Source: an uncultured archaeon
GTDB lineage: Archaea > Asgardarchaeota > Lokiarchaeia > Sigyniarchaeales > SOKP01
DNA: 64,000 bases
Reading direction: 5' to 3'
Assembly (NCBI GenBank): GCA_964632315.1
Contig: CAZWEM010000010.1
Location: 43,333 to 107,332, forward strand
A program made the position numbers and the translations under genes. Below, piece after piece: positions 1 to 64,000 of this stretch. The notes beneath the pieces are model-generated. The model was not told the DNA's origin, made no database searches, and saw nothing but the letters and a program-made list of their open reading frames with translations. Each line of letters starts with the position of its first letter. The first letter of the stretch is position 1.

Positions 1-23
1 TTCTCTACGTTGCAAATTTTGCG

Positions 24-854
24 ATGGAAAAGAGAAGAAGAACAATTATTGTAGAAAGTGATTCAAGTCCATCAAAAAATTTTAGGAATCTTTTCTCTAT
101 TAAGAAATCAAATCTTAAATATCAAATGTTGTATGGAACTTTACTACTTTTCCTTTTATTCATCCCTTTAGACTATTTTACATATCTACTTTTACCCCAG
201 ATGATCCCTTTTTCTGCAAATTCTTTACTGCTCAATGTAACGAATTCTTATCTAGGAAAATCCTATTTTGTTTTTATTATATCTGCTATTATTATTCAAT
301 TTTCAGTGGCATTTTATGAAGAAGCTATTTCAAGGGGTTTTTTAACAAACAGAGGGAATGATTATGTTCCAAAAATGTCTGCAATCATGATATCTTCGGT
401 TTTTTTTGGAATGGGTCATTTTACTTATATTTTAAACATTGCTTCTCTTGGATATTTAATAATGTTACCTTTAATTTGGTGTATTGAAGCAATTGTGATA
501 GGAATCATTCTTTCAATGCTCGTTATGAGGAGGAAATGGATTTTTCCAGCAATTTTTGCTCATGCAATAAATAATATTATTTCAGCGCATGTGATATGGA
601 ATTATTTTCAAGGTAATGGCTTTACAATACTCGCAATATTTTTTTACCCTATTTTACTTGTTATTGGATTAATTTTATTGATTTTGAATTATTCATTAAT
701 CCGAGAAGCCTTATCATTAGGTTTTAAGGATTTAAAAGTGTATTTTAAGAATAACGCCCGCATTAAAGAACCAACTGATCATAAAATAATCCGTATAATG
801 TTAGATATCTTATTTGGGGTCCTAATATTCATATTTGGATACTTTTTGACATAG
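24..854 (+). CDS. CPBP family (CAAX protease/Abi) intramembrane glutamic endopeptidase; frame is open to the window edge, so probably 5'-partial
   Basis: EEAISRG, FFGMGH and HAINN motifs in a multi-TM protein. Confidence 0.85.
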   Translation: MEKRRRTIIVESDSSPSKNFRNLFSIKKSNLKYQMLYGTLLLFLLFIPLDYFTYLLLPQMIPFSANSLLLNVTNSYLGKSYFVFIISAIIIQFSVAFYEEAISRGFLTNRGNDYVPKMSAIMISSVFFGMGHFTYILNIASLGYLIMLPLIWCIEAIVIGIILSMLVMRRKWIFPAIFAHAINNIISAHVIWNYFQGNGFTILAIFFYPILLVIGLILLILNYSLIREALSLGFKDLKVYFKNNARIKEPTDHKIIRIMLDILFGVLIFIFGYFLT

Positions 855-864
855 GAGAAAATAA

Positions 865-1383
865 ATGGTTGTAATTGGGATAATTTCCGATACTCACATA
901 ACTAACTTAAATTATTCGGATATAGGAGTTAAATTGATCAGTCAATTAAAAGATACTTTCAAAGATGTTAATGAAATTATCCATGCTGGGGATATCTGCT
1001 CAGAAGTCTTTTTAAATGATTTAAATGGCATCGCTCCGGTGATGTCTGTAAATAGTCAGGAAGATATATTGGATTTAGATAGAATTATTATTTTTAAAAG
1101 AGGATTATATACAATTGGAGTTATCCATGAACAACCTAAAGATTTAGAAAAGTTTTGTAGAGAAAAAAATCTACAGATATTAATTTTTGGGCATACTCAT
1201 CAACCAATAATCAAGGGAACGAATTTTAATACATTGCTCATTAATCCTGGCAGCCCTACCAATCCTAAAGCCCCTCTATATAAACCTGGGTTTAAAATTC
1301 CTGTTCCTAAACCGACTGTGGTGATCTTGATCATCGACGAAGATAACATTCTATCCACGTATCTTATTAACTTAAAATCTTGA
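865..1383 (+). CDS. YfcE/MJ0936/Vps29-like metallophosphoesterase
   Basis: SDTH, HAGD, FGHTH and NPGS motifs; the GN motif is replaced by NSQED. Confidence 0.8.
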   Translation: MVVIGIISDTHITNLNYSDIGVKLISQLKDTFKDVNEIIHAGDICSEVFLNDLNGIAPVMSVNSQEDILDLDRIIIFKRGLYTIGVIHEQPKDLEKFCREKNLQILIFGHTHQPIIKGTNFNTLLINPGSPTNPKAPLYKPGFKIPVPKPTVVILIIDEDNILSTYLINLKS

Positions 1384-1509
1384 ATCTTTTAGAAATTAAA
1401 GATACTATTAGCCCCTTTAAATATTCTTTATGATAAGAAATGAGTTAAGATTAAATATTTTAAAAATATTATAATTTATACATTTAAATGGCGAGAGTGA
1501 ATATTAAAA

Positions 1510-1908
1510 TTGGTTAGTAAATTAGAGATGATTCTAAAAGAGCTCAATGATAACGGCAATTTTCGGGCTTCATTATTTTCCACATCTACTGGTCTCGTTT
1601 TAGCGTCCCAAAAAGTTGATGAAGTCGACGAGAAAGTTATTGCAGCTATGGGATCATTACTCAGTGATGCTGCATATAAAGCTTCTGAAGAATTAGATTT
1701 ATCTCAGTTAGAAAGTCTAAAGATTAGGTACCAAGAGGATTTCATTATTTGTAGAAATATCATTATGAATGATGAGAAAACCCAATTCCTTTTGGCGGTT
1801 CTTTGCAAACCGCCTGAATCAGATGATGTAGAAAAGTATTTTTCCCAATTATTAGATTGGGCTGTTGAAAACTCTTCGCAGGATTTAGAGAAATTATCCT
1901 CTATATAA
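1510..1908 (+). CDS. Roadblock/LC7 domain protein
   Basis: 132 aa; LFSTSTGLVLAS...IAAMGSLL...A..ELDL pattern typical of roadblock; TTG start. Confidence 0.8.
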   Translation: MVSKLEMILKELNDNGNFRASLFSTSTGLVLASQKVDEVDEKVIAAMGSLLSDAAYKASEELDLSQLESLKIRYQEDFIICRNIIMNDEKTQFLLAVLCKPPESDDVEKYFSQLLDWAVENSSQDLEKLSSI

Positions 1909-2010
1909 TAATTGTGTTCTTTTATGCCTTTTACCAAAAAAATGAATTAAAATCAATTATTATATATTAGAGATGTAATATTTAATACATAAGTTTTCTA
2001 AATTTCTTTT

Positions 2011-3048
2011 ATGAAAGCGGCTTACATTCTCAAACATGGAGATCTAAATAATTTAATCGTTGGAGATTTAGATCAACCAAATATTAGTGAAAAAGAAATT
2101 TTAATTGAAACCAAGTTCAGTGCTCTCAATCATATTGATCTTTTTATCATAAAAGGATGGCCAGGATTAGAATTGAAAATGCCTCATATTTTAGGGAGTG
2201 ATGCGAGTGGAGTCGTGGCTGAAGTGGGTTCATCTGTAGCTACTGTTAAAAAAGGAGATAGAGTAGTGATCAACCCAGGTTTAAGTTGTGGAACTTGTGA
2301 TTTCTGCCTTTCTGGAAAACAGAACTTCTGTAAAAATTTTTCAATTATGGGAGAAAATCAATGGGGAACCCATGCTGAGTACTTTGTATTACCCGAAGTG
2401 AATGCCATAAAACTACCTTTAGATGTGAATTATGAATCTGCAGCTGCTGCTCCTTTAACATTCTTGACTGCTTGGAGGGCATTAAAAAGTCAAGCAAACC
2501 TTCAGAATGGAGAAACAATAGTTATTCACGGTGCAGGAGGAGGTGTATCTACTGCGGCTATACAAATAGCTAAATTTTTAGGTGCAACTGTAATTACCAC
2601 AACAAGTAGTGTTAAGAAGGTTGAGATAGCAAAAAAATTGGGTGCTGATTTTGTGATTAATTATAATGAAGATCCAAATTATGATGCTTATATATATAAA
2701 AATATAATGAATCGAGAGGGCGTCGATGTTGTATTAGATAGCGTGGGTAAGCACACATTTAAAAAGAGTTTAAGATTGCTTAAACCGGGTGGTCGTATGA
2801 TTATACCGGGATCTACCACTGGTCCGATGAGTGAAGTAGATCTTAGACAAATATTTTGGAAACAACTAGAAATTAAAGGCACAACAATGAGTAATCAAAG
2901 TGAATTTAGAGAGGTCATGAAACTAATCTTTAAGGCAAAGTTAAATCCAGTAATAGATAGAATTTATCCCTTGAGTGAGATCAAAGAAGCTGAAGAATAC
3001 CTCCAAGAGGGAAAACAGTTTGGAAAAGTTTTACTGAAAATTAAGTAA
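2011..3048 (+). CDS. Zinc-binding alcohol dehydrogenase / quinone oxidoreductase (MDR family)
   Basis: CGTCDFCLSGKQNFC structural Zn loop, GAGGGV Rossmann motif, C-terminal FGKVLL. Confidence 0.9.
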   Translation: MKAAYILKHGDLNNLIVGDLDQPNISEKEILIETKFSALNHIDLFIIKGWPGLELKMPHILGSDASGVVAEVGSSVATVKKGDRVVINPGLSCGTCDFCLSGKQNFCKNFSIMGENQWGTHAEYFVLPEVNAIKLPLDVNYESAAAAPLTFLTAWRALKSQANLQNGETIVIHGAGGGVSTAAIQIAKFLGATVITTTSSVKKVEIAKKLGADFVINYNEDPNYDAYIYKNIMNREGVDVVLDSVGKHTFKKSLRLLKPGGRMIIPGSTTGPMSEVDLRQIFWKQLEIKGTTMSNQSEFREVMKLIFKAKLNPVIDRIYPLSEIKEAEEYLQEGKQFGKVLLKIK

Positions 3049-3719
3049 TAATTCCAAATTGGTTTCGCGTGAATTTCAATACCTTTTGCGAAATAATGGA
3101 TTCAAATCCCCCGTAAAAATGGTCTGCACCCTCAATAATAAATTTTGATTTTGGTTCCATGTAAGAATCGTAATGGAAGTCAAATCTATCAAAAGAAGCA
3201 ATATTATCCTTATCTCCTTGAATAAAAAATTTAGGTTTTGTAGTTTGGGTTGATTCCTTAAATCCTTCTCCCATAAAGTCCCAAGGAAAAGATATTGCAC
3301 AGAAACCTATGACTATTTCGGAATAATTGACAAGGCTACATCCAATAGCAGCTCCATACGAGTATCCACATATTAAAATCTTATCAAAATTTTCATTAGT
3401 CAAATAATCAATGCAAGTTTTAACATCTGTTAACTCTCCATTTCCTTCATATTGTTTACCAGCTGATTTTCCTACTCCTCGAAAATTAAAACGTAGACAT
3501 GAAATATTATTTGTTAGTAATTCATTAAATATGCTCGATATTACATTATTATACATATTACCCCCATATTTTCCCTTTCCTTGAGAAAGTCAAGTGAAAT
3601 TGAGGATGGGGGTGGCAAAGTAATACTATTTTATTTATTTGATTTGTCTTCTTACGAGAAATTTCAGCTTCTAAAACATTATCTTCTCCTTTAATTATTA
3701 TGTTTTTAGAGTCAAGCAT
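3041..3719 (-). CDS. Alpha/beta hydrolase, predicted spliced: exon 1 3719-3601, exon 2 3569-3041 (215 aa)
   Basis: Exon 1 reads MLDSKNIIIKGEDNVLEAE...VLLCHPHP; exon 2 reads (Q)YGGNMYNNV...RFNFRGVGKS...GYSYG...QGDKD...GADHF; catalytic Ser/Asp/His motifs intact; the ORF track shows only the 171-aa downstream part. Confidence 0.85.
3570..3600 (-). other. Predicted 31-nt bulge-helix-bulge mRNA intron
   Basis: Central helix UCCU/GGGA, bulges CA|A and AA|A, inner stem UUUC(A)CUUGA/UCAAGGAAA, exon-exon stem ACCCCC/GGGGGU; removal gives CCU CAA UAU GGG GGU AAU AUG. Confidence 0.8.
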
Positions 3720-3772
3720 AATTTTAATTAAGCATCATATAATATAATAATACTACTAAATAGCTAATAATT

Positions 3773-4630
3773 ATGAAATTTAATCCCATTGTAATAGAGA
3801 GAAAATTAAAAGAATTTATTGAAGAAGACTGTAACTTTAGTGATGTAAGTTCAGCGACTACTATAGATGATTTATCAAAGAGTAATGCTCATATAAAAGC
3901 AAAAAGTGAAGGATATGTTAGTGGGTTAGAGGAATTGAAAATCTTATACAATTTGTTAAAAGTATCTGTCGATCTTTTAAAAGAGGAAGGTGAAAAAGTT
4001 AAAAAAGGGGATATAATAGCAAATATAAATGGTCACACGCAATCTATTCTACTTGGAGAGAGAACGGCATTGAACTTACTAACACATATGAGTGCAATTA
4101 CTACAACCACAAGAAAATTTACTGAGATTGTCAAAGAATCGGGTAAAAATGTTAAGATCGCTTGTACTCGAAAAACACTTCCAGGCCTTAGGATCTTTGA
4201 AAAAAAAGCAGTATACTTGGGCGGAGGGGAAACTCATCGTTTTTCTTTGGATGATATGGTCTTGTTAAAGGACACTCATTTAAAGTATTATAATGGAAAC
4301 GTGGAAACATTATTGAAGAGAGTGAAAGAAAAGGTAAGCTTTTCAAAAAAAATAGAAATTGAAGTGGAAAATGTCCCAGATGTTGTTACGGCAGCAAGGA
4401 ATAGAGCAGATATTATTATGTTGGACAATATGAGTGCTGATGAAGTCCAAAAAGCTATTGATTTACTCAAGAAGAATAAATTGCGTGAGAATGTCATAAT
4501 TGAAGTATCTGGAGGCATTTCTCTCGTTAACTTATTAGATTACGTAATTTTAGAACCAGATATAATAAGTTCAAGTGAAATTACACAGTTTCCATCAGAA
4601 AAATTAGATTTATCACTTAGATTTGGTTAA
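3773..4630 (+). CDS. nadC: Nicotinate-nucleotide diphosphorylase (quinolinate phosphoribosyltransferase)
   Basis: ERTALN, TRKTLPG, HRFSLDD.VLLKDTH, IEIEVE, IMLDN and SGGI motifs. Confidence 0.95.
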   Translation: MKFNPIVIERKLKEFIEEDCNFSDVSSATTIDDLSKSNAHIKAKSEGYVSGLEELKILYNLLKVSVDLLKEEGEKVKKGDIIANINGHTQSILLGERTALNLLTHMSAITTTTRKFTEIVKESGKNVKIACTRKTLPGLRIFEKKAVYLGGGETHRFSLDDMVLLKDTHLKYYNGNVETLLKRVKEKVSFSKKIEIEVENVPDVVTAARNRADIIMLDNMSADEVQKAIDLLKKNKLRENVIIEVSGGISLVNLLDYVILEPDIISSSEITQFPSEKLDLSLRFG

Positions 4631-5019
4631 TCAATGACAATTTCATGAATTAAACAAGTGACGTCTTTTATTCTTGAGAGAGAATAATATAAATCTTTGA
4701 TCATCCCAAATTCCCCAACAGTAAGTATAATTTCAATTTTTTTTTCCAAAATTCTCCAGTCTGTAATCGCTTTAATAATAGAATTGAATTGACTATAAAG
4801 TTCAGAGATTTCTTCCGCGATGTTATCTTTAAAGGGATAAACTAGGTTTATTGCCATTATTTTATAACCCTCTAAATCTTCAAATTCTTCATGGTTTTCT
4901 ATAAATTTCACAATAGAATCTCTTAATGCTTCACTCTTAGATTGAAAACCACTTTTTGATCTTATATTTTCAAATCTTTCTAATAAATCATCGCTAATCT
5001 GTAGAGAGATTATCTTCAT
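4627..5019 (-). CDS. NikR-like regulator (ribbon-helix-helix plus ACT-like domain)
   Basis: N-terminal IISLQISDDLLERF...SKSEALRDSI RHH; 130 aa; no Ni-binding His/Cys cluster. Confidence 0.75.
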   Translation of the reverse strand: MKIISLQISDDLLERFENIRSKSGFQSKSEALRDSIVKFIENHEEFEDLEGYKIMAINLVYPFKDNIAEEISELYSQFNSIIKAITDWRILEKKIEIILTVGEFGMIKDLYYSLSRIKDVTCLIHEIVID

Positions 5020-5111
5020 TATAAAATAATTAAGGTTTATGCAAATATAAATTTTGAAATGACTATTTTTAGTTTTTAATTGAGTTAATTAGAAAAGTAA
5101 ATTAATTCATT

Positions 5112-5786
5112 TCATTTTAACATTTTTCGAGGACAACTTGAAAAAAGTTGTTTGAACATTCTGTAAAATTTATCCAAGTTTTCAATTTCTAATATGTAGG
5201 GTTCTCCAATTAAAAGACTTCCCCAATAGACTTTCGCAAGTTTTTCAACTAATTCTGCACTTTTTACAGCATTTGAGATGGATTTACCGCATACAATAAC
5301 GCCATGGTTAGCCAATAAAGCAGCATTTTTATATCCCATTGCTTGTAAAGCAGCATTTGCTATATCATCAGTATGTGCTTCGCCATATGACGAAATATCT
5401 ATTGCTCCTCCTAAATAAATTATTTGTTCTTCCATAATAATAGGAATTCCTTTTCTAGAAATTGATAGCATCGATGCGTAAGTCGAATGAGTATGAATTA
5501 CAGCTTGAACTTTTGGTCGAGATTTATATATTGCCACATGCAACTTCGCTTCTGTGGAGGGTAATTTTCCAGAACTTAAGGGAGTTCCATCAAACGCCAT
5601 GTGCACTATCTGATCCTCGGTCAATGTGTTATATTGGTTTGCTGTGGGAGTAATAAGATATTCCTCTTTCTTTCCAACCCGAATACTGACGTTACCCTCA
5701 TTATTTTCGACTAAACCTTTTGTAAAAATTGATTTGGCTCCTTCTACAACCGAATTTTTTAACTCTTTAAGTTTTTCTGATTCCAT
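5112..5786 (-). CDS. Class II aldolase/adducin family protein (FucA-like)
   Basis: GNVS.R, ITPT, PSTE..LH, HTHS and LLANHG motifs. Confidence 0.9.
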   Translation of the reverse strand: MESEKLKELKNSVVEGAKSIFTKGLVENNEGNVSIRVGKKEEYLITPTANQYNTLTEDQIVHMAFDGTPLSSGKLPSTEAKLHVAIYKSRPKVQAVIHTHSTYASMLSISRKGIPIIMEEQIIYLGGAIDISSYGEAHTDDIANAALQAMGYKNAALLANHGVIVCGKSISNAVKSAELVEKLAKVYWGSLLIGEPYILEIENLDKFYRMFKQLFSSCPRKMLK

Positions 5787-5975
5787 GGTTGAATAAATTA
5801 AAAATGGAATAAAAAGATATCATTCTCTGTAAAAACTTCCAAACCAGAAGAATCACTTTTTTGTTATAGGATCCTTAAAATTCAATTAAATTGGAAAATC
5901 TATTACGAGGTATTTTTTATAATAACCGACATAATTTTTAATAGGTGTGAAAGGTCATAATAAAATGATAACAAC

Positions 5976-7055
5976 ATGGCGCAAATAATCTTTCATTGCG
6001 ATTTGGATGCGTTTTTTGCTTCTGTTGAGATTCGAGATCATCCAGAATATAAAAATAGACCTGTTATAATAGGAGCCGATCCAAAGAAAGGGAAAGGGAG
6101 AGGAGTTGTATCTACTTGTAATTATAAAGCGAGAGAATATGGTTTACATTCAGCTTTACCCATATCTCAAGCCTATAAGAAATGTCCTCAAGGGATCTAC
6201 TTAAGACCAAATTTTTTAAAATATAAAAAAGCCTCACAACAAGTAATGCAAATCCTCAATTCATTTTCGGAAGAGTTTCAACAAGTCAGCGTTGATGAGG
6301 CATATGTTGATATGTCTGAGAGGTGTAAGGATTTTGATGAGGCTAAAGAAATAGCGAAAGCGATTCAAAAATCAATAATGAAAGAGGTTGGTATAACCAT
6401 GTCGATTGGAGTTGCATCTACTAAGTCCATAGCAAAAATAGCATCGGATTATCATAAACCCAATGGAACAACCATTGTAAGACCAGAAGAGGTTAAAAGG
6501 TTCTTGTCTCCATTGGAAATAACACGCATACCTGGCATCGGAAAAAAGTCTAAATTTTATTATAACAAAAGGGGGATATTCACAATAGGAGATATCATTA
6601 AAACTCCTTTAAATTTAATGATTCAAAAGTTTGGAAAAAGTGGATCGTGGGCTTGGAGAGTGGCAAATGGCTTAGATAATCGATCTGTAAAAGCCATTCC
6701 TGATGAGAGGAAGTCAATTAGTAAAGAACGAACCTTTTATGAAGATACAGCAGATTTTAGTTTAATTTTATCTAAATTGGAAGAGATAAACAAGAAAATT
6801 CATGATAAATTGAAACAAGGGGGAGTTTACTATAAAACAATTACTCTTAAAATTAGATTTCAAGGATTTTTAACCTATACTCGTTCGAAATCACTTCCTT
6901 TTCACATCCAAGATGAAAAAACCACAATTGATGTCATATTAGAGCTATATAAAGAGTTTTTGAATAATGGTAAAAAAGTGCGATTAGTGGGCATTAAGCT
7001 GTCGAATTTGTCAGCAAAAGATAAAATACAAAGAAAATTGATTAGTTATTTATAA
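5976..7055 (+). CDS. dinB: DNA polymerase IV (Y family)
   Basis: HCDLDAFFASVE, STCNYKAR.YG, SVDEAY, AKIASD..KP and IPGIG motifs. Confidence 0.95.
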   Translation: MAQIIFHCDLDAFFASVEIRDHPEYKNRPVIIGADPKKGKGRGVVSTCNYKAREYGLHSALPISQAYKKCPQGIYLRPNFLKYKKASQQVMQILNSFSEEFQQVSVDEAYVDMSERCKDFDEAKEIAKAIQKSIMKEVGITMSIGVASTKSIAKIASDYHKPNGTTIVRPEEVKRFLSPLEITRIPGIGKKSKFYYNKRGIFTIGDIIKTPLNLMIQKFGKSGSWAWRVANGLDNRSVKAIPDERKSISKERTFYEDTADFSLILSKLEEINKKIHDKLKQGGVYYKTITLKIRFQGFLTYTRSKSLPFHIQDEKTTIDVILELYKEFLNNGKKVRLVGIKLSNLSAKDKIQRKLISYL

Positions 7056-7106
7056 TCAAAGTTGAATTTTCTCAATATTATTTATAATCAAAGTTGAATT
7101 TTCTCA
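7046..7106. repeat. 29-bp perfect direct repeat (7046-7074 and 7078-7106) at the convergent dinB/IMPase junction
   Basis: ttatttataatcaaagttgaattttctca occurs twice with a 3-bp spacer. Confidence 0.9.
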
Positions 7107-7995
7107 TTGATTCCAATATTTCTTGATGAATATAGGAATTAGATGCAACTAACCCCGGAGCAGATACAATCACTTTTTCATCATGAAATGTCAATTGATT
7201 ACCATTAAGATCAGAAACTTTTCCTCCTGCTTCGCTTACTAACAAAATCCCAGGTAAAAAATCCCAAGCAAATGATCTCTCCATATTTAATGGTTTGATA
7301 TATATATCGGCATCTCCATTAGCTATTAGACAAAATTTCGCCATACTATCCATTTGAATGAATTTTGCAATATTAACTTCTGAAGCAAATTTCATTACCC
7401 AAGGTTCATCATAATGAAGAGAATGACACATAAGTGCTTTTGATAGATTTCCCTGCTCACTAACTTTTATTGTTGAAAAAGCTTCTCTTCCATAGGATAC
7501 TTTTGCTCCATTTCCTTTTTCTGCTATGAAAATAGCTGTTCCTTTCTCATTAAAATTAGGAACCCCAATGATAGAAATTCGAGGAATTGAATTCATCATT
7601 AATCCGATTCCAATTGCATAAGAAAGGTTCTTTTGAAATCCCTTGGTCCCATCAATTGGGTCTACTGTCCATTGTCTTTCAGATTTTGACTTTTTTTGTG
7701 ATAAATCTATTTCGATATCAATATTTAAATCATCATAGCATAATTCAATCAAATCAAGATCAGTTATTGATAGGTTTATCTCATCGGTTTCTTCAGCAAT
7801 GATTTGATCATCGGGAAAATATTCCGCAAGTCTAAAGGTGATAAAAAATTGTGATGCATAATCCGCTAATGTAACTGGTGAGTTATCTTGTTTTTGAAAA
7901 GACTTAAAGCCTACATTACTGAACCATTTTGTAATTTCTGTTGCTTTTCTTACTGTTTCTATAGCAATCTTTAATTCTGTATCAAAATTTTTCAT
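7078..7995 (-). CDS. Inositol monophosphatase superfamily, 3'(2'),5'-bisphosphate nucleotidase (HAL2/CysQ-like)
   Basis: KQDNSPVTLADYASQ, IIAEE, WTVDPIDGTKGF and AWD motifs. Confidence 0.9.
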   Translation of the reverse strand: MKNFDTELKIAIETVRKATEITKWFSNVGFKSFQKQDNSPVTLADYASQFFITFRLAEYFPDDQIIAEETDEINLSITDLDLIELCYDDLNIDIEIDLSQKKSKSERQWTVDPIDGTKGFQKNLSYAIGIGLMMNSIPRISIIGVPNFNEKGTAIFIAEKGNGAKVSYGREAFSTIKVSEQGNLSKALMCHSLHYDEPWVMKFASEVNIAKFIQMDSMAKFCLIANGDADIYIKPLNMERSFAWDFLPGILLVSEAGGKVSDLNGNQLTFHDEKVIVSAPGLVASNSYIHQEILESMRKFNFDYK

Positions 7996-8163
7996 TAAAT
8001 CTGAACTCCTGTTATATCGTTATAGAAAGAAATCCTTGGTATATTGTAAATTATGAATTCTTTAAAATAAATTTTGATCCTTATCTAAATTTTATTTCTT
8101 AATGCTCGTACATTATATTATACAAACTGAATATATAAATAAAAATTCTTATACCGTGTTATT

Positions 8164-8910
8164 ATGGTCAATCTAGTTTTTATTGGAATGAGTTTTGAAT
8201 CTTTTATAATTATAATCGCTAGCATTTTATTAGCATTGATTTTACGTAAATACTATGAAAAAGAAAAACACAAGCTGACACTATACCTCTTCTTGATATT
8301 CCTATTCTATGTGATCGCGATATTTTTCTCTTGGCTTTCGAAAATTCTGGTATTATATTCTAACATTAATTATGTGTATAACTCAAATTTACCAGATCCT
8401 GGTACGGTGCTTTCATGGATACTTTTAAGGATTACTGATTTTCGATTAAGCTTTGTATTCTTAGCTATTGCTATCTTTATATCTTACATATTAAAAGTGA
8501 ATATTTTTGAAAAGGATTACAAAAAAACACATAGAATTATAGTTATAATCTATTCAATCGTTACTGTACTTTATTCATTATTGATCTATCAACGGGGAAA
8601 TACATTACTGGATGTTATCGCATTCTTATTGATATTTGTATTTATGGCTATGATATATTTTCCGTTCTTCTTTAGTTCGGTTAATTCTTATAGATCGAGT
8701 CAAGAAAAGATATTTAAAAATGCATTTTTGTCATTAGCTTTGATGGCAATCTTTTTCATATTAGTGCCTTTTTACTTTTTAATTGATCGATTATTGATAC
8801 TCTTTGGAGGGCCGGGATTTTCAGTTTTTTACTTTTTAGCTTGGATATTTGTTTTACTTGGAATAATAGCAGCATATTATGGATATATTCGTCCAAGAAC
8901 GAGCAAGTAA
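8164..8910 (+). CDS. Polytopic (~7 TM) membrane protein, unknown function
   Basis: About seven hydrophobic segments with short basic loops. Confidence 0.7.
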   Translation: MVNLVFIGMSFESFIIIIASILLALILRKYYEKEKHKLTLYLFLIFLFYVIAIFFSWLSKILVLYSNINYVYNSNLPDPGTVLSWILLRITDFRLSFVFLAIAIFISYILKVNIFEKDYKKTHRIIVIIYSIVTVLYSLLIYQRGNTLLDVIAFLLIFVFMAMIYFPFFFSSVNSYRSSQEKIFKNAFLSLALMAIFFILVPFYFLIDRLLILFGGPGFSVFYFLAWIFVLLGIIAAYYGYIRPRTSK

Positions 8911-8994
8911 ATGCATTATAAATATAAAAGAATAAATTTAAGACTATTATTTTTTTTATCTAATATAATCTTATTATTTGATACCGTGATATAA

Positions 8995-9408
8995 TTGGTT
9001 AAAGTTCTTCAAGATATTTGGATTATCTCAGAAGGAGGAATTGTCTTATATCATCGTGTATTTGATGAAAAAGTCGATGATCAACTTTTCGGAGGATTAA
9101 TGAGTGCTTTAAATTCCTTTGCTGAAGAATTGGTCCATGAAGGGCTTTCTAATTTCGAACTCGAACAAAAGAGATTTACGTTTACTAAGCGGAATGGTCT
9201 ACTATTTATCGCGAATTCATCTAAAAAGGTTAAAGATAAAAAAGTTATGGAAGAATTAAGCAATATAATAACCCGATTTTTCGAGCTTTATCCTAAAGAA
9301 ATTTTTGAAAATTGGGAGGGAGATATAACTATTTTTTCAGACTTTGAAAAAGAAATAGAAGATAGTCTAGAAGATACAATTCAAAAATTTCAAAAAGCAT
9401 TCTGGTAA
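8995..9408 (+). CDS. Asgard longin-like domain protein
   Basis: IWIISEGGIVLY...DQLFGGLMSALNSFAEE...RFFELY...W.GD...F..FE pattern of Asgard longins. Confidence 0.75.
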   Translation: MVKVLQDIWIISEGGIVLYHRVFDEKVDDQLFGGLMSALNSFAEELVHEGLSNFELEQKRFTFTKRNGLLFIANSSKKVKDKKVMEELSNIITRFFELYPKEIFENWEGDITIFSDFEKEIEDSLEDTIQKFQKAFW

Positions 9409-9873
9409 TTATTCTTCCTTGCAACCTTCGCAGGTATGACTGAAAATCCTGACATCTTCTACACTTTCTAATTCTTTTGTTAATTGGATTAATAATTTTT
9501 TGTCTATTATTTTTGCTGATGAAAAGAATATTCCGAAATGACAATCTGTTAATTTTTCTCCAGTACAGAATCCTGTTGAAGTTAAAATATCATATCTCAT
9601 TTCCTCTTTCAACAATTTTAACACTTTCCCTAATAAATCAGGTAATATCTGTGGAACTTTTACTTCTATTAAATAGATTTTATCATATTTGGTGGGATAT
9701 AATGAAAAATGAGCATGCCTCGTTCCATGTTTTTCCTCCTTAGATGAAGCTAAAAAAAAATAGTCAAAATTATCTAACCCGATTTTTTTTTTAATCTCTC
9801 TTGGTAAGTCCCAATTAATTATTCCGTCTTTATTATAAAGCTTTACTTCATAATGTTTCAAGAGTTCAGACAT
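9409..9873 (-). CDS. Hypothetical protein, possible C-terminal ACT-like domain
   Basis: 154-aa ORF with normal composition; IEVKVP..PDLLGKVLKLL segment is ACT-like. Confidence 0.55.
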   Translation of the reverse strand: MSELLKHYEVKLYNKDGIINWDLPREIKKKIGLDNFDYFFLASSKEEKHGTRHAHFSLYPTKYDKIYLIEVKVPQILPDLLGKVLKLLKEEMRYDILTSTGFCTGEKLTDCHFGIFFSSAKIIDKKLLIQLTKELESVEDVRIFSHTCEGCKEE

Positions 9874-10057
9874 TTTTTAATACACCAGAGAACACGTATT
9901 CAAATAATCGTAAGATTTTAGATTTTTCTACTTTTCTCTTTATAAATAATTTGAGTAAATAACTTATAAGCTTAAATCAGAGAAATTCTTGATTTTTATT
10001 TAATATAATCTTAATATATAATTACTTTATAGTATAATAAACAATAGGTTATTAATT

Positions 10058-10411
10058 ATGCACGCAATAGGATTAGTTTTACTATATGATCGGAATATTG
10101 GGAAACCTGAAGATATTTCTAAGCGGTTTAGCAGCCATTTTGCTAATGTAGGCGAAAATTTGGTGTTAGAAGGATTATTAGAGTTACCGGAGTTTAAAGA
10201 AATTATGGATATGAAAAGGATATATTGGGGCGGGGTTAAAGAAAATTTCTTAAAGTTATTAGACGATGATGATGCCATTGGTAAACTTGCTTGGAAAGTT
10301 TTTGTAGAAAATGCCAAAATTGAACCTTCTGAAGAAGTAAAAAGTCTCATCTATGAAAAAGAAAATGCTCCATGGGACTTTTCTTTAATGGTTTGCGTAC
10401 TTTATGAATAA
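10058..10411 (+). CDS. Hypothetical protein
   Basis: 117-aa ORF with typical composition and upstream AT-rich promoter-like sequence. Confidence 0.6.
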   Translation: MHAIGLVLLYDRNIGKPEDISKRFSSHFANVGENLVLEGLLELPEFKEIMDMKRIYWGGVKENFLKLLDDDDAIGKLAWKVFVENAKIEPSEEVKSLIYEKENAPWDFSLMVCVLYE

Positions 10412-10587
10412 TTATCTAAATTAAATAGCAATTTTTTTATTTTTATTAACTCATTGAATGTTAAAATAGAGATCTATTTGCTTAATGATGCAATTTTTAT
10501 TTTGTTGATTCCTATTTAAATTTTATATGAGAGAAATACGATTTAGCAGAATAATAAATCATTTAAAATTTATGCTGGGTAAATTAT

Positions 10588-12156
10588 ATGACAGAATACC
10601 GGTTAGTTTATGATTCGGGAAGTAAAGTTTTAAAGTGTGCTATTGCTGATGAATTTGGAAAAATTATTTCTTTGGAATCTAAGGAAGAAGAGGTAATTAA
10701 AAGTGAGGATGGGCTTTATCGGGAATGGAATTATAAAAAGTATTGGGAAGATTTAATCAATTTAACCAAAATTACAATAAACTCAGCTAAAATCGATCCA
10801 AAGCAAATAAAATACATTACTGCTTCTTCGATGCGTCCAAGTTGTGTCTTTGCGGATGATAACAATAATGCTATTTATATAGGGGCAAGTTTTGAATGTC
10901 GAGGAATTGATTATGCTGAGGATATTGAAAGAGAATTTGAGGAAAGCACGGGTAAAACATTCTATGAGAGCACTGGCCATTTTCCTTCTCTCCTTTTTAT
11001 ACCTGCTCGTTATAAATATTTTAAAGAAGAAGATGACGGCAGATTTGGACAAATTACCCAATATTTTCCAATGGATAGTTGGATTTTAATAAAATTTGGA
11101 GGAGAAGTTCATGCTAACATAACTAGTGCTGCGGAATCTGGATTTTTTGATTTAAATACGAAATTATGGCATCCTGCTTGGGAAGAAATTTTAGATTTAC
11201 CTGATTATTTTTTTCCTTGGCCGGTAATGCCTGGTGAAATAATTGGTACGGTTTCTGAATACTATGAAGAGTTATTAGGATTAAGTACAGATACTAAATT
11301 GGTTGCTGGAATTTCGGATACCCAAGCAGCAATGCTAGGTTGTCAATGTATAGAAATAGGTTCTATAGGGACAGTTTTAGGAACAACCTCACCAGTTCAA
11401 GCAATATCACATAAACCACATTATGATCCAAATGTGAAAATATGGAACGGACTGTTTGCATGTAAAAATTTATTTAGTTATTATTATTTGGAAACAAATT
11501 CTGGAATCACTGGTCAGTTGCTTAATTGGGCAGCAAATTTATTTTTTAAAGATAAAGGTTTATCGCCAAAACAACGCTTTCAAAAGTTAGATAGAGCATA
11601 TGATGAATATGATCGCTTTGAATTGGAGGCAGAGAATGAAAAAGTAGATCAATCGAGCATATATTCACTATTAGGACCTTCTCCTTTAGCTAGTACGCAA
11701 ATGGGTATGACTCCGGGGATATTTTATTTCCAAAGTCCCGGAGGTATTGAAGAAGTTGAAGGCAAAAAGAATGCCTTTATTGCAGCAGTTTTTGATAATA
11801 TACAATTTGCTGTAATAAAAAATATTGAATATCTTGTTAATTTTGCAAATATAGAAAGTCAAAATTACTCGATTGTAGGAGGTATTACACAAAATTCCAC
11901 TTTGGTGCAAAGATTTGCTGATCTTCTCCAAGCTCCGATAATAACCTCAAAAAATGAAGAAATAAGTATTCAAGGAATGCTAGTGCTATGTGATGTTGCT
12001 GCAGGGAAAATAAACAATTTAGAAGAGCTTAAATCTAGAAATGAAAAATTAAATCTGTTAGTAAAGATGGAACCTAGAGAAAATATGAAACTGAAATTAC
12101 TAAATAAATATAATAAATGGTTAAAAATTTTCCAGCAGTTTAATAAGAATTTTTGA
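10588..12156 (+). CDS. FGGY family carbohydrate kinase (LsrK-like)
   Basis: YDSGS...K, SSMR, SDTQAAMLG, LGTT and VGG motifs; 522 aa. Confidence 0.85.
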   Translation: MTEYRLVYDSGSKVLKCAIADEFGKIISLESKEEEVIKSEDGLYREWNYKKYWEDLINLTKITINSAKIDPKQIKYITASSMRPSCVFADDNNNAIYIGASFECRGIDYAEDIEREFEESTGKTFYESTGHFPSLLFIPARYKYFKEEDDGRFGQITQYFPMDSWILIKFGGEVHANITSAAESGFFDLNTKLWHPAWEEILDLPDYFFPWPVMPGEIIGTVSEYYEELLGLSTDTKLVAGISDTQAAMLGCQCIEIGSIGTVLGTTSPVQAISHKPHYDPNVKIWNGLFACKNLFSYYYLETNSGITGQLLNWAANLFFKDKGLSPKQRFQKLDRAYDEYDRFELEAENEKVDQSSIYSLLGPSPLASTQMGMTPGIFYFQSPGGIEEVEGKKNAFIAAVFDNIQFAVIKNIEYLVNFANIESQNYSIVGGITQNSTLVQRFADLLQAPIITSKNEEISIQGMLVLCDVAAGKINNLEELKSRNEKLNLLVKMEPRENMKLKLLNKYNKWLKIFQQFNKNF

Positions 12157-12208
12157 TTTTTTATAAATAAAAATACTTTTAAAAAATTAAATGGTCTTAT
12201 AAAAAGCG

Positions 12209-12970
12209 ATGAATAGTTTAGATTATCAAAATAAAAGGTTATATGCTTATAATGTGCATTTGATAGTTGCTTTATTGTTAATTTTCATTGCGGGATTTTT
12301 ACTTATTTTTTTAGGTTTAATTCTTAACCCAGAACAAATCAACATTTTGATAATTCTTGGCTTTAGTTTCATAATTATTGGAATTATCCAGTGCATCTTG
12401 ATTATTAGAAAAGTTATAAAGAGAACCGATCTCCTATTTGACAAAGTCGAAGTTCAAATTCAATCTAGTAATAAAGGGGGATTTTTACATATAATTCGCC
12501 CAGAAGTTTCAAAAAGCAAATCACAGCGCATAGAAGCACCTAAAATTCCGTCAAATCCATTTTTTAAAACTCAAAGTGATTCCAATGAAAAATCTGAGAT
12601 AATTAAAAAAGGTTCAGGAGATTTAAAAAGTAAAATTGTAAATATTTCAATTGAGGAGGCACTTCAAAAGATTATTGACAGATATAATGATCCGAATGTA
12701 TCTAAAATGTTCACAAATTGGCAAAATACATTAATGATGAGTTTTCCAGATCTTAAAAAAAACTATCTTTTCAAAATTAATAATGATCAAGGCATTAAAT
12801 TAGAAGAAGGATATAAAGATGACGTCGCTGTACAAGTTAGCTTAGATTCTGAAACGTTTATTAAAATGATGACTAAACAAATCAATCCAATCAAAGCATA
12901 TAGCAGTGGTGAACTAGAAGTAAAAGGGAAGATGAAAAATCTCCTAAAGTTAAGAAAGTTAATGTTTTAA
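12209..12970 (+). CDS. Membrane-anchored SCP2 sterol-carrier domain protein
   Basis: Two N-terminal TM helices; C-terminal DSETFIKMM...NPIKAYSSGELEVKG SCP2 signature. Confidence 0.8.
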   Translation: MNSLDYQNKRLYAYNVHLIVALLLIFIAGFLLIFLGLILNPEQINILIILGFSFIIIGIIQCILIIRKVIKRTDLLFDKVEVQIQSSNKGGFLHIIRPEVSKSKSQRIEAPKIPSNPFFKTQSDSNEKSEIIKKGSGDLKSKIVNISIEEALQKIIDRYNDPNVSKMFTNWQNTLMMSFPDLKKNYLFKINNDQGIKLEEGYKDDVAVQVSLDSETFIKMMTKQINPIKAYSSGELEVKGKMKNLLKLRKLMF

Positions 12971-12991
12971 TTATAATATCATACAAAGAGG

Positions 12992-14722
12992 TTGAACGGC
13001 TTGAAAGCATTTGTTACAACTCAATTGTCCCCAGAAGCTTTAAAAAAACTTAGGATGTTATTGCTAGATGATGTTGTGTATGAAAGTTGGCGTGAAACAA
13101 AAAACCTATATTTTGATGCACAAGAGTTGGTCAATAAAATAAATAATATCCAAGCTGAAATTTTCATATGTGAAGGAGATAATGTCAAGAAAGAGGTATT
13201 AGAAAATGTTGATCTTAAAATTATAGCATCAACTCGTGATGATCCTAACAATATTGATTTAGAAACCGCTACCAAAAAGGGTATCCCAGTGCTCTATACT
13301 CCTGGAAGAAATCGAAATGCAGTTGCAGAAATGACAATTACGCTTATACTGACTTTAATTAGAAAAGTATATAAAGTAGCCCAAATACTCTCTTCTGAAC
13401 AATTCCGTGTAGAAAGTTTTGCGGACTATGTCAATTATTACAACATGTTTACAGGTAATGAACTTAAAGGAAAGAAAATAGGGATCATTGGATTAGGAAA
13501 TATAGGGTTTGAAGTTGCAAAACGTCTTAAAGCTTTTGATGTTAACTTTTTGATCTATGACCCATATATCCAAAAAGAAAGGTTAGAGTTTATTCATGGA
13601 GAGCTAGTGGATCTTGAAACTTTAATGAAAAATTCTGATATAATTTCAATTCATTGCCCTCCAACAGATGAAACTGAGGGCCTTGTTGGGCAAAATCAAT
13701 TATCCTTGATGAAATCTAGTGCTTTCTTCATTAATCTCGGACGCGCTTCAATCGTTGATCAAAATGCTCTATACAATTCTCTTAAAGCAAGAAAAATTGC
13801 TGGTGCTGCTATAGATGTTTTTGATATTGAGCCAGTAGATCAAGACAATGAATTTCTTGAACTGGATAATGTTATCGTTACTCCTCATATCGGAGGAGAT
13901 ACTTTTGAGACAATCCAGAATCAAAGCATGATGATAGTGGAAGGAATACGTAAAATTATTAATGATGAAATTCCAACTAATATCTTAAATCCAAAAGTAC
14001 TGCCAGGATATTCTTCGGAAAAAATTCTACAACCTAAAACAGGAATAAAAATAGAATTATCCAACTATAAAAGAGAAAGCATCGAAATTTTAGAAGTTTG
14101 TAAAAAGATGCTAAAAAGAGGCCTTATTATTGGTACTGCAGGTAATGTATCGATGCGTGTAAAATTACCGGATGGAAGTGATGGATTTCTTTTAACTCCA
14201 AGCACGGTATCTTATGAGAACATGAAAATAGAAGATCTAGTACTAATAGATAAAAATTTGAAAGTGCTTGCAGGAGTTCGAAATCCCACATCTGAAAAAC
14301 ATCTTCACATAAATATCCTACTTTCCAGAAAAGATATTAATGCTGTTATTCATTCACATGCTCCATATTCCACGATCTTATCAATTGCTCGCATGCCTTT
14401 AGGACCTATTGTTGACGAAATTATACCATTTATCGGCGGGTGTGAAATAGCAGATTATGAGATGGCTGGTACAGAAGAAATCTCTCAAAAAGCATTAAAA
14501 GCTTTAGGTAATAACTATGCGGTATTTTTACCTAATCACGGTAATATATGTGTTGGAATAGATATGCAACACGCATTCACAGTGCTGGAGCAGTTAGAAT
14601 TCGCCGCAAAGGTTCAATATAAGGCATCTTTATTAGGTACGATTTATGCTCTTCCAGAGGACGCTGAAAAAGATGAAAAAGAGATGTTTGAGATCATGCG
14701 AGAAGCGAATGATATGGGATAG
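12992..14722 (+). CDS. Fusion of D-2-hydroxyacid dehydrogenase and class II aldolase (probable start TTG 13001)
   Basis: NAVAE, GLGNIG, INLGR, DVF..EP and TPHIGG, followed by GNVS.R, PTSE..LH, HSH and LPNHG. Confidence 0.9.
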   Translation: MNGLKAFVTTQLSPEALKKLRMLLLDDVVYESWRETKNLYFDAQELVNKINNIQAEIFICEGDNVKKEVLENVDLKIIASTRDDPNNIDLETATKKGIPVLYTPGRNRNAVAEMTITLILTLIRKVYKVAQILSSEQFRVESFADYVNYYNMFTGNELKGKKIGIIGLGNIGFEVAKRLKAFDVNFLIYDPYIQKERLEFIHGELVDLETLMKNSDIISIHCPPTDETEGLVGQNQLSLMKSSAFFINLGRASIVDQNALYNSLKARKIAGAAIDVFDIEPVDQDNEFLELDNVIVTPHIGGDTFETIQNQSMMIVEGIRKIINDEIPTNILNPKVLPGYSSEKILQPKTGIKIELSNYKRESIEILEVCKKMLKRGLIIGTAGNVSMRVKLPDGSDGFLLTPSTVSYENMKIEDLVLIDKNLKVLAGVRNPTSEKHLHINILLSRKDINAVIHSHAPYSTILSIARMPLGPIVDEIIPFIGGCEIADYEMAGTEEISQKALKALGNNYAVFLPNHGNICVGIDMQHAFTVLEQLEFAAKVQYKASLLGTIYALPEDAEKDEKEMFEIMREANDMG

Positions 14723-14732
14723 GAGTTTCTTT

Positions 14733-15374
14733 CTACACTAAATATTTCCTCACAATTTCTCCTCTTGGTTCCAATTCTTCAAAAAGAATTGCTTGAAATG
14801 AATAAATTTGTGTACTTTTTTCTTTCCATGAATCTTCAGGAAGCCAAGCTTTAGTGCAGGTATGTCGTAAAAATGTTTCTACATCCCAATTTCGATCGTG
14901 ATCAACTGGAACTTGAGGGAGTAATAAACCTCTTCTACCTCCTCTTTCAGCTATCAAACCATCTCTACCAATTTTTATTTTATTAAAGTAATCTTTAGGT
15001 TCATTTACTTCGATTAGTTTTGGGGGGGTGAGAATTGATAGTTCTATCACTATATTATCCATTTCTCGTAAAGTAACTGGAGGAAATCGCGGATCCTCAG
15101 TAGCAGAGCTTATAGATACTTTGTGGACAACTTCATAAAGAGGATAAATCGGTTCTATGAATCCTATGCATCCTCTTAATGGATTTCCTGATACATTATA
15201 CTTATTAAGTGTAACAAAAGCTCCATACTTCCCCGAAAATAATTCTTTAAGTTTTTCTGGAATTGATATTTTTTTCCCTGTTTTCAATAAAGTTTCAATG
15301 TTTTCTCGAGCAAATTCTATTAATGCTTTTCCATCCTCAAGAGTAAAAATTTCATCTTCAGACATTTTAATCAC
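14733..15374 (-). CDS. AMMECR1-domain protein (AmmeMemoRadiSam protein A)
   Basis: GAFVTL, LRGCIG, DPRF.PV, GRDGL and GLLLPQV motifs. Confidence 0.92.
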   Translation of the reverse strand: MIKMSEDEIFTLEDGKALIEFARENIETLLKTGKKISIPEKLKELFSGKYGAFVTLNKYNVSGNPLRGCIGFIEPIYPLYEVVHKVSISSATEDPRFPPVTLREMDNIVIELSILTPPKLIEVNEPKDYFNKIKIGRDGLIAERGGRRGLLLPQVPVDHDRNWDVETFLRHTCTKAWLPEDSWKEKSTQIYSFQAILFEELEPRGEIVRKYLV

Positions 15375-15414
15375 AACTCATAAACATTATTTATTATGGT
15401 ATTTTATACATGAA

Positions 15415-16848
15415 TCATTTAAAGTTATTTCTTATAATAATTCCAGATGGTTTTAAAGATTCTTCAGTTATTTCATTTCCTCTCAAAAAAGTTTTCCAAA
15501 TTCTAGCACTTGTTAAACGATTTGTTAAATTTGAGTTTTCAAATGGAGTGTATTTTGCTTTACTTCTAAATTCTGTTGATTTTATTTCATAATCTTTTGT
15601 TTTTTCAACGATTATCAAGTCAGCGTAATAGCCTTCTTTGATCTTTCCTTTTAATTTTAAATTAAATCTTTTTGCGGGGTTCGTAGCAGAAATTCCTACA
15701 AAAGTGCTTAAATTCATCTTCTTTTTTAACACTCTATCTAAGAGAATTAAAGTATAAGTCTCGAATCCAGGAAATCCGGAAGGAGCGCTAAAAAATGGCA
15801 GAGTCTTTTCTTGAAGTGTATGTGGGGCATGATCTGTGCCTATATATTTGATAGTTCCCTCATCCAATTGTTTATTTAGATATAATGAATTTTCTTTGTC
15901 TCTTAACGGTGGCAAAACTTTTCCGATACAGGGATTTTTTAATTCAATATCATTACTTAAAAAAAGATGGTGCGGTGTTACTTCAAAAGATATATCTGGT
16001 TCAAACTTGCAGAGATACATTTTTTTCCGAATGTTGTAATCAAATGACTCTTGTATTTTTTCTATACTACTTTTACAGCTAACATGACAAAAATGAATTA
16101 TTGGAAGTTTCTCTAATGGAAGTTGATTTTCATTAGCCACCTGAAAATAATTCTTTAAGATGAACTCTATATATTTTGTCTCATTTTTACAGGGATGCAT
16201 TTGATCATAGATTTTTAATTGAGTTTTTCCTTGGGAGGTTTTATTATCAAAAATCTTTTCATCTTGACCGTGTGACCAATCAGGATGAATAAATATAGGT
16301 ATACGATATAAAGATGAAATTAATAGAAGTTTTTTGATATACACCTCATTATACCAATCACAATTATTCAGAGGTTTGAGAGGATAGATTTTAAAACCAA
16401 TAACACCTAGATTAATTATCTTTTTTATTTCTTCATCATCAATATCGTTAGGAACCCCTGAAATGAATGCTACATCAACAAAAATTTTATTTTGGGTAGC
16501 TTTCATCCATTTTTCAACTTGTTTAGCTGAAATTGCAGGAGGTTTTGTATTTGGCATGTTGAAAACTGTAGTAATTCCAGAAAATGCTGCAGCTTTAGTC
16601 CCAGTTTTGAAACTTTCCTTATCAGATTGTTCCATATCTCTTAAATGAGCATGGATATCAATAATTCCAGGGAGAATTATCCTTCCTTCACAATTAATCT
16701 CAAGACCATCTAAATTTTGAGATCTAATCATCTCCTGATCAATTTTACGTTCATTGAGAGAAATTTGCTTTATTTTATCTGAATTGATTAATATACTTCC
16801 TTCTTTAAGGGAATTTCCCGTAAAGATTTTTGCGTTCTTTAGGATCAT
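15415..16848 (-). CDS. pyrC: Dihydroorotase (amidohydrolase family)
   Basis: PGIIDIHAHLR, MPNTKP, HFCHVS, EVTPHHL, PPLR and GTDHAPH motifs. Confidence 0.85.
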   Translation of the reverse strand: MILKNAKIFTGNSLKEGSILINSDKIKQISLNERKIDQEMIRSQNLDGLEINCEGRIILPGIIDIHAHLRDMEQSDKESFKTGTKAAAFSGITTVFNMPNTKPPAISAKQVEKWMKATQNKIFVDVAFISGVPNDIDDEEIKKIINLGVIGFKIYPLKPLNNCDWYNEVYIKKLLLISSLYRIPIFIHPDWSHGQDEKIFDNKTSQGKTQLKIYDQMHPCKNETKYIEFILKNYFQVANENQLPLEKLPIIHFCHVSCKSSIEKIQESFDYNIRKKMYLCKFEPDISFEVTPHHLFLSNDIELKNPCIGKVLPPLRDKENSLYLNKQLDEGTIKYIGTDHAPHTLQEKTLPFFSAPSGFPGFETYTLILLDRVLKKKMNLSTFVGISATNPAKRFNLKLKGKIKEGYYADLIIVEKTKDYEIKSTEFRSKAKYTPFENSNLTNRLTSARIWKTFLRGNEITEESLKPSGIIIRNNFK

Positions 16849-16868
16849 CGGATTTTACAATGATTTAG

Positions 16869-17465
16869 TTATTCTTGTTGATCTAATTGATAATTAATAT
16901 ATAATATTTTGTTTTCTAATGAAAATGTTTTAGGTAGGTGAATTCGCTCAAGTTCTCCTAAATTATGTAGTGCAAGATTTTTCTCTCTTGATTCATCTAA
17001 TATAATAACATCTTGGTGCGTAAAAGTGTAATTTGTATTTTTTCTCAAATTGGAATTTATATCCTCAATTAAGAAAAATTTTTCTCCTATTTCTTGAATA
17101 GAAGTAAGAAATTGATCTAAGTTAATTGTTTTTTTAATGAAAATTCCAGGAGTCGAATTAATCCATTTATTATAAGGGATCGCTTCCTGAATTTCTAATG
17201 CTTTTAATAGTAATATCGCTTGTGAACGTTCATCTGGACCAAGATATCGTAAATACTTTCCACTTAATTTTATAATTAAGAGATTTTGATTTATTGCGAT
17301 ATAGATGCCATTTTCCTTCCTTATGGAGTATGATAGACAAAATACTTCTCTAAGACACGAGCATAATTTATAAATATCGAGGGGAGTATTACCTTCATCG
17401 ATTGCTTTTTTATTAAAACTCGAGATTGTTTCAATTAAAATTAAAAACCTTACCAAATCAATCAA
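16869..17465 (-). CDS. TrmY (DUF358)-like SPOUT protein with degenerate C-terminus
   Basis: F.LS..IR, LRYLGPDERS.A.LL.KAL and STPGI motifs; located directly downstream of SRP54. Confidence 0.65.
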   Translation of the reverse strand: MIDLVRFLILIETISSFNKKAIDEGNTPLDIYKLCSCLREVFCLSYSIRKENGIYIAINQNLLIIKLSGKYLRYLGPDERSQAILLLKALEIQEAIPYNKWINSTPGIFIKKTINLDQFLTSIQEIGEKFFLIEDINSNLRKNTNYTFTHQDVIILDESREKNLALHNLGELERIHLPKTFSLENKILYINYQLDQQE

Positions 17466-17470
17466 ACTAT

Positions 17471-18841
17471 TTAAAATTTAAAATTTTTTCCAAGTTTATT
17501 AAAAAATGAGGGATCAATATTTCCTAATCCGGGCATCCCCCCCTTACCTTTTTTTTGCATTTGGAGAAATCGTTTCATAAACTTTTTCATTTGATTGTAT
17601 TGATCCAACATCCTATTAATAGTTGCGTAATCTGTTCCACTACCTATAGCAATCCTTCTTTTTCTTGATTTCTTTATTAATTTCGGTTCTTCTTTCTCTT
17701 CTTGAGTCATTGAATTCAATACAACTTCCCATCTTTCTAAGTTTTTTTCTGCATCTTCTTTTAAAGCATCTGGGATATTTCCCCCCCCAATCATCGAGAA
17801 AATCTGTTTTGCTCTTCCAACTTTCTTCAAGCTTTTTAGTTGAAAGTAGAGATCATCTAAAGTGAATTTTCCACGCATCATTCTCTTTACCATTTCTGGA
17901 TCGGCTTCAACTTCCGCATCTTGGACTTTCTTTACTAATCCTTCAATATCAGGTATTCCTAATAAGTTTCCTACGAATTTTGACGGTTCAAATTCTTCTA
18001 ATTCATCAATTTTTTCTCCTACACCAATGAATCTTATTGATTGACCCGTTGCTGCACAAGCTGAAAGCGCTCCTCCTCCCTTAGCTGTTCCATCTAATTT
18101 TGTAACAATAATACTACCTATATTTGTTGATTTTGAGAATTCTTCCGCTTGAGTATATGCTTGCTGACCTAAACTTCCGTCTATTACTAAAATAACTTCA
18201 TTTGGTTTTAGAGCATTTTCTATTTGGCTCATTTCCTTCATTAATTCTTTCTCTTCTTTGTGTCTTCCTGCAGTATCTACAAGAATAATATCATTACCTT
18301 CATTTATTGCTTTTTTCGCTTCTTTTACAGCAATTTTAACAGCATTCTTCTCGGAAGGATTCCCATAACATTTAATACCAACTTGGCTAGATAATTGTTG
18401 CAGTTGTTCATATGCTCCAGGACGCCAAGTATCTGTTGTAACTGCCGCTACATTATAACCCTTACTTTTATAATAACGAGCCAATTTTCCAACTGTGGTC
18501 GTTTTCCCTGAACCTTGTATACCCACTAGTAGTATAATGTTATGCTTACCCGATTTTATTCTTATAGGTGATGGTTTTCCTCCAAGAGTTTTAATTAATT
18601 GATCATGAACCAACTTGATAATGAAGTCCTTTCTTTTTGCTCTTTGTAATTTGGTATTAGTTGCTTCTTTTTTTATTTTTTCAGTCATTTGAAATACTAA
18701 TTCAACTTTTACATCTGCTTGAAGTAGACTGCGTTGTAAATCTTGAATTAAAGCATTAATTGCCTCTTTATCTACTTGTGGGAGCCTTCTCAATTTTCTT
18801 AAGGCATTATCAAGTGATCTTCCAAGTTGTTCTAAAACCAT
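17471..18841 (-). CDS. srp54: Signal recognition particle protein SRP54
   Basis: GIQGSGKTTT, DTWRPGA, DTAGR and TKLDG.AKGG motifs; M domain with SR..RIA.GSG. Confidence 0.97.
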   Translation of the reverse strand: MVLEQLGRSLDNALRKLRRLPQVDKEAINALIQDLQRSLLQADVKVELVFQMTEKIKKEATNTKLQRAKRKDFIIKLVHDQLIKTLGGKPSPIRIKSGKHNIILLVGIQGSGKTTTVGKLARYYKSKGYNVAAVTTDTWRPGAYEQLQQLSSQVGIKCYGNPSEKNAVKIAVKEAKKAINEGNDIILVDTAGRHKEEKELMKEMSQIENALKPNEVILVIDGSLGQQAYTQAEEFSKSTNIGSIIVTKLDGTAKGGGALSACAATGQSIRFIGVGEKIDELEEFEPSKFVGNLLGIPDIEGLVKKVQDAEVEADPEMVKRMMRGKFTLDDLYFQLKSLKKVGRAKQIFSMIGGGNIPDALKEDAEKNLERWEVVLNSMTQEEKEEPKLIKKSRKRRIAIGSGTDYATINRMLDQYNQMKKFMKRFLQMQKKGKGGMPGLGNIDPSFFNKLGKNFKF

Positions 18842-18976
18842 ATTATAATCATTTTAGCGATTTGATTCTTATTATTTTTAAAAACTAATATTTTTTTTGA
18901 ATGAAATAAAGATAATTATATACATAAATGAAATATCATAAAATAATCTTAATCAAACAAAAAAATTGGTTTAAAA

Positions 18977-19405
18977 ATGTCGATAAGGAAAACTGAGGTT
19001 CAGAAGCTAAAATCGGGTCAATATATGATGGTTGAAGAAGAACCGTGTATAATTAAATCAACCGAAAGAAGTAAATCTGGTAAGCATGGTCATGCAAAAG
19101 TAAGAGTTGTATGTGTTGGAGTATTTGATAATAATAAGAGATCCTTAACTATACCAAGTGGTCATATGGTTGACATCCCAGAAATCATAAAAGGAAATGC
19201 ACAAATTAACTTTATTGAGGATAATTTAATTAATATAATGGACCTTGAGTCATACCATTCTTTGGATGTTAAATGGCCAACGGAACAAGAACTCGTTGAA
19301 AAATTGAAAGAGTTAAGAGCAAATCCCGCAAAGATGGCAAATTCTCAAGTCGAATATTGGCAACTTGCTGGAAAAACCTTAATAAATAGAGTAATTAGTG
19401 GATGA
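18977..19405 (+). CDS. eif5a: Translation factor eIF5A/aIF5A
   Basis: SKSGKHGHAK hypusine loop. Confidence 0.95.
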   Translation: MSIRKTEVQKLKSGQYMMVEEEPCIIKSTERSKSGKHGHAKVRVVCVGVFDNNKRSLTIPSGHMVDIPEIIKGNAQINFIEDNLINIMDLESYHSLDVKWPTEQELVEKLKELRANPAKMANSQVEYWQLAGKTLINRVISG

Positions 19406-19496
19406 GTCTCCTTTTTTTCATTAGAGATCTAAATTAATTCTTATATAAAAGTAATTTATATTTTTATTTAATTAGCATACTTAAAAGCAGAGAACG

Positions 19497-20429
19497 ATGG
19501 AGAATAAAGGCATAGCTTTAGCATGTCGGATGGATTCTGAAAGAGCGATTAATCTAACTAAGTCATTATTTGAGTTTTTAGTGAAAAAGGGAGAAAAAGT
19601 TCATTTAGAAACACGTATAGCACCAAAGATACTGCCATATAATGCTTTAGATTTGGGAGATATGAATGCAGAAAATACGAAATTCATCATTACAGCTGGT
19701 GGAGATGGAACTGTTCTAAGAGTAGCTAGTAATCTCTCTCAAAAAGATCCACCTCCAATTTTAGGAGTAAATATTGGTTCGATTGGTTTTTTAGATGAAT
19801 CAAATGAACGGACTATTTTTAAAGACATAAATAGAATTTTAAACGGTAATTATGCAGTTGAAAAATGTGCAAAGTTAACACCATATATTATAAGAGATTC
19901 AGAAGAAGTAAAGCTTAATAATGCATTAAATGAGGTATTGATAATATCCTCAAAAAATTCAAAAGTACTCCTTATTTCAGTAAAAATCGATGGAACCTAT
20001 TTAAATAGAAGTTATTTAGACGGTGTGATAATTTCAACTTCAGTTGGTAGTACAGCATATAATTTGAGTGCTGGAGGATCAATCGTAAGTCCTTCTTTAG
20101 AAGTCATGCAAATAACACCATTAAATAGCTATGCTAGATCGGGATTGAAACCACTAATATTGCCCATCACCAGTGAAATTGAGGTAAAGTTATTGAGATC
20201 TCGATTAAATGCCAGAATAATTATTGATGGCCAGCGCACGTATAAAAAAATTCAACCAAATACAGTTATAAAGATTCGAAAGGCAAATGCTTATACATCT
20301 TTTATTAGACTTTCAAATAACCTAACAGATAGTTATATCAAGCGATTAAGAAAAAAAATTATTGGAACAATTAGGGTTCCTCTTGATGACAGCCCAGAAT
20401 CAGAAGAAGAATTCAATTCTAATTTTTGA
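19497..20429 (+). CDS. nadK: NAD kinase
   Basis: GGDGT, GVN.G.IGFL, ALNE and DG.IIST..GSTAYNLSAGG motifs. Confidence 0.95.
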   Translation: MENKGIALACRMDSERAINLTKSLFEFLVKKGEKVHLETRIAPKILPYNALDLGDMNAENTKFIITAGGDGTVLRVASNLSQKDPPPILGVNIGSIGFLDESNERTIFKDINRILNGNYAVEKCAKLTPYIIRDSEEVKLNNALNEVLIISSKNSKVLLISVKIDGTYLNRSYLDGVIISTSVGSTAYNLSAGGSIVSPSLEVMQITPLNSYARSGLKPLILPITSEIEVKLLRSRLNARIIIDGQRTYKKIQPNTVIKIRKANAYTSFIRLSNNLTDSYIKRLRKKIIGTIRVPLDDSPESEEEFNSNF

Positions 20430-20937
20430 TACGAATATTTTTTTGATCGGAATAGATTTTAATGTCATTCCACAAAAAATATACACCGTTCCTAAGATTT
20501 TAGAGGAACTTATGGTTGAAAAATATGCTTCTCGAAATAGAAATGTAATAAATCGAGTCAATGTGGCTATCGATAGTGGAAACTTAATTGTAGAAGAACC
20601 TACTGATAAATATTTACTACAAGTTGAGACAAACTCTTATAAAACCGGCGATATTCGAGCTTTATCTAAGGCTGACAAGCAGTTAATCGCGTTAGCTTTA
20701 GAGCTTAAGGATCTATTCGATAAAGAGGTGATTTTCTATACTAATGATTATTCAATTCAAAACTGCTGTAAGGAATTAAATGTTCATTATGAGGCTCTGG
20801 TTAAGAGAGGAATACGCCGAAAGATCAACTTTGAAGTTTACTGCCCTAATTGTAATGCCTTATACGATGCGTATAAATTAAATGAATTATGTGAAAGATG
20901 TGGATCGAAATTAAGGCGAAGACCAATCTTAAAATAG
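20386..20937 (+). CDS. nob1: Nob1-like rRNA endonuclease (PIN plus Zn ribbon); ORF open from 20362
   Basis: FDTN, TGD...LSKAD..LIALALEL, TNDYSIQN and CPNC...CERCG motifs. Confidence 0.88.
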   Translation: MTAQNQKKNSILIFDTNIFLIGIDFNVIPQKIYTVPKILEELMVEKYASRNRNVINRVNVAIDSGNLIVEEPTDKYLLQVETNSYKTGDIRALSKADKQLIALALELKDLFDKEVIFYTNDYSIQNCCKELNVHYEALVKRGIRRKINFEVYCPNCNALYDAYKLNELCERCGSKLRRRPILK

Positions 20938-20969
20938 GTAAAGAAATTAAATTAAAAAATAGAAAAATG

Positions 20970-21073
20970 CGGGCTATGAGGGAATTTCACCATCGTTGGA
21001 ATCCAATGATGCTTTCGAACCCCCGACCTGCTGGTTAAGAGCCAGTCGCGCTACCTGCCTGCGCCAATAGCCC
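20970..21073 (-). tRNA. tRNA-Lys(CUU) with 30-nt intron at 59/60 in the T-loop (20984-21013)
   Basis: Acceptor GGGCTAT/ATAGCCC; anticodon arm CTGG-CT-CTT-AA-CCAG; splicing restores GGGGG-TTCGAAT-CCCTC. Confidence 0.9.
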
Positions 21074-21104
21074 GTAGGGAGATTTTTTGTAACACTCATC
21101 AAAA

Positions 21105-21205
21105 CGCAGACGGAGGGACTCGAACCCCCGAGCGCTTACGCGCACCGGCTTGCTTGAAAACAAGAGCACTCAAGGCCGGCGTCTTACCAGCTAGGCTACG
21201 TCTGC
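21105..21205 (-). tRNA. tRNA-Ser(UGA) with canonical 18-nt intron at 37/38 (21151-21168)
   Basis: Acceptor GCAGACG/CGTCTGC, G discriminator, CCGGC-CT-TGA-G|A-GCCGG, long variable arm, T-arm GGGGG-TTCGAGT-CCCTC. Confidence 0.9.
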
Positions 21206-21460
21206 GTATTTAAAATGATGAAATACCAGCTAATTTACTAGGTAATTTTAGGTATTAAAATAGAGTATATTTAATTAAATAAATTTTTTTTGATTTTTGT
21301 AATTGTTTAATCATTATCAATTTCCTTTCACCAATATCTCTCAAAATTTACTCGGGTGTATCATGTTATAATAGCTTTAAATTAATAGAACTTGATGTTT
21401 AATGAGGTTACGTAAGCTTTTTTCGAAAATTATAAATTTTGCGCTTCATTAAAATGATTT

Positions 21461-21943
21461 ATGAGTAGTGCTAAAGACTTCAGATATTTAATTCCTCAAA
21501 AGTTATTCGATGAAATAACCCTAAAGGCAGCGGAAGCATACCCATATATTGAACACTATTGGATTTTTGCAGATCGAAAGGAAAATTTTGGCATTGTCAA
21601 TAAATTCATAACAAATCCCGATTTGAAAAAAACCAAGGCACACGTTAAACCCAGAAGTTGGATGAGATATAAAAAGTCTAAAATTTATAACATGCGTAAA
21701 TTTAAACAAGAGTTAGGTGTTGATATCGTTTGGCAAGCTCACACGCATCCTTCGGGGCAGGAAAAGCTCCATCAAATTGATAAAAGAATTTTAAAGTATC
21801 TTTCAAATGGAGTTATGATTATTATAATTCCAGAACTTGCAGAAAAAGAACTTAAAGGGCATTTAGTGGGTTGGTATTATGATAAGAGATATACAAAAAA
21901 ACCTATTATAGAAAGAATGGTCTTTGAAATAATTTCTGAATAA
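21461..21943 (+). CDS. JAB/MPN (JAMM) domain protein
   Basis: N-terminal PYIE and WQAHTHPSG.....ID JAMM-like motif. Confidence 0.75.
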   Translation: MSSAKDFRYLIPQKLFDEITLKAAEAYPYIEHYWIFADRKENFGIVNKFITNPDLKKTKAHVKPRSWMRYKKSKIYNMRKFKQELGVDIVWQAHTHPSGQEKLHQIDKRILKYLSNGVMIIIIPELAEKELKGHLVGWYYDKRYTKKPIIERMVFEIISE

Positions 21944-22102
21944 TTAATTGTCAAGTTCCATTTTCGGATTATTTAAGGATTATTATAAAACCGTTTTTTC
22001 TTTTTTTAGTTTTTGGATTTTTTTGTAAGATTAATTTTAGTGCTTGTTTATAAGTTTATGTTAATTATTGTCAATATACTTATATAATAATTATAATTAT
22101 TA

Positions 22103-23326
22103 ATGAAAATTATGGTAGTGCCAGAGAACTCAACAGAACAGGAAATCAAAGGGGTGAAAAAACATAGAACTTATTTTCAAGTCGATATATTGAAAATGGT
22201 AATGATTTTTCTGGTCATTTTTGATCATACAGTACCTTGGACTATCAAAGATAATTTGGGAGTATCACTCTGGGAAAGAATTTCTATTCCTGTTTTTATG
22301 GTGATAATGGGTTTTAATTTTGGGAAATCGTTTCAAAGCAAAAAAACTAATCTTTTGAAATCCTATTATACTCGAGAGTATTTCTGGAATAAGTTATTTA
22401 GGTTTATTATCCCATTTCTCATATTATATTTAGTTTCTACCATAATAGGTGGATTTTTTTATGGATTTAGTATAAATCAAATAGAAGCGGGTCAGTGGGT
22501 AACTCAAGGGGGTCTTCGTTTTAATGCCCTTAATTTACTTTTAGGAATCTTACCATTTTGGGGGCCAGGAAATTGGTTTATCCCCGTAATCTTTGGGGCT
22601 ATCATCATCTTACCTGGCTTATATAAAGGATTTTCAGAATCACGTTCGAGAGCAATATATACTCTCATCTTCTGCTTTATTATTGAAATTATTGTACAAA
22701 CAATAATTTTTGCCACATTTAAAAATCCAAACCCTCCTCCTACGTTTGCTACTTGGAATACTTATTATTATGCACTTTTTTTTATATATAGTATCTTTCT
22801 TTTGTTTTCAGCAATTGGATTTGGAATGTGGTTTTCACGAGATCATAACCTATTTAGTAAAAATAACATTTTTGTATGGGTATTATTCCCTATCAGTTTA
22901 ATTTATCTCATAGTGTATCAGTTCTATGATTATCGAATATTGGTAAATAACATCCCATTTCTCACAGGAGATTATAATTTTATGGTATTCCCATATTCAG
23001 CGTTTTTATTTTTAGTTGCAATGAAAGTTTTTCCAAAAGATTCTAAGACAAGGGTAGCCAAGATAATTAAAACGATAAGTAGATCTACGTATCATATTTT
23101 ATTGGTGCAAATTTTATACTTTGCGATTGTTTTTGCATTATATGGAGACCATTATGGGGCTAGTATATTTGGTATTAATCAAAGCAATGAGTTTATCGTA
23201 TATCTATATCTTATAATTAATTGGAGTATTTGTATTCCAATTGGAGTATTTTGGTGGCATATAGAACAGCGCATTATTCAATCTTTTAGAAGTAAAATCG
23301 AAATTGAACCAGAACCACTTTTTTAG
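22103..23326 (+). CDS. Acyltransferase-3 family membrane O-acyltransferase
   Basis: DILK...IFLVIFDH, IPVFMVIMGF, WFIP and STYHILLVQ motifs; about 10 TM. Confidence 0.85.
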   Translation: MKIMVVPENSTEQEIKGVKKHRTYFQVDILKMVMIFLVIFDHTVPWTIKDNLGVSLWERISIPVFMVIMGFNFGKSFQSKKTNLLKSYYTREYFWNKLFRFIIPFLILYLVSTIIGGFFYGFSINQIEAGQWVTQGGLRFNALNLLLGILPFWGPGNWFIPVIFGAIIILPGLYKGFSESRSRAIYTLIFCFIIEIIVQTIIFATFKNPNPPPTFATWNTYYYALFFIYSIFLLFSAIGFGMWFSRDHNLFSKNNIFVWVLFPISLIYLIVYQFYDYRILVNNIPFLTGDYNFMVFPYSAFLFLVAMKVFPKDSKTRVAKIIKTISRSTYHILLVQILYFAIVFALYGDHYGASIFGINQSNEFIVYLYLIINWSICIPIGVFWWHIEQRIIQSFRSKIEIEPEPLF

Positions 23327-23369
23327 GATATTTCTTTTTTTGGCATAAAGTATTAAAATTTTTAAAAAT

Positions 23370-23379
23370 TTTATATATA
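23370..23379 (+). promoter_or_regulatory. Probable TATA box of the tRNA-Ser/tRNA-Val pair
   Basis: tttatatata about 20-28 bp upstream of the mature tRNA 5' end. Confidence 0.45.
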
Positions 23380-23397
23380 ATACTCAAAATCAGATAA

Positions 23398-23480
23398 GCA
23401 ATCGTCGCTTAGCCTGGTAGAGCGCCGGTCTGCTAAACCGGTGTCCAATGGACTCGTGGGTTCGAATCCCACCGATTGCG
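23398..23480 (+). tRNA. tRNA-Ser(GCU), no intron
   Basis: Acceptor GCAATCG/CGATTGC, CCGGT-CT-GCT-AA-ACCGG, long variable arm, GTGGG-TTCGAAT-CCCAC. Confidence 0.93.
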
Positions 23481-23501
23481 TTCATATAATGTCAGAAAAA
23501 T

Positions 23502-23606
23502 GGGCCAGTGGTCTAGTGGCTATATAGTATGGTTTTCCACATATCAAGTTAAGACGCCACGCTTACACCGTGGATATCGGGAGTTCGATCCTCTCCTGGC
23601 CCACCA
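23502..23606 (+). tRNA. tRNA-Val(UAC) with 29-nt intron in the D-arm (~22/23; 23524-23552), CCA encoded
   Basis: Acceptor GGGCCAG/CTGGCCC-A-CCA; CCACG-CT-TAC-AC-CGTGG; GGGAG-TTCGATC-CTCTC; extra 29 nt in the D-arm. Confidence 0.88.
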
Positions 23607-23608
23607 TA

Positions 23609-24385
23609 TTATTTATATAACCTCTTAATTCTTTCAGGTCTAATTGCACTTATTTTGCAATTTTTTAGATACTTTCCAATATCAGAAATGATTCCTGGAG
23701 CTTCTGTGGTCTCTTTTAATATTACGATGTTCTCTAAAAAACCATATTTTTTTATTGAAACGATATCTCGAAGATGACCCGTTTTTTCTAAGGCTTTCTT
23801 GATCTGAGCCTTAGTTTCACCAATTATGAAAACAGCGTCTAAATTCTCATTAAGTAATTTATCAAACAAATTTAGTGTGGTGATATCTAAGACGCCTTTG
23901 AGATTTTGTTTTCCTTCATCGATCGAAGTAATTTTAACATGTACAGGAAAATCATTAATAAATTCATATGCTTTTATTATCTCAGGAACTGATTTTTCTT
24001 TTCCCTTACAGAGTTGTTCTCTTAGACTAATTAGAGTAATCAATACATCAACATTAGGGTTAAGAACGGCACAGTCGACAAATATTCCAAACCCAACTTT
24101 TCCTACATCCACAAAATTACCTTTTAATCGCATATTCATCTCAATATCATTGAAATTATGGATAATCCCTATTTCTTTCTCGAGTAAGTTTTTGATAAAC
24201 ACTTTTTCTGGTCCTTTAATACTTACCTCAATCCTATTATCATAATTTCTCAGCTTATTGAATTGAATTTGTGTATTTTTAAATCCAATTACCATTTCTC
24301 GAACATATTTTTTATAGCGAGAAATTATTGATTCTCTCTTTGGCAATTTGTCGATCAAAACCAATTTAATTACCATTAAAATCAC
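23609..24385 (-). CDS. DUF2110-like archaeal protein (S1/OB-like region)
   Basis: G..VDVGKVGFGIFVD and ALEKTGH.RDI...TEAPGII..IG.YL motifs. Confidence 0.7.
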   Translation of the reverse strand: MILMVIKLVLIDKLPKRESIISRYKKYVREMVIGFKNTQIQFNKLRNYDNRIEVSIKGPEKVFIKNLLEKEIGIIHNFNDIEMNMRLKGNFVDVGKVGFGIFVDCAVLNPNVDVLITLISLREQLCKGKEKSVPEIIKAYEFINDFPVHVKITSIDEGKQNLKGVLDITTLNLFDKLLNENLDAVFIIGETKAQIKKALEKTGHLRDIVSIKKYGFLENIVILKETTEAPGIISDIGKYLKNCKISAIRPERIKRLYK

Positions 24386-24521
24386 TTAGAATTATTAGTA
24401 ATACCAATTAATGTATAATATGTAAAATAATTTGACTTGTCCAGAGGGTATGTAAAAAATAAAATTTAAATTTAGCTTATTTCATTGATTAATAAAAATA
24501 ATTGATATTAAAATTATAATT

Positions 24522-24893
24522 ATGGAAAAAAGTAGATTTCAAAATCTAGTTCAGATGTTACAAGAACAAGAAGGAGTTGAAGAGATATTCTTATTGGATT
24601 CCACTGGTAATGTAGTTTTTAAATCTAAGGATTTTTTACTCACAAATGAAGAGGCAAGTTCAATTTTAAAAGCTTGGAAAAACAAAGATTCAGCACTCTT
24701 TTTTCAGAACACTCGATATGCTATATTGAAGAGTGATGAAATCCAATTAGCAGCTAAAAATATTGCTAAAGGAAAAGGAAATATTGTCGGTTCTATAACT
24801 AAAGAGGGAGATTACTTACTTGCACATACTCGCGATGAAGGATTAATTATCTTGGAGTGGTCTATTCTAATAAATAAGGTTGCATGGAGTTAA
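24522..24893 (+). CDS. Asgard profilin-like protein
   Basis: 123 aa; LLDSTGNVVF, W......F.NTRYAIL, LAAKN...KGNIVG and YLLAH pattern matching the profilin fold. Confidence 0.75.
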   Translation: MEKSRFQNLVQMLQEQEGVEEIFLLDSTGNVVFKSKDFLLTNEEASSILKAWKNKDSALFFQNTRYAILKSDEIQLAAKNIAKGKGNIVGSITKEGDYLLAHTRDEGLIILEWSILINKVAWS

Positions 24894-25053
24894 ATTTCAG
24901 TTCTTTTAATGATCTAAATTAGATTGATACTTTCTAAACTGCTTTTTTTAAAAAATTAAAAAAAAATATAAATTAAATCAATTATTACTTCTTTTCAACA
25001 AGAAAAAATAATGTAAAAGAATAGATTTAGTCAAAAAATCAGGAGAATTTAAA

Positions 25054-25782
25054 ATGTTTCAGCAAGCTGGTCGCGGGTATGACATGGCAATTACGCAATT
25101 CTCCCCAGAAGGGAGATTATTTCAAGTTGAATATGCGATAGAGGCCGTGAGAAGAGGAACAACCGCTATTGTATGTAGAAATGAAAGTTCTGTTGTGTTT
25201 GCGGTTGAAAAGAAAAATTCTGAATTACAAGAAGTAATTGGTTCAGAGAAAATTTTTAAAATTGACGACCATATTGGAGTAGCCATTGCTGGATTAACTG
25301 CTGATGCGCGAGTGTTGGTAGATCGTGCGCGCGTTCAAGCTCAAGTAAATTTATTAAATTATGATGAAAAAATTTCAGTTAAGGATTCCACCTTGAATAT
25401 ATGTGAATATCTTCAGTTATTCACTCAAAATGCTGGTGTAAGGCCTTTTGGAGTAAGTCTTCTCATAGCGGGAATAGATTCCGATGGAAAAGCTTCATTA
25501 TATTTAACTGATCCAAGTGGAGCAATGTGGGGTTACAAAGCATTTGCAATTGGCTCAGGAGCGACTGAAGCGAGAGATTTCTTGGAAACAAATTATAAGG
25601 AAGATATTACTGATGAAGATTTGAAATTATTACCATTAAGAACTTTAAAGGAATTAATGGGCGAAAACTTAAATGAACACACGTGCGATGTTGCTTATAT
25701 CCTAAAAGACGAAAGGACATTTAGGTTATTAGATCTAAATGATAAGAAAAAATTATTAGATAAAATACAGCAAGTACAATAA
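25054..25782 (+). CDS. psmA: Proteasome alpha subunit
   Basis: GYD.AITQFSPEGRLFQVEYA, GLTADAR, RPFGVSLL and TDPSG motifs. Confidence 0.97.
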   Translation: MFQQAGRGYDMAITQFSPEGRLFQVEYAIEAVRRGTTAIVCRNESSVVFAVEKKNSELQEVIGSEKIFKIDDHIGVAIAGLTADARVLVDRARVQAQVNLLNYDEKISVKDSTLNICEYLQLFTQNAGVRPFGVSLLIAGIDSDGKASLYLTDPSGAMWGYKAFAIGSGATEARDFLETNYKEDITDEDLKLLPLRTLKELMGENLNEHTCDVAYILKDERTFRLLDLNDKKKLLDKIQQVQ

Positions 25783-25861
25783 TCTCCTTATTTTATGTTA
25801 GTGTGATACTTTTTAAGTTAGACTAAAGATCTTGAATCATAATAAAATATGTGTATTACTA

Positions 25862-26653
25862 ATGATTGATAGAGCACGAATTGATTTAGGGGGATTCATA
25901 ATTGGACGCATTGAAAAAGAGGGTAGAAGTTTTGAAATGCTAATGGATCCCGATAAAGCGTGGGAAGCTAAGAAGATCATTCGTGAAGAAATCGGAAGAC
26001 GTCTGAAAGATGGAAATCAGAAGTCCCGGTTAACTATTCAAGATATATTGAATGATTCAAGAATATCAATGGAACTCATTTTCGAGAGTTTTACTGTTTT
26101 TGAGGACTTACGTAGAGGAAAAAAAGCAACTGACGGTGATATGGAAGCTATTTTTGAATCTACTGATGGCAAAACCATTGGAGCATATATATTATTAGAT
26201 GGAGAAATTCATTGGACGAGAGCCCAACGAGAAGAAGAGAGAGAAAAGAAGCTGAAACAAATAATAACGATAATTAGTAAAAATGCAATAAATCCTCAAA
26301 ATAAAAAGCCACATCCTTACCAAAGGATCGAGAAAGCGATAGAGGAATCAAAAGTAAAAATAGATTTAATGAAAAATGCGGAAGAACAAGTTGAAGATGT
26401 AGTAAAAAGTTTAAGAGCGATCATTCCAATACGTATTGAGCAAGTTGAAATGGCAATAAAGATTCCTACAGCTTTTACCGCAAAGGGATATAATGTAGTT
26501 GCTCAGTTAGCTCAAATTAAGAAAGAAGAGTGGCAAAGTGATGGTTCATGGGTCGCTGTTATCAATTTGCCCGCGGGTTTGCAAATGGAATTGATTGACA
26601 AACTAAATAAATTAACCCATGGAAGAGTCCAAACAAAAATCTTAAAATCATAA
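25862..26653 (+). CDS. Ribosome maturation factor SBDS/Sdo1 (ORF open from 25832)
   Basis: FE.L.DP, T..QR, INPQ...PHP..RIE.A, IIPIR.E and EEWQ.DGSW motifs; position between psmA and rrp4. Confidence 0.92.
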   Translation: MIDRARIDLGGFIIGRIEKEGRSFEMLMDPDKAWEAKKIIREEIGRRLKDGNQKSRLTIQDILNDSRISMELIFESFTVFEDLRRGKKATDGDMEAIFESTDGKTIGAYILLDGEIHWTRAQREEEREKKLKQIITIISKNAINPQNKKPHPYQRIEKAIEESKVKIDLMKNAEEQVEDVVKSLRAIIPIRIEQVEMAIKIPTAFTAKGYNVVAQLAQIKKEEWQSDGSWVAVINLPAGLQMELIDKLNKLTHGRVQTKILKS

Positions 26654-26726
26654 TTGTTGACAAGAATCTTATTTTACATTATTTTTAGAAGATTAGACAA
26701 TAATCAACATAAGAGAGAGCATTCAT

Positions 26727-27548
26727 ATGAGTGAAGATGAAATTAATGAAGAAGATTTGGATGATACTGTTGAAGATGAAGAAGAACTTGAAGATGATGA
26801 GGAACTTGAAGATGATGATGAATTTGAAGATGAGGAAACAACAAGAGACTTAGTTGTACCAGGAGAAGTTTTGACTACAGATACAAACAATTTTTTACCA
26901 GGTAGGGGAACATTATTAACAAAAGATAGATCAAAAATAATTTCTCTGAATATTGGGTTAAAACAAACAAAGAGGAATTATATTAATGTTATTCCACTAA
27001 GAGGTTTTTACACAGCTCGTCCTGGAGATAAAGTAATCGCTCTTGTCGTAGACAAAAACCCAGTTAAGTATCGATGTGATATCAACGCCAAGGAAGATGC
27101 AATACTTAAACCTAAAAATACTATCAAACGTGGAAGAATGAAAAGAGGCCATGATCGATATGATTCTGGGACTGAAAGGTATGAGGTAGGAGATATATTG
27201 ATTGCTAAAGTATTATCAGCAGATCGATTAAATTCACCTGAATTAACTACAGTAGGTAAATATTTAGGCAAAAAAAATAATGGAATTGTAATATCTATCG
27301 ATCCTCCTAAAATTCCTAGAGTAATCGGTCGTAATGGTTCCATGATAAAGATTTTGAAAAATCTTACTAAAACCAATATTTTTGTGACTCAAAATGGTAG
27401 GATATGGTTAAAAGGGGAGGATATAGCTCACGAAAGGTTATTAATTGATGCAATTCAAAAAATTGAACGAGAAGCTCACACAGTTGGATTAACTGATAGA
27501 ATGTCTGAATATATTGAAAATGAAAAAATTAAAAGAGGATTAAAATAA
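26727..27548 (+). CDS. rrp4: Exosome RNA-binding subunit Rrp4 with acidic N-terminal extension
   Basis: LVVPGE, VIPL.G.Y..RPGD.VI, KIPRVIGRNGSMI, QNGRIW and EAH..GLTDR motifs. Confidence 0.93.
   Translation: MSEDEINEEDLDDTVEDEEELEDDEELEDDDEFEDEETTRDLVVPGEVLTTDTNNFLPGRGTLLTKDRSKIISLNIGLKQTKRNYINVIPLRGFYTARPGDKVIALVVDKNPVKYRCDINAKEDAILKPKNTIKRGRMKRGHDRYDSGTERYEVGDILIAKVLSADRLNSPELTTVGKYLGKKNNGIVISIDPPKIPRVIGRNGSMIKILKNLTKTNIFVTQNGRIWLKGEDIAHERLLIDAIQKIEREAHTVGLTDRMSEYIENEKIKRGLK
26770..26836 (+). repeat. Imperfect 18-bp tandem repeat (~3.5 copies) encoding EDEEEL/EDDEEL/EDDDEF
   Basis: ttgaagatgaagaagaac / ttgaagatgatgaggaac / ttgaagatgatgatgaat / ttgaagatgagga. Confidence 0.7.
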
Positions 27549-28310
27549 ATGCCGTTAGTAATAAAAGATGAATACCCAGAAAAGCTGTTTAGAGATGATG
27601 GTAAACGGCTTGATGGGCGAGATAAAGAAGAACTTCGACCAATTAAAATACAAGTTGGCGTTGTAGAAAATGCTGATGGATCTGCTTATTTAGAATGGGG
27701 AAATAATAAAATTTATGCAGCTGTCTATGGTCCAAGAGAGGTTCATCCACATCACCTTGCTAAACCTGACAGAGGAATACTTAGAGTATTTTATAGAATG
27801 GCTACTTTCTCAGTTTTTGATAGAAAACGGCCTGCACCTGGACGAAGAGAAAAAGAAATTTCGATGATAATATCAGATTGTTTAGAACCAGTGCTTTTTC
27901 TCGAATTGTATCCTGGAACTTCCTTTGAAATATTCATTGAGGTAATGGATGCTGATGGAGGTACTAGATGCGCGAGTACTACAGTCGCTGCCTTAGCTTT
28001 AGCGGATGCAGGTATCCCTATGAGAAGTTTGGTGACCGCTGTTGCTGTTGGAAAAATTGATGGCCAAATAGTCACTGATCTTTCAGGAATTGAAGATAAA
28101 GCTGGAGAAGCGGATTTACCTTGCGCCATAACTTGGTTTAATGAAGAATTGTCATTATTGCAATTTGATGGTGAAATGAAAATAGAGAATTTAAATGAGT
28201 ATCTATCTTTAGCCAAAGATGCTTTAGACAAGATCTACGACCTTCAGGTAGAAGCATTAAAGAAGAAATACATTGAAATTCAAGAAGAAATAAGTGGGGG
28301 CAGCGAATAA
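27549..28310 (+). CDS. rrp41: Exosome exoribonuclease Rrp41
   Basis: RLDGR..ELRP, ADGSAY, YGPRE, DADGGTR and ALADAGIPM motifs. Confidence 0.96.
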   Translation: MPLVIKDEYPEKLFRDDGKRLDGRDKEELRPIKIQVGVVENADGSAYLEWGNNKIYAAVYGPREVHPHHLAKPDRGILRVFYRMATFSVFDRKRPAPGRREKEISMIISDCLEPVLFLELYPGTSFEIFIEVMDADGGTRCASTTVAALALADAGIPMRSLVTAVAVGKIDGQIVTDLSGIEDKAGEADLPCAITWFNEELSLLQFDGEMKIENLNEYLSLAKDALDKIYDLQVEALKKKYIEIQEEISGGSE

Positions 28311-28311
28311 A

Positions 28312-29136
28312 ATGATGAACATTAAAAGAGTTATCTCTGCAATTGAAAAAAATTACATCATAAATAATTTGAAAAAAGGAGAAAGAATTGATGAGAGAGG
28401 ATTATGGGAATATCGTGATTTTAAAATTAAACACGATATAATCGCTTCTGCTGAAGGTTCTGCAGATGTATCCTTAGGAAAGACCAGAATAGTTACTGGT
28501 TTGAAATATGAGGTGGGTGAACCTTTCCCAGACATGCCAGACGAAGGTGTGTGTACTATTATGGCAGAATTACTGCCCGTTGCATCTCCGCTTTTCGAAA
28601 GAGGTCCTCCAGATGAACAATCTATTGAGTTAGCGAGGGTAGTCGATCGAGGTATTAGACACGCTGATTGTGTTCAAACTAAAAAATTATGTATCAAAGA
28701 AAAAGAATTAGTTTACATTTTGTTTGTAGATATGTATGTATTAAATTATGCTGGCAATTTGATTGATGCGGGAGGAGTGAGTTCTTTAATTTCACTTATT
28801 TCCAGTCACATCCCAGAAGGAAAAATTGAAGATGGAGAACTGGTTTGGACGGGAAAATATTTAACAGGAGATATGATCATAAAGGAGTTACCCTTAGTTT
28901 TAACCTTTGGAAAAATAGATGATATTATTTTTTTAGATCCGAATTTAGCTGAAGAATTAATTTCTGATGGTAAAATTTCAATATCCGTTACTGAAGATAG
29001 TATTACCTCTATCCAGAAAAGTGGAATAGCAACTTTTTCTATTGATGAAATAGAAATGTTATGCCAGAAAGCAATGGATATTGGAAAAGAATTGCGAAAG
29101 AAATTCGATCTTTGGCAATATAAAGTAAATTATTAA
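28312..29136 (+). CDS. rrp42: Exosome subunit Rrp42
   Basis: RIDERG..EYR, AEGSA.V.LGKT, PFPD.PDEG and GPPDE.SIELARVVDRGIR motifs. Confidence 0.95.
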   Translation: MMNIKRVISAIEKNYIINNLKKGERIDERGLWEYRDFKIKHDIIASAEGSADVSLGKTRIVTGLKYEVGEPFPDMPDEGVCTIMAELLPVASPLFERGPPDEQSIELARVVDRGIRHADCVQTKKLCIKEKELVYILFVDMYVLNYAGNLIDAGGVSSLISLISSHIPEGKIEDGELVWTGKYLTGDMIIKELPLVLTFGKIDDIIFLDPNLAEELISDGKISISVTEDSITSIQKSGIATFSIDEIEMLCQKAMDIGKELRKKFDLWQYKVNY

Positions 29137-29163
29137 CCATTTTTTTATTTGACTTTTTATTTT

Positions 29164-30135
29164 TTATTTTGATTTCCTTAAAGTTTCAAAAGTTCCATAA
29201 CCATCTTTAATCCCATCAAACTCAAAACTTCCAAAGGATTGCACTAAGATTGAACGATTACCCAATTCATCTTTAAAGGGAAGGGGAATGATTGGACCAA
29301 CTTTTCCCTTTAAAAAATGAGTTTCACCATAATAATCTAAAATTTCTATTTCTGAACTAATAGGGAAAATTCCATCAGATTCATTTTTTTCCTCTAATAG
29401 TTTTATTTGACGAACTGGAATGTTTGATCCATTTTTGTAAATAAAGCCTCCACTAGATATCTTCCCATTTTTAGTTATTATTGCTGCTGGGTTTAAAGCG
29501 AGGTTTTTATTAAACCAAATGACACAGTATATCCAATTACCGACACCTGTCCAGTCTCTAACTCCATATGTATGATCACGCTGACTCATCACATTATTGA
29601 TGGAAATTATATCTTCTCCGATTTTGATACATCCCTCAACCAGCCCAATTTGCTCCCAGTGTTTATCTCCCGATTTTTTTCCTATTTCTAAAGATTCTGG
29701 GGTCATAAATTTACTGTATTCATAAACTTTATTAATCGGTTTATAGGAAAGATTTAAATCTACTTTTTCAAGTTTAGTAATTAATTTAGGATTCTCATTC
29801 ACTTGCGGTAAATCTCTTGAATTTTTAACGAATATCATCTTCCCATTGAAGTTATAATCCCAGGTTCCATTTTCTTTCCATAGATGTTTCATTTTTTTTA
29901 CTTCAATATGATCATTAAATTCATTTATTTTAATTGTACGATAAAAGCCTGCTACGGATTTATCGGGGAAGTATAAAAAGAAAAAAGTCATCCCTTCTTT
30001 TTTATTTGGTTTAAATCCTATTCGAGACATTCCTCCGATTTGTTGAATCTTGTCATAAAAAACAAAGTAATAACTCTCATTCCAATCTGGGTGATTAGTA
30101 ATTTTTTCTGTATGTATTATTTTTTCCATAATCAT
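29164..30135 (-). CDS. Hypothetical protein with probable tocopherol-cyclase/AttH-like beta fold
   Basis: WNESYYF, GG.SRIG.KPN, HWEQ.G.V.G and RDHTYGVRDW motifs. Confidence 0.55.
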   Translation of the reverse strand: MIMEKIIHTEKITNHPDWNESYYFVFYDKIQQIGGMSRIGFKPNKKEGMTFFFLYFPDKSVAGFYRTIKINEFNDHIEVKKMKHLWKENGTWDYNFNGKMIFVKNSRDLPQVNENPKLITKLEKVDLNLSYKPINKVYEYSKFMTPESLEIGKKSGDKHWEQIGLVEGCIKIGEDIISINNVMSQRDHTYGVRDWTGVGNWIYCVIWFNKNLALNPAAIITKNGKISSGGFIYKNGSNIPVRQIKLLEEKNESDGIFPISSEIEILDYYGETHFLKGKVGPIIPLPFKDELGNRSILVQSFGSFEFDGIKDGYGTFETLRKSK

Positions 30136-32822
30136 TCCTTTTTTATTTTGATAATACCATTATAACCATTTAATGTTACAATTTGATTGTTACGAAATAT
30201 CTTGGTAGCATTTTGTATATTAGTAACTGCTGGGATACCATACTCTCGAGAAATAACCGCACCATGAGACAATATACCTCCTGTTTCTGTTATTAGACCT
30301 CCAATTTTGGAAAAAATAGGAGTCCAACCAGGATCAGTTCGAGGAACGATGAGAATCTCTCCTGATTGAACCGTTGAAATTTGGGAGATATTATTAATAA
30401 TGTGAATCGGTCCTGTTATCATACCATAACTAGCGGGAATCCCCTCATAAATATTACAATCCTCATCATATAATTCAATATCATCAAATTCCTTAGAACC
30501 AAGAAGAAATTTTGGAGGGAGGACATTTTCATATTTCTTAAAAATCTCAAGTCTTTTCTTAACTTTCTTTTTTAATTCAATAGACTTAAAGTTATTTTCT
30601 AAAAAGGAGTTAATTTCATTTTTAAATAGGAAAAAAATATTTAGTTTATCTGTTAAAATATTAGCATCCACTAGCAATTGACCAATTTTAAGATATAACA
30701 TCCTTATGCGAGATATCCAAGAATCGAGGTTAAATCTCTGATTTTCTCTGAAAACGATGTATTTCCGACTATTCTTTAAAATTCGTGAAAAAAGTATCCA
30801 TTTTAAAAATCCCAAATGTTCACTTTTGATTTTTGATTCCACAAGTTTTTCGATTTGTTCCCTCTTTTTATTTTGCTTTTCTTTGAAGTTCCCACTTTGA
30901 CCAATATTATTTTCAAAAATTAAAGATTTAATAACATCAAAAACTAAGCTTGGATCTTCGCACCATCTAGGATAATAAGGTTCACGTGTAAAACCTCTAT
31001 CACCATAATTATTTAGAAATTTATTAAATTCATATAGAAATATTTTTGTACCTTGATTATGGTCTTGGCTGATTTTACTATATAGCAATTTTGAGTCTTC
31101 CTTGATAACAATATCTCTCAAACTTTTTGATTGGTTAATTAGAAATGCCAATTGATGGATTTGATTATTTGTTTCTGTTAATTTATGTTTTAATCCCGAA
31201 ATCAGAAATGGATAATATTCTAATGCAAGCTTCTGTCCTAAGAAACGATTTAAAAGATATTGTGTTAACAAATTCATTCCAATATTGTGAATTGGAATCC
31301 CATATCTCACTAAACGAAAATGTGGTATCATTATTTCATCCAATTCTTCAGATAATTTAATTAAGGATCTTTTATCATAATTTTCTTTTAAATTCCCTAA
31401 TTTCTCATCAAATTCCTTACAAAAAGGTTTAAATTCCTTCTCGGTCCATTTTTCGTAGGTATCTGCTGTTCTTGACATTGCACCATCCGGATCATTGAAT
31501 TTTATCCGGATCTGAGCAAATAAATAACTTTTTAGATGGAAAGTGAGGTCCTTTATTGTATTCTTTCCATATGACCCAAACCCATTAGGAAAATAATTCA
31601 ACACATCTCTATTTCGCATAAAAGGCGGAATTTCGTATTCAACCTTTTTCTTCAATACATTTAAGTTAAAGTAGACATGTCCTTTGAATAGTTTTAAAAG
31701 TTGATTGTCTATTTCTTTATATCCCATAATACTATTTAATTCCATATTTACAACTTTAGTTAGATGTGTTCCTAGCAATTCAAAAAAAAGAGGTGTGGTA
31801 TTATCATTCCAGTAATCATCAGAATAACCTCGACTCCACAGAATTTGATTATTCTCTGATATTTTATCAACTGTGGTAATAGGACGACTTTGAAGAATAT
31901 GAATTATATTTTCGTCATCAATACTCCATTCTATATCTTGCGGTAAGTTTTGAAAAATCTTTTCTATTTTAAATCCTTGATAAGCTAATTGATAAAGTTG
32001 TTTTTCTGATAAAGAGCTTTTCCTATTTTGATTTCCTGTTAAAATTATATGCTCAATTCCCAAATCTTTTTTGGGTTGAGTTAAGAGTAACTTATTCCCT
32101 ATTCTTTTAGTATTAATCTTAAATTTATTCTCTTTCTCTCTTTGAAGAACATATTCATCTGGAGTAGAGATACCAGAAACGGTTGATTCTCCCAAACCAA
32201 AATTGGATTCAATTATAAATTCATTTTTATTTATGTCTAGTGGATTGCAAGTAAATAATACTCCTGAAACCTTAGCATTAATCATTTTCTGGATTATAAC
32301 AGCTAGCTCGACATCTTGATCGCTTAATTTGTTGTTCCTTCTATATATTAAGGCACGACTGTTCCAAACTGATGCATAACATTTCTTTATATGATTAAGA
32401 ACTTCTTCTAATCCATATACATTCAAAAATGTGTCATATTGTCCTGCAAATGAGGCCTTAGTGAGATCTTCTAAAAATCCAGAAGATCTAATTGCTACAG
32501 GATTCGATTCAAATAAATGTGAATAGGAGCGTAATTGATCTATTATCTCTTCTGGTATGCTACTTTTTTCAACCTTATCTCTAATTTTTTTTGAAGATTC
32601 TTCGAGCAAGCTCTCATCCTCGTAATTCAATTCGATATTGGAGATAATTTTAGGAATTTCATTTCTTTCCATAAACAGTTTATATGCATTAGATTTCAAA
32701 ACGATACCAGCAGGGACGTTTACGTCATTTTGAATTAGTATATTCAAATTTGCAGCTTTATTACCTACTTCATTTGCTTTTATATTATTTAAGTCAGTTA
32801 AATCTAAAATAAAGGTGTTCAT
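30132..32822 (-). CDS. PEP-utilizing enzyme of rifampicin-phosphotransferase-like architecture (ATP-grasp, substrate domain, swiveling His domain)
   Basis: GNKA.NL, AIRSS...ED...ASFAGQYDT, QDIEW and LQSRPIT; C-terminal TDPGWTP and TETGG.LSHGAVISREYGIPAV. Confidence 0.9.
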   Translation of the reverse strand: MNTFILDLTDLNNIKANEVGNKAANLNILIQNDVNVPAGIVLKSNAYKLFMERNEIPKIISNIELNYEDESLLEESSKKIRDKVEKSSIPEEIIDQLRSYSHLFESNPVAIRSSGFLEDLTKASFAGQYDTFLNVYGLEEVLNHIKKCYASVWNSRALIYRRNNKLSDQDVELAVIIQKMINAKVSGVLFTCNPLDINKNEFIIESNFGLGESTVSGISTPDEYVLQREKENKFKINTKRIGNKLLLTQPKKDLGIEHIILTGNQNRKSSLSEKQLYQLAYQGFKIEKIFQNLPQDIEWSIDDENIIHILQSRPITTVDKISENNQILWSRGYSDDYWNDNTTPLFFELLGTHLTKVVNMELNSIMGYKEIDNQLLKLFKGHVYFNLNVLKKKVEYEIPPFMRNRDVLNYFPNGFGSYGKNTIKDLTFHLKSYLFAQIRIKFNDPDGAMSRTADTYEKWTEKEFKPFCKEFDEKLGNLKENYDKRSLIKLSEELDEIMIPHFRLVRYGIPIHNIGMNLLTQYLLNRFLGQKLALEYYPFLISGLKHKLTETNNQIHQLAFLINQSKSLRDIVIKEDSKLLYSKISQDHNQGTKIFLYEFNKFLNNYGDRGFTREPYYPRWCEDPSLVFDVIKSLIFENNIGQSGNFKEKQNKKREQIEKLVESKIKSEHLGFLKWILFSRILKNSRKYIVFRENQRFNLDSWISRIRMLYLKIGQLLVDANILTDKLNIFFLFKNEINSFLENNFKSIELKKKVKKRLEIFKKYENVLPPKFLLGSKEFDDIELYDEDCNIYEGIPASYGMITGPIHIINNISQISTVQSGEILIVPRTDPGWTPIFSKIGGLITETGGILSHGAVISREYGIPAVTNIQNATKIFRNNQIVTLNGYNGIIKIKKE

Positions 32823-32969
32823 TTGTTTAAATCTATTCTTAATTTAAGTTATTAGATATACCTTGTAATTGAGATTTAAATAATTTAACCACAATCGAAA
32901 AATTAATTTGTAAGTAATTATTATTGAATTTGATTAAGAAAAAAATAGCTAATCAAGTGGATAAAACAT

Positions 32970-33263
32970 ATGGCTCGTATGAAAAAGAGTGGAATAAGTG
33001 CACGTTTTGGACCAAGATATGGAGCTAACGTGAGAAAAAAATGGCGTTTAGTGATGCAACAACAAAAAAGTGGTAACATTAAATGCCCAAAATGCCAAAC
33101 TAAAGGTTCTATCAAGAGAATTTCAAGTGGTGTTTGGTATTGCCGAAAATGTGAAGCTAAGTTTACTGGTGGTGCTTACTTTATCCAAACTCCTCGTGGA
33201 GCGGAATCTTTCAGAATAACAAAACAGAAACAGCGAGAATTAGAAGTACTGGAAGAAAAATGA
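32970..33263 (+). CDS. rpl37ae: 50S ribosomal protein L37Ae (eL43)
   Basis: RFGPRYG..VRK, CPKC, KR.SSGVW.C.KC and FTGGAY motifs. Confidence 0.96.
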   Translation: MARMKKSGISARFGPRYGANVRKKWRLVMQQQKSGNIKCPKCQTKGSIKRISSGVWYCRKCEAKFTGGAYFIQTPRGAESFRITKQKQRELEVLEEK

Positions 33264-33529
33264 ATCAAACAGCCTCTTTTTTTATTAAATCAAAAATAGA
33301 ATTAGCATTTTCTAAACCTGAATTGTCAAAATTTGCTTATAATTCATTTTTACCAGAATTAAACTCTAAAAGGAGTAATCGATCCGTTATTAATGTCAAA
33401 TTGAGTAATAAATCATTATTATTTTATGTCAAGAGTCGTGACATCACGGCATATAGGGCATCTATGAATGAGATTATTAATTTGGGGAAGATTATTGAGG
33501 ATACTATAGAAATATATGACTCAATTTAA
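33260..33529 (+). CDS. pcc1: KEOPS subunit Pcc1
   Basis: PE......RS and D.TA.RAS.N pattern; conserved position after rpl37ae. Confidence 0.8.
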   Translation: MNQTASFFIKSKIELAFSKPELSKFAYNSFLPELNSKRSNRSVINVKLSNKSLLFYVKSRDITAYRASMNEIINLGKIIEDTIEIYDSI

Positions 33530-33582
33530 ATTAGAAAATTTCTTATTTTAAAATTCATTCTATTCTTTAAAAAAATAATTGA

Positions 33583-33951
33583 GTGCAAAATAACATGACA
33601 ATAAATTTTGATCAATTAGATGATGCTACCAAGAAAAAGATCCAAGATCTCAATACACTAAGTCAAAATCTTGAGTTTTTAACACAACAGCGTATCCAAA
33701 TCGATAACTCAATGAGAGAAGCGGATTTAGCAATTGAAGAACTTGAAAAAACAACCGAAGATACTCTAGTTTATAAAAGTATAGGAGGAATTATGGTGAA
33801 AAGTGAAAGAAATCGCCTTCTTGATGAAAAAAAATCTCTAAAGAAAACATTAGAGATGAGATCTAAAACCATTATTCAAAAGATCGAACGTACCAAAACC
33901 AGCATTGAAACGATGCAAAAATCACTTCAAAATGATCTCCAACTTACATAA
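33583..33951 (+). CDS. pfdB: Prefoldin beta subunit
   Basis: Coiled coils flanking A.EEL......VYKSIG.IMV; superoperon context. Confidence 0.92.
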   Translation: MQNNMTINFDQLDDATKKKIQDLNTLSQNLEFLTQQRIQIDNSMREADLAIEELEKTTEDTLVYKSIGGIMVKSERNRLLDEKKSLKKTLEMRSKTIIQKIERTKTSIETMQKSLQNDLQLT

Positions 33952-33974
33952 CCTAATAAAATTCGAATTAATTC

Positions 33975-34970
33975 ATGCTTAGCTCTAAATTTGAAAAGAT
34001 TCTAGACTTTATAAATAATAAAAAAACTCTAGTTTTAACCCATAATTTATTAGATATTGATGCGTTAGCTTCTATTATCAGTTTTAAGTACTTGATAACA
34101 AAGTTAGAGCTTAATGGATTTTATTTTCATTTATCTTCTTTAACCAAATCAACAAAAGACTTTTTTTCCCTCTTTACTGATAAGTTCGGTGATTTTAATG
34201 TTCAAGATAGGATTATTGACTTGAAAGAAATTGAAGTATTTATTATCTTGGATACAAATAATTTAGACCAAGTCGAAGTGCCTAGCATCGAAAATAAAAG
34301 TCTTATTAATAAGTCCATTATTTTTATTGATCATCATTCTTTTCCTATTTTGAAAAATGAAAGTCAGAATAAATTAAACATTATTGAGGATAAATATAAC
34401 TCTACTTCAGAAATAATATTTGAATTATTTAAACACTATAACTTTAAAATTCCAATACCTTACATTTATCTTATAGCTGCAGGAATAATTAGTGATACCG
34501 GTTTTTTCAAACACGCCAATACGCGAGTTTTTCGAGGATTAGCAAGCCTTCTCGAGAATAAGGTAAATTATCAAGAGATTGTAGGCTTGTTAGATCATAA
34601 GAAAGACTTATCAGAAAAAATTGCGCAAATAAAGGGAGCTCAAAGGATAAAGCTATACCGAATGCGAGACATTTTAGTTGGCGTTAGTCATGTGAGTAAC
34701 TTTAGGGCTAAAGTCGCCACAAATTTATTAAAATTGGGTCTTGATATAAGCATTGTCTATTCTAAATTAAAAAAAGGCAATTTTATAACTGCAAGAGCGA
34801 AAAAACATATTTGTTTAGAGACTGGGCTACATCTAGGAAAATTATTGGAAATCATTAGTGATGGAAGAGGTGGAGGTCATGATGGAGCCGCTAGTGTGTT
34901 CTTTGATGAAGGTATAGATGAGAAACTTGAAGATTTACTAAAATTGATCCAAGAAATTTTAATTAGATGA
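33975..34970 (+). CDS. DHH family phosphoesterase
   Basis: TH...DIDA, ILDT, IDHH, GI.SDTG.F and GGGHDGAA motifs. Confidence 0.9.
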   Translation: MLSSKFEKILDFINNKKTLVLTHNLLDIDALASIISFKYLITKLELNGFYFHLSSLTKSTKDFFSLFTDKFGDFNVQDRIIDLKEIEVFIILDTNNLDQVEVPSIENKSLINKSIIFIDHHSFPILKNESQNKLNIIEDKYNSTSEIIFELFKHYNFKIPIPYIYLIAAGIISDTGFFKHANTRVFRGLASLLENKVNYQEIVGLLDHKKDLSEKIAQIKGAQRIKLYRMRDILVGVSHVSNFRAKVATNLLKLGLDISIVYSKLKKGNFITARAKKHICLETGLHLGKLLEIISDGRGGGHDGAASVFFDEGIDEKLEDLLKLIQEILIR

Positions 34971-35839
34971 ATTCAATAATTAAACAAGTAATTAGTATGT
35001 GCCTAATTAAATTTCATAACTTTTCTTTTAGATACAAAGGAAATGAAGATTATGCTTTAAAGGATATTAATTTAAAAATTGAATCAAATAAATTCATCTT
35101 ATTGGCTGGAGAAACCGGATCTGGGAAAACTACTTTCATCAGGTGCTTAAATGGACTAATTCCTCAATTTTATCCCGGTTTTTACAAAGGATATGTAGAA
35201 GTAGGAAAAAAAAATACTGAATCAACGCAAATTTCTAATCTTTCGACAGAGGTTGGAATTGTATTTCAAAATCCAGAAAATCAATTAATTGCGATGAATG
35301 TTGAACATGAAATTGCCTTTGGGCTAGAAAATCTGGGTGTTCATCCCGATATCATTAAAAGTAGAATAGATCAAGTTGTGAGATTAACAGAAATTGAAGA
35401 TTTATTGGATAAGGCGCCCTATGAATTAAGTGGCGGAGAACAACAAAGGGTAGCAATTGCATCAATTTTAGTATTAGAGCCAAGAATTATCATCTTGGAT
35501 GAACCTACCGCCAGTTTAGATCCATTATATGCTTGCAAAATTTTGACTTTACTTAAAAAAATTCAGAAAGAAAGAAAAATTTCAATAATTATAAGTGAAC
35601 ATAGATTAGATTTAGTTCTTCCCTTTGTAGATCAGATTATCCTTATTAAAGATGGAACAATTGGTTCTCAAGGTTATAGAGACGAAGTAATACATAGTAA
35701 AACATTCAAGAATTTGAATGTTAATAAACCTTTTATTTATTCATTTTTCAATAAATTGAACTTAAACAATATTAACACACCTGTTACCATCGACCAAGCA
35801 TTAATGATATTTCAACATCTAAGGAGTGACGATAAATGA
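34967..35839 (+). CDS. ECF transporter ATPase (EcfA)
   Basis: GETGSGKT, VFQNPENQ, LSGGEQQR, LDEP and EH motifs. Confidence 0.92.
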   Translation: MNSIIKQVISMCLIKFHNFSFRYKGNEDYALKDINLKIESNKFILLAGETGSGKTTFIRCLNGLIPQFYPGFYKGYVEVGKKNTESTQISNLSTEVGIVFQNPENQLIAMNVEHEIAFGLENLGVHPDIIKSRIDQVVRLTEIEDLLDKAPYELSGGEQQRVAIASILVLEPRIIILDEPTASLDPLYACKILTLLKKIQKERKISIIISEHRLDLVLPFVDQIILIKDGTIGSQGYRDEVIHSKTFKNLNVNKPFIYSFFNKLNLNNINTPVTIDQALMIFQHLRSDDK

Positions 35840-36669
35840 TTCGTTTAAAAGATATAAACTATCGATATCCAGATGGGACCATAGCATTAAGAAATATTAA
35901 TTTGCGAATTAGAAAGGGGGAATGTTTAGCTATTATGGGGCAAAATGGTGCAGGAAAAACCACATTAATTAGATTGTTAAATGGATTATTACGGCCCTCT
36001 TCTGGAGTTGTCTATTTTGATCAACAAGACATAAGCAATCAAACCATCGCATCCATGTCAACAAGGGTTGGTATTATATTTCAAAATCCTATGCATCAAC
36101 TTTTTTCTAACACAGTAGAAGATGAAATTAGATTTTCATTGAAGAGTATGAATCTCACTAAAAGTGAAATTGAAGAAAATGTCCTGAATACCCTGGTAAA
36201 ATATGATTTTGAGAGATATAAGAATCGCTCCCCAATCAACTTATCTGGAGGAGAAGCCAAGAAGTTAGCAATTGCTTCAATAATGTGTAGGGATCCAGAA
36301 GTGCTAGTATTTGATGAACCTACCCTTGGACAGGATGCCAAGGAAATAAATTTATTTATTGAGATGCTCAAAAGTGAAAAAAGGAAAAAAAAAACTATTA
36401 TAGTAGTTACTCACAATATAGAATTTGCATTTCAATACATCCCTCGAATTATTCTGATGAAACAGGGAAGAATTTTAGCTGATGGTCCTAGTTCCAAATT
36501 ATTAACAAACGAATTTCTCGTAAAAAATGCATCTTTAATTTATCCTCAAATTTATAGTTTCAAATTAGGATTAAAAAAAATTGGAATAAATGTACCAGAT
36601 GAGATTGTCAAAGATTTTGAATTAATTGAATTTTTATCGTCATATATTAAAAATCAAATTGAGTCTTAG
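35836..36669 (+). CDS. ECF transporter ATPase (EcfA')
   Basis: GQNGAGKT, FQNP..QLF, LSGGE and FDEPT.GQD motifs. Confidence 0.92.
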   Translation: MIRLKDINYRYPDGTIALRNINLRIRKGECLAIMGQNGAGKTTLIRLLNGLLRPSSGVVYFDQQDISNQTIASMSTRVGIIFQNPMHQLFSNTVEDEIRFSLKSMNLTKSEIEENVLNTLVKYDFERYKNRSPINLSGGEAKKLAIASIMCRDPEVLVFDEPTLGQDAKEINLFIEMLKSEKRKKKTIIVVTHNIEFAFQYIPRIILMKQGRILADGPSSKLLTNEFLVKNASLIYPQIYSFKLGLKKIGINVPDEIVKDFELIEFLSSYIKNQIES

Positions 36670-36679
36670 AGGTTTTAAT

Positions 36680-37447
36680 ATGTCGCTTCAATTTTTAAAT
36701 GCATTTAAGTTCCTTAAAAAGGACACAATTGTGCATAATCTAGACCCCCGTTCTAAATTAATATTCGCAATAATCTATACTATTAGTGCTTTATTATTTG
36801 TTGAAGTAATTCCCCTACTAATCATATTATTCACTTTAATTCCAATTATAATAATTGGAAGAATGTTTCGCATGTGGTTTAGAAGTATAACTGGAATGTC
36901 ATTTTTATTTCTTTTAATTATAATATTGAACACATTGTTTATTTCTTTTAATTTCGGAATAGCAATGGTCCTTAGGATTTTAATTATGATTTCAGCGTTT
37001 TCTATATTTTTTTTAACTGTTGATCCAAACGACTTAGCTTTATCACTTATTTCAATGAAAGTCCCCTATGAATTTGCTTTTTCGTTTTCATTAGCATTTA
37101 GATTCGTTCCAACTATCTCAAGAGAAGCTCAGAATATCATTGATGCTCAACAAAGCAGAGGATATGAGTTACAGCAAAAAGGAATTATTAATCAGATAAA
37201 AAACTTATTTCCTTTACTAGTACCTTTGATAATTAGTTCAATTAAAAGGGCTTTTAATGTGGCAGAAGCATTAGAATCAAGAGCTTTTGGAAGCAATAAT
37301 GAAAGGACTTATTATTACTCAATTAAATTTAGATCAAGAGATTGGATTTTCACTTCAATTTTAGTAATATTTTTAGTGATTTTTATAATTATAAGGTTAA
37401 ATCTCAATTTTTTACCATCTTGGTTATTATGGAGTTTCCCTTTATGA
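36680..37447 (+). CDS. ecfT: ECF transporter transmembrane component T
   Basis: LDPRSK, RFVP, AQQSRG and ALESRAF motifs. Confidence 0.9.
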   Translation: MSLQFLNAFKFLKKDTIVHNLDPRSKLIFAIIYTISALLFVEVIPLLIILFTLIPIIIIGRMFRMWFRSITGMSFLFLLIIILNTLFISFNFGIAMVLRILIMISAFSIFFLTVDPNDLALSLISMKVPYEFAFSFSLAFRFVPTISREAQNIIDAQQSRGYELQQKGIINQIKNLFPLLVPLIISSIKRAFNVAEALESRAFGSNNERTYYYSIKFRSRDWIFTSILVIFLVIFIIIRLNLNFLPSWLLWSFPL

Positions 37448-38073
37448 TGATTATTAAATTAAAAGGAATTGAATATTACATTGGAATAAATGCTATCAAA
37501 TTGAAGTTAAATACTATATCTTTAGAAGATACTTTAGCGCTAATACATAAAATTCAATTGAGTTTTTCGGGCTCTGTTATACAATTTTTCAATGATGAGT
37601 TTATACTAAATCAAAAACATATCGTTGATGCTTGTTATCATTTCATAAAATCATTCGGTTCAAATCGGAACATAGCTTCAAGTAAAAACATCGAATTATT
37701 ATTGTACTTAGCCTGTAACCGGCAAATTAAATTTAGTTTAAAAAATTTTGGTATTAATGAAGAAATCCTTGACAAAGGGGTATTACACTACTGTGTAATA
37801 CATAAAATTGATAAAATCTCCGAAATAGATAAAAAGTTAATAGCAGAACTGGATTCTATTCCGCAAAAGCCAAAAATTTTAGATAAATCCTTAGAAAAAT
37901 TCAACAAGATAAAAAAATTCTTCAATATTAAGGAGAAGCAAATAGATGTGATACTTAGATCTTACAATATTAAACCAGAAGATACAGTCTTAAATCTTGA
38001 AAATTTAGACTTATTTTACGTGAGTTTAAATGATTTAATTTCTGAGAAAATGGCATTACTCAGCTTAGAATAA
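37444..38073 (+). CDS. cgi121: KEOPS subunit Cgi121
   Basis: IQFFN, NIA....ELLLYLA..RQI..SL..FG and EKMALL motifs. Confidence 0.85.
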   Translation: MMIIKLKGIEYYIGINAIKLKLNTISLEDTLALIHKIQLSFSGSVIQFFNDEFILNQKHIVDACYHFIKSFGSNRNIASSKNIELLLYLACNRQIKFSLKNFGINEEILDKGVLHYCVIHKIDKISEIDKKLIAELDSIPQKPKILDKSLEKFNKIKKFFNIKEKQIDVILRSYNIKPEDTVLNLENLDLFYVSLNDLISEKMALLSLE

Positions 38074-38093
38074 ACTTAATAGACTCCTTTAAG

Positions 38094-38612
38094 TTATAAA
38101 TCCTTAGTTTTAATGATTGCATTTGGACTTAAATAGGAAATTCCAGATATATTTCCCAAAATTTCAATATGGATGATCTTATCAGGGTGTTCCAGATCAA
38201 CTTTATTATTTAAAATTGAGGCGATTTTTTTAATAAATGATTGTCTATTTATGTAAGGGCTTTTTCTACGATTCAGTACAATTTTAAAACTGTCTTCAGA
38301 ATGAATGTACTTGTAATAATTTGATTGAATGATTTCTGATATCGTTTGAACCTGAGTTTCACAAACGTAATCAATTGGTATAATTTTAAGAATAAATTGA
38401 AAAAAGTCGGGATTTTCTTTAGAGATTCTTTTAATTTTTTGAATTACAGTTTTATTATCAATTTTTGTTAATGCTATAAGAAGCCCTTGAAAATCCAATC
38501 TAGATATGATTGGATATTCGTCTCCGCACATAAGTAAGGTGAACCATAGTTCTGCTTTTGCGTTTTTCTCGTTAAATCTTGAAGTAGATATGAGTAAATT
38601 GAAATTTTTAAT
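38094..38612 (-). CDS. Stand-alone THUMP-domain protein; frame extends to an ATT at 38612 (ORF track starts at ATG 38531)
   Basis: N-terminal FNLLIST.R..E..A..E lies upstream of the first ATG; KIIPID, SF.I...RR and VDL..PD.II.IEI.G motifs. Confidence 0.75.
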   Translation of the reverse strand: MKNFNLLISTSRFNEKNAKAELWFTLLMCGDEYPIISRLDFQGLLIALTKIDNKTVIQKIKRISKENPDFFQFILKIIPIDYVCETQVQTISEIIQSNYYKYIHSEDSFKIVLNRRKSPYINRQSFIKKIASILNNKVDLEHPDKIIHIEILGNISGISYLSPNAIIKTKDL

Positions 38613-38624
38613 AAAAATCCCTCA

Positions 38625-39290
38625 TTATTTAATTTTGGATAAAACATTCATAATATCTTCTTCCGAAATCACTCCTAATCTAATAATATTAGGTCTTTTG
38701 CTTGTACAATCAACGATTGTCGTTGGTATTTTAGATTTTGATTTTCCGTTATCGATTATTAAATCTATTGGATTTAGGAATTTTTTAGCAACCTCATCAC
38801 CACTCACCGAAGGTTTTTCTCCAGAATAATTTGCAGAAGTACCAATTATACCACCAAAATGTCCTCTTTCTTTTAACTTTTTTAAAATCGTTAATACAAT
38901 TTCATTATCAGGAATTCTTATACCAATAGTCTCCTTCGAAGCAGATACTTCTTCAGGAACAATACAGGATGTTTTTCTTTTTAGAATTAATGTTAACTGA
39001 CCAGGCCAATATTTATCGGCTAATATTTTTGATTCCTTATTAAATTCAGCGAGTTTTGCTGCTTCTTCCATATCTGCTACTAGTATCAATAATCCCTTAG
39101 TTCGATCTCTAAACTTTATCTGATATACTTTTTCGATGAGTTCATAATTCAGGGGATCACCCCCTATACCATATACTGAATCTGTTGGAAATGCAACTGT
39201 TTTTCCTTCGATGATTGTATCTACTGCAATTTCAAGATAAAGATCCAATTCTTTAATATTCTTTCCACTAAGTTTAAGTAAAAGTCCCAT
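38625..39290 (-). CDS. L-threonylcarbamoyladenylate synthase (short TsaC/YrdC type)
   Basis: FPTDSVYGI, K.R...K.L, WPGQLT, IGIRIP and TSAN.SG motifs; no C-terminal SUA5 domain. Confidence 0.93.
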   Translation of the reverse strand: MGLLLKLSGKNIKELDLYLEIAVDTIIEGKTVAFPTDSVYGIGGDPLNYELIEKVYQIKFRDRTKGLLILVADMEEAAKLAEFNKESKILADKYWPGQLTLILKRKTSCIVPEEVSASKETIGIRIPDNEIVLTILKKLKERGHFGGIIGTSANYSGEKPSVSGDEVAKKFLNPIDLIIDNGKSKSKIPTTIVDCTSKRPNIIRLGVISEEDIMNVLSKIK

Positions 39291-39329
39291 CTGAATTCAA
39301 TGATAAAAAGGAGATTAATATAAAAAAAT

Positions 39330-40277
39330 TTATCTTATCCGATCTTCCTGACAATTTAATTCAGAACTAATCATTTCCCATTGGTGATCAAGGGCTCGTT
39401 GAAGTTCAACTAATTGCTTTTCAGTCAATTTTGCAAATCTTTTCTGTCTCGAAAGATATTCTATTAATGGTACGCGTTTTGATGGATCTAATAATGGTTT
39501 ACTCTTTTTGGATAACTTTAAAACACCATCTTCTATTTCATACAAGATCCACGAACCTGTTTTAACTGCTAAACGAGGGATTTCGACTGAATCCTCTGAG
39601 GAGATTCCCCATCCTGGAGGACAAGAAGCTAATATTTGAATATATTTACAACCTTCAATAGATTTGGCTTTTTTAAATTTTTCATAAATATCTAAAGGTT
39701 CACTTACAGAACAAGTCGCAACATAAGGAATGTCGTGTGCGGCCATAATTCTTGGTAAATCTTTTTTGTACCTTTCTTTTCCTAATGGAGTTGTTGTTGT
39801 TACTGCTCCATGTGGTGTACTAGAAGATCGCTGAATTCCAGTATTCATGTAAGCTTCATTATCATAACAACAATAAATGATGTTTGAGTTTCGTTCTGCA
39901 GCTCCACTTAATCCTTGAATCCCTATATCTGTAGTCCCTCCATCTCCAGCGAATACTAATGTAGTCATTTTTTCCCAGACTTTCCCTGGAAATTTATATG
40001 CTTTTGCTTTGAATGCTGCCGAAACCCCCGTAGCTGCAGCTGCTCCTGCAGCAAAAGCCATATTCATAAAAGGGAAAGTGGGAGCAGTTTTTGGCCAGAG
40101 TCCAATAACTACATTCAAACAACTAGCAGGAGTAACTAATGAAGTATTTGCCCCTAAAGCTTTCATTGCCCATCTTAAAGCGATCTCAAGTCCACATCCT
40201 GCACACGTGGAATTGCCTGCTAAGAAATACTCTTCTTGAGCAACATCTAACGCTTCTTTAATCGATACCATCTTCAC
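39330..40277 (-). CDS. porB: Pyruvate/2-oxoacid:ferredoxin oxidoreductase beta subunit
   Basis: CAGCG, GDGGTTDIG, YDNEAYMNTG.Q.S and CPPGW motifs. Confidence 0.92.
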   Translation of the reverse strand: MKMVSIKEALDVAQEEYFLAGNSTCAGCGLEIALRWAMKALGANTSLVTPASCLNVVIGLWPKTAPTFPFMNMAFAAGAAAATGVSAAFKAKAYKFPGKVWEKMTTLVFAGDGGTTDIGIQGLSGAAERNSNIIYCCYDNEAYMNTGIQRSSSTPHGAVTTTTPLGKERYKKDLPRIMAAHDIPYVATCSVSEPLDIYEKFKKAKSIEGCKYIQILASCPPGWGISSEDSVEIPRLAVKTGSWILYEIEDGVLKLSKKSKPLLDPSKRVPLIEYLSRQKRFAKLTEKQLVELQRALDHQWEMISSELNCQEDRIR

Positions 40278-41542
40278 TCTACCTCCAACAATCCGTCCCA
40301 GAAAGTTCCTTCAATCATATCTTTTGGAAGCTCCCCAGTTTCATTTAATTTTATTAAAGTTTTTAATTGATTTATTTGTTGTTCTAAACTAACTTCTCTA
40401 CCACCTAATCCCATAATAATAGGTAAAACCTTTGTGGATACTCCAGAACCATATAACGCAGATTTTACTTCGCTACTAACTGGTCCACCAGTAGGAGATC
40501 CAAATGCTGTTGCTCTATCAGCTACACCAAGAACTTTTACCTTTTTTGCAACGTTGATAATATCTTCAACTGGGAATGGCCTAAAATATCTTAATTTTAC
40601 ACATCCTACCTTATAACCTTCATTTCTCAATTGATCAACAGCTTCTTCCATCTGCATAGCAAGTTCCCCATAGTTAATTATTGCTACTTCCGCATCATTC
40701 ATTCTATACTCTTCGATCAAGCCATTTCCATAAGATCTACCAAAAAATTTCTCAAAATCTGATGTAACTTCTTTTATTTTTTCTTTTGCTAAAGCATGAG
40801 TATAATGAATTTTTAACCTGAACTCGTTATAGAAGCCAGCAGGCATAATGAGATTACCATGCATCATTGGTCTTTCAGGATCGAGAAAAATATGAGGCCA
40901 TCCTTTCTCATCTGGCAATGGTGGAAGAAAATCATCAACCTTAGCTTGATCTTCAATTATTACTGGTTTGGAAGTATGAGAAAGTATAAATCCGCCGTAA
41001 GCTACGAATTTGGGTAATAAAATATCATGATCTTCGCATATCTTGTAGGACATTAGAATATCATCATATATCTCTTGATGACTTGAAGCAAATGAGATCA
41101 TCCAGCCGGTGTCCCTACAACTTATAACATCGGTAAAATCTGCCCAAATGTTCCAAGGTGGAGCCGGACCGCGTGATGCTATGGTTGTTACAATTGGTAA
41201 TCTCGTCCCTGCTGCCCAATGGACCATCTCATACATGTAGAAAAGGCCTTGTCCTGAAGTTGCTGTAAAAGTCCTGGTACCAGCTGTGCTTGCTCCAATG
41301 ATTGATGCCATTACAGAATGTTCCGACTCGACCTTAATATATTGAGTCCCGGGCATTTCCCCTTTATCAACAAATTCTGAAAGTTTTTCCACAACTGTTG
41401 TTTGTGGTGTAATAGGATAAGCACTTATGACTTGAACTCGTGCAGATTTTGCCGCATATGATGCTGCTACATTCCCCTTAATAATTAAAGTTTCTTTTTC
41501 TTGTTTAAAATCTTGTTTTGCCTCAATCATTTCATTCTTCAC
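40274..41542 (-). CDS. porA: Pyruvate/2-oxoacid:ferredoxin oxidoreductase alpha subunit
   Basis: [25 protein letters not shown] and GLGGRE motifs. Confidence 0.92.
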
Positions 41543-41870
41543 TCTCTCTTACCATTTCTATGCATTTTGTTGGACATTCTTTCGCACAAATACCACAACC
41601 TTTACAATAAACGTAATCTACTTCAAATTCTCCTTTTTCATTTTTAATAATAGTACCTTCTGGACAATACATCCAACATATCCCACATTTAGTACATTTT
41701 TCCTTGTCTATAATGGGCTTAAATGTTCTCCAGTCCCCCGTAGTACCTATTGCTCCTTTAATTGGAAGCGAGATTGGAATTGGAGGTAATTCTTCCCAAT
41801 TATGATACTCTTGCACTATTGGTCTTTTATCTTTATCCTCACATATATTTTTCCATTTCACTTTATCCAT
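41532..41870 (-). CDS. porD: Pyruvate/2-oxoacid:ferredoxin oxidoreductase delta subunit
   Basis: TGDWR..KP; [12 protein letters not shown] and [12 protein letters not shown] 4Fe-4S motifs. Confidence 0.92.
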
Positions 41871-42454
41871 TCATATTCAACCTCCTTAACACTATTATAA
41901 GCTTCCGTAGCAACTTCAAAATTCTTTTTCCCTCGAGATTCGCCAAATTCTTTATAAATAACTTTTTTCATTGTATCGAGATCATAGAAGCCAGTTACTT
42001 TCCCAAATGCTCCTAACATTGGGATATTTAATATTGGTCCGCTAGAATGCATAAACTCTTGATTGATGCATATTCCCGTAGCATCAACAATATAATATTT
42101 AACATCTTCGGGAAATTCGCAGGTATCTATAGGATTTTTACTATTAATTACTATCTTTACTCCGCTTTTAATAGTTGCCATAATTGAGGGGATATTTAAC
42201 AAAGTTACATCAAAAATAAGCATATAATCAGGATTCTTAACGCTATCATAAGTCTTAATTTTTTTACTACGAGATAGTTTCGTAAATGCTTGAATTGGGG
42301 CCCCCCTTCTTTCAGCACCAATAATTGGAATTGCAATAGTGTCCTTAAATCCTTTTTCGAATGCGAGTTGGGCTAATAATTGGCTAGCCGTAATTGCTGT
42401 TTGTCCACCTCGACCATGAAAGGTAATTTCAACGATTTTATTATTTTCACTCAT
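41858..42454 (-). CDS. porG: Pyruvate/2-oxoacid:ferredoxin oxidoreductase gamma subunit
   Basis: [19 protein letters not shown] and N.PMLGA motifs. Confidence 0.9.
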
Positions 42455-42739
42455 CAAATTTTTCACTAATAATCTTCTCTGAACCGTAATCAATATTAAC
42501 AAATAATGAAGATATATTTGGTGATTACTTTTAAAATTAATGTAAATTCTCTCGTTAATAGAAAATAATGGACAATCAATTAAAAATTTCTTGAAAAGAT
42601 ATATAAGTTCACTGTTTAATAAGAATAAATCATTTGAAATAACTGAGTTAAGATGATTAAGTGTATCTCCTCATTTTTTTCAGCTTAATTGAATATAAAG
42701 CAAGGAAACCTTGAAAAGATCAATTTTAAATGATAATAC

Positions 42740-43315
42740 ATGTCTGAAGAAGCAAAAAAGTCGCAAGAAGATTTTTCATTTAAATGCCCAGCTTGTAAAA
42801 AGGGAGTGATTAAAATTTCTAAAACAACCTATGATTTGCCCGATAAAGATAAAATGCTTATCATTAAATTCGAATGTAATGTATGCAATTTTTCAAAAAA
42901 TGACGTGATACCTCTTACAAGTAAGATTGAGCCAGGAATCTTAATTCTTAGGGTAACAAATGAAGAAGATCTAAAATCGAAAATTTATCGTTCTCCAGTG
43001 GGAAAGTTAGAGATTCCAGAACTAGAAATAGTTGTTGAGCCCGGTCCAAACGCAGATTTTTTTTATACTAATGTAGAGGGTATTTTAGACAGATTTGAGC
43101 AAGCAGTAAGAATATATTATAAGAATATAGATGACAATGGAATTCAAAAGAAAGAAGCAGAGGATATTTTAAATGACATTGAAAAAGCGAGAGTTGGTAA
43201 ACTTAATTTTACACTTAAAATAACAGATACAGGAGGAGGGAGTTATATAATACCTCAAGATGAGTCAAAATATACTTTTCAGAAGGTAAATCAATCAAAT
43301 GGCGTGAATGAGTGA
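42740..43315 (+). CDS. ZPR1-type zinc finger protein
   Basis: CPAC...C..C.F...D, DL...YRS....L.IPEL...VEPG, TNVEG.L and D..G.S motifs. Confidence 0.88.
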   Translation: MSEEAKKSQEDFSFKCPACKKGVIKISKTTYDLPDKDKMLIIKFECNVCNFSKNDVIPLTSKIEPGILILRVTNEEDLKSKIYRSPVGKLEIPELEIVVEPGPNADFFYTNVEGILDRFEQAVRIYYKNIDDNGIQKKEAEDILNDIEKARVGKLNFTLKITDTGGGSYIIPQDESKYTFQKVNQSNGVNE

Positions 43316-43388
43316 GAATTTAGTTAACATAATTTTTTAATAATATCTATTTTATATATAAGTAAGCAAATTCAAGGGATTAAAAATA

Positions 43389-44537
43389 ATGACGATAAAA
43401 AGAATTGGAATTTTGACTGGGGGGGGAGATTGTCCCGGTCTAAATTCAGTTATTTATGGAATAATGTTAAAAGCTTTCGATGCTGAGGTAGAATGTATAG
43501 GAATTTTAAAAGGTTGGAAGGGTTTCATTGAAAACAAAACGATCCCCCTAAGAATTGCAGATCATGATGATCTACATACGGAAGGAGGCACTTTATTATA
43601 CACGAGTCGAACTAATCCGTTTAAGGGAAGCATATCAAAGGAAGAAAAAGCAAAGGAGCTTACAAACAAATTTAAAGATCTCGGGATTGATGCGTTAATC
43701 GCGATTGGTGGTGATGATACTCTTGGAGTCGCGGATATGATGCATAAATTTGGAGGAGCTAAAATCGTAGGCTGTCCTAAAACAATTGATAATGATTTAG
43801 CAGGAACTCATTATACTTTTGGGTTTTGGAGTGCCACACAATTAGCTTCTAATGCAATGGATAATCTCACGACGACTGCCCGTTCTCACCAGCGTGTTTT
43901 TGTTGTAGAGATTATGGGAAGAGACGCAGGATTTCTTACAATGTATAGCGGAATTTCAGCAGGAGCAGATATTATATTAATTCCAGAAACTCCTTTTGAT
44001 TTAGAGAAAGATGTGATAAATGTTTTAAAGGAGAGAGTGAAGTCTGGCTATAAATATCATATAATTGCGACTTCTGAAGGTGCTCATCCCAAAAAAGATT
44101 CGTTAATCAGAGATTTTAAAACAATTAGAAAAGAAACCATTGAGAAATTGCCAAAAGATACATTTGGGAACCCATTATTAGCTAAACTCAACATTTCACA
44201 AATTATTGTCGATGAGTTAAATCTAAGAGAAGATCTAAAAGAAATATTTAATCAATATGATATCGATTTTGAATGTAGAAGTGTTGTCCTGGGCCATACC
44301 ATGCGGGCGGGAACTCCAAATTGCTTTGATCGGATACTAGGTTTGCGATTTGGGTTAGCTGCGATGAAATTAGTATTAAAAAATGAATTTGGATACATGG
44401 TCTCCCTTCAAGGGAATAAAATAGTGAAATATCCACTTTCAGAAGGAGTTAAGAAAAAATATATTACTGCGGAAAATGATAAGATGGAACTCAGAGACTT
44501 ATTAGTTAAAGTTCGATATTTATCTAAGCAAAAATAA
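43389..44537 (+). CDS. 6-phosphofructokinase (PfkA family), probably PPi-dependent
   Basis: TGGGDCPGLN; GGDDT plus PKTIDND (Asp/Lys signature associated with PPi use); MGRDAG and LGH..R motifs. Confidence 0.9.
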   Translation: MTIKRIGILTGGGDCPGLNSVIYGIMLKAFDAEVECIGILKGWKGFIENKTIPLRIADHDDLHTEGGTLLYTSRTNPFKGSISKEEKAKELTNKFKDLGIDALIAIGGDDTLGVADMMHKFGGAKIVGCPKTIDNDLAGTHYTFGFWSATQLASNAMDNLTTTARSHQRVFVVEIMGRDAGFLTMYSGISAGADIILIPETPFDLEKDVINVLKERVKSGYKYHIIATSEGAHPKKDSLIRDFKTIRKETIEKLPKDTFGNPLLAKLNISQIIVDELNLREDLKEIFNQYDIDFECRSVVLGHTMRAGTPNCFDRILGLRFGLAAMKLVLKNEFGYMVSLQGNKIVKYPLSEGVKKKYITAENDKMELRDLLVKVRYLSKQK

Positions 44538-44570
44538 ACTTTTACAGTTTTAATTAATAAATTAACCACG

Positions 44571-45791
44571 TTAATCTTTTAAATCACTTTGCTTTAAATT
44601 GGGTGCTTTAAAGAGAATTAGTCCACTTATAAGCATGATTAAAGCAGCTATAACAAAAGGTGGCCATTCTACTAATTCAATTAAAGTTCCTCCTCTCATT
44701 ACAGGGATATTAGTAAGATCAACAATAAATCCCATTAGTAGAGGGCCAAGAACAAATCCTATATCTCCAATCGTCCTATATACACCCATATAAATCTCAA
44801 GTTTTTCTTTTGGAGCAATATCTGTAACATATGCGGCAATTGGTCCTGATAAACCTATGATTGCTCCATAAACAAACATGACTATTGAAATTTGCATAAA
44901 ATCTGTTGTAAATGCAATCCATATAGTTACTGGGGCAGATATAAGAAGAGATAGCAATAGTGGAGTACGTCGCCCTATTTTATCTGAAATGAAACCAATG
45001 GGTACCATTGTAGATGCAGTTGCAATCCCTGCAAAGGTTAAAAGGATACCGATATCAAACTCATTTAGCCCAAGATCATTTCCTGAAAAAAGAGGTACAA
45101 GAGTACTTCTTACTCCTGTTCGAATAAAGAATAAGGAAAAAATTGCAGGAAGAACTGGTATAAATCTTAGATCTTTTAGAGCATTCCCAGCTTGGCGATA
45201 AAGATTTTGTATTTTAATAATTTTTTCATTATTCGAATTATTCACATGTGGCAGTATGAGAGTAGGAATGATTCCACTAGCCGATATTATGGAATAAGCA
45301 AAAAAGGGAGCATTAATACCATAAGTATCTGCAATAAAACCACCAAAACTTGGTCCAAAAATTGCCCCTAATAGTAAAAATCCGGCATAAATGCTCATTA
45401 AAAAACCTCTCCTTTCAGGAGTAGTTACCAATGCAATAAATATAGTAGCTGTAGTAACATAAATTGCAGAACCTAAGCCTTCAATAATTCGAGCGGCTAA
45501 TAACATCCAATAATTCTGGGCAAATCCAGCCAAAATTGAAGAACTTGAGACTAAAATTAATCCCAGTATCATTAAGCTTTTTTTATTAAATCTTTGAGCT
45601 AAAAAACCAGCTGGTAAATCGAGAAACATCCGAGCTATTCCGAATGCTGCTACAACAAGCCCAACAAGTGTATAATTTACATGAAATGTTTCAGCATAAT
45701 AGGGCAAAATTGGAGCGATTACACTCAATCCCAGTAATACTAGAAATGTAACTGCTGATAAATTTAATGTGGTTATGACATCTTTCTTTAT
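44571..45791 (-). CDS. MFS transporter (DHA1-like); frame extends to an ATA at 45791 (ORF track starts at TTG 45728)
   Basis: TM1 SAVTFLVLLGLSVIAPILP needs the upstream extension; ARIIEGLG, GPSFGG and SDKIGRR motifs. Confidence 0.85.
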   Translation of the reverse strand: MKKDVITTLNLSAVTFLVLLGLSVIAPILPYYAETFHVNYTLVGLVVAAFGIARMFLDLPAGFLAQRFNKKSLMILGLILVSSSSILAGFAQNYWMLLAARIIEGLGSAIYVTTATIFIALVTTPERRGFLMSIYAGFLLLGAIFGPSFGGFIADTYGINAPFFAYSIISASGIIPTLILPHVNNSNNEKIIKIQNLYRQAGNALKDLRFIPVLPAIFSLFFIRTGVRSTLVPLFSGNDLGLNEFDIGILLTFAGIATASTMVPIGFISDKIGRRTPLLLSLLISAPVTIWIAFTTDFMQISIVMFVYGAIIGLSGPIAAYVTDIAPKEKLEIYMGVYRTIGDIGFVLGPLLMGFIVDLTNIPVMRGGTLIELVEWPPFVIAALIMLISGLILFKAPNLKQSDLKD

Positions 45792-45870
45792 AAGTCTCTC
45801 ACTTTATGCTTGGTATAGATTTATAAAATGAATTGCTGAAAAAAAGGCTAATCAATACTTATTAGAAAAA

Positions 45871-47115
45871 TTAACCAAAATGTTTTTCTTCAGCATGCTC
45901 AGAATCTATAGCATCTTGTTCTACGTCTCTACCTAACCATTTTTCGCTTAATGATTCCTTGTACCATTCATGTTGGATGATTAGGGACATTATTTCATTG
46001 GTTCCTGTCCATATTTGCCCGATCCTAGAGTCTCGAAGCAATCGTTCAATGGGATAAACTGTTGTATATCCAATTCCTGCCATAATCTGCATCGAGTTAT
46101 TAATTACTTTCCAAGAATTTTCAGTGGAAAATTTTTTTGCCTCAGAAACAAGTCTTCGCTGTAGTGCTGGTGGTGCTCCCGCATCAATACTTTTTGCGGT
46201 GTTATAGACAATCCCTCGAATTGCATCCAATAAAGTACAATTTTCAGCTATGAGAAAACTTACCGCTTGAAATTTATTGATTGTTTGCCCAAAAGCTTTT
46301 CTTCTAGAACTATACTTCGTAGCAATGTGATGAGATGCTCTTGCCAATCCTAATAACCCAGAAGCAGTTGTTAAACGCTCAGGAACCATCATTTGATAAA
46401 AGATTTTACCTCCCATACCTTCTCCGAGTAAAATATTTTCCTTAGGGACTATAACGTTCTCAAATTTAATACGTCCAGCACCTCCTCCTCGGGTCCCCAT
46501 CAATCCATATAGATATTCTGTACTCACACCTTCACTTCTATCAACAATAAATAGACTTAAAGCAGTGTGTGGATCAGCTTTTTCATTAAGATTTGTCCTC
46601 GCATAAACTAAAAAGAAGTCGGCACCTTCTGCTCCTACGACAAATCGTTTTTCCCCATTAAGAACATAATGATCACCCTCTTTAACTGCTGTACAAGTGG
46701 CTCCAAAGAAATCAGATCCTCCTCTAGGTTCGGTTAAAGCCTCAGCGGTGAATTTCTTTCCTTCACACATAGGTTTTAAATAATTTTGCTTTTGTTCTTC
46801 GGTTCCAAATAGATTCAAGGCTTCTCCGCAAATACTCGGAAGCGAAAACAAGCAAGCTAAAGAACTTCCCAACACGCCAACTTCTTCTTGAGCAATTACT
46901 TCACTTTCCCAATTCAGTCCTCTACCACCATATTTTTTAGGAAATCGAATTCCTATAAGATTTTTATCTGCTAAAGCATTTAACCATTCACTAGGATATT
47001 GAATCTCATCCTTGTCCATTTTTTTTAGTAATGAAGGAGGGACCGCATCTTTAACAAACTCTCGAACTTCTTCTTTAAATTTTTTATTTTCATCGCTTAA
47101 TAAATAGTCATACAT
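45871..47115 (-). CDS. Acyl-CoA dehydrogenase
   Basis: [28 protein letters not shown]...YP.ER..RD and GTNEI motifs. Confidence 0.95.
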
Positions 47116-47262
47116 ATTTAACGTTCACCATGTTGTTCACATTATGTATAATAAAGTAGGGAACTAAAAATAGATTTATAAAATAACTAAAGAGTTATTA
47201 GTTTAGATTCACTTCTACAAATACTAAAATTTCATTGAAATATTCGATTTAAATCAATACTC

Positions 47263-48522
47263 ATGTTCTCAAAATTTAAGGGGATATACAAGGAATACCC
47301 AGGTTCTTTTAGAATTCTTGTCCTTGCAACTTTTATTGATAGGTTGGGAAGTTTCTTACTTTATCCATTTTTTGCACTCTACATTACTGCACGCTTTAAT
47401 GTCGGAATGATTCAAGTAGGATTTTTATTTACCATTTTATCGTTAGGGAGCATATTTGGAAGCGCAATGGGAGGCGCTTTAGCAGATAGATTTGGTAGAC
47501 GATTACTTATATTATTTGGGTTAGTTGTTAGTGGAATAGGAAGCATCTTTATGGGCATAATAAATGAATTATATGCTTTTTACATACTTGCTGCAATATT
47601 AGGAGTCTTAGGAGATTTCGGTGGACCTGCACGCCAAGCAATGGTAGTTGATTTACTCGGTAAAGATAAGCAAGCAGAAGGATTTGGAATCCTTAGAGTT
47701 GCTGTGAATCTTTCTGCTGTAATTGGACCAATTTTAGGTGGAATAATTGCTGCTCAATCATATCTTTTCTTGTTTATAGCAGATGCGGTGAGTAGCATTA
47801 TAACTGCGATCATTGTTTTTAAAGTGATCCCAGAGACAAAACCCGAAAAGAAGGATGATTCTCCCGAAGTTAGCGTTATAAAGACTTTAATAGGATATAA
47901 AGATGTTCTAAAGGATTTACAATATGTTGCATTTTTATCTGTATCAGCAATAACAGTATTAGTCTACATGCAACTGAATAGTACACTTTCAGTCTTTTTA
48001 AGAGATGTTTATGGGTTTGCTCCATGGAAATTTGGCTTCCTCCTGGCTACGAACGCAATTATGGTCGTGGTTATGCAATTTTGGATCACCAGAAAGGTTT
48101 CTAAATATGCACCTATGAAGGTTATGGCAGTGGGGACCTTATTATACATGGTTGGTTTTGGAATGTATGGTTTTGTCTCTTCAGAATTTTTATTTTTTAT
48201 TGCCATGATCATTCTTACAATAGGTGAAATGATAGAAATGCCCATAGGGCAAGCTGTAGCTGCACATTTTGCACCTGAAGATAAGAGGGGACGCTACATG
48301 GCAGTTTTTGGATTTCATTGGGCAATTCCAAATTTATTTGGAATTCTTCTAGCAGGAATTGTTATAGCTACTGTTGGACCAAATTGGGTGTGGTATTTTG
48401 CAGGTATTCTATCACTTATAGCTGCTGTAGGTTTTTGGTTCCTAAATAATGTGACTAAAAAGCGTTTTGTTAAAATTAAAGAAGATGCGGAACAAGGTTT
48501 AAAAATAGATCTTACTTCATAA
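47263..48522 (+). CDS. MFS transporter (tandem paralog 1)
   Basis: GALADRFGRR, GPILGG, TIGEM and APEDKRGRYM motifs. Confidence 0.92.
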   Translation: MFSKFKGIYKEYPGSFRILVLATFIDRLGSFLLYPFFALYITARFNVGMIQVGFLFTILSLGSIFGSAMGGALADRFGRRLLILFGLVVSGIGSIFMGIINELYAFYILAAILGVLGDFGGPARQAMVVDLLGKDKQAEGFGILRVAVNLSAVIGPILGGIIAAQSYLFLFIADAVSSIITAIIVFKVIPETKPEKKDDSPEVSVIKTLIGYKDVLKDLQYVAFLSVSAITVLVYMQLNSTLSVFLRDVYGFAPWKFGFLLATNAIMVVVMQFWITRKVSKYAPMKVMAVGTLLYMVGFGMYGFVSSEFLFFIAMIILTIGEMIEMPIGQAVAAHFAPEDKRGRYMAVFGFHWAIPNLFGILLAGIVIATVGPNWVWYFAGILSLIAAVGFWFLNNVTKKRFVKIKEDAEQGLKIDLTS

Positions 48523-48631
48523 AAAATTCATTGATTACTTCGAACTTCAATTCAAGAATCTATTTTAAACTACAATATTTTTAATTATAAATTCAAATGG
48601 GATTTTTTTCTAGAGAATTAGTGATCAAGCC

Positions 48632-49918
48632 ATGTTTAGAAAATTTAAAGGAATATATAGAGAATATCCTAGCGCTTTCAAGGTATTAACATTAGCCACT
48701 TTTATTGATATGCTAGGTGGTTTCTTATTAATGCCTTTTTTTGCCTTATATATCACAGAGCGATTTCATGTAGGGATAATAGAAGTAGGGCTCCTTATTT
48801 CAATAAATTCAGGAGGCAATATTATAGGAGGTTTAATTGGAGGGGCTTTAGCAGACAAATATGGGCGGCGTTCACTAATCTTATTTGGGTTGATTGTTAG
48901 TGGTGTAGGAAACATTCTTATGGGATTAGTTAATAATCTCATGCTATTTTATCTTTTAGCTGCATTTTTAGGTCTAATAGGAAGTTTTGGAGGACCAGCA
49001 CGTCAAGCAATGGTATCAGATTTACTACCAAAAACAAAACAAGCAGAAGGTTTCGGGATCCTTAGAATTTCATTTAATCTCTCAGCTACAATAGGACCGA
49101 TACTTGGAGGTTTTTTAGCAACTCATTCCTACATGTTAATATTTATAGCTGATGCAGTGAGTAGTCTTATAACTGCTGTAATCGTATTTCTTGTCATACC
49201 TGAAACAAAGCCTGAAAAAAAAGAAGATAAGTCTGAAGAAACAATAATTAAAACGGTTATAGGTTATAAAGATGTATTAAAAGATTGGTTATATATAAGT
49301 TTTCTTTCAGTGTCGGCAATAATGGTTATTGTATATATACAAATGAATAGCACTTTATCAGTTTTTTTGAGAGATGTCCACGGATTTCCAGCAAGTGGCT
49401 TTGGATTATTATTGAGCATGAATGCATTAATGGTCGTACTTTTTCAATTTTGGATAACTAGGAGGATATCTAAACGAAATCCAATGAAAATGATGGTCTT
49501 GGGTACTTTTTTCTATTTGGTTGGTTTTAGTATGTATGGGTTTGTTGCTGAAATATATCTCTTCTTTATTGCCATGATTTTTATAACTATAGGAGAAATG
49601 ATTGTCACTCCTATTGGGACAACCATTGCTTCAATTTTTGCTCCTGAGGATAAGCGAGGGCGATATATGGCAATGTATGGTTTCCATTGGGCAATTCCTA
49701 ATATTTTTGGAGTGTTACTGGCAGGTTTGGTTTGGGATTCTTTAGGTGCATTCTGGGTGTGGTATTTTGCAGGAATTCTGTCTCTTATTTCTATGATTGG
49801 ATTTTGGTTTCTCCGTAGTGCTGCTAAAGATCGTTTAGCGAGAGAAATGGAACAAAATATAATTCAGATTCATCAAACTGAAATTTCTGAAGAATTAAGT
49901 GATCTAACTTATGAGTAG
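48632..49918 (+). CDS. MFS transporter (tandem paralog 2)
   Basis: GALADKYGRR; collinear with and highly similar to 47263-48522. Confidence 0.92.
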   Translation: MFRKFKGIYREYPSAFKVLTLATFIDMLGGFLLMPFFALYITERFHVGIIEVGLLISINSGGNIIGGLIGGALADKYGRRSLILFGLIVSGVGNILMGLVNNLMLFYLLAAFLGLIGSFGGPARQAMVSDLLPKTKQAEGFGILRISFNLSATIGPILGGFLATHSYMLIFIADAVSSLITAVIVFLVIPETKPEKKEDKSEETIIKTVIGYKDVLKDWLYISFLSVSAIMVIVYIQMNSTLSVFLRDVHGFPASGFGLLLSMNALMVVLFQFWITRRISKRNPMKMMVLGTFFYLVGFSMYGFVAEIYLFFIAMIFITIGEMIVTPIGTTIASIFAPEDKRGRYMAMYGFHWAIPNIFGVLLAGLVWDSLGAFWVWYFAGILSLISMIGFWFLRSAAKDRLAREMEQNIIQIHQTEISEELSDLTYE

Positions 49919-49955
49919 ATCTTTCCAGGTTTTGCAATCTAATCAATTGTAATAG

Positions 49956-50210
49956 TTAGAGAGGAGAGGTTCTTCTTTTTTTAACACTTTTGAAGATTGT
50001 TAGCGTTATTATAACTCCAATGCATCCTACGACTATACTTGTAATAAGTATTGCAGATATATCAGAAGGAGAAGAAGGAAGATTTAATGGAGGATCTTTA
50101 GAAATAAGATAATTATATGTTAGTATTGTATTGTTATAAAGTTCAGATTCAGTTTCGAGAATGAATAGGTTATCACCATAAAATAATTCTCTTTCAATTG
50201 TAAAATTCAT
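49956..50210 (-). pseudogene. Probable C-terminal remnant of a membrane-anchored surface protein
   Basis: Pro/Ser linker, one TM helix and KKRR tail; the frame stays open ~29 codons upstream, ending at a stop with no start codon or signal peptide. Confidence 0.45.
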
Positions 50211-50323
50211 AATAACTATTCCGTAAGAATTTGTTACGTACTCATTTTCAAATACTTTCGATGAGTTGTAAAGGATTTTTAGCCTAACATTGTGATTTTA
50301 ATTCATAAATCAGATAAAAAGAA

Positions 50324-50722
50324 TTATCGATATAATGTCATATAAATATTGTAAAGTTTTTCCCATAATCTTTCATCAGTTTTAATATAATTATGGACTT
50401 CATTGATTGAGACTTGTTTCCCTTCACTATTTGTGAAAAAAAAATTATCATTGTGAAAATGAACGGTATAAATTTTTACGACTTCTTTAAAATATTGTAT
50501 TAGTTGATTTCGTTCCCAATCTTGGAGTACACTCTTAAAACCCCCAATCATTTTAATTGGATTGGTCTCATAATCAATTTCCTTGAACTTCTCAGTTTTT
50601 TCTTTGATTCCACAATTGGGACATTCAACATAAAACTCATCTTTTTGATAGAATTCTTTACTAAAAATGCATCCGCAGACAGGACAGATGAAACTTAGTC
50701 TTCCCAATATAGATTTTCCCAA
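50324..50722 (-). CDS. Zn-ribbon hypothetical protein
   Basis: CPVCG...CPNCG; TTG start. Confidence 0.6.
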   Translation of the reverse strand: MGKSILGRLSFICPVCGCIFSKEFYQKDEFYVECPNCGIKEKTEKFKEIDYETNPIKMIGGFKSVLQDWERNQLIQYFKEVVKIYTVHFHNDNFFFTNSEGKQVSINEVHNYIKTDERLWEKLYNIYMTLYR

Positions 50723-50790
50723 ATACTATGTTTTAATAAAATTTAATCTTATTTAATTAAAAAGTTTTTGAGATGAGTTTTATGAAGTAC

Positions 50791-51090
50791 TCACAAGATT
50801 TCAAATATTTTCCTTGCTTTCTCATCTAATATTGTGTTATTAACTAGGTCCCAAATTTCAGAATAATAAAAATCCTTGTCGTTTTTAACGATTAATGGAA
50901 TGCTTTCAACACAAGCACTCATATCACAGTATAAACTATTAAAAGTTGGATTTACCATTAAAGGGTCATCGAAATCATCAGGATTTTGGTAATCTAATAC
51001 TTTATAATCTACATTTTTATCTTTTAACCATTCTAGGAGTTTTTCACAGAAGTAGCAATCTTTTTTTATTACAATTTTAAATGTTGTCAT
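50791..51090 (-). CDS. Glutaredoxin-like protein
   Basis: CYFC active-site motif, L....V.Y and cis-Pro segment SIPLIV. Confidence 0.7.
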   Translation of the reverse strand: MTTFKIVIKKDCYFCEKLLEWLKDKNVDYKVLDYQNPDDFDDPLMVNPTFNSLYCDMSACVESIPLIVKNDKDFYYSEIWDLVNNTILDEKARKIFEIL

Positions 51091-51142
51091 ATGAGAAGAA
51101 TTTAAAATAAGATAATTAAATGTTTATTTTATAATTTCAAAA

Positions 51143-52294
51143 TTATCTTTCTATTTCAAAAATTATTTTGAGATATTCATATTTCGAATTTAGTAATTTG
51201 AGAATCTTCTCAGAAAAATGTCTTAAATTTTTTGCATATATTGGAAAATCCTTTAATTGCTGATGATAAAATTCATGTATCATTTTTCTAGTTTCTTCTA
51301 TTCCATTATTATCACAAAAATTTCTCCAATGGATAGAGATGTTCGTTAAATCATAAATCTCCTCATCTGAAAATTTAGATTTATTTAGAATATCATCATT
51401 ATACTTTTGAAGAGCGCGTTTAAGATTATCAAAATAATCCGCAATAGATAAGGAGTATCGACATAGGCTTATCAAGTTAGATGTGATCCTAGAATTTCTT
51501 GTATTTGTAGCTTCTTCAAATGATTTCCAAGCGTCATTCCATTCTACTTTATGTTTACCTTCTTTACCATCATTAATCATGGCAACATTAATGATATCAC
51601 TTAAATCAACATCATGACCTCTTTTTATTTTCTTATCAAAAATATCTTTTAGGCTAGCACCTGATAGATACGCGCCTGCTCCAAAATCTAAAATTTGATT
51701 TAAATTATTGGCAGCATAAAGGTGTCCTTTTCTAGCTTCTTCATTTAGTGATTTTTTCCAATTGACTATCTTTTCCCATTCACCAGATTTCTTATTTTTG
51801 TTAAAACCGCATTCCTTTAAAGTTGAGTCTAACAAAGCAGTTTGGAACGTCCAAAAATCGATATCGTCGGTAAATCTTTTTCTTCTCCAATCTCTACTAG
51901 TATATTTCCCCAAATAGAGTTTTAAAGTTCCTCTTACTAAATTAAGTTTACCAGATTTTAATGCACTCTTCGCTTCTTCACAATAATAATGATCTGGATT
52001 GGTAGCGCAAGTTTCTATTTTTTTTAAAACGTTTCTAGCTTCTCCCGCGACAATATCACAGGGGATATTCCCATCAGATGGATAAGGTCTCGATCCTCCT
52101 CGTATGTAATCTTGAAATAATTGATAATCATCATCGGAAATTGAATACCAAGGATTATGAAAAGTTGCTGAATTAAAAATATAGTGAGTAAAACCCTCCT
52201 CATCTTTCCAAGTTTTTTCAACTAGCGGTGATACATCTCTTAGGTTATCACCTTTCTCAACCGCATCAGCTTTAATATCCCAAAATCCATTCAT
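51143..52294 (-). CDS. Hypothetical protein with predicted Pol-beta-type nucleotidyltransferase core
   Basis: VRGTLKLYL...RFTDDIDF and K..RGHDVDLSD motifs. Confidence 0.55.
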   Translation of the reverse strand: MNGFWDIKADAVEKGDNLRDVSPLVEKTWKDEEGFTHYIFNSATFHNPWYSISDDDYQLFQDYIRGGSRPYPSDGNIPCDIVAGEARNVLKKIETCATNPDHYYCEEAKSALKSGKLNLVRGTLKLYLGKYTSRDWRRKRFTDDIDFWTFQTALLDSTLKECGFNKNKKSGEWEKIVNWKKSLNEEARKGHLYAANNLNQILDFGAGAYLSGASLKDIFDKKIKRGHDVDLSDIINVAMINDGKEGKHKVEWNDAWKSFEEATNTRNSRITSNLISLCRYSLSIADYFDNLKRALQKYNDDILNKSKFSDEEIYDLTNISIHWRNFCDNNGIEETRKMIHEFYHQQLKDFPIYAKNLRHFSEKILKLLNSKYEYLKIIFEIER

Positions 52295-52416
52295 TCGAAA
52301 ATCTCAAAACGTATTTATAAAAGTTAAATGAAAATCTCAAACTTAAATCTTTTTTCTATAATACATAGAAATTATTTATCGTATAGTATAAATATGATTT
52401 CTATCTCTTTCTCAGT

Positions 52417-53100
52417 ATGAAGAAACTCTTTTCAGTTTTTACTTATACACCATGGGATAAAGTTAACGCAGAAAAATTAACAGAGATAAAACTATTATCA
52501 CTCAAAAGTATATTCGATAAATATCCCATTATTGAGCCAGGATTTTTTGATGATCTTTCACATAATATTAGTAATAATCCTCATTATTCTTTGTTCGAAA
52601 GCATTAAGAGAATAATTGGTCCAAATAAAGAAGATTATGAGATTAATGATTGGATTTTTATTTGGGCAATGGACGTAAATAATAGAATGTATCAATTGTT
52701 ATTCCAAAAATTAGAAGAATCTAAAGATTCTCGAGCAATTTTAGCGGGTTTAGCACCTCCTGAATTAGGTAAGTTATTTTCGAACTACAAAGGGGATTCT
52801 ATGCTCAGAATTTTATCTTTATTGAATTCACCAAACCAAGTAAAATTTCTACTTATATTACGACCCAAAGGAAAATCATTGGTTGAAGAACAACAACTTG
52901 TTAAGTTGAATAAAAACGATATCGATAAAATTGAATTTGTTAATTCTTTAAAAACAATTCCAAACATCCAAGGCCAATGGTTTTTTTCAAATAATCCGAT
53001 GTGTCCAATTTGTAAAGGTTTATTAATAGAGAGTATGGATTATGTAAAAGGATATAAAAAGTTGGTTTGTCCTCATTGTGGTTATGAGAGAAAAAAGTAG
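52417..53100 (+). CDS. Hypothetical protein with C-terminal Zn ribbon
   Basis: CPICKG...CPHCGY at the C-terminus. Confidence 0.65.
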   Translation: MKKLFSVFTYTPWDKVNAEKLTEIKLLSLKSIFDKYPIIEPGFFDDLSHNISNNPHYSLFESIKRIIGPNKEDYEINDWIFIWAMDVNNRMYQLLFQKLEESKDSRAILAGLAPPELGKLFSNYKGDSMLRILSLLNSPNQVKFLLILRPKGKSLVEEQQLVKLNKNDIDKIEFVNSLKTIPNIQGQWFFSNNPMCPICKGLLIESMDYVKGYKKLVCPHCGYERKK

Positions 53101-53193
53101 AAAGAAAGAATATAATAGAAACAAAAAGGATTTTATTAAATAATTGAATATATAATTTATTATAGAGACTAATAGTTTTAGAGTAGTAAGATA

Positions 53194-54723
53194 ATGGTAT
53201 ATATAGCAGCACTCGATTTAGGAACTACAGGCTGTCGTACGTTTATTTTTGATATTTCCGGTAGTATTTTAGCAAGCGACTATCAAGAATGGGAAAGTCT
53301 TTACCCCTCTCCCTCCTATGTAGAACAAGATGCAAATTTATGGTGGGAATCGATCAAAAAAACGATTGAAAGTGCCATTAAAAAGAGTGGTATAGACCAA
53401 TCAGAAATCGTCTCTCTATCTGTTACAAATCAGAGAGAAACAATAGTTCCCGTTGATGAAGAGGGTAATCCTTTGCACAATGCATTAGTATGGCAAGATA
53501 GAAGAACAACTAAGCAAGTGGAGTTTATATCACAGAAAGTTGGAGCAGATAAAATCTATAACACCACTGGATTGACAATTGATCCTTATTTTTCAGCCAC
53601 TAAAATCTTATGGTTTAAAGATAATAAACCTGAAATTTATAGCCATACACACAAATTTCTGCTAGTTTCAGATTTTATCATCCACAAATTGACAGGGAAA
53701 TTCGTAACAGACCATTCAAATGCTTCAAGAACAATGTTATTCGATATTAACAAGCTTAAATATTCAGAAGAAATAGCCTCAGAATTGGAAATTGATCTTG
53801 ATAAAATGCCAGATGCTTTAGAGAGTGGCGTGGATATAGGAGAGATAACTAATGAGGAAACTGCTTTTGATCAAAAAACCTTAGTAATAACTGGAGCGGG
53901 TGATCAGCAATCTGCTGCATTAGGAGTGGGTGTGGTTTCACCAGGTGAAATTAAATGTACAACCGGAACTGGGAGTTTCTTGTTAGCTTATTTAGAAAAA
54001 CCAAATTTTGATCCTCAAAAAAGGGTTTTATGTAGTTGTCACGCTGTTCCAGGAGCTTGGGTTCAAGAAGCGAGCATTTTTACTTCAGGAGCTGTTTTAA
54101 GATGGTTCCGTGATCAAATAGGTACTGAGGAATGTGAAAAAGCAGGAGAAGATGGTCAAGACCCCTACGATATTATCATTAATGAAGCTCAAGAATCACC
54201 TATTGGTGCGAATGGATTATTATTGATCCCACATTTAGTTGGAGCTGGAGCACCTTACTGGAACCCATATGCAAAAGGATTGGTCTTTGGTTTAGCATTG
54301 GGACATAGAAGGAGAGATCTCTATAGATCTGTTCTTGAAGGAGTTGCCTATGAAGTAAAGAAGAATATTTTAGTCTTTGAATCTTTAGGAATCATTCCTA
54401 AGGAACTGAAATTAACGGGGGGTGGATCTAGATCAGATTTATGGAATCAAATTTACGCCGATGTGTTAGGAGTAACATGTGTAAGAAATATAATTGAAGA
54501 AGCAACCTCATTAGGAGCAGCAATATTGGCTGCATCAGGGGCTGCGCTGTTTCCAGACATCTCTAAAGCTGCTGAAACCATATGTAAACTTGATAAAAAA
54601 TGGGTTCCAGACCATTCAAACAATGAGTTTTATAATAAGATTTTTAAATTTTCTGGTGAACTTTATCAAACACTCGTGGATGCTAACTTGTACAAAAAAT
54701 TTAATGACATCTTTCTAAAGTAG
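53194..54723 (+). CDS. FGGY family kinase (xylulokinase/glycerol kinase-like)
   Basis: DLGTTG, TNQRET, WQDRR, D.SNASRT.LF, GDQQ.AALG and TGGG..S..W.Q motifs. Confidence 0.92.
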   Translation: MVYIAALDLGTTGCRTFIFDISGSILASDYQEWESLYPSPSYVEQDANLWWESIKKTIESAIKKSGIDQSEIVSLSVTNQRETIVPVDEEGNPLHNALVWQDRRTTKQVEFISQKVGADKIYNTTGLTIDPYFSATKILWFKDNKPEIYSHTHKFLLVSDFIIHKLTGKFVTDHSNASRTMLFDINKLKYSEEIASELEIDLDKMPDALESGVDIGEITNEETAFDQKTLVITGAGDQQSAALGVGVVSPGEIKCTTGTGSFLLAYLEKPNFDPQKRVLCSCHAVPGAWVQEASIFTSGAVLRWFRDQIGTEECEKAGEDGQDPYDIIINEAQESPIGANGLLLIPHLVGAGAPYWNPYAKGLVFGLALGHRRRDLYRSVLEGVAYEVKKNILVFESLGIIPKELKLTGGGSRSDLWNQIYADVLGVTCVRNIIEEATSLGAAILAASGAALFPDISKAAETICKLDKKWVPDHSNNEFYNKIFKFSGELYQTLVDANLYKKFNDIFLK

Positions 54724-54826
54724 TAGGATATTTTTCACCTCTAATCCTTGATAGATTCCCTTAATGAACAATTTTATATATTATAATTGTTATTGTTCTT
54801 TTAATCATAATGAATAGGTGACCTAT

Positions 54827-55420
54827 ATGGGAGAACATCAAGAAATTGAATATAGTTCAAATCAGAGAGCAGTGGGAGAACTATTTTATATATTCATGAT
54901 GATTGCAAGTATTGGAATTATAACTGGAGTCGTTTGGTCAATTTTTGATTTTATCATGCCTGCGGGTAAATTTGATTTATTTTTAGAATTAAATTTAGGT
55001 TATCAAATAGTTATTGTAGCAGGATTTTTAGCAGGTCTTTTCTTTTTATTGATTTTTTTCTTTGGTTTATTTAAAAAGGGAAGTAAAGGAATACTTGGAT
55101 TCTTATTCAGAGAAAGACCATTAGAAGAAAAATATAAAAATAGACTTGATATCAAAATTGTAGCGGGAGGACTATTATTAAGCATTATAGCGATAGTAGT
55201 GGGTGTAATTTTTGCAGTCATTCAAGACATAACGCTAGGAAGTCCAAGCACTTCTCCTTTAGCTGCTTTTTTTGTTGAATTTTCAGCGGGTAATTGGATT
55301 TTATTCGGTAGTATTGCCTTGTTAGCATTGATAGGCTTGAGTTTATTCATGATATTCTTTTGGAAAAATGGAAATTATGCAATCATGCGAATTGTAGGTA
55401 GTCTTGAAAAAGAAAAATAA
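54827..55420 (+). CDS. 4-TM membrane protein with internal two-fold repeat
   Basis: Two similar TM-hairpin units ending FKKG..GI and WKNG..AI; AGGTGA Shine-Dalgarno before the ATG. Confidence 0.65.
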   Translation: MGEHQEIEYSSNQRAVGELFYIFMMIASIGIITGVVWSIFDFIMPAGKFDLFLELNLGYQIVIVAGFLAGLFFLLIFFFGLFKKGSKGILGFLFRERPLEEKYKNRLDIKIVAGGLLLSIIAIVVGVIFAVIQDITLGSPSTSPLAAFFVEFSAGNWILFGSIALLALIGLSLFMIFFWKNGNYAIMRIVGSLEKEK

Positions 55421-55508
55421 CTTCTTTTTTCTATTTTTTTTAAGAACTAAAATCAGTAAATTAAACCAGTATAGTCATATTTATTAAAATAATATGCTAT
55501 AAATCTCA

Positions 55509-57020
55509 ATGTCCGAAAAAGTAGGTATTGTTTTTAATTTTCTTCAATTACCAGATGTCGCTAAATTTCCGTTTGTGATTGATAAGGAAAATGGGCAGAT
55601 GAGGGTCCAAAAAGGACAATTTGTGTATACCAAATCTATTGAAGGTTTCTTGATAGGTATAGTTGACAAAATTATATTACTTAATGAATATTTTTCAGAT
55701 GCTCTAACAATTAAAGCTTATAATGACGAGAATAATCCGAATATTTTGAAAGGTCTTTTCCCAAGTGATGATTTTGAGTACGCAATTGCGATTGTTAATA
55801 ATTTAGGAATTATAGAATTTGATGAGGAACACAAGATATCGAAAGTGAAGCGAATGAGTTATCCCGCGCATCCGGGGAAGGAAGTTTATATTGTTGAAGA
55901 TGGTATTCTAAAAGGATTCATCGGATTAGATTATGAACAGGGATTAGATATTGGAAATTTAAAGGTCACAAATTTAAAGGCAAAAATATCAATAAATAAA
56001 TTATTAAATAAGCATTTTGCTATTTTATCCATTTCTGGTGGAGGTAAGAGTTATTTAACTTCAATACTTATCGAAGAGTTATTATCGAGAGAAAATGAAT
56101 TGGGTACCCCTGCAGTAATTTTAATGGATGTTCATGGAGAATATACTTATCTAAATTCTATTCCTGCTTTGAGCGAAAAAGTGACGATAATTGATAGTGT
56201 TTATTCTCAAATCTCTGTACCTAACATGAATGCATATGGGTTTAGAAAATACCAAGAACAAATATCGGGGGTTCAAGTTAGGGAATTATCAAATTACATA
56301 AAAGAAGTTAAAAAAAATAATGATTCCTATTCGATTCAAGATCTGATTTACCAAATTGAAAATGATCAAAATGGAAACAAGAGTACAAGACAAGCTTTAA
56401 TTGGCTGGTTAACTGAACTACAGCGACTTAACCTTTTTGGACCGGAAGAAAATCCGAATTTAAATAATCTAATCAAACCAGGTCACTTATGCATATTTAA
56501 TTTTGAAAAGGAAATCTCAATTCGTAAAAAACAAATCCTTGTGGATTACATAAGTAATCGCCTTTTCTTTCTTCGTCGTACAGATAAGGTCCCTCCATTT
56601 CTTTTAATTGTAGAAGAAGCACATCAGTTCTGTCCTGAAGCTGCTCATGCCAAAGCTCTTTCAAAATATATTATAGAAACAATTGCAAGAGAAGGAAGAA
56701 AATTTATGGCATGTTTATGTTTGATAAGTCAAAGACCAAAAAAGTTAAGCAGTACAGCTCTTTCTCAGATGAATTCAAAAATGATTCTTAATATTAAAAA
56801 CCCATACGATTTAAAGCATCTCATGGATAGTTCAGAGGCGATCACTAAAGAATACGCTGATATGATTTCAAGTTTAGGTGTTGGTGAGATGTTATTAATG
56901 GGGAATGCAGTAAAATATCCAATATTTATTGAGATTAGACAAAGAAAATACAAATCCAAAATAGAAGATCTTTCACTTTCAGATATATGTTTAAATTGGA
57001 GGAGTAAAGAATTAGGTTGA
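55509..57020 (+). CDS. HerA-like (DUF87) ATPase
   Basis: HAS-barrel-like N-terminus; KHFAILSISGGGKS, DVHGEY, EEAHQF, IAREGRKF and SQRP motifs. Confidence 0.9.
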   Translation: MSEKVGIVFNFLQLPDVAKFPFVIDKENGQMRVQKGQFVYTKSIEGFLIGIVDKIILLNEYFSDALTIKAYNDENNPNILKGLFPSDDFEYAIAIVNNLGIIEFDEEHKISKVKRMSYPAHPGKEVYIVEDGILKGFIGLDYEQGLDIGNLKVTNLKAKISINKLLNKHFAILSISGGGKSYLTSILIEELLSRENELGTPAVILMDVHGEYTYLNSIPALSEKVTIIDSVYSQISVPNMNAYGFRKYQEQISGVQVRELSNYIKEVKKNNDSYSIQDLIYQIENDQNGNKSTRQALIGWLTELQRLNLFGPEENPNLNNLIKPGHLCIFNFEKEISIRKKQILVDYISNRLFFLRRTDKVPPFLLIVEEAHQFCPEAAHAKALSKYIIETIAREGRKFMACLCLISQRPKKLSSTALSQMNSKMILNIKNPYDLKHLMDSSEAITKEYADMISSLGVGEMLLMGNAVKYPIFIEIRQRKYKSKIEDLSLSDICLNWRSKELG

Positions 57021-57284
57021 ATCTTCCATGATATCTTCTCGTATTTCTTGATTTCTCTTGTTAAGCACTATCATATTTTTTGTTTTTGATACCCTAAATA
57101 CGTTTATAATGCTACGACTTTCTAATTTCATAAAAATTTCTTCCAGCATCAAGATATTTACAAAAGGAAACTCTTTTCTTAATAATTCTTCTAAACGTTT
57201 ATCGAGTATTTCTCCTTTATTCTTAATTAAGATATCAATAAGTGAATTTATTATTGGTTTTTCATTCCAACGATTTGATTCGAT
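57012..57284 (-). CDS. Small winged-helix-like protein downstream of CDC48 (90 aa), predicted ATC start; absent from the ORF track
   Basis: Open frame (M)ESNRWNEKPIINSLIDILIKNKGEILDKRLEELL...MKLESRSIINVFRVSK...; AGGTGA lies 6 nt before the ATC and its TGA closes the frame upstream. Confidence 0.7.
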   Translation of the reverse strand: MESNRWNEKPIINSLIDILIKNKGEILDKRLEELLRKEFPFVNILMLEEIFMKLESRSIINVFRVSKTKNMIVLNKRNQEIREDIMEDST

Positions 57285-57365
57285 TTCACATCACCTAGAT
57301 AGTTTATGTTTTATTATAGAAATCAATTTTAAGAATTATTTCTAATTCTTTAAGTTTTGGTTAAA

Positions 57366-59594
57366 TTAAACAAATAATCGATCTTCTTTTGATTTTTCAA
57401 TAATTCTTGTTTTTAATTTCTCCCCAAATTGAGCATACCATTTTAGCATCTCGGGTGTGATACTCGGATTAACCGCCTCTCGAGCAAGTTTAAAGTGTTC
57501 AAGCGTGACTTTTCTTGCCCTCACATTCTCTCTAAGAGCTATCATTGCAGCTTCCCTACATAATGATTCAATATCGGAACCTGAAAATCCTTTAAGCCTT
57601 TCATTTATTTTTTTCACAGTTACATCATTTGCTAGTGGCATATTCTTTGTAAATATTTTAATGATTTCTTCTCTACCTTTTTCATCAGGATCTGGTACCA
57701 ATAATATTCTATCAATCCTTCCTGGTCTAATTAAAGCAGGATCCAATATATCAGGTCTATTAGTTGCGGCAATTACAACAATATCCTTCTTAATTTCTAA
57801 ACCATCTAATTCTGTTAAAAATTGGGAGAGTACTTTTTCTGTTACTCCTGAATCAGAAGTATATCGGCCTCTACTGGGGGCAATTGAATCAAATTCGTCA
57901 AAGAAAATGATGCATGGAGCTGCCAATTTTGCTTTACGGAAAACTTCACGAATTGCCTTTTCGCTTTCCCCAACATATTTTGAAAGTAATTCTGGACCTT
58001 TAACTGAAATGAAGTTAGCTTTACTTTCATTTGCTACAGCTCTTGCCAGTAAAGTTTTACCACATCCAGGTGGTCCATAAAGAAGTATTCCTTTTGGAGG
58101 AGTTATCCCCATCCTTTCAAAAATTTTAGGTTGGGATATGGGCCAATCAACTGCTTCAATAAGCTTTTGTTTTAATTCCTCTAATCCTCCAATTTGCTCC
58201 CATTTAACATTTGGTACCTCTACAAAAACTTCTCGAATACCTGAGGGAAGTACTTCTTTCATTGCATTGTCAAAATCTTCTTTAGTCACTTCAATCTGTT
58301 CTAATAGGTCTGGATCAATAGTGTCAGATTCCAAATTTATTTTTGGTAAGTATCTTCTTAAAGCGGACATTGCAGCCTCAGTACAAACTGCAGATATGTC
58401 TGCTCCGACAAATCCATGAGTAATATTAGCAAATTCTTTCAATGAAATCTTTTTATCTAAAGGCATATTACGGGTATGAATTTGAAAAATTTCTCGTCTC
58501 CCTTTTTCATTTGGGACCTTTATTTCAATTTCACGATCGAATCTTCCTGGTCTTCTAAGTGCGGAATCCAGGCTATTTGGTCTATTAGTTGCTCCTATAA
58601 CAATTACTCTCCCTCGACTATGTAGTCCATCCATTAATGCGAGTAGTTGAGCAACAACTCTTCTTTCAACTTCTCCCGTTACTGTCTCTCTTTTAGGAGC
58701 AATTGCATCAAGTTCATCTATAAAAATGATGGATGGGCTCTTTTCTTCTGCTTCAACGAATAATTTGCGTAATTTTTTCTCAGATTCGCCATAAAACTTA
58801 CTCATTATTTCTGGGCCATTTATTGATATAAAATGAGCCTCACTCTCATTCGCAACTGCCTTGGCTAATAATGTTTTTCCGCAACCAGGGGGGCCTCTTA
58901 AAAGCACTCCTTTCGGTGGATCAATACCTAATCGTTTAAATAATGAAGGATGTCGCAAGGGCAATTCAACCATCTCCCTCACACGTTGGATTTCTCTATC
59001 TAAACCTCCAACATCCTCATATGTAACATATTCTGGTCCCCGTTCTTCATCTTCAGTTACTGCCTCGCTGATGTGAAGTTGTGTATCATTTTTAATCAAA
59101 CAGATTCCATTTGGTCGGATGCTGATTACCTTAAATGCAATTTCTCTACTAATCCCTATAGAAATATAAATAAAATCATCCATTGTTACAGGGTAATTTA
59201 GAAGTCTTCTTTTAACAAAATTCTCAAAACGAGGATTAGTTCTTATTTTAACACTAGAGGGAGCTAATACTATATTTTGTGCAGTTTGAGCAGTTACTTT
59301 TCTAAGTTCAATATTATCATCGATATTTGTTCCCGTATTTTTCCGAAGTCTTGAATCAATACGAATTATTCCTAAACCACTGTCTTGGGGATAACTCGGC
59401 CAAGCAATCCCTGCACTCTCTTTCTTTCCTAATAAAGCAATTACATCTCCAGTTTTAATGCTCAATTTTTCCATTGTTTTCTGATCAATACGCACAATGT
59501 TCCTTCCAATATCTCTCTTCTTTGCCTTTTGGACCCTGAGAATTAATTTTGATTCACTATTTTTCTCTCCGTTCTTGTTGTCTTTTACTGTCAT
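57366..59594 (-). CDS. cdc48: CDC48/VCP family AAA+ ATPase
   Basis: N domain plus two AAA modules (GPPGCGKT twice, IFIDE/IFFDE, ATNRP..LD.AL.RPGR). Confidence 0.97.
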
Positions 59595-59686
59595 ATTCGA
59601 TCTACTTCTTCATAAAAAAGATTTTAAGATTATGAATTTTTAATTTTGTAAAAATTTTATTATTTTTTGAGTATATCTCAATTAAA

Positions 59687-60727
59687 TTACAAGAAGTCAC
59701 CTAAAGACACTTGTTTTTTTGAGGAATTTTTCTTCCTTAAACGTTCTAAAGCATTTTTAACTCTTTGTTCTGAAAAATCATGATGTTCAACAAGTAATTC
59801 TTCAACTTTGTCATAGTTCACTTTTTTCCATTTTATTGGAGGATATTCCTTTTTAACATTTGGGTTAAGGAATAAAGATTTTACCTTCTTTACAGTGTCA
59901 ACTTCTAATTCTTGTCCTAGAATTTGGTCTTTTTCCTTAATAATATTTTCAATTGACCCATATTTTTTTATGTAATCTAATGCCTTATGTTGTCCTATTC
60001 CCTTTATCCCCGGATAAAAATCAGTTCCGATTAAAATTCCCATATCTATCAATTGCTCACGAGAAATGCCGAAATTATCGAGGAATTTAGATAATGATAT
60101 GTATTCTATATCTAATGTATCGGTGGTGTCTTTCACCTTCTTCTTTCTGCTAACAGCGAAATTTCTTACTAATCGCTCACATCCAAATAATAATGTATCG
60201 TAATCTTGTGACGCACACGCCCAGGCATCTCCATTATTAACCAAAAAAGCGGATTGCGCTTCTCCCTCAGAACTAGCATCTAAAATAGGAATGCCCATGT
60301 ATTCTAATAATTTCTTACTTTCATTTATCATATTAGTATTCAATTTTGAAGTTAATTGGGCATACTTTTTGGCTTCTTTGAAGTCTTCTTTATCTTGAGC
60401 TTCAACCATTTTTTCTCTAGCATCTTTTTTTATCTCTTTGCGTTCTTTAATCGTATCTAATTTAAGATCTGACGCCTCTCCATCAAAAACATAGATAGGT
60501 TTGATATCATGCTCTAAAAAATTTATATTACGATAAAATAATCCTGAGAGATGCGAAGTAATATTTCCTTGTTGATCCATTAAGGGGGTACCATCAAATT
60601 GGCGAATTATTGCCAGAAATTGGTATAAAGTATTAAATGCATCGATAGCTATTCTTTTATTTAGTAAATTCTCGAACATTATTGGACGTTTTACTTCAGC
60701 TACTAACTCATTAATCTTTATTCCCAT
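59687..60727 (-). CDS. fen: Flap endonuclease 1
   Basis: IDAFNTLYQFL..IR..DG, TSHLSGLFYR, EGEAQ, SQDYD and GTDF motifs; C-terminal PIP box QVSLGDF. Confidence 0.97.
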   Translation of the reverse strand: MGIKINELVAEVKRPIMFENLLNKRIAIDAFNTLYQFLAIIRQFDGTPLMDQQGNITSHLSGLFYRNINFLEHDIKPIYVFDGEASDLKLDTIKERKEIKKDAREKMVEAQDKEDFKEAKKYAQLTSKLNTNMINESKKLLEYMGIPILDASSEGEAQSAFLVNNGDAWACASQDYDTLLFGCERLVRNFAVSRKKKVKDTTDTLDIEYISLSKFLDNFGISREQLIDMGILIGTDFYPGIKGIGQHKALDYIKKYGSIENIIKEKDQILGQELEVDTVKKVKSLFLNPNVKKEYPPIKWKKVNYDKVEELLVEHHDFSEQRVKNALERLRKKNSSKKQVSLGDFL

Positions 60728-60794
60728 AAATTCACCATTTTTCAGTCTTTATATAATAATTTATATTTTTATATTCCACTTATGTTTTGATAAT

Positions 60795-61754
60795 TTATTC
60801 ATTATCTATCTCTAAGTATTCGAAAAGAATTTCAAAATCAGAAAAATCAAATGGTTTCAAGATGTAACCGTCTGCTTTAGTTTCCTCAAGATGTTTTTTT
60901 ACTTCTGAACCAGGAATGGCTGTTAATAAGAAAACAGGGATAACCTTCAACTTCTTGTTAGATTTTATAATCTTACATATTTCATATCCATTATAATCAG
61001 GGAGGATTATATCTAAAAGGACTAACTTAGGCGTATTATTACTTAATTCTTCTAATCCTTTTGTTCCACTCACAACTCCTTGACAAGTAAACCCTTTGCT
61101 GTCAAAATAGCTTGTTAATAACCGAATAGTTGCTAAATCATCTTCAATGAGGAGTATATCATATTGAGAGGTTTCAGTTTTAATATTATCTAAAATGTTT
61201 ATAATTTTGCTTTCTAATAACTGGGATTGCTCAAAAATATTTTGAATGGTGGTTAATACTTCTTCATCAAGCTCTTGTTTAAAATTTTCAAGTAATAATT
61301 GAGAGAATCCTTTAATTGAGGTTAAGGGTTCTTTAAGAGCATGAGAAATGTTGGAAATTGCTTGAGTTTCCATTTGCCGTAGATCCCCATTTATAGGTCT
61401 CGATTTTTTATTAATAAAAAAGTCAACACTTTCCCTGATGAGCTTTGAAAGCGTGTATTTATTTTCCTTTATATAATCATTCCAAGTATTTTTTGTATCC
61501 TCTGAAACGTAAAGAGAGATGCGCTCCTTGTCTCGATCATATATTTTCTCTCCCTTTAACCATTTTTTGAACCCTTCAGTGATTGATCCCCGCCATATGG
61601 CATACTTATCTGTTGCATTTTGATATTGGTACATCAATTCTTTCGCCTCTTTACTCTCTAGATCTAAATTTTCTATTTCCTCATCACTTAAATTTGGAGA
61701 ATCATCAGAATAATCAACATCATCATTGTTTTCATCTTTCACCATGCTCGACAC
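60795..61754 (-). CDS. RHH-HisKA-receiver protein (paralog 1), no HATPase domain
   Basis: ERISLYV...W...LSKLIRESV (RHH), SHALKEPLTSIKG (H-box), IEDD...LDIILPD...LTA...KPF (REC). Confidence 0.85.
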   Translation of the reverse strand: MSSMVKDENNDDVDYSDDSPNLSDEEIENLDLESKEAKELMYQYQNATDKYAIWRGSITEGFKKWLKGEKIYDRDKERISLYVSEDTKNTWNDYIKENKYTLSKLIRESVDFFINKKSRPINGDLRQMETQAISNISHALKEPLTSIKGFSQLLLENFKQELDEEVLTTIQNIFEQSQLLESKIINILDNIKTETSQYDILLIEDDLATIRLLTSYFDSKGFTCQGVVSGTKGLEELSNNTPKLVLLDIILPDYNGYEICKIIKSNKKLKVIPVFLLTAIPGSEVKKHLEETKADGYILKPFDFSDFEILFEYLEIDNE

Positions 61755-61942
61755 CTTTTTTTAGTAAAATAAGATCTTTTTTTGTAAAAAATCGTAATTT
61801 AGGTATTTCTGTGATAAAAAATACCTTCGTTTTATAAAAATTTTCTGCAAAAATGATTTTGTTAATAAAAAAAAAATGAGATCCCATAAAACTATTTATG
61901 TTTTAAAAAATAATCAAGTGAGCGTAGTGTTCAAAAAAAGCT

Positions 61943-62941
61943 TTATGCTCTATGATTTAAAAGGTTAAAGATGATTTCAAAATCTGAAAAGTTAAATGGT
62001 TTCAAGATGTAACCATCAGCATTCGTATCTGTGAGGTGCCTTTTCACTTCTGATCCGGATATCGCCGTTAAAAAGTACACAGGTATAGCATTATATTCTT
62101 TATCTGATTTAATCGTCTTACAAATATCATATCCACTTAAATCGGGTAAAATAATATCGAGTAAAATTACTTTAGGAGTTGTTCTTCCTAACTCCTCCAA
62201 ACCTTTTGAGCCACTTACGACACCTTTACACAGATAACCCCTACTCTCAAATATTCTCGTGATTAACTTAATCGTGGCAACATCATCTTCGATCAAGAGC
62301 ACGTCATAATCATTGGATTGGATTTTTATGTTATCAAGAAAATTTTTTATAATATTCTCAAGTAAATTGCTCTGATCAAAAATATTCTTTATATTCTCTT
62401 TTACGGCATCACTTAACTTATTTCTGTATTCTCCACTTTCCAAAAGTAATTGGGAATATCCCTTGATTGAAGTTAATGGCTCTTTTAAGGCGTGTGAAAT
62501 ATTTGAGATAGTTGTCGAATCTATTCTTGAAAGCTCATCGCTTTTCTTTTTTGAGTCCTCGATAAATGCATTTACCCCATCTCGAATGAGTTTTGAGAAT
62601 GACTTGTACTCATCCTTATTTTCATCAAGAAATTCTTGCCATTCGTCCTTGGTTTTATCCTCAACGTAAAGTGAAATGCGTTCTTTGTCTCGCATGTAAA
62701 TCTTGTCTCCCTTTAACCATTTCTTGAACCCCTCTGTTATTGTTCCACGCCAAATTGCATACTTATCTGTTTGTTCTTGGTATTGCTTCATGTATTCCTT
62801 AGCTTCCTTGCTTTCTAAGTCAAGGCTCTCGATTTCTTCGTCCGATAAATGAGGCTGATCATTCTCTTCTCCATTTACCTCTTTATTCTTCTTTAAACCA
62901 GAAAATTTTTCTTCCTTAGGGTTTTTACTATCGTCGGGCAT
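61943..62941 (-). CDS. RHH-HisKA-receiver protein (paralog 2), no HATPase domain
   Basis: Same architecture and identical core motifs as 60795-61754. Confidence 0.85.
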   Translation of the reverse strand: MPDDSKNPKEEKFSGLKKNKEVNGEENDQPHLSDEEIESLDLESKEAKEYMKQYQEQTDKYAIWRGTITEGFKKWLKGDKIYMRDKERISLYVEDKTKDEWQEFLDENKDEYKSFSKLIRDGVNAFIEDSKKKSDELSRIDSTTISNISHALKEPLTSIKGYSQLLLESGEYRNKLSDAVKENIKNIFDQSNLLENIIKNFLDNIKIQSNDYDVLLIEDDVATIKLITRIFESRGYLCKGVVSGSKGLEELGRTTPKVILLDIILPDLSGYDICKTIKSDKEYNAIPVYFLTAISGSEVKRHLTDTNADGYILKPFNFSDFEIIFNLLNHRA

Positions 62942-63182
62942 TTGTGATTTTTATTGGTTTTCTTTATTTACATTTGAGGATACGAAAAAAAATTTTTTAC
63001 CACAATTAACTACAATTTTTCCAAAAAAATGATATAACTTTAGACTTTTAACATTTTGTTTTCCATTAACTATTTCGTGGAACGCGTATTACAACAAATT
63101 ACTCGGAAAAAATTCCCATTGAGGGTAAGTGAAATTGTGAAAAACCTTCCTCGGACTTTAAATAGTTTAATATCGACAAAAA

Positions 63183-63386
63183 TTGATCCAAATTAAAACT
63201 TTAGGAATGTTTAGGTTGAATGAAGATATTATAAAAACCATCAAAGAACAAACTGGTCTCAGTCAAGATGAGATCATTGCATTTGTTAGAAAGAAAAAGG
63301 CACACTTTCCAGGAATCACTGAGTTTGGCGCACTGATCATTCTCTGCAAGGAATTATGCGTTGAATATATGATTTCAATAATTTGA
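63183..63386 (+). CDS. Small protein resembling the helical N-terminal domain of archaeal RPA/DUF2240 (start may be 63207 or 63216)
   Basis: II..I...TGLS.DEI...V..K......ITE.GAL.I..KEL.V pattern. Confidence 0.6.
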   Translation: MIQIKTLGMFRLNEDIIKTIKEQTGLSQDEIIAFVRKKKAHFPGITEFGALIILCKELCVEYMISII

Positions 63387-64000
63387 TATAGCTCGTTCTT
63401 TTATAATATTATTACTAAAAGAACTCCACATTGATGAGAATTTTGCTGAAAGTAAAAAACTAAAGAAAATCTCGCTATTAATGAGACAATGAAATAATAG
63501 TGACTATGAAAACGTGTGAAATTGACACGTTAAAAGAATTCAACGCCAAATAATGCCAAAGATCGGAATTTGAGGAAAATCTAGATCGATTAAGATATTT
63601 CACTTTAATATATTAAAATATAAACGCAATACCGCATTTCAGAGGAATAAATGACAGCATAAAGCTCAGTAAAATTGAGGCAGGGACAATCGAAGATAAA
63701 ATCTAAAAAAAAATGGATTTTGTCCTTCTCTAAAAACATGAATAGTAACAATTGGTTAGATAATGTTATCACGGGGATACTACTTCTTTTTTTAACTTAT
63801 GACGATCAAACTTTTGTTATAAAAAGTGTTGAAAGATTCACTTTTATTTGTTATAAAAAAATATCAATTGTGTGACATGGCACCCCAATTTGTGCGGAAA
63901 AAAAGTAACATTTAAATATGAATTTATCATTGTTTGTTTTATACCAAAATTGTGTGTGTAAAAAAAGATCAAAATAACTGATTTGTTATCACATAATTTT

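What the first reader, a model, noticed from the sequence alone, without database searches (positions are those of the whole stretch)
3041..3719. Frameshifting bulge-helix-bulge intron inside a protein-coding (alpha/beta hydrolase) gene
Seen: the minus strand reads ATG(3719)...CAC CCC CAT CCT CA|ATTTCACTTGACTTTCTCAAGGAAAGGGAAA|A TAT GGG GGT AAT ATG. Unspliced, the frame stops 13 codons after Gln40. Removing exactly 3600-3570 (31 nt) gives a 215-aa hydrolase with the intact family motif CHPHPQYGGNMYN and catalytic GYSYG/D/H motifs. The junctions fold into a BHB: 4-bp central helix UCCU/GGGA, 3-nt bulges CAA and AAA, a 9-bp inner stem (UUUC/GAAA plus CUUGA/UCAAG, one bulged A) and an outer exon-exon stem (A-U, 2-nt bulge, ACCCCC/GGGGGU). 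Cutting after the second base of each bulge, the EndA rule, gives precisely the frame-restoring intron. Known: EndA plus RtcB splice BHB introns in archaeal tRNA/rRNA, and the well-established archaeal mRNA case is crenarchaeal cbf5; eukaryotic HAC1/XBP1 splicing uses related cut-and-ligate chemistry. Inference: an Asgard archaeon splices an ordinary enzyme mRNA with its tRNA machinery, splicing is required for expression and could be regulatory, and more such introns may be hidden as apparent pseudogenes.
Basis: partly seen in the sequence, partly recalled or inferred. Interest (0 to 1): 0.95.

Follow-up and report, generated by a model that had tools for sequence, protein, structure and literature searches.

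The report
tRNA-type intron splitting Asgard hydrolase gene
A 31-base insert shaped like the introns archaea cut out of tRNAs interrupts an ordinary enzyme gene of an Asgard (Promethearchaeota) archaeon, and about 29 related lineages keep it at the same codon under selection, so the mRNA is very probably cut and rejoined before translation, which papers I could search report for only one other archaeal protein gene (cbf5).

Summary
Observation confirmed to the base. On the minus strand an alpha/beta-hydrolase gene (ATG 3719, stop 3041) is broken by 31 nt (3600-3570). These fold with the flanking exons into a canonical bulge-helix-bulge (BHB).

Comparative evidence makes a spliced intron by far the best reading.
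- 25 of 39 genomes of the same Promethearchaeota genus, plus metagenome relatives, carry a 30, 31 or 33 nt insert at the same codon. Each has a frameshift or an in-frame stop.
- Intron-less orthologues read exactly as the predicted splice product.
- The BHB core is 100% paired in 27 distinct sequences, and the hairpin changes by compensatory substitutions.
- dN/dS of both exons is the same with and without the insert.
- The genome encodes two EndA subunits and RtcB.
- Three other genes of this genome carry 29-31 nt BHB inserts: its only uS8 gene, GAPDH and an EF-2 paralogue.

Regulation is untested. My de novo genome-wide count failed.

Searchable literature reports coding-region BHB introns only in crenarchaeal cbf5. 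This scan's own notes flag similar introns in other Asgard and DPANN genomes.

Verdict: real, a new member of a known kind, in a phylogenetically important lineage.

The parts
3601..3719 (-). Exon 1 of the alpha/beta-hydrolase gene (Met1 to the first two bases of codon Gln40, CA)
   Evidence: Exon 1 aligns with the N-termini of intron-less orthologues (..LEAE..VLLCHPHPQ). dN/dS is 0.38, against 0.31 in intron-less lineages.
3570..3600 (-). 31-nt BHB intron (A UUUC A CUUGA CUUUC UCAAG GAAA GGGA AA)
   Evidence: A homologous 30/31/33-nt insert sits at the same codon in about 29 distinct sequences.
3041..3569 (-). Exon 2 (third base of Gln40 to the stop codon 3043-3041). It carries the GYSYG nucleophile elbow, the Asp and the His.
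   Evidence: Pfam Hydrolase_4 and Abhydrolase_11. PDB 3TRD aligns from its residue 43. 82 of 85 family-conserved columns are kept. dN/dS is 0.17.
3603..3606 (-). 5' strand of the 4-bp central helix (UCCU, in exon 1: last base of His38 plus Pro39)
   Evidence: It pairs with GGGA 3575-3572 and is 100% paired in 27 distinct sequences. The Pro codon is CCT 28 and CCC 1 in intron-bearers, against CCT 15, CCC 13, CCA 3, CCG 5 in intron-less copies.
3600..3602 (-). 5' bulge CAA; predicted cut between A3601 and A3600
   Evidence: Sequence. The rule 'between the second and third bulge residue' is stated in PMC2738675. The product equals the intron-less orthologues.
3572..3575 (-). 3' strand of the central helix (GGGA, in the intron)
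   Evidence: Invariant in all intron-bearing sequences.
3569..3571 (-). 3' bulge AAA; predicted cut between A3570 and A3569
   Evidence: In several relatives the bulge is AAG, which gives CA|G, still Gln.
3576..3599 (-). Inner helix and loop (UUUC/GAAA, bulged A3595, CUUGA/UCAAG, loop CUUUC)
   Evidence: The four pairs next to the bulges are 100% paired, with CG/UA swaps at two of them. The apical stem has double changes at four pairs.
3560..3568 (-). 3' strand of the outer exon-exon helix (U3568; AU bulge; GGGGGU)
   Evidence: It pairs with A3607 and 3608-3613. It is 73.5% paired across relatives and constrained by the coding of His-Pro-His and Tyr-Gly-Gly.
3607..3613 (-). 5' strand of the outer exon-exon helix (ACCCCCA)

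Best explanation
The 31 nt at 3600-3570 (minus strand) are an archaeal bulge-helix-bulge intron inside the coding sequence of an alpha/beta-hydrolase gene. In the pre-mRNA the last bases of exon 1 (UCCU) pair with GGGA near the 3' end of the insert. This forms the 4-bp central helix, flanked by two 3-nt bulges, an inner 9-bp hairpin and an outer exon-exon helix. The heterotetrameric splicing endonuclease (two EndA paralogues in this genome) would cut between the second and third base of each bulge. RtcB would join the exons and probably circularise the intron. The result is ...CAU CCU CA|A UAU GGG..., an mRNA for a 215-aa enzyme. Without splicing, translation ends 13 codons after Gln40. Shown here: the anatomy, its conservation and covariation, selection on both exons, the exact match to intron-less orthologues, and the presence of the enzymes. 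Inferred: that cleavage and ligation actually occur, and which enzymes perform them.
For: (1) A strict BHB is readable directly in the sequence. All 24 orthologous inserts tested fold into hBHBh' within 2-5 kcal/mol of their MFE. (2) The insert lies at the same codon phase in 25 of 39 genus genomes that have the gene, and in further metagenome contigs. Lengths are 30, 31 or 33 nt, so length is not held to a multiple of three, and every copy has a frameshift or an in-frame TAA/TAG/TGA. (3) 36 intron-less orthologues read CAY CCN CAA/CAG TAY/TTY GG, which is exactly the predicted ligation product. Where the 3' bulge is AAG the joined codon is CAG, still Gln. (4) In 27 distinct sequences the central helix and the four adjacent inner pairs are 100% paired. 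Six pairs show changes on both sides. The covariation score is 0.183, against 0.114 +/- 0.011 in shuffles (0 of 500 as high) and at most 0.123 for slid registers. (5) The synonymous third base of Pro39, which pairs with an intron G, is T or C in 29 of 29 intron-bearers, while A or G occurs in 8 of 36 intron-less copies. (6) Spliced ORFs are complete (208-225 aa) wherever the contig holds the whole gene. Median dN/dS is 0.38 (exon 1) and 0.17 (exon 2) with the intron, against 0.31 and 0.17 without. The window's own copy keeps 82 of 85 conserved columns, including GYSYG, Asp and His. (7) Exon 2 aligns from residue 43 of the 208-aa hydrolase 3TRD, so about 40 N-terminal residues, the size of exon 1, are needed. 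(8) The machinery is present: two EndA paralogues above the TIGR00324 cut-off and one RtcB at 568 bits. Asgard EndA is described as the broad-specificity (alpha-beta)2 type in PMC5829648. (9) The same genome's only uS8 gene, its GAPDH and an EF-2 paralogue carry 29-31 nt BHB inserts. The uS8 insert is conserved with compensatory changes in three relatives whose sequence I read. An essential single-copy gene therefore depends on the same process.
Against: No full-length, cDNA-like protein at least 85% identical to an intron-bearing lineage is among the 120 best hits of the 5.8-billion-protein search. The thermodynamic MFE of the window's sequence is not the BHB conformer (-22.6 against -17.5 kcal/mol), although this is usual for BHB motifs. 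In the window's copy the outer helix has only one pair directly next to the 3' bulge. The sequences are related, so the shuffle statistics overstate independence. How splicing would outrun coupled translation, with the BHB about 110 nt from the start codon, is unexplained.
Confidence: 0.88

Rival explanations
1. The gene is expressed unspliced as two pieces: a 53-aa N-terminal peptide, plus a 171-aa protein started at the internal Met (ATG 3556), or exon 2 alone. The insert is then a tolerated spacer.
For: Public gene callers annotate exactly this: truncated 167-171-aa proteins starting at that Met for every intron-bearing lineage. An ATG follows the insert in most species.
Against: That Met belongs to the family motif GGNMYNN and is equally present in intron-less orthologues. 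One intron-bearing lineage (L003) has CTG there instead. This rival does not explain the invariant BHB core, the compensatory stem changes or the constrained Pro codon. It also does not explain why the insert boundaries coincide to the base with a frame-restoring cut. A protein without residues 1-44 would lack the HPHPxxGG motif, which sits within the N-terminal 42 residues of 3TRD that exon 2 does not cover.
Confidence: 0.04
2. Insertional pseudogene: a small insertion killed the gene, and what we see is decay.
For: In isolation the window shows a frameshifted gene. The window's copy sits on a long branch of the gene tree (0.6).
Against: The insert persists in about 29 diverged lineages (55-86% protein identity). 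ORFs are intact on both sides, and dN/dS is indistinguishable from intron-less orthologues. The window's copy keeps 82 of 85 conserved columns and all catalytic motifs. The insert itself is under structural selection.
Confidence: 0.02
3. Translational recoding: ribosomes bypass (hop over) the 30-33 nt hairpin, as in phage T4 gene 60, or read through or frameshift across it.
For: A stable hairpin and a nearby stop codon are also features of bypassing sites.
Against: No matching take-off and landing codons exist. The take-off would be CCU or CAA, and the 3' end is GGGAAAA/G with no CCU or CAA. The stops differ (TAA, TAG, TGA) and lie at different places. Read-through would insert 10-11 unconserved residues into the most conserved motif. 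Neither model explains the 3-4-3 bulge-helix-bulge geometry, nor exon bases selected to pair with the insert.
Confidence: 0.02
4. The insert is a copy of a small mobile or repeated element (MITE-like, or a dispersed sRNA gene) that happens to sit in the gene. Its conservation reflects the element's own function.
For: Asgard tRNA introns are reported to be gained repeatedly (bioRxiv 10.64898/2026.10.13.758758). The excised RNA could have a role of its own.
Against: An nhmmer profile of the insert finds only itself in the 4.4-Mb genome (E = 2e-6; the next hits, at E of 0.04 or more, are not introns). All copies in relatives are orthologous: same codon and same nadC/ADH neighbours. A mobile origin would not conflict with splicing in any case.
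Confidence: 0.03

Closest known systems
BHB intron in the cbf5 (pseudouridine synthase) pre-mRNA of Crenarchaeota (Watanabe 2002; Yokobori 2009, PMC2738675)
   Same: A short endonuclease-type intron lies inside a protein-coding sequence. The predicted cuts fall between the second and third bulge residues. Presence and absence vary among related species. A heteromeric EndA is implicated.
   Different: The gene is different (an uncharacterised alpha/beta hydrolase rather than an RNA-modification enzyme) and so is the phylum (Asgard). The motif here is a strict 3-4-3 BHB, whereas most cbf5 introns are 'unconventional' or relaxed. Splicing of cbf5 has cDNA and in vitro support; here there is none. 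This genome has at least three further interrupted protein genes.
Archaeal pre-tRNA and pre-rRNA BHB introns processed by EndA and RtcB
   Same: The structural motif, intron size range and presumed enzymes are the same. This genome's tRNA genes are heavily interrupted: ARAGORN finds only 29 tRNAs, 18 with introns. Asgard tRNA introns are reviewed in the bioRxiv preprint 10.64898/2026.10.13.758758.
   Different: The host RNA is translated, so exon bases in the helices are also constrained by codons. Splicing must also compete with ribosomes.
BHB intron in the 5' UTR of Haloferax volcanii HVO_1309 (Schwarz 2020, PMC7714728)
   Same: It is an mRNA substrate of the archaeal splicing endonuclease.
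   Different: That intron lies in the untranslated leader and does not interrupt the reading frame. It was shown experimentally (circRNA-seq and an in vitro assay).
Unconventional splicing of HAC1/XBP1 mRNA in eukaryotes (IRE1 cut, RtcB or Trl1 ligation)
   Same: It is non-spliceosomal, protein-catalysed cut-and-ligate removal of a short intron that changes the reading frame. RtcB-type ligation is used in metazoa (established knowledge).
   Different: The nuclease is IRE1 acting on twin stem-loops, not EndA on a BHB. That splicing is a regulated stress switch, and no regulation is shown here. This is a working analogy, not family membership.
COG2945-like alpha/beta hydrolases with solved structures (3TRD Coxiella, 2I3D Atu1826, 2FUK XC6422)
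   Same: Best PDB matches are E = 1e-21 to 2e-10. The query carries the HPHPxxGG motif and the G-x-S-x-G elbow that orthologues conserve.
   Different: None of those genes is interrupted. The substrate of the family is not established.

Membership tests
Archaeal bulge-helix-bulge (EndA-type) intron | Two 3-nt bulges on opposite strands separated by a 4-bp helix | tested here: met
   UCCU/GGGA has 4 of 4 pairs (one U.G). The bulges are CAA and AAA. The helix is 100% paired in 27 distinct orthologous sequences.
Archaeal bulge-helix-bulge (EndA-type) intron | Flanking helices on both sides (hBHBh') | tested here: met
   The inner helix has 9 bp with one bulged A. The outer helix has A-U, a 2-nt bulge and then 6 bp. 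The outer helix is weaker in some relatives (73.5% of cells paired).
Archaeal bulge-helix-bulge (EndA-type) intron | Cuts between the 2nd and 3rd bulge nucleotides give a functional joined RNA | tested here: met
   The rule is stated in PMC2738675. The predicted product restores a 215-aa ORF and equals the sequence of 36 intron-less orthologues at the junction.
Archaeal bulge-helix-bulge (EndA-type) intron | Structure maintained in evolution (covariation) | tested here: met
   Six pairs have double changes. The covariation score exceeds all 500 shuffles and all slid registers. The sequences are related, so the shuffle figure is not a probability.
Archaeal bulge-helix-bulge (EndA-type) intron | Splicing endonuclease and RNA ligase encoded by the host | tested here: met
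   Two EndA paralogues (207 and 205 aa, each with N- and C-terminal domains) and RtcB are present.
Archaeal bulge-helix-bulge (EndA-type) intron | Spliced RNA, excised or circular intron, or in vitro cleavage observed | not testable with these tools
No cDNA-like full-length protein was found.
cbf5 mRNA intron family (Crenarchaeota) | Located in cbf5 at the catalytic Asp codon; homologous intron | tested here: not met
   The host gene is an alpha/beta hydrolase. The mechanism is the same, but this is not the same intron family.
Alpha/beta hydrolase fold (Pfam Abhydrolase_11 / Hydrolase_4; 3TRD-like) | Family HMM match above the curated cut-off | tested here: met
   Exon 2 alone scores Hydrolase_4 29.8 bits (cut-off 27) and Abhydrolase_11 29.0 bits (cut-off 27). 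3TRD matches at E = 1.3e-21.
Alpha/beta hydrolase fold (Pfam Abhydrolase_11 / Hydrolase_4; 3TRD-like) | Nucleophile elbow G-x-S-x-G plus acid and His of the triad | tested here: met
   GYSYG, QGDKD and GADHF lie in columns at least 90% conserved among 54 orthologues. Their catalytic role is inferred, not assayed.

The most novel reading that the evidence does not exclude
This Promethearchaeota genus, and probably other Asgard lineages, routinely places tRNA-type introns in protein-coding genes, including essential ones such as uS8. EndA/RtcB mRNA splicing would then be a standing part of gene expression in the closest prokaryotic relatives of eukaryotes. That would imply a way to keep ribosomes off unspliced transcripts, and it would be a source of intron gain shared with the heavily interrupted tRNA genes.
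Probability: 0.5. Interest if true: 0.9.

Novelty: new member of a known kind. Interest (0 to 1): 0.75.

Why it matters
Endonuclease-type introns in archaeal coding sequences are in print for one gene, cbf5. A 2020 paper still calls it the only case, apart from one 5' UTR intron (PMC7714728). Here a strict BHB intron sits in an ordinary enzyme gene of an Asgard archaeon, with unusually clean comparative support, and the same genome's only uS8 gene needs the same treatment.

If confirmed at the RNA level, four things follow.
- Asgard archaea would splice mRNAs with the EndA/RtcB machinery, whose eukaryotic descendants (TSEN, RTCB) also act on mRNAs.
- It raises the question of how splicing and coupled translation are ordered in a cell without a nucleus.
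- Current annotation systematically truncates such genes: all public calls for intron-bearing copies are 167-171-aa fragments. This distorts gene-content and pseudogene counts for Asgard genomes.
- It offers a tractable set of gains and exact losses within one genus for studying how such introns arrive.

Tried and rejected

2. cDNA-like proteins. Among the 120 best hits of the protein search, none of full length is at least 85% identical to an intron-bearing lineage. All close hits are exon-2-only calls.

3. De novo genome-wide census.
- A BHB pattern scan combined with ORF fusion and frame-shifted-junction controls gave no enrichment of in-frame joins.
- A second scan with hairpin and duplex energies showed an apparent excess. 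That excess came from 19 GC-rich, probably contaminant, contigs and vanished once they were removed.
- The number of mRNA introns in this genome therefore remains unknown.
- The scans also missed uS8 and GAPDH. The first required 4 of 4 central pairs. The second allowed 3 of 4 but required exon open frames too long for these two genes.

4. Paralogue-BLAST validation of joined peptides. The refined pass gave one hit (the EF-2 paralogue) and zero in controls.

5. Repeated-element test. The nhmmer profile of the intron finds only itself.

6. Neighbouring GTPase and tRNA-Val inserts.

7. Careful maximum-likelihood tree. It did not finish in time, so only the quick tree is used. That tree does not resolve the number of gains and losses.

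8. Considered and rejected (see rivals): translational bypassing, read-through, a split protein and a pseudogene.
Full report
**Observation**

On the minus strand of the window an ORF starts at ATG 3719 and reads ...C H P H P Q. It then runs into 13 unrelated codons and a stop (53-aa ORF 3558-3719). A second ORF in another frame (3041-3556, 171 aa) encodes the rest of an alpha/beta hydrolase. Exon 2 matches Pfam Hydrolase_4 and Abhydrolase_11 just above their cut-offs. It aligns from residue 43 of the 208-aa solved hydrolase 3TRD, so about 40 N-terminal residues are missing from it, which is the size of the upstream ORF.

Deleting exactly 3600-3570 (31 nt) gives a 215-aa ORF with CHPHPQYGGNMYN.
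- central helix U3606-A3572, C3605-G3573, C3604-G3574, U3603-G3575;
- 3-nt bulges CA|A (3602-3600) and AA|A (3571-3569);
- inner helix UUUC/GAAA, bulged A3595, CUUGA/UCAAG, and a 5-nt loop;
- outer helix A3607-U3568, a 2-nt bulge, then ACCCCC/GGGGGU.

RNAfold gives -22.6 kcal/mol for the 66-nt region, z = -3.1. The minimum-energy fold keeps the inner and outer stems but redraws the centre. The BHB-constrained fold is -17.5 kcal/mol.

**Who it is**

The window is contig C10:43333-107332 of a 4.45-Mb, 119-contig genome of GC 0.32. Orthologous loci retrieved from public genomes are titled Promethearchaeota or Promethearchaeia, formerly Lokiarchaeota, with a few MAGs labelled as other Asgard phyla. 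The GTDB genus holds 42 species genomes. 'Asgard archaeon' is therefore right.

**The insert in relatives**

The hydrolase is found in 39 of the 42 genus genomes. Twenty-five of them have an interrupted frame and 14 a continuous one of about 212-218 aa. Reading the DNA shows the following.
- The interruption is always at the same place, after the second base of the Gln codon that follows His-Pro-His-Pro.
- The insert is 30, 31 or 33 nt long. The in-frame lengths all carry a TAA, TAG or TGA, so no version can be translated through.
- Metagenome contigs closer to the window's own lineage (86, 80 and 68% identity) also carry it. One at 71% lacks it exactly. All sit between the same nadC and Zn-ADH neighbours.
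- Two genomes of other genera of the order lack the insert.
- All 36 intron-less sequences read CAY CCN CAA/CAG TAY/TTY GG, which is what cutting after the second base of each bulge and ligating would produce.
- Where the 3' bulge is AAG instead of AAA, the joined codon becomes CAG, still Gln. One lineage with a GAA 5' bulge would give Glu.

**Structure under selection**

In an alignment of 28 intron regions (27 distinct), the central helix and the four inner pairs next to the bulges are paired in 100% of sequences.
- Two of the inner pairs switch between C-G and U-A.
- Four apical pairs show changes on both sides.
- The covariation score is 0.183, against 0.114 +/- 0.011 for shuffles (0 of 500 as high) and at most 0.123 for registers slid by 1-3 columns (the earlier 24-sequence version is).
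- These sequences are related, so the shuffle result is supportive rather than a probability. The slid-register control, which keeps relatedness, agrees.

Each of the 24 sequences tested can adopt the full hBHBh' fold within 2-5 kcal/mol of its MFE, although the apical hairpins differ.

Exon bases are constrained too. The third base of Pro39 pairs with an intron G. It is T in 28 and C in 1 of 29 intron-bearers, and both pair with G. Intron-less copies use T 15, C 13, A 3 and G 5.

**The gene is alive**

- Spliced ORFs are complete (208-225 aa) in every lineage whose contig holds the whole gene.
- Median pairwise dN/dS is 0.38 (exon 1) and 0.17 (exon 2) in intron-bearers, against 0.31 and 0.17 in intron-less lineages.
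- The window's copy lies on a long branch of the quick gene tree. It still keeps 82 of 85 columns that are at least 90% conserved among the others, including GYSYG, the Asp and ADHF.
- This rules out a decaying pseudogene, and it means exon 1 is still read as protein.

On the quick tree intron-bearers fall into about four clusters, needing four changes at minimum. Well-supported branches do not force more than one origin. The similar intron ends suggest one gain with several exact losses, but this is not resolved.

**Machinery and context**

The genome encodes two EndA paralogues of 207 and 205 aa. Each has the N- and C-terminal endonuclease domains, and both score above the TIGR00324 cut-off. 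It also encodes one RtcB at 568 bits. This fits the (alpha-beta)2 broad-specificity EndA reported for Asgard archaea (PMC5829648).

ARAGORN finds only 29 tRNAs in this 99%-complete genome, 18 of them with introns. That agrees with a 2026 preprint reporting that Asgard tRNA genes are heavily and repeatedly interrupted at BHB sites.

The hydrolase is not alone in this genome.
- uS8: the only match to Ribosomal_S8 is split into profile positions 2-46 and 92-126. A 29-nt insert (C35:14462-14490, minus strand) joins ..YIGE|FERYDDGR.. through a BHB with 3 of 4 central pairs.
- The uS8 match is split in the same way in four other genus genomes. In the three of these I could read, the 29-nt insert is present with compensatory changes. 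uS8 is continuous in 36 other genus genomes.
- GAPDH has a 31-nt insert inside INGFGRIGR.
- An EF-2 paralogue has a 30-nt insert before EQERGIT. Its joined peptide aligns across the junction to a paralogue.

A cell whose sole uS8 gene is interrupted in this way must remove such inserts from mRNA.

**Rivals**

- Split expression from the internal Met. The Met is a family motif also present in intron-less genes, and one intron-bearer lacks it. This model leaves the BHB conservation unexplained.
- Translational bypassing. It lacks matching take-off and landing codons.
- Read-through. It would insert 10-11 unconserved residues into the best-conserved motif.
- Repeated element. The intron profile finds only itself in the genome.

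**What is missing**

No transcript data could be reached, and no cDNA-like full-length protein was found. Splicing itself is therefore inferred.

My attempts at a structure-first genome-wide count failed. In-frame joins were not enriched over frame-shifted controls once 19 GC-rich contaminant contigs were removed. I cannot say how many genes are affected. Nothing here bears on regulation.

**Comparison with the known**

In the searchable literature the only coding-region BHB intron with experimental support is crenarchaeal cbf5. A 2009 paper notes that others were merely predicted, and a 2020 paper repeats that cbf5 is the single case beside a Haloferax 5' UTR intron. Four further searches found no report of mRNA introns in Asgard archaea.

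This scan's own unchecked notes flag similar inserts in this genome and in other Asgard and DPANN genomes. I tested three of the same-genome leads (uS8, GAPDH, EF-2) and they hold.

**Verdict**

This is a real feature. It works like the cbf5 intron and like tRNA introns, it is not homologous to the cbf5 intron, and it is a new member of that kind in a new phylum and a new gene.

Noticed in passing
G000 C35:14462-14490 (minus); L172: The genome's only ribosomal protein uS8 gene is split by a 29-nt BHB insert that joins YIGE|FERYDDGR. The uS8 match is split in the same way in 4 other genus genomes. In three of them (G004, G016, G057) I read the insert and found compensatory changes; in G003 I did not locate the junction. 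uS8 is continuous in 36 genus genomes.
   Followed up: partly
G000 C9:35473-35503 (minus); L116: GAPDH is interrupted by a 31-nt BHB insert inside the NAD-binding motif (MAKRVSIN|GFGRIGR). The central helix has 3 of 4 pairs with a G.A at the outer end, as in uS8.
   Followed up: partly
G000 C25:29359-29388 (minus): An EF-2-family paralogue has a 30-nt BHB insert (UCAG/CUGA helix, bulges AUU and AAG) just before EQERGIT. The joined peptide aligns across the junction to a paralogue on C59.
   Followed up: partly
Public protein records (P0002, P0003, P0005, P0007, P0040, P0059, P0088, P0091, P0092, P0109 and others): Every public gene call for an intron-bearing copy of this hydrolase is a 167-171-aa fragment starting at the internal Met. 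The intron is invisible in current annotation, and the proteins are N-terminally truncated in databases.
   Followed up: yes
G000 contigs C36, C74, C78, C80, C82, C87, C90, C98, C103, C105, C106, C108, C109, C111-113, C115, C117, C118: Nineteen contigs (140 kb) have GC 0.43-0.70 against 0.32 for the rest. They are probably bacterial contamination of the MAG, and they produced a false signal in my energy-based intron scan.
   Followed up: partly
window 21105-21205 (-) and 23502-23606 (+): These are intron-containing tRNA genes: tRNA-Ala (Rfam 43.7 bits, 101 nt) and tRNA-Gly (ARAGORN, 26-nt intron). Genome-wide, ARAGORN finds only 29 tRNAs, 18 with introns, so many tRNA genes are probably too interrupted to be detected.
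   Followed up: no
window 3720-3772 and 3041-3048: Only 53 nt separate the divergent start codons of the hydrolase (3719, minus) and nadC/QRPTase (3773, plus), which suggests leaderless or very short-leader mRNAs. The 3' ends of the hydrolase and the convergent Zn-ADH (2011-3048) overlap by 8 nt.
   Followed up: no
hydrolase, uS8, GAPDH and EF-2 introns: All four inserts lie inside or next to the most conserved peptide motif of their protein (HPHPQYGG, YIGEF, INGFGRIG, switch I). This could be ascertainment bias, or conserved exon sequence may favour a stable BHB.
   Followed up: no
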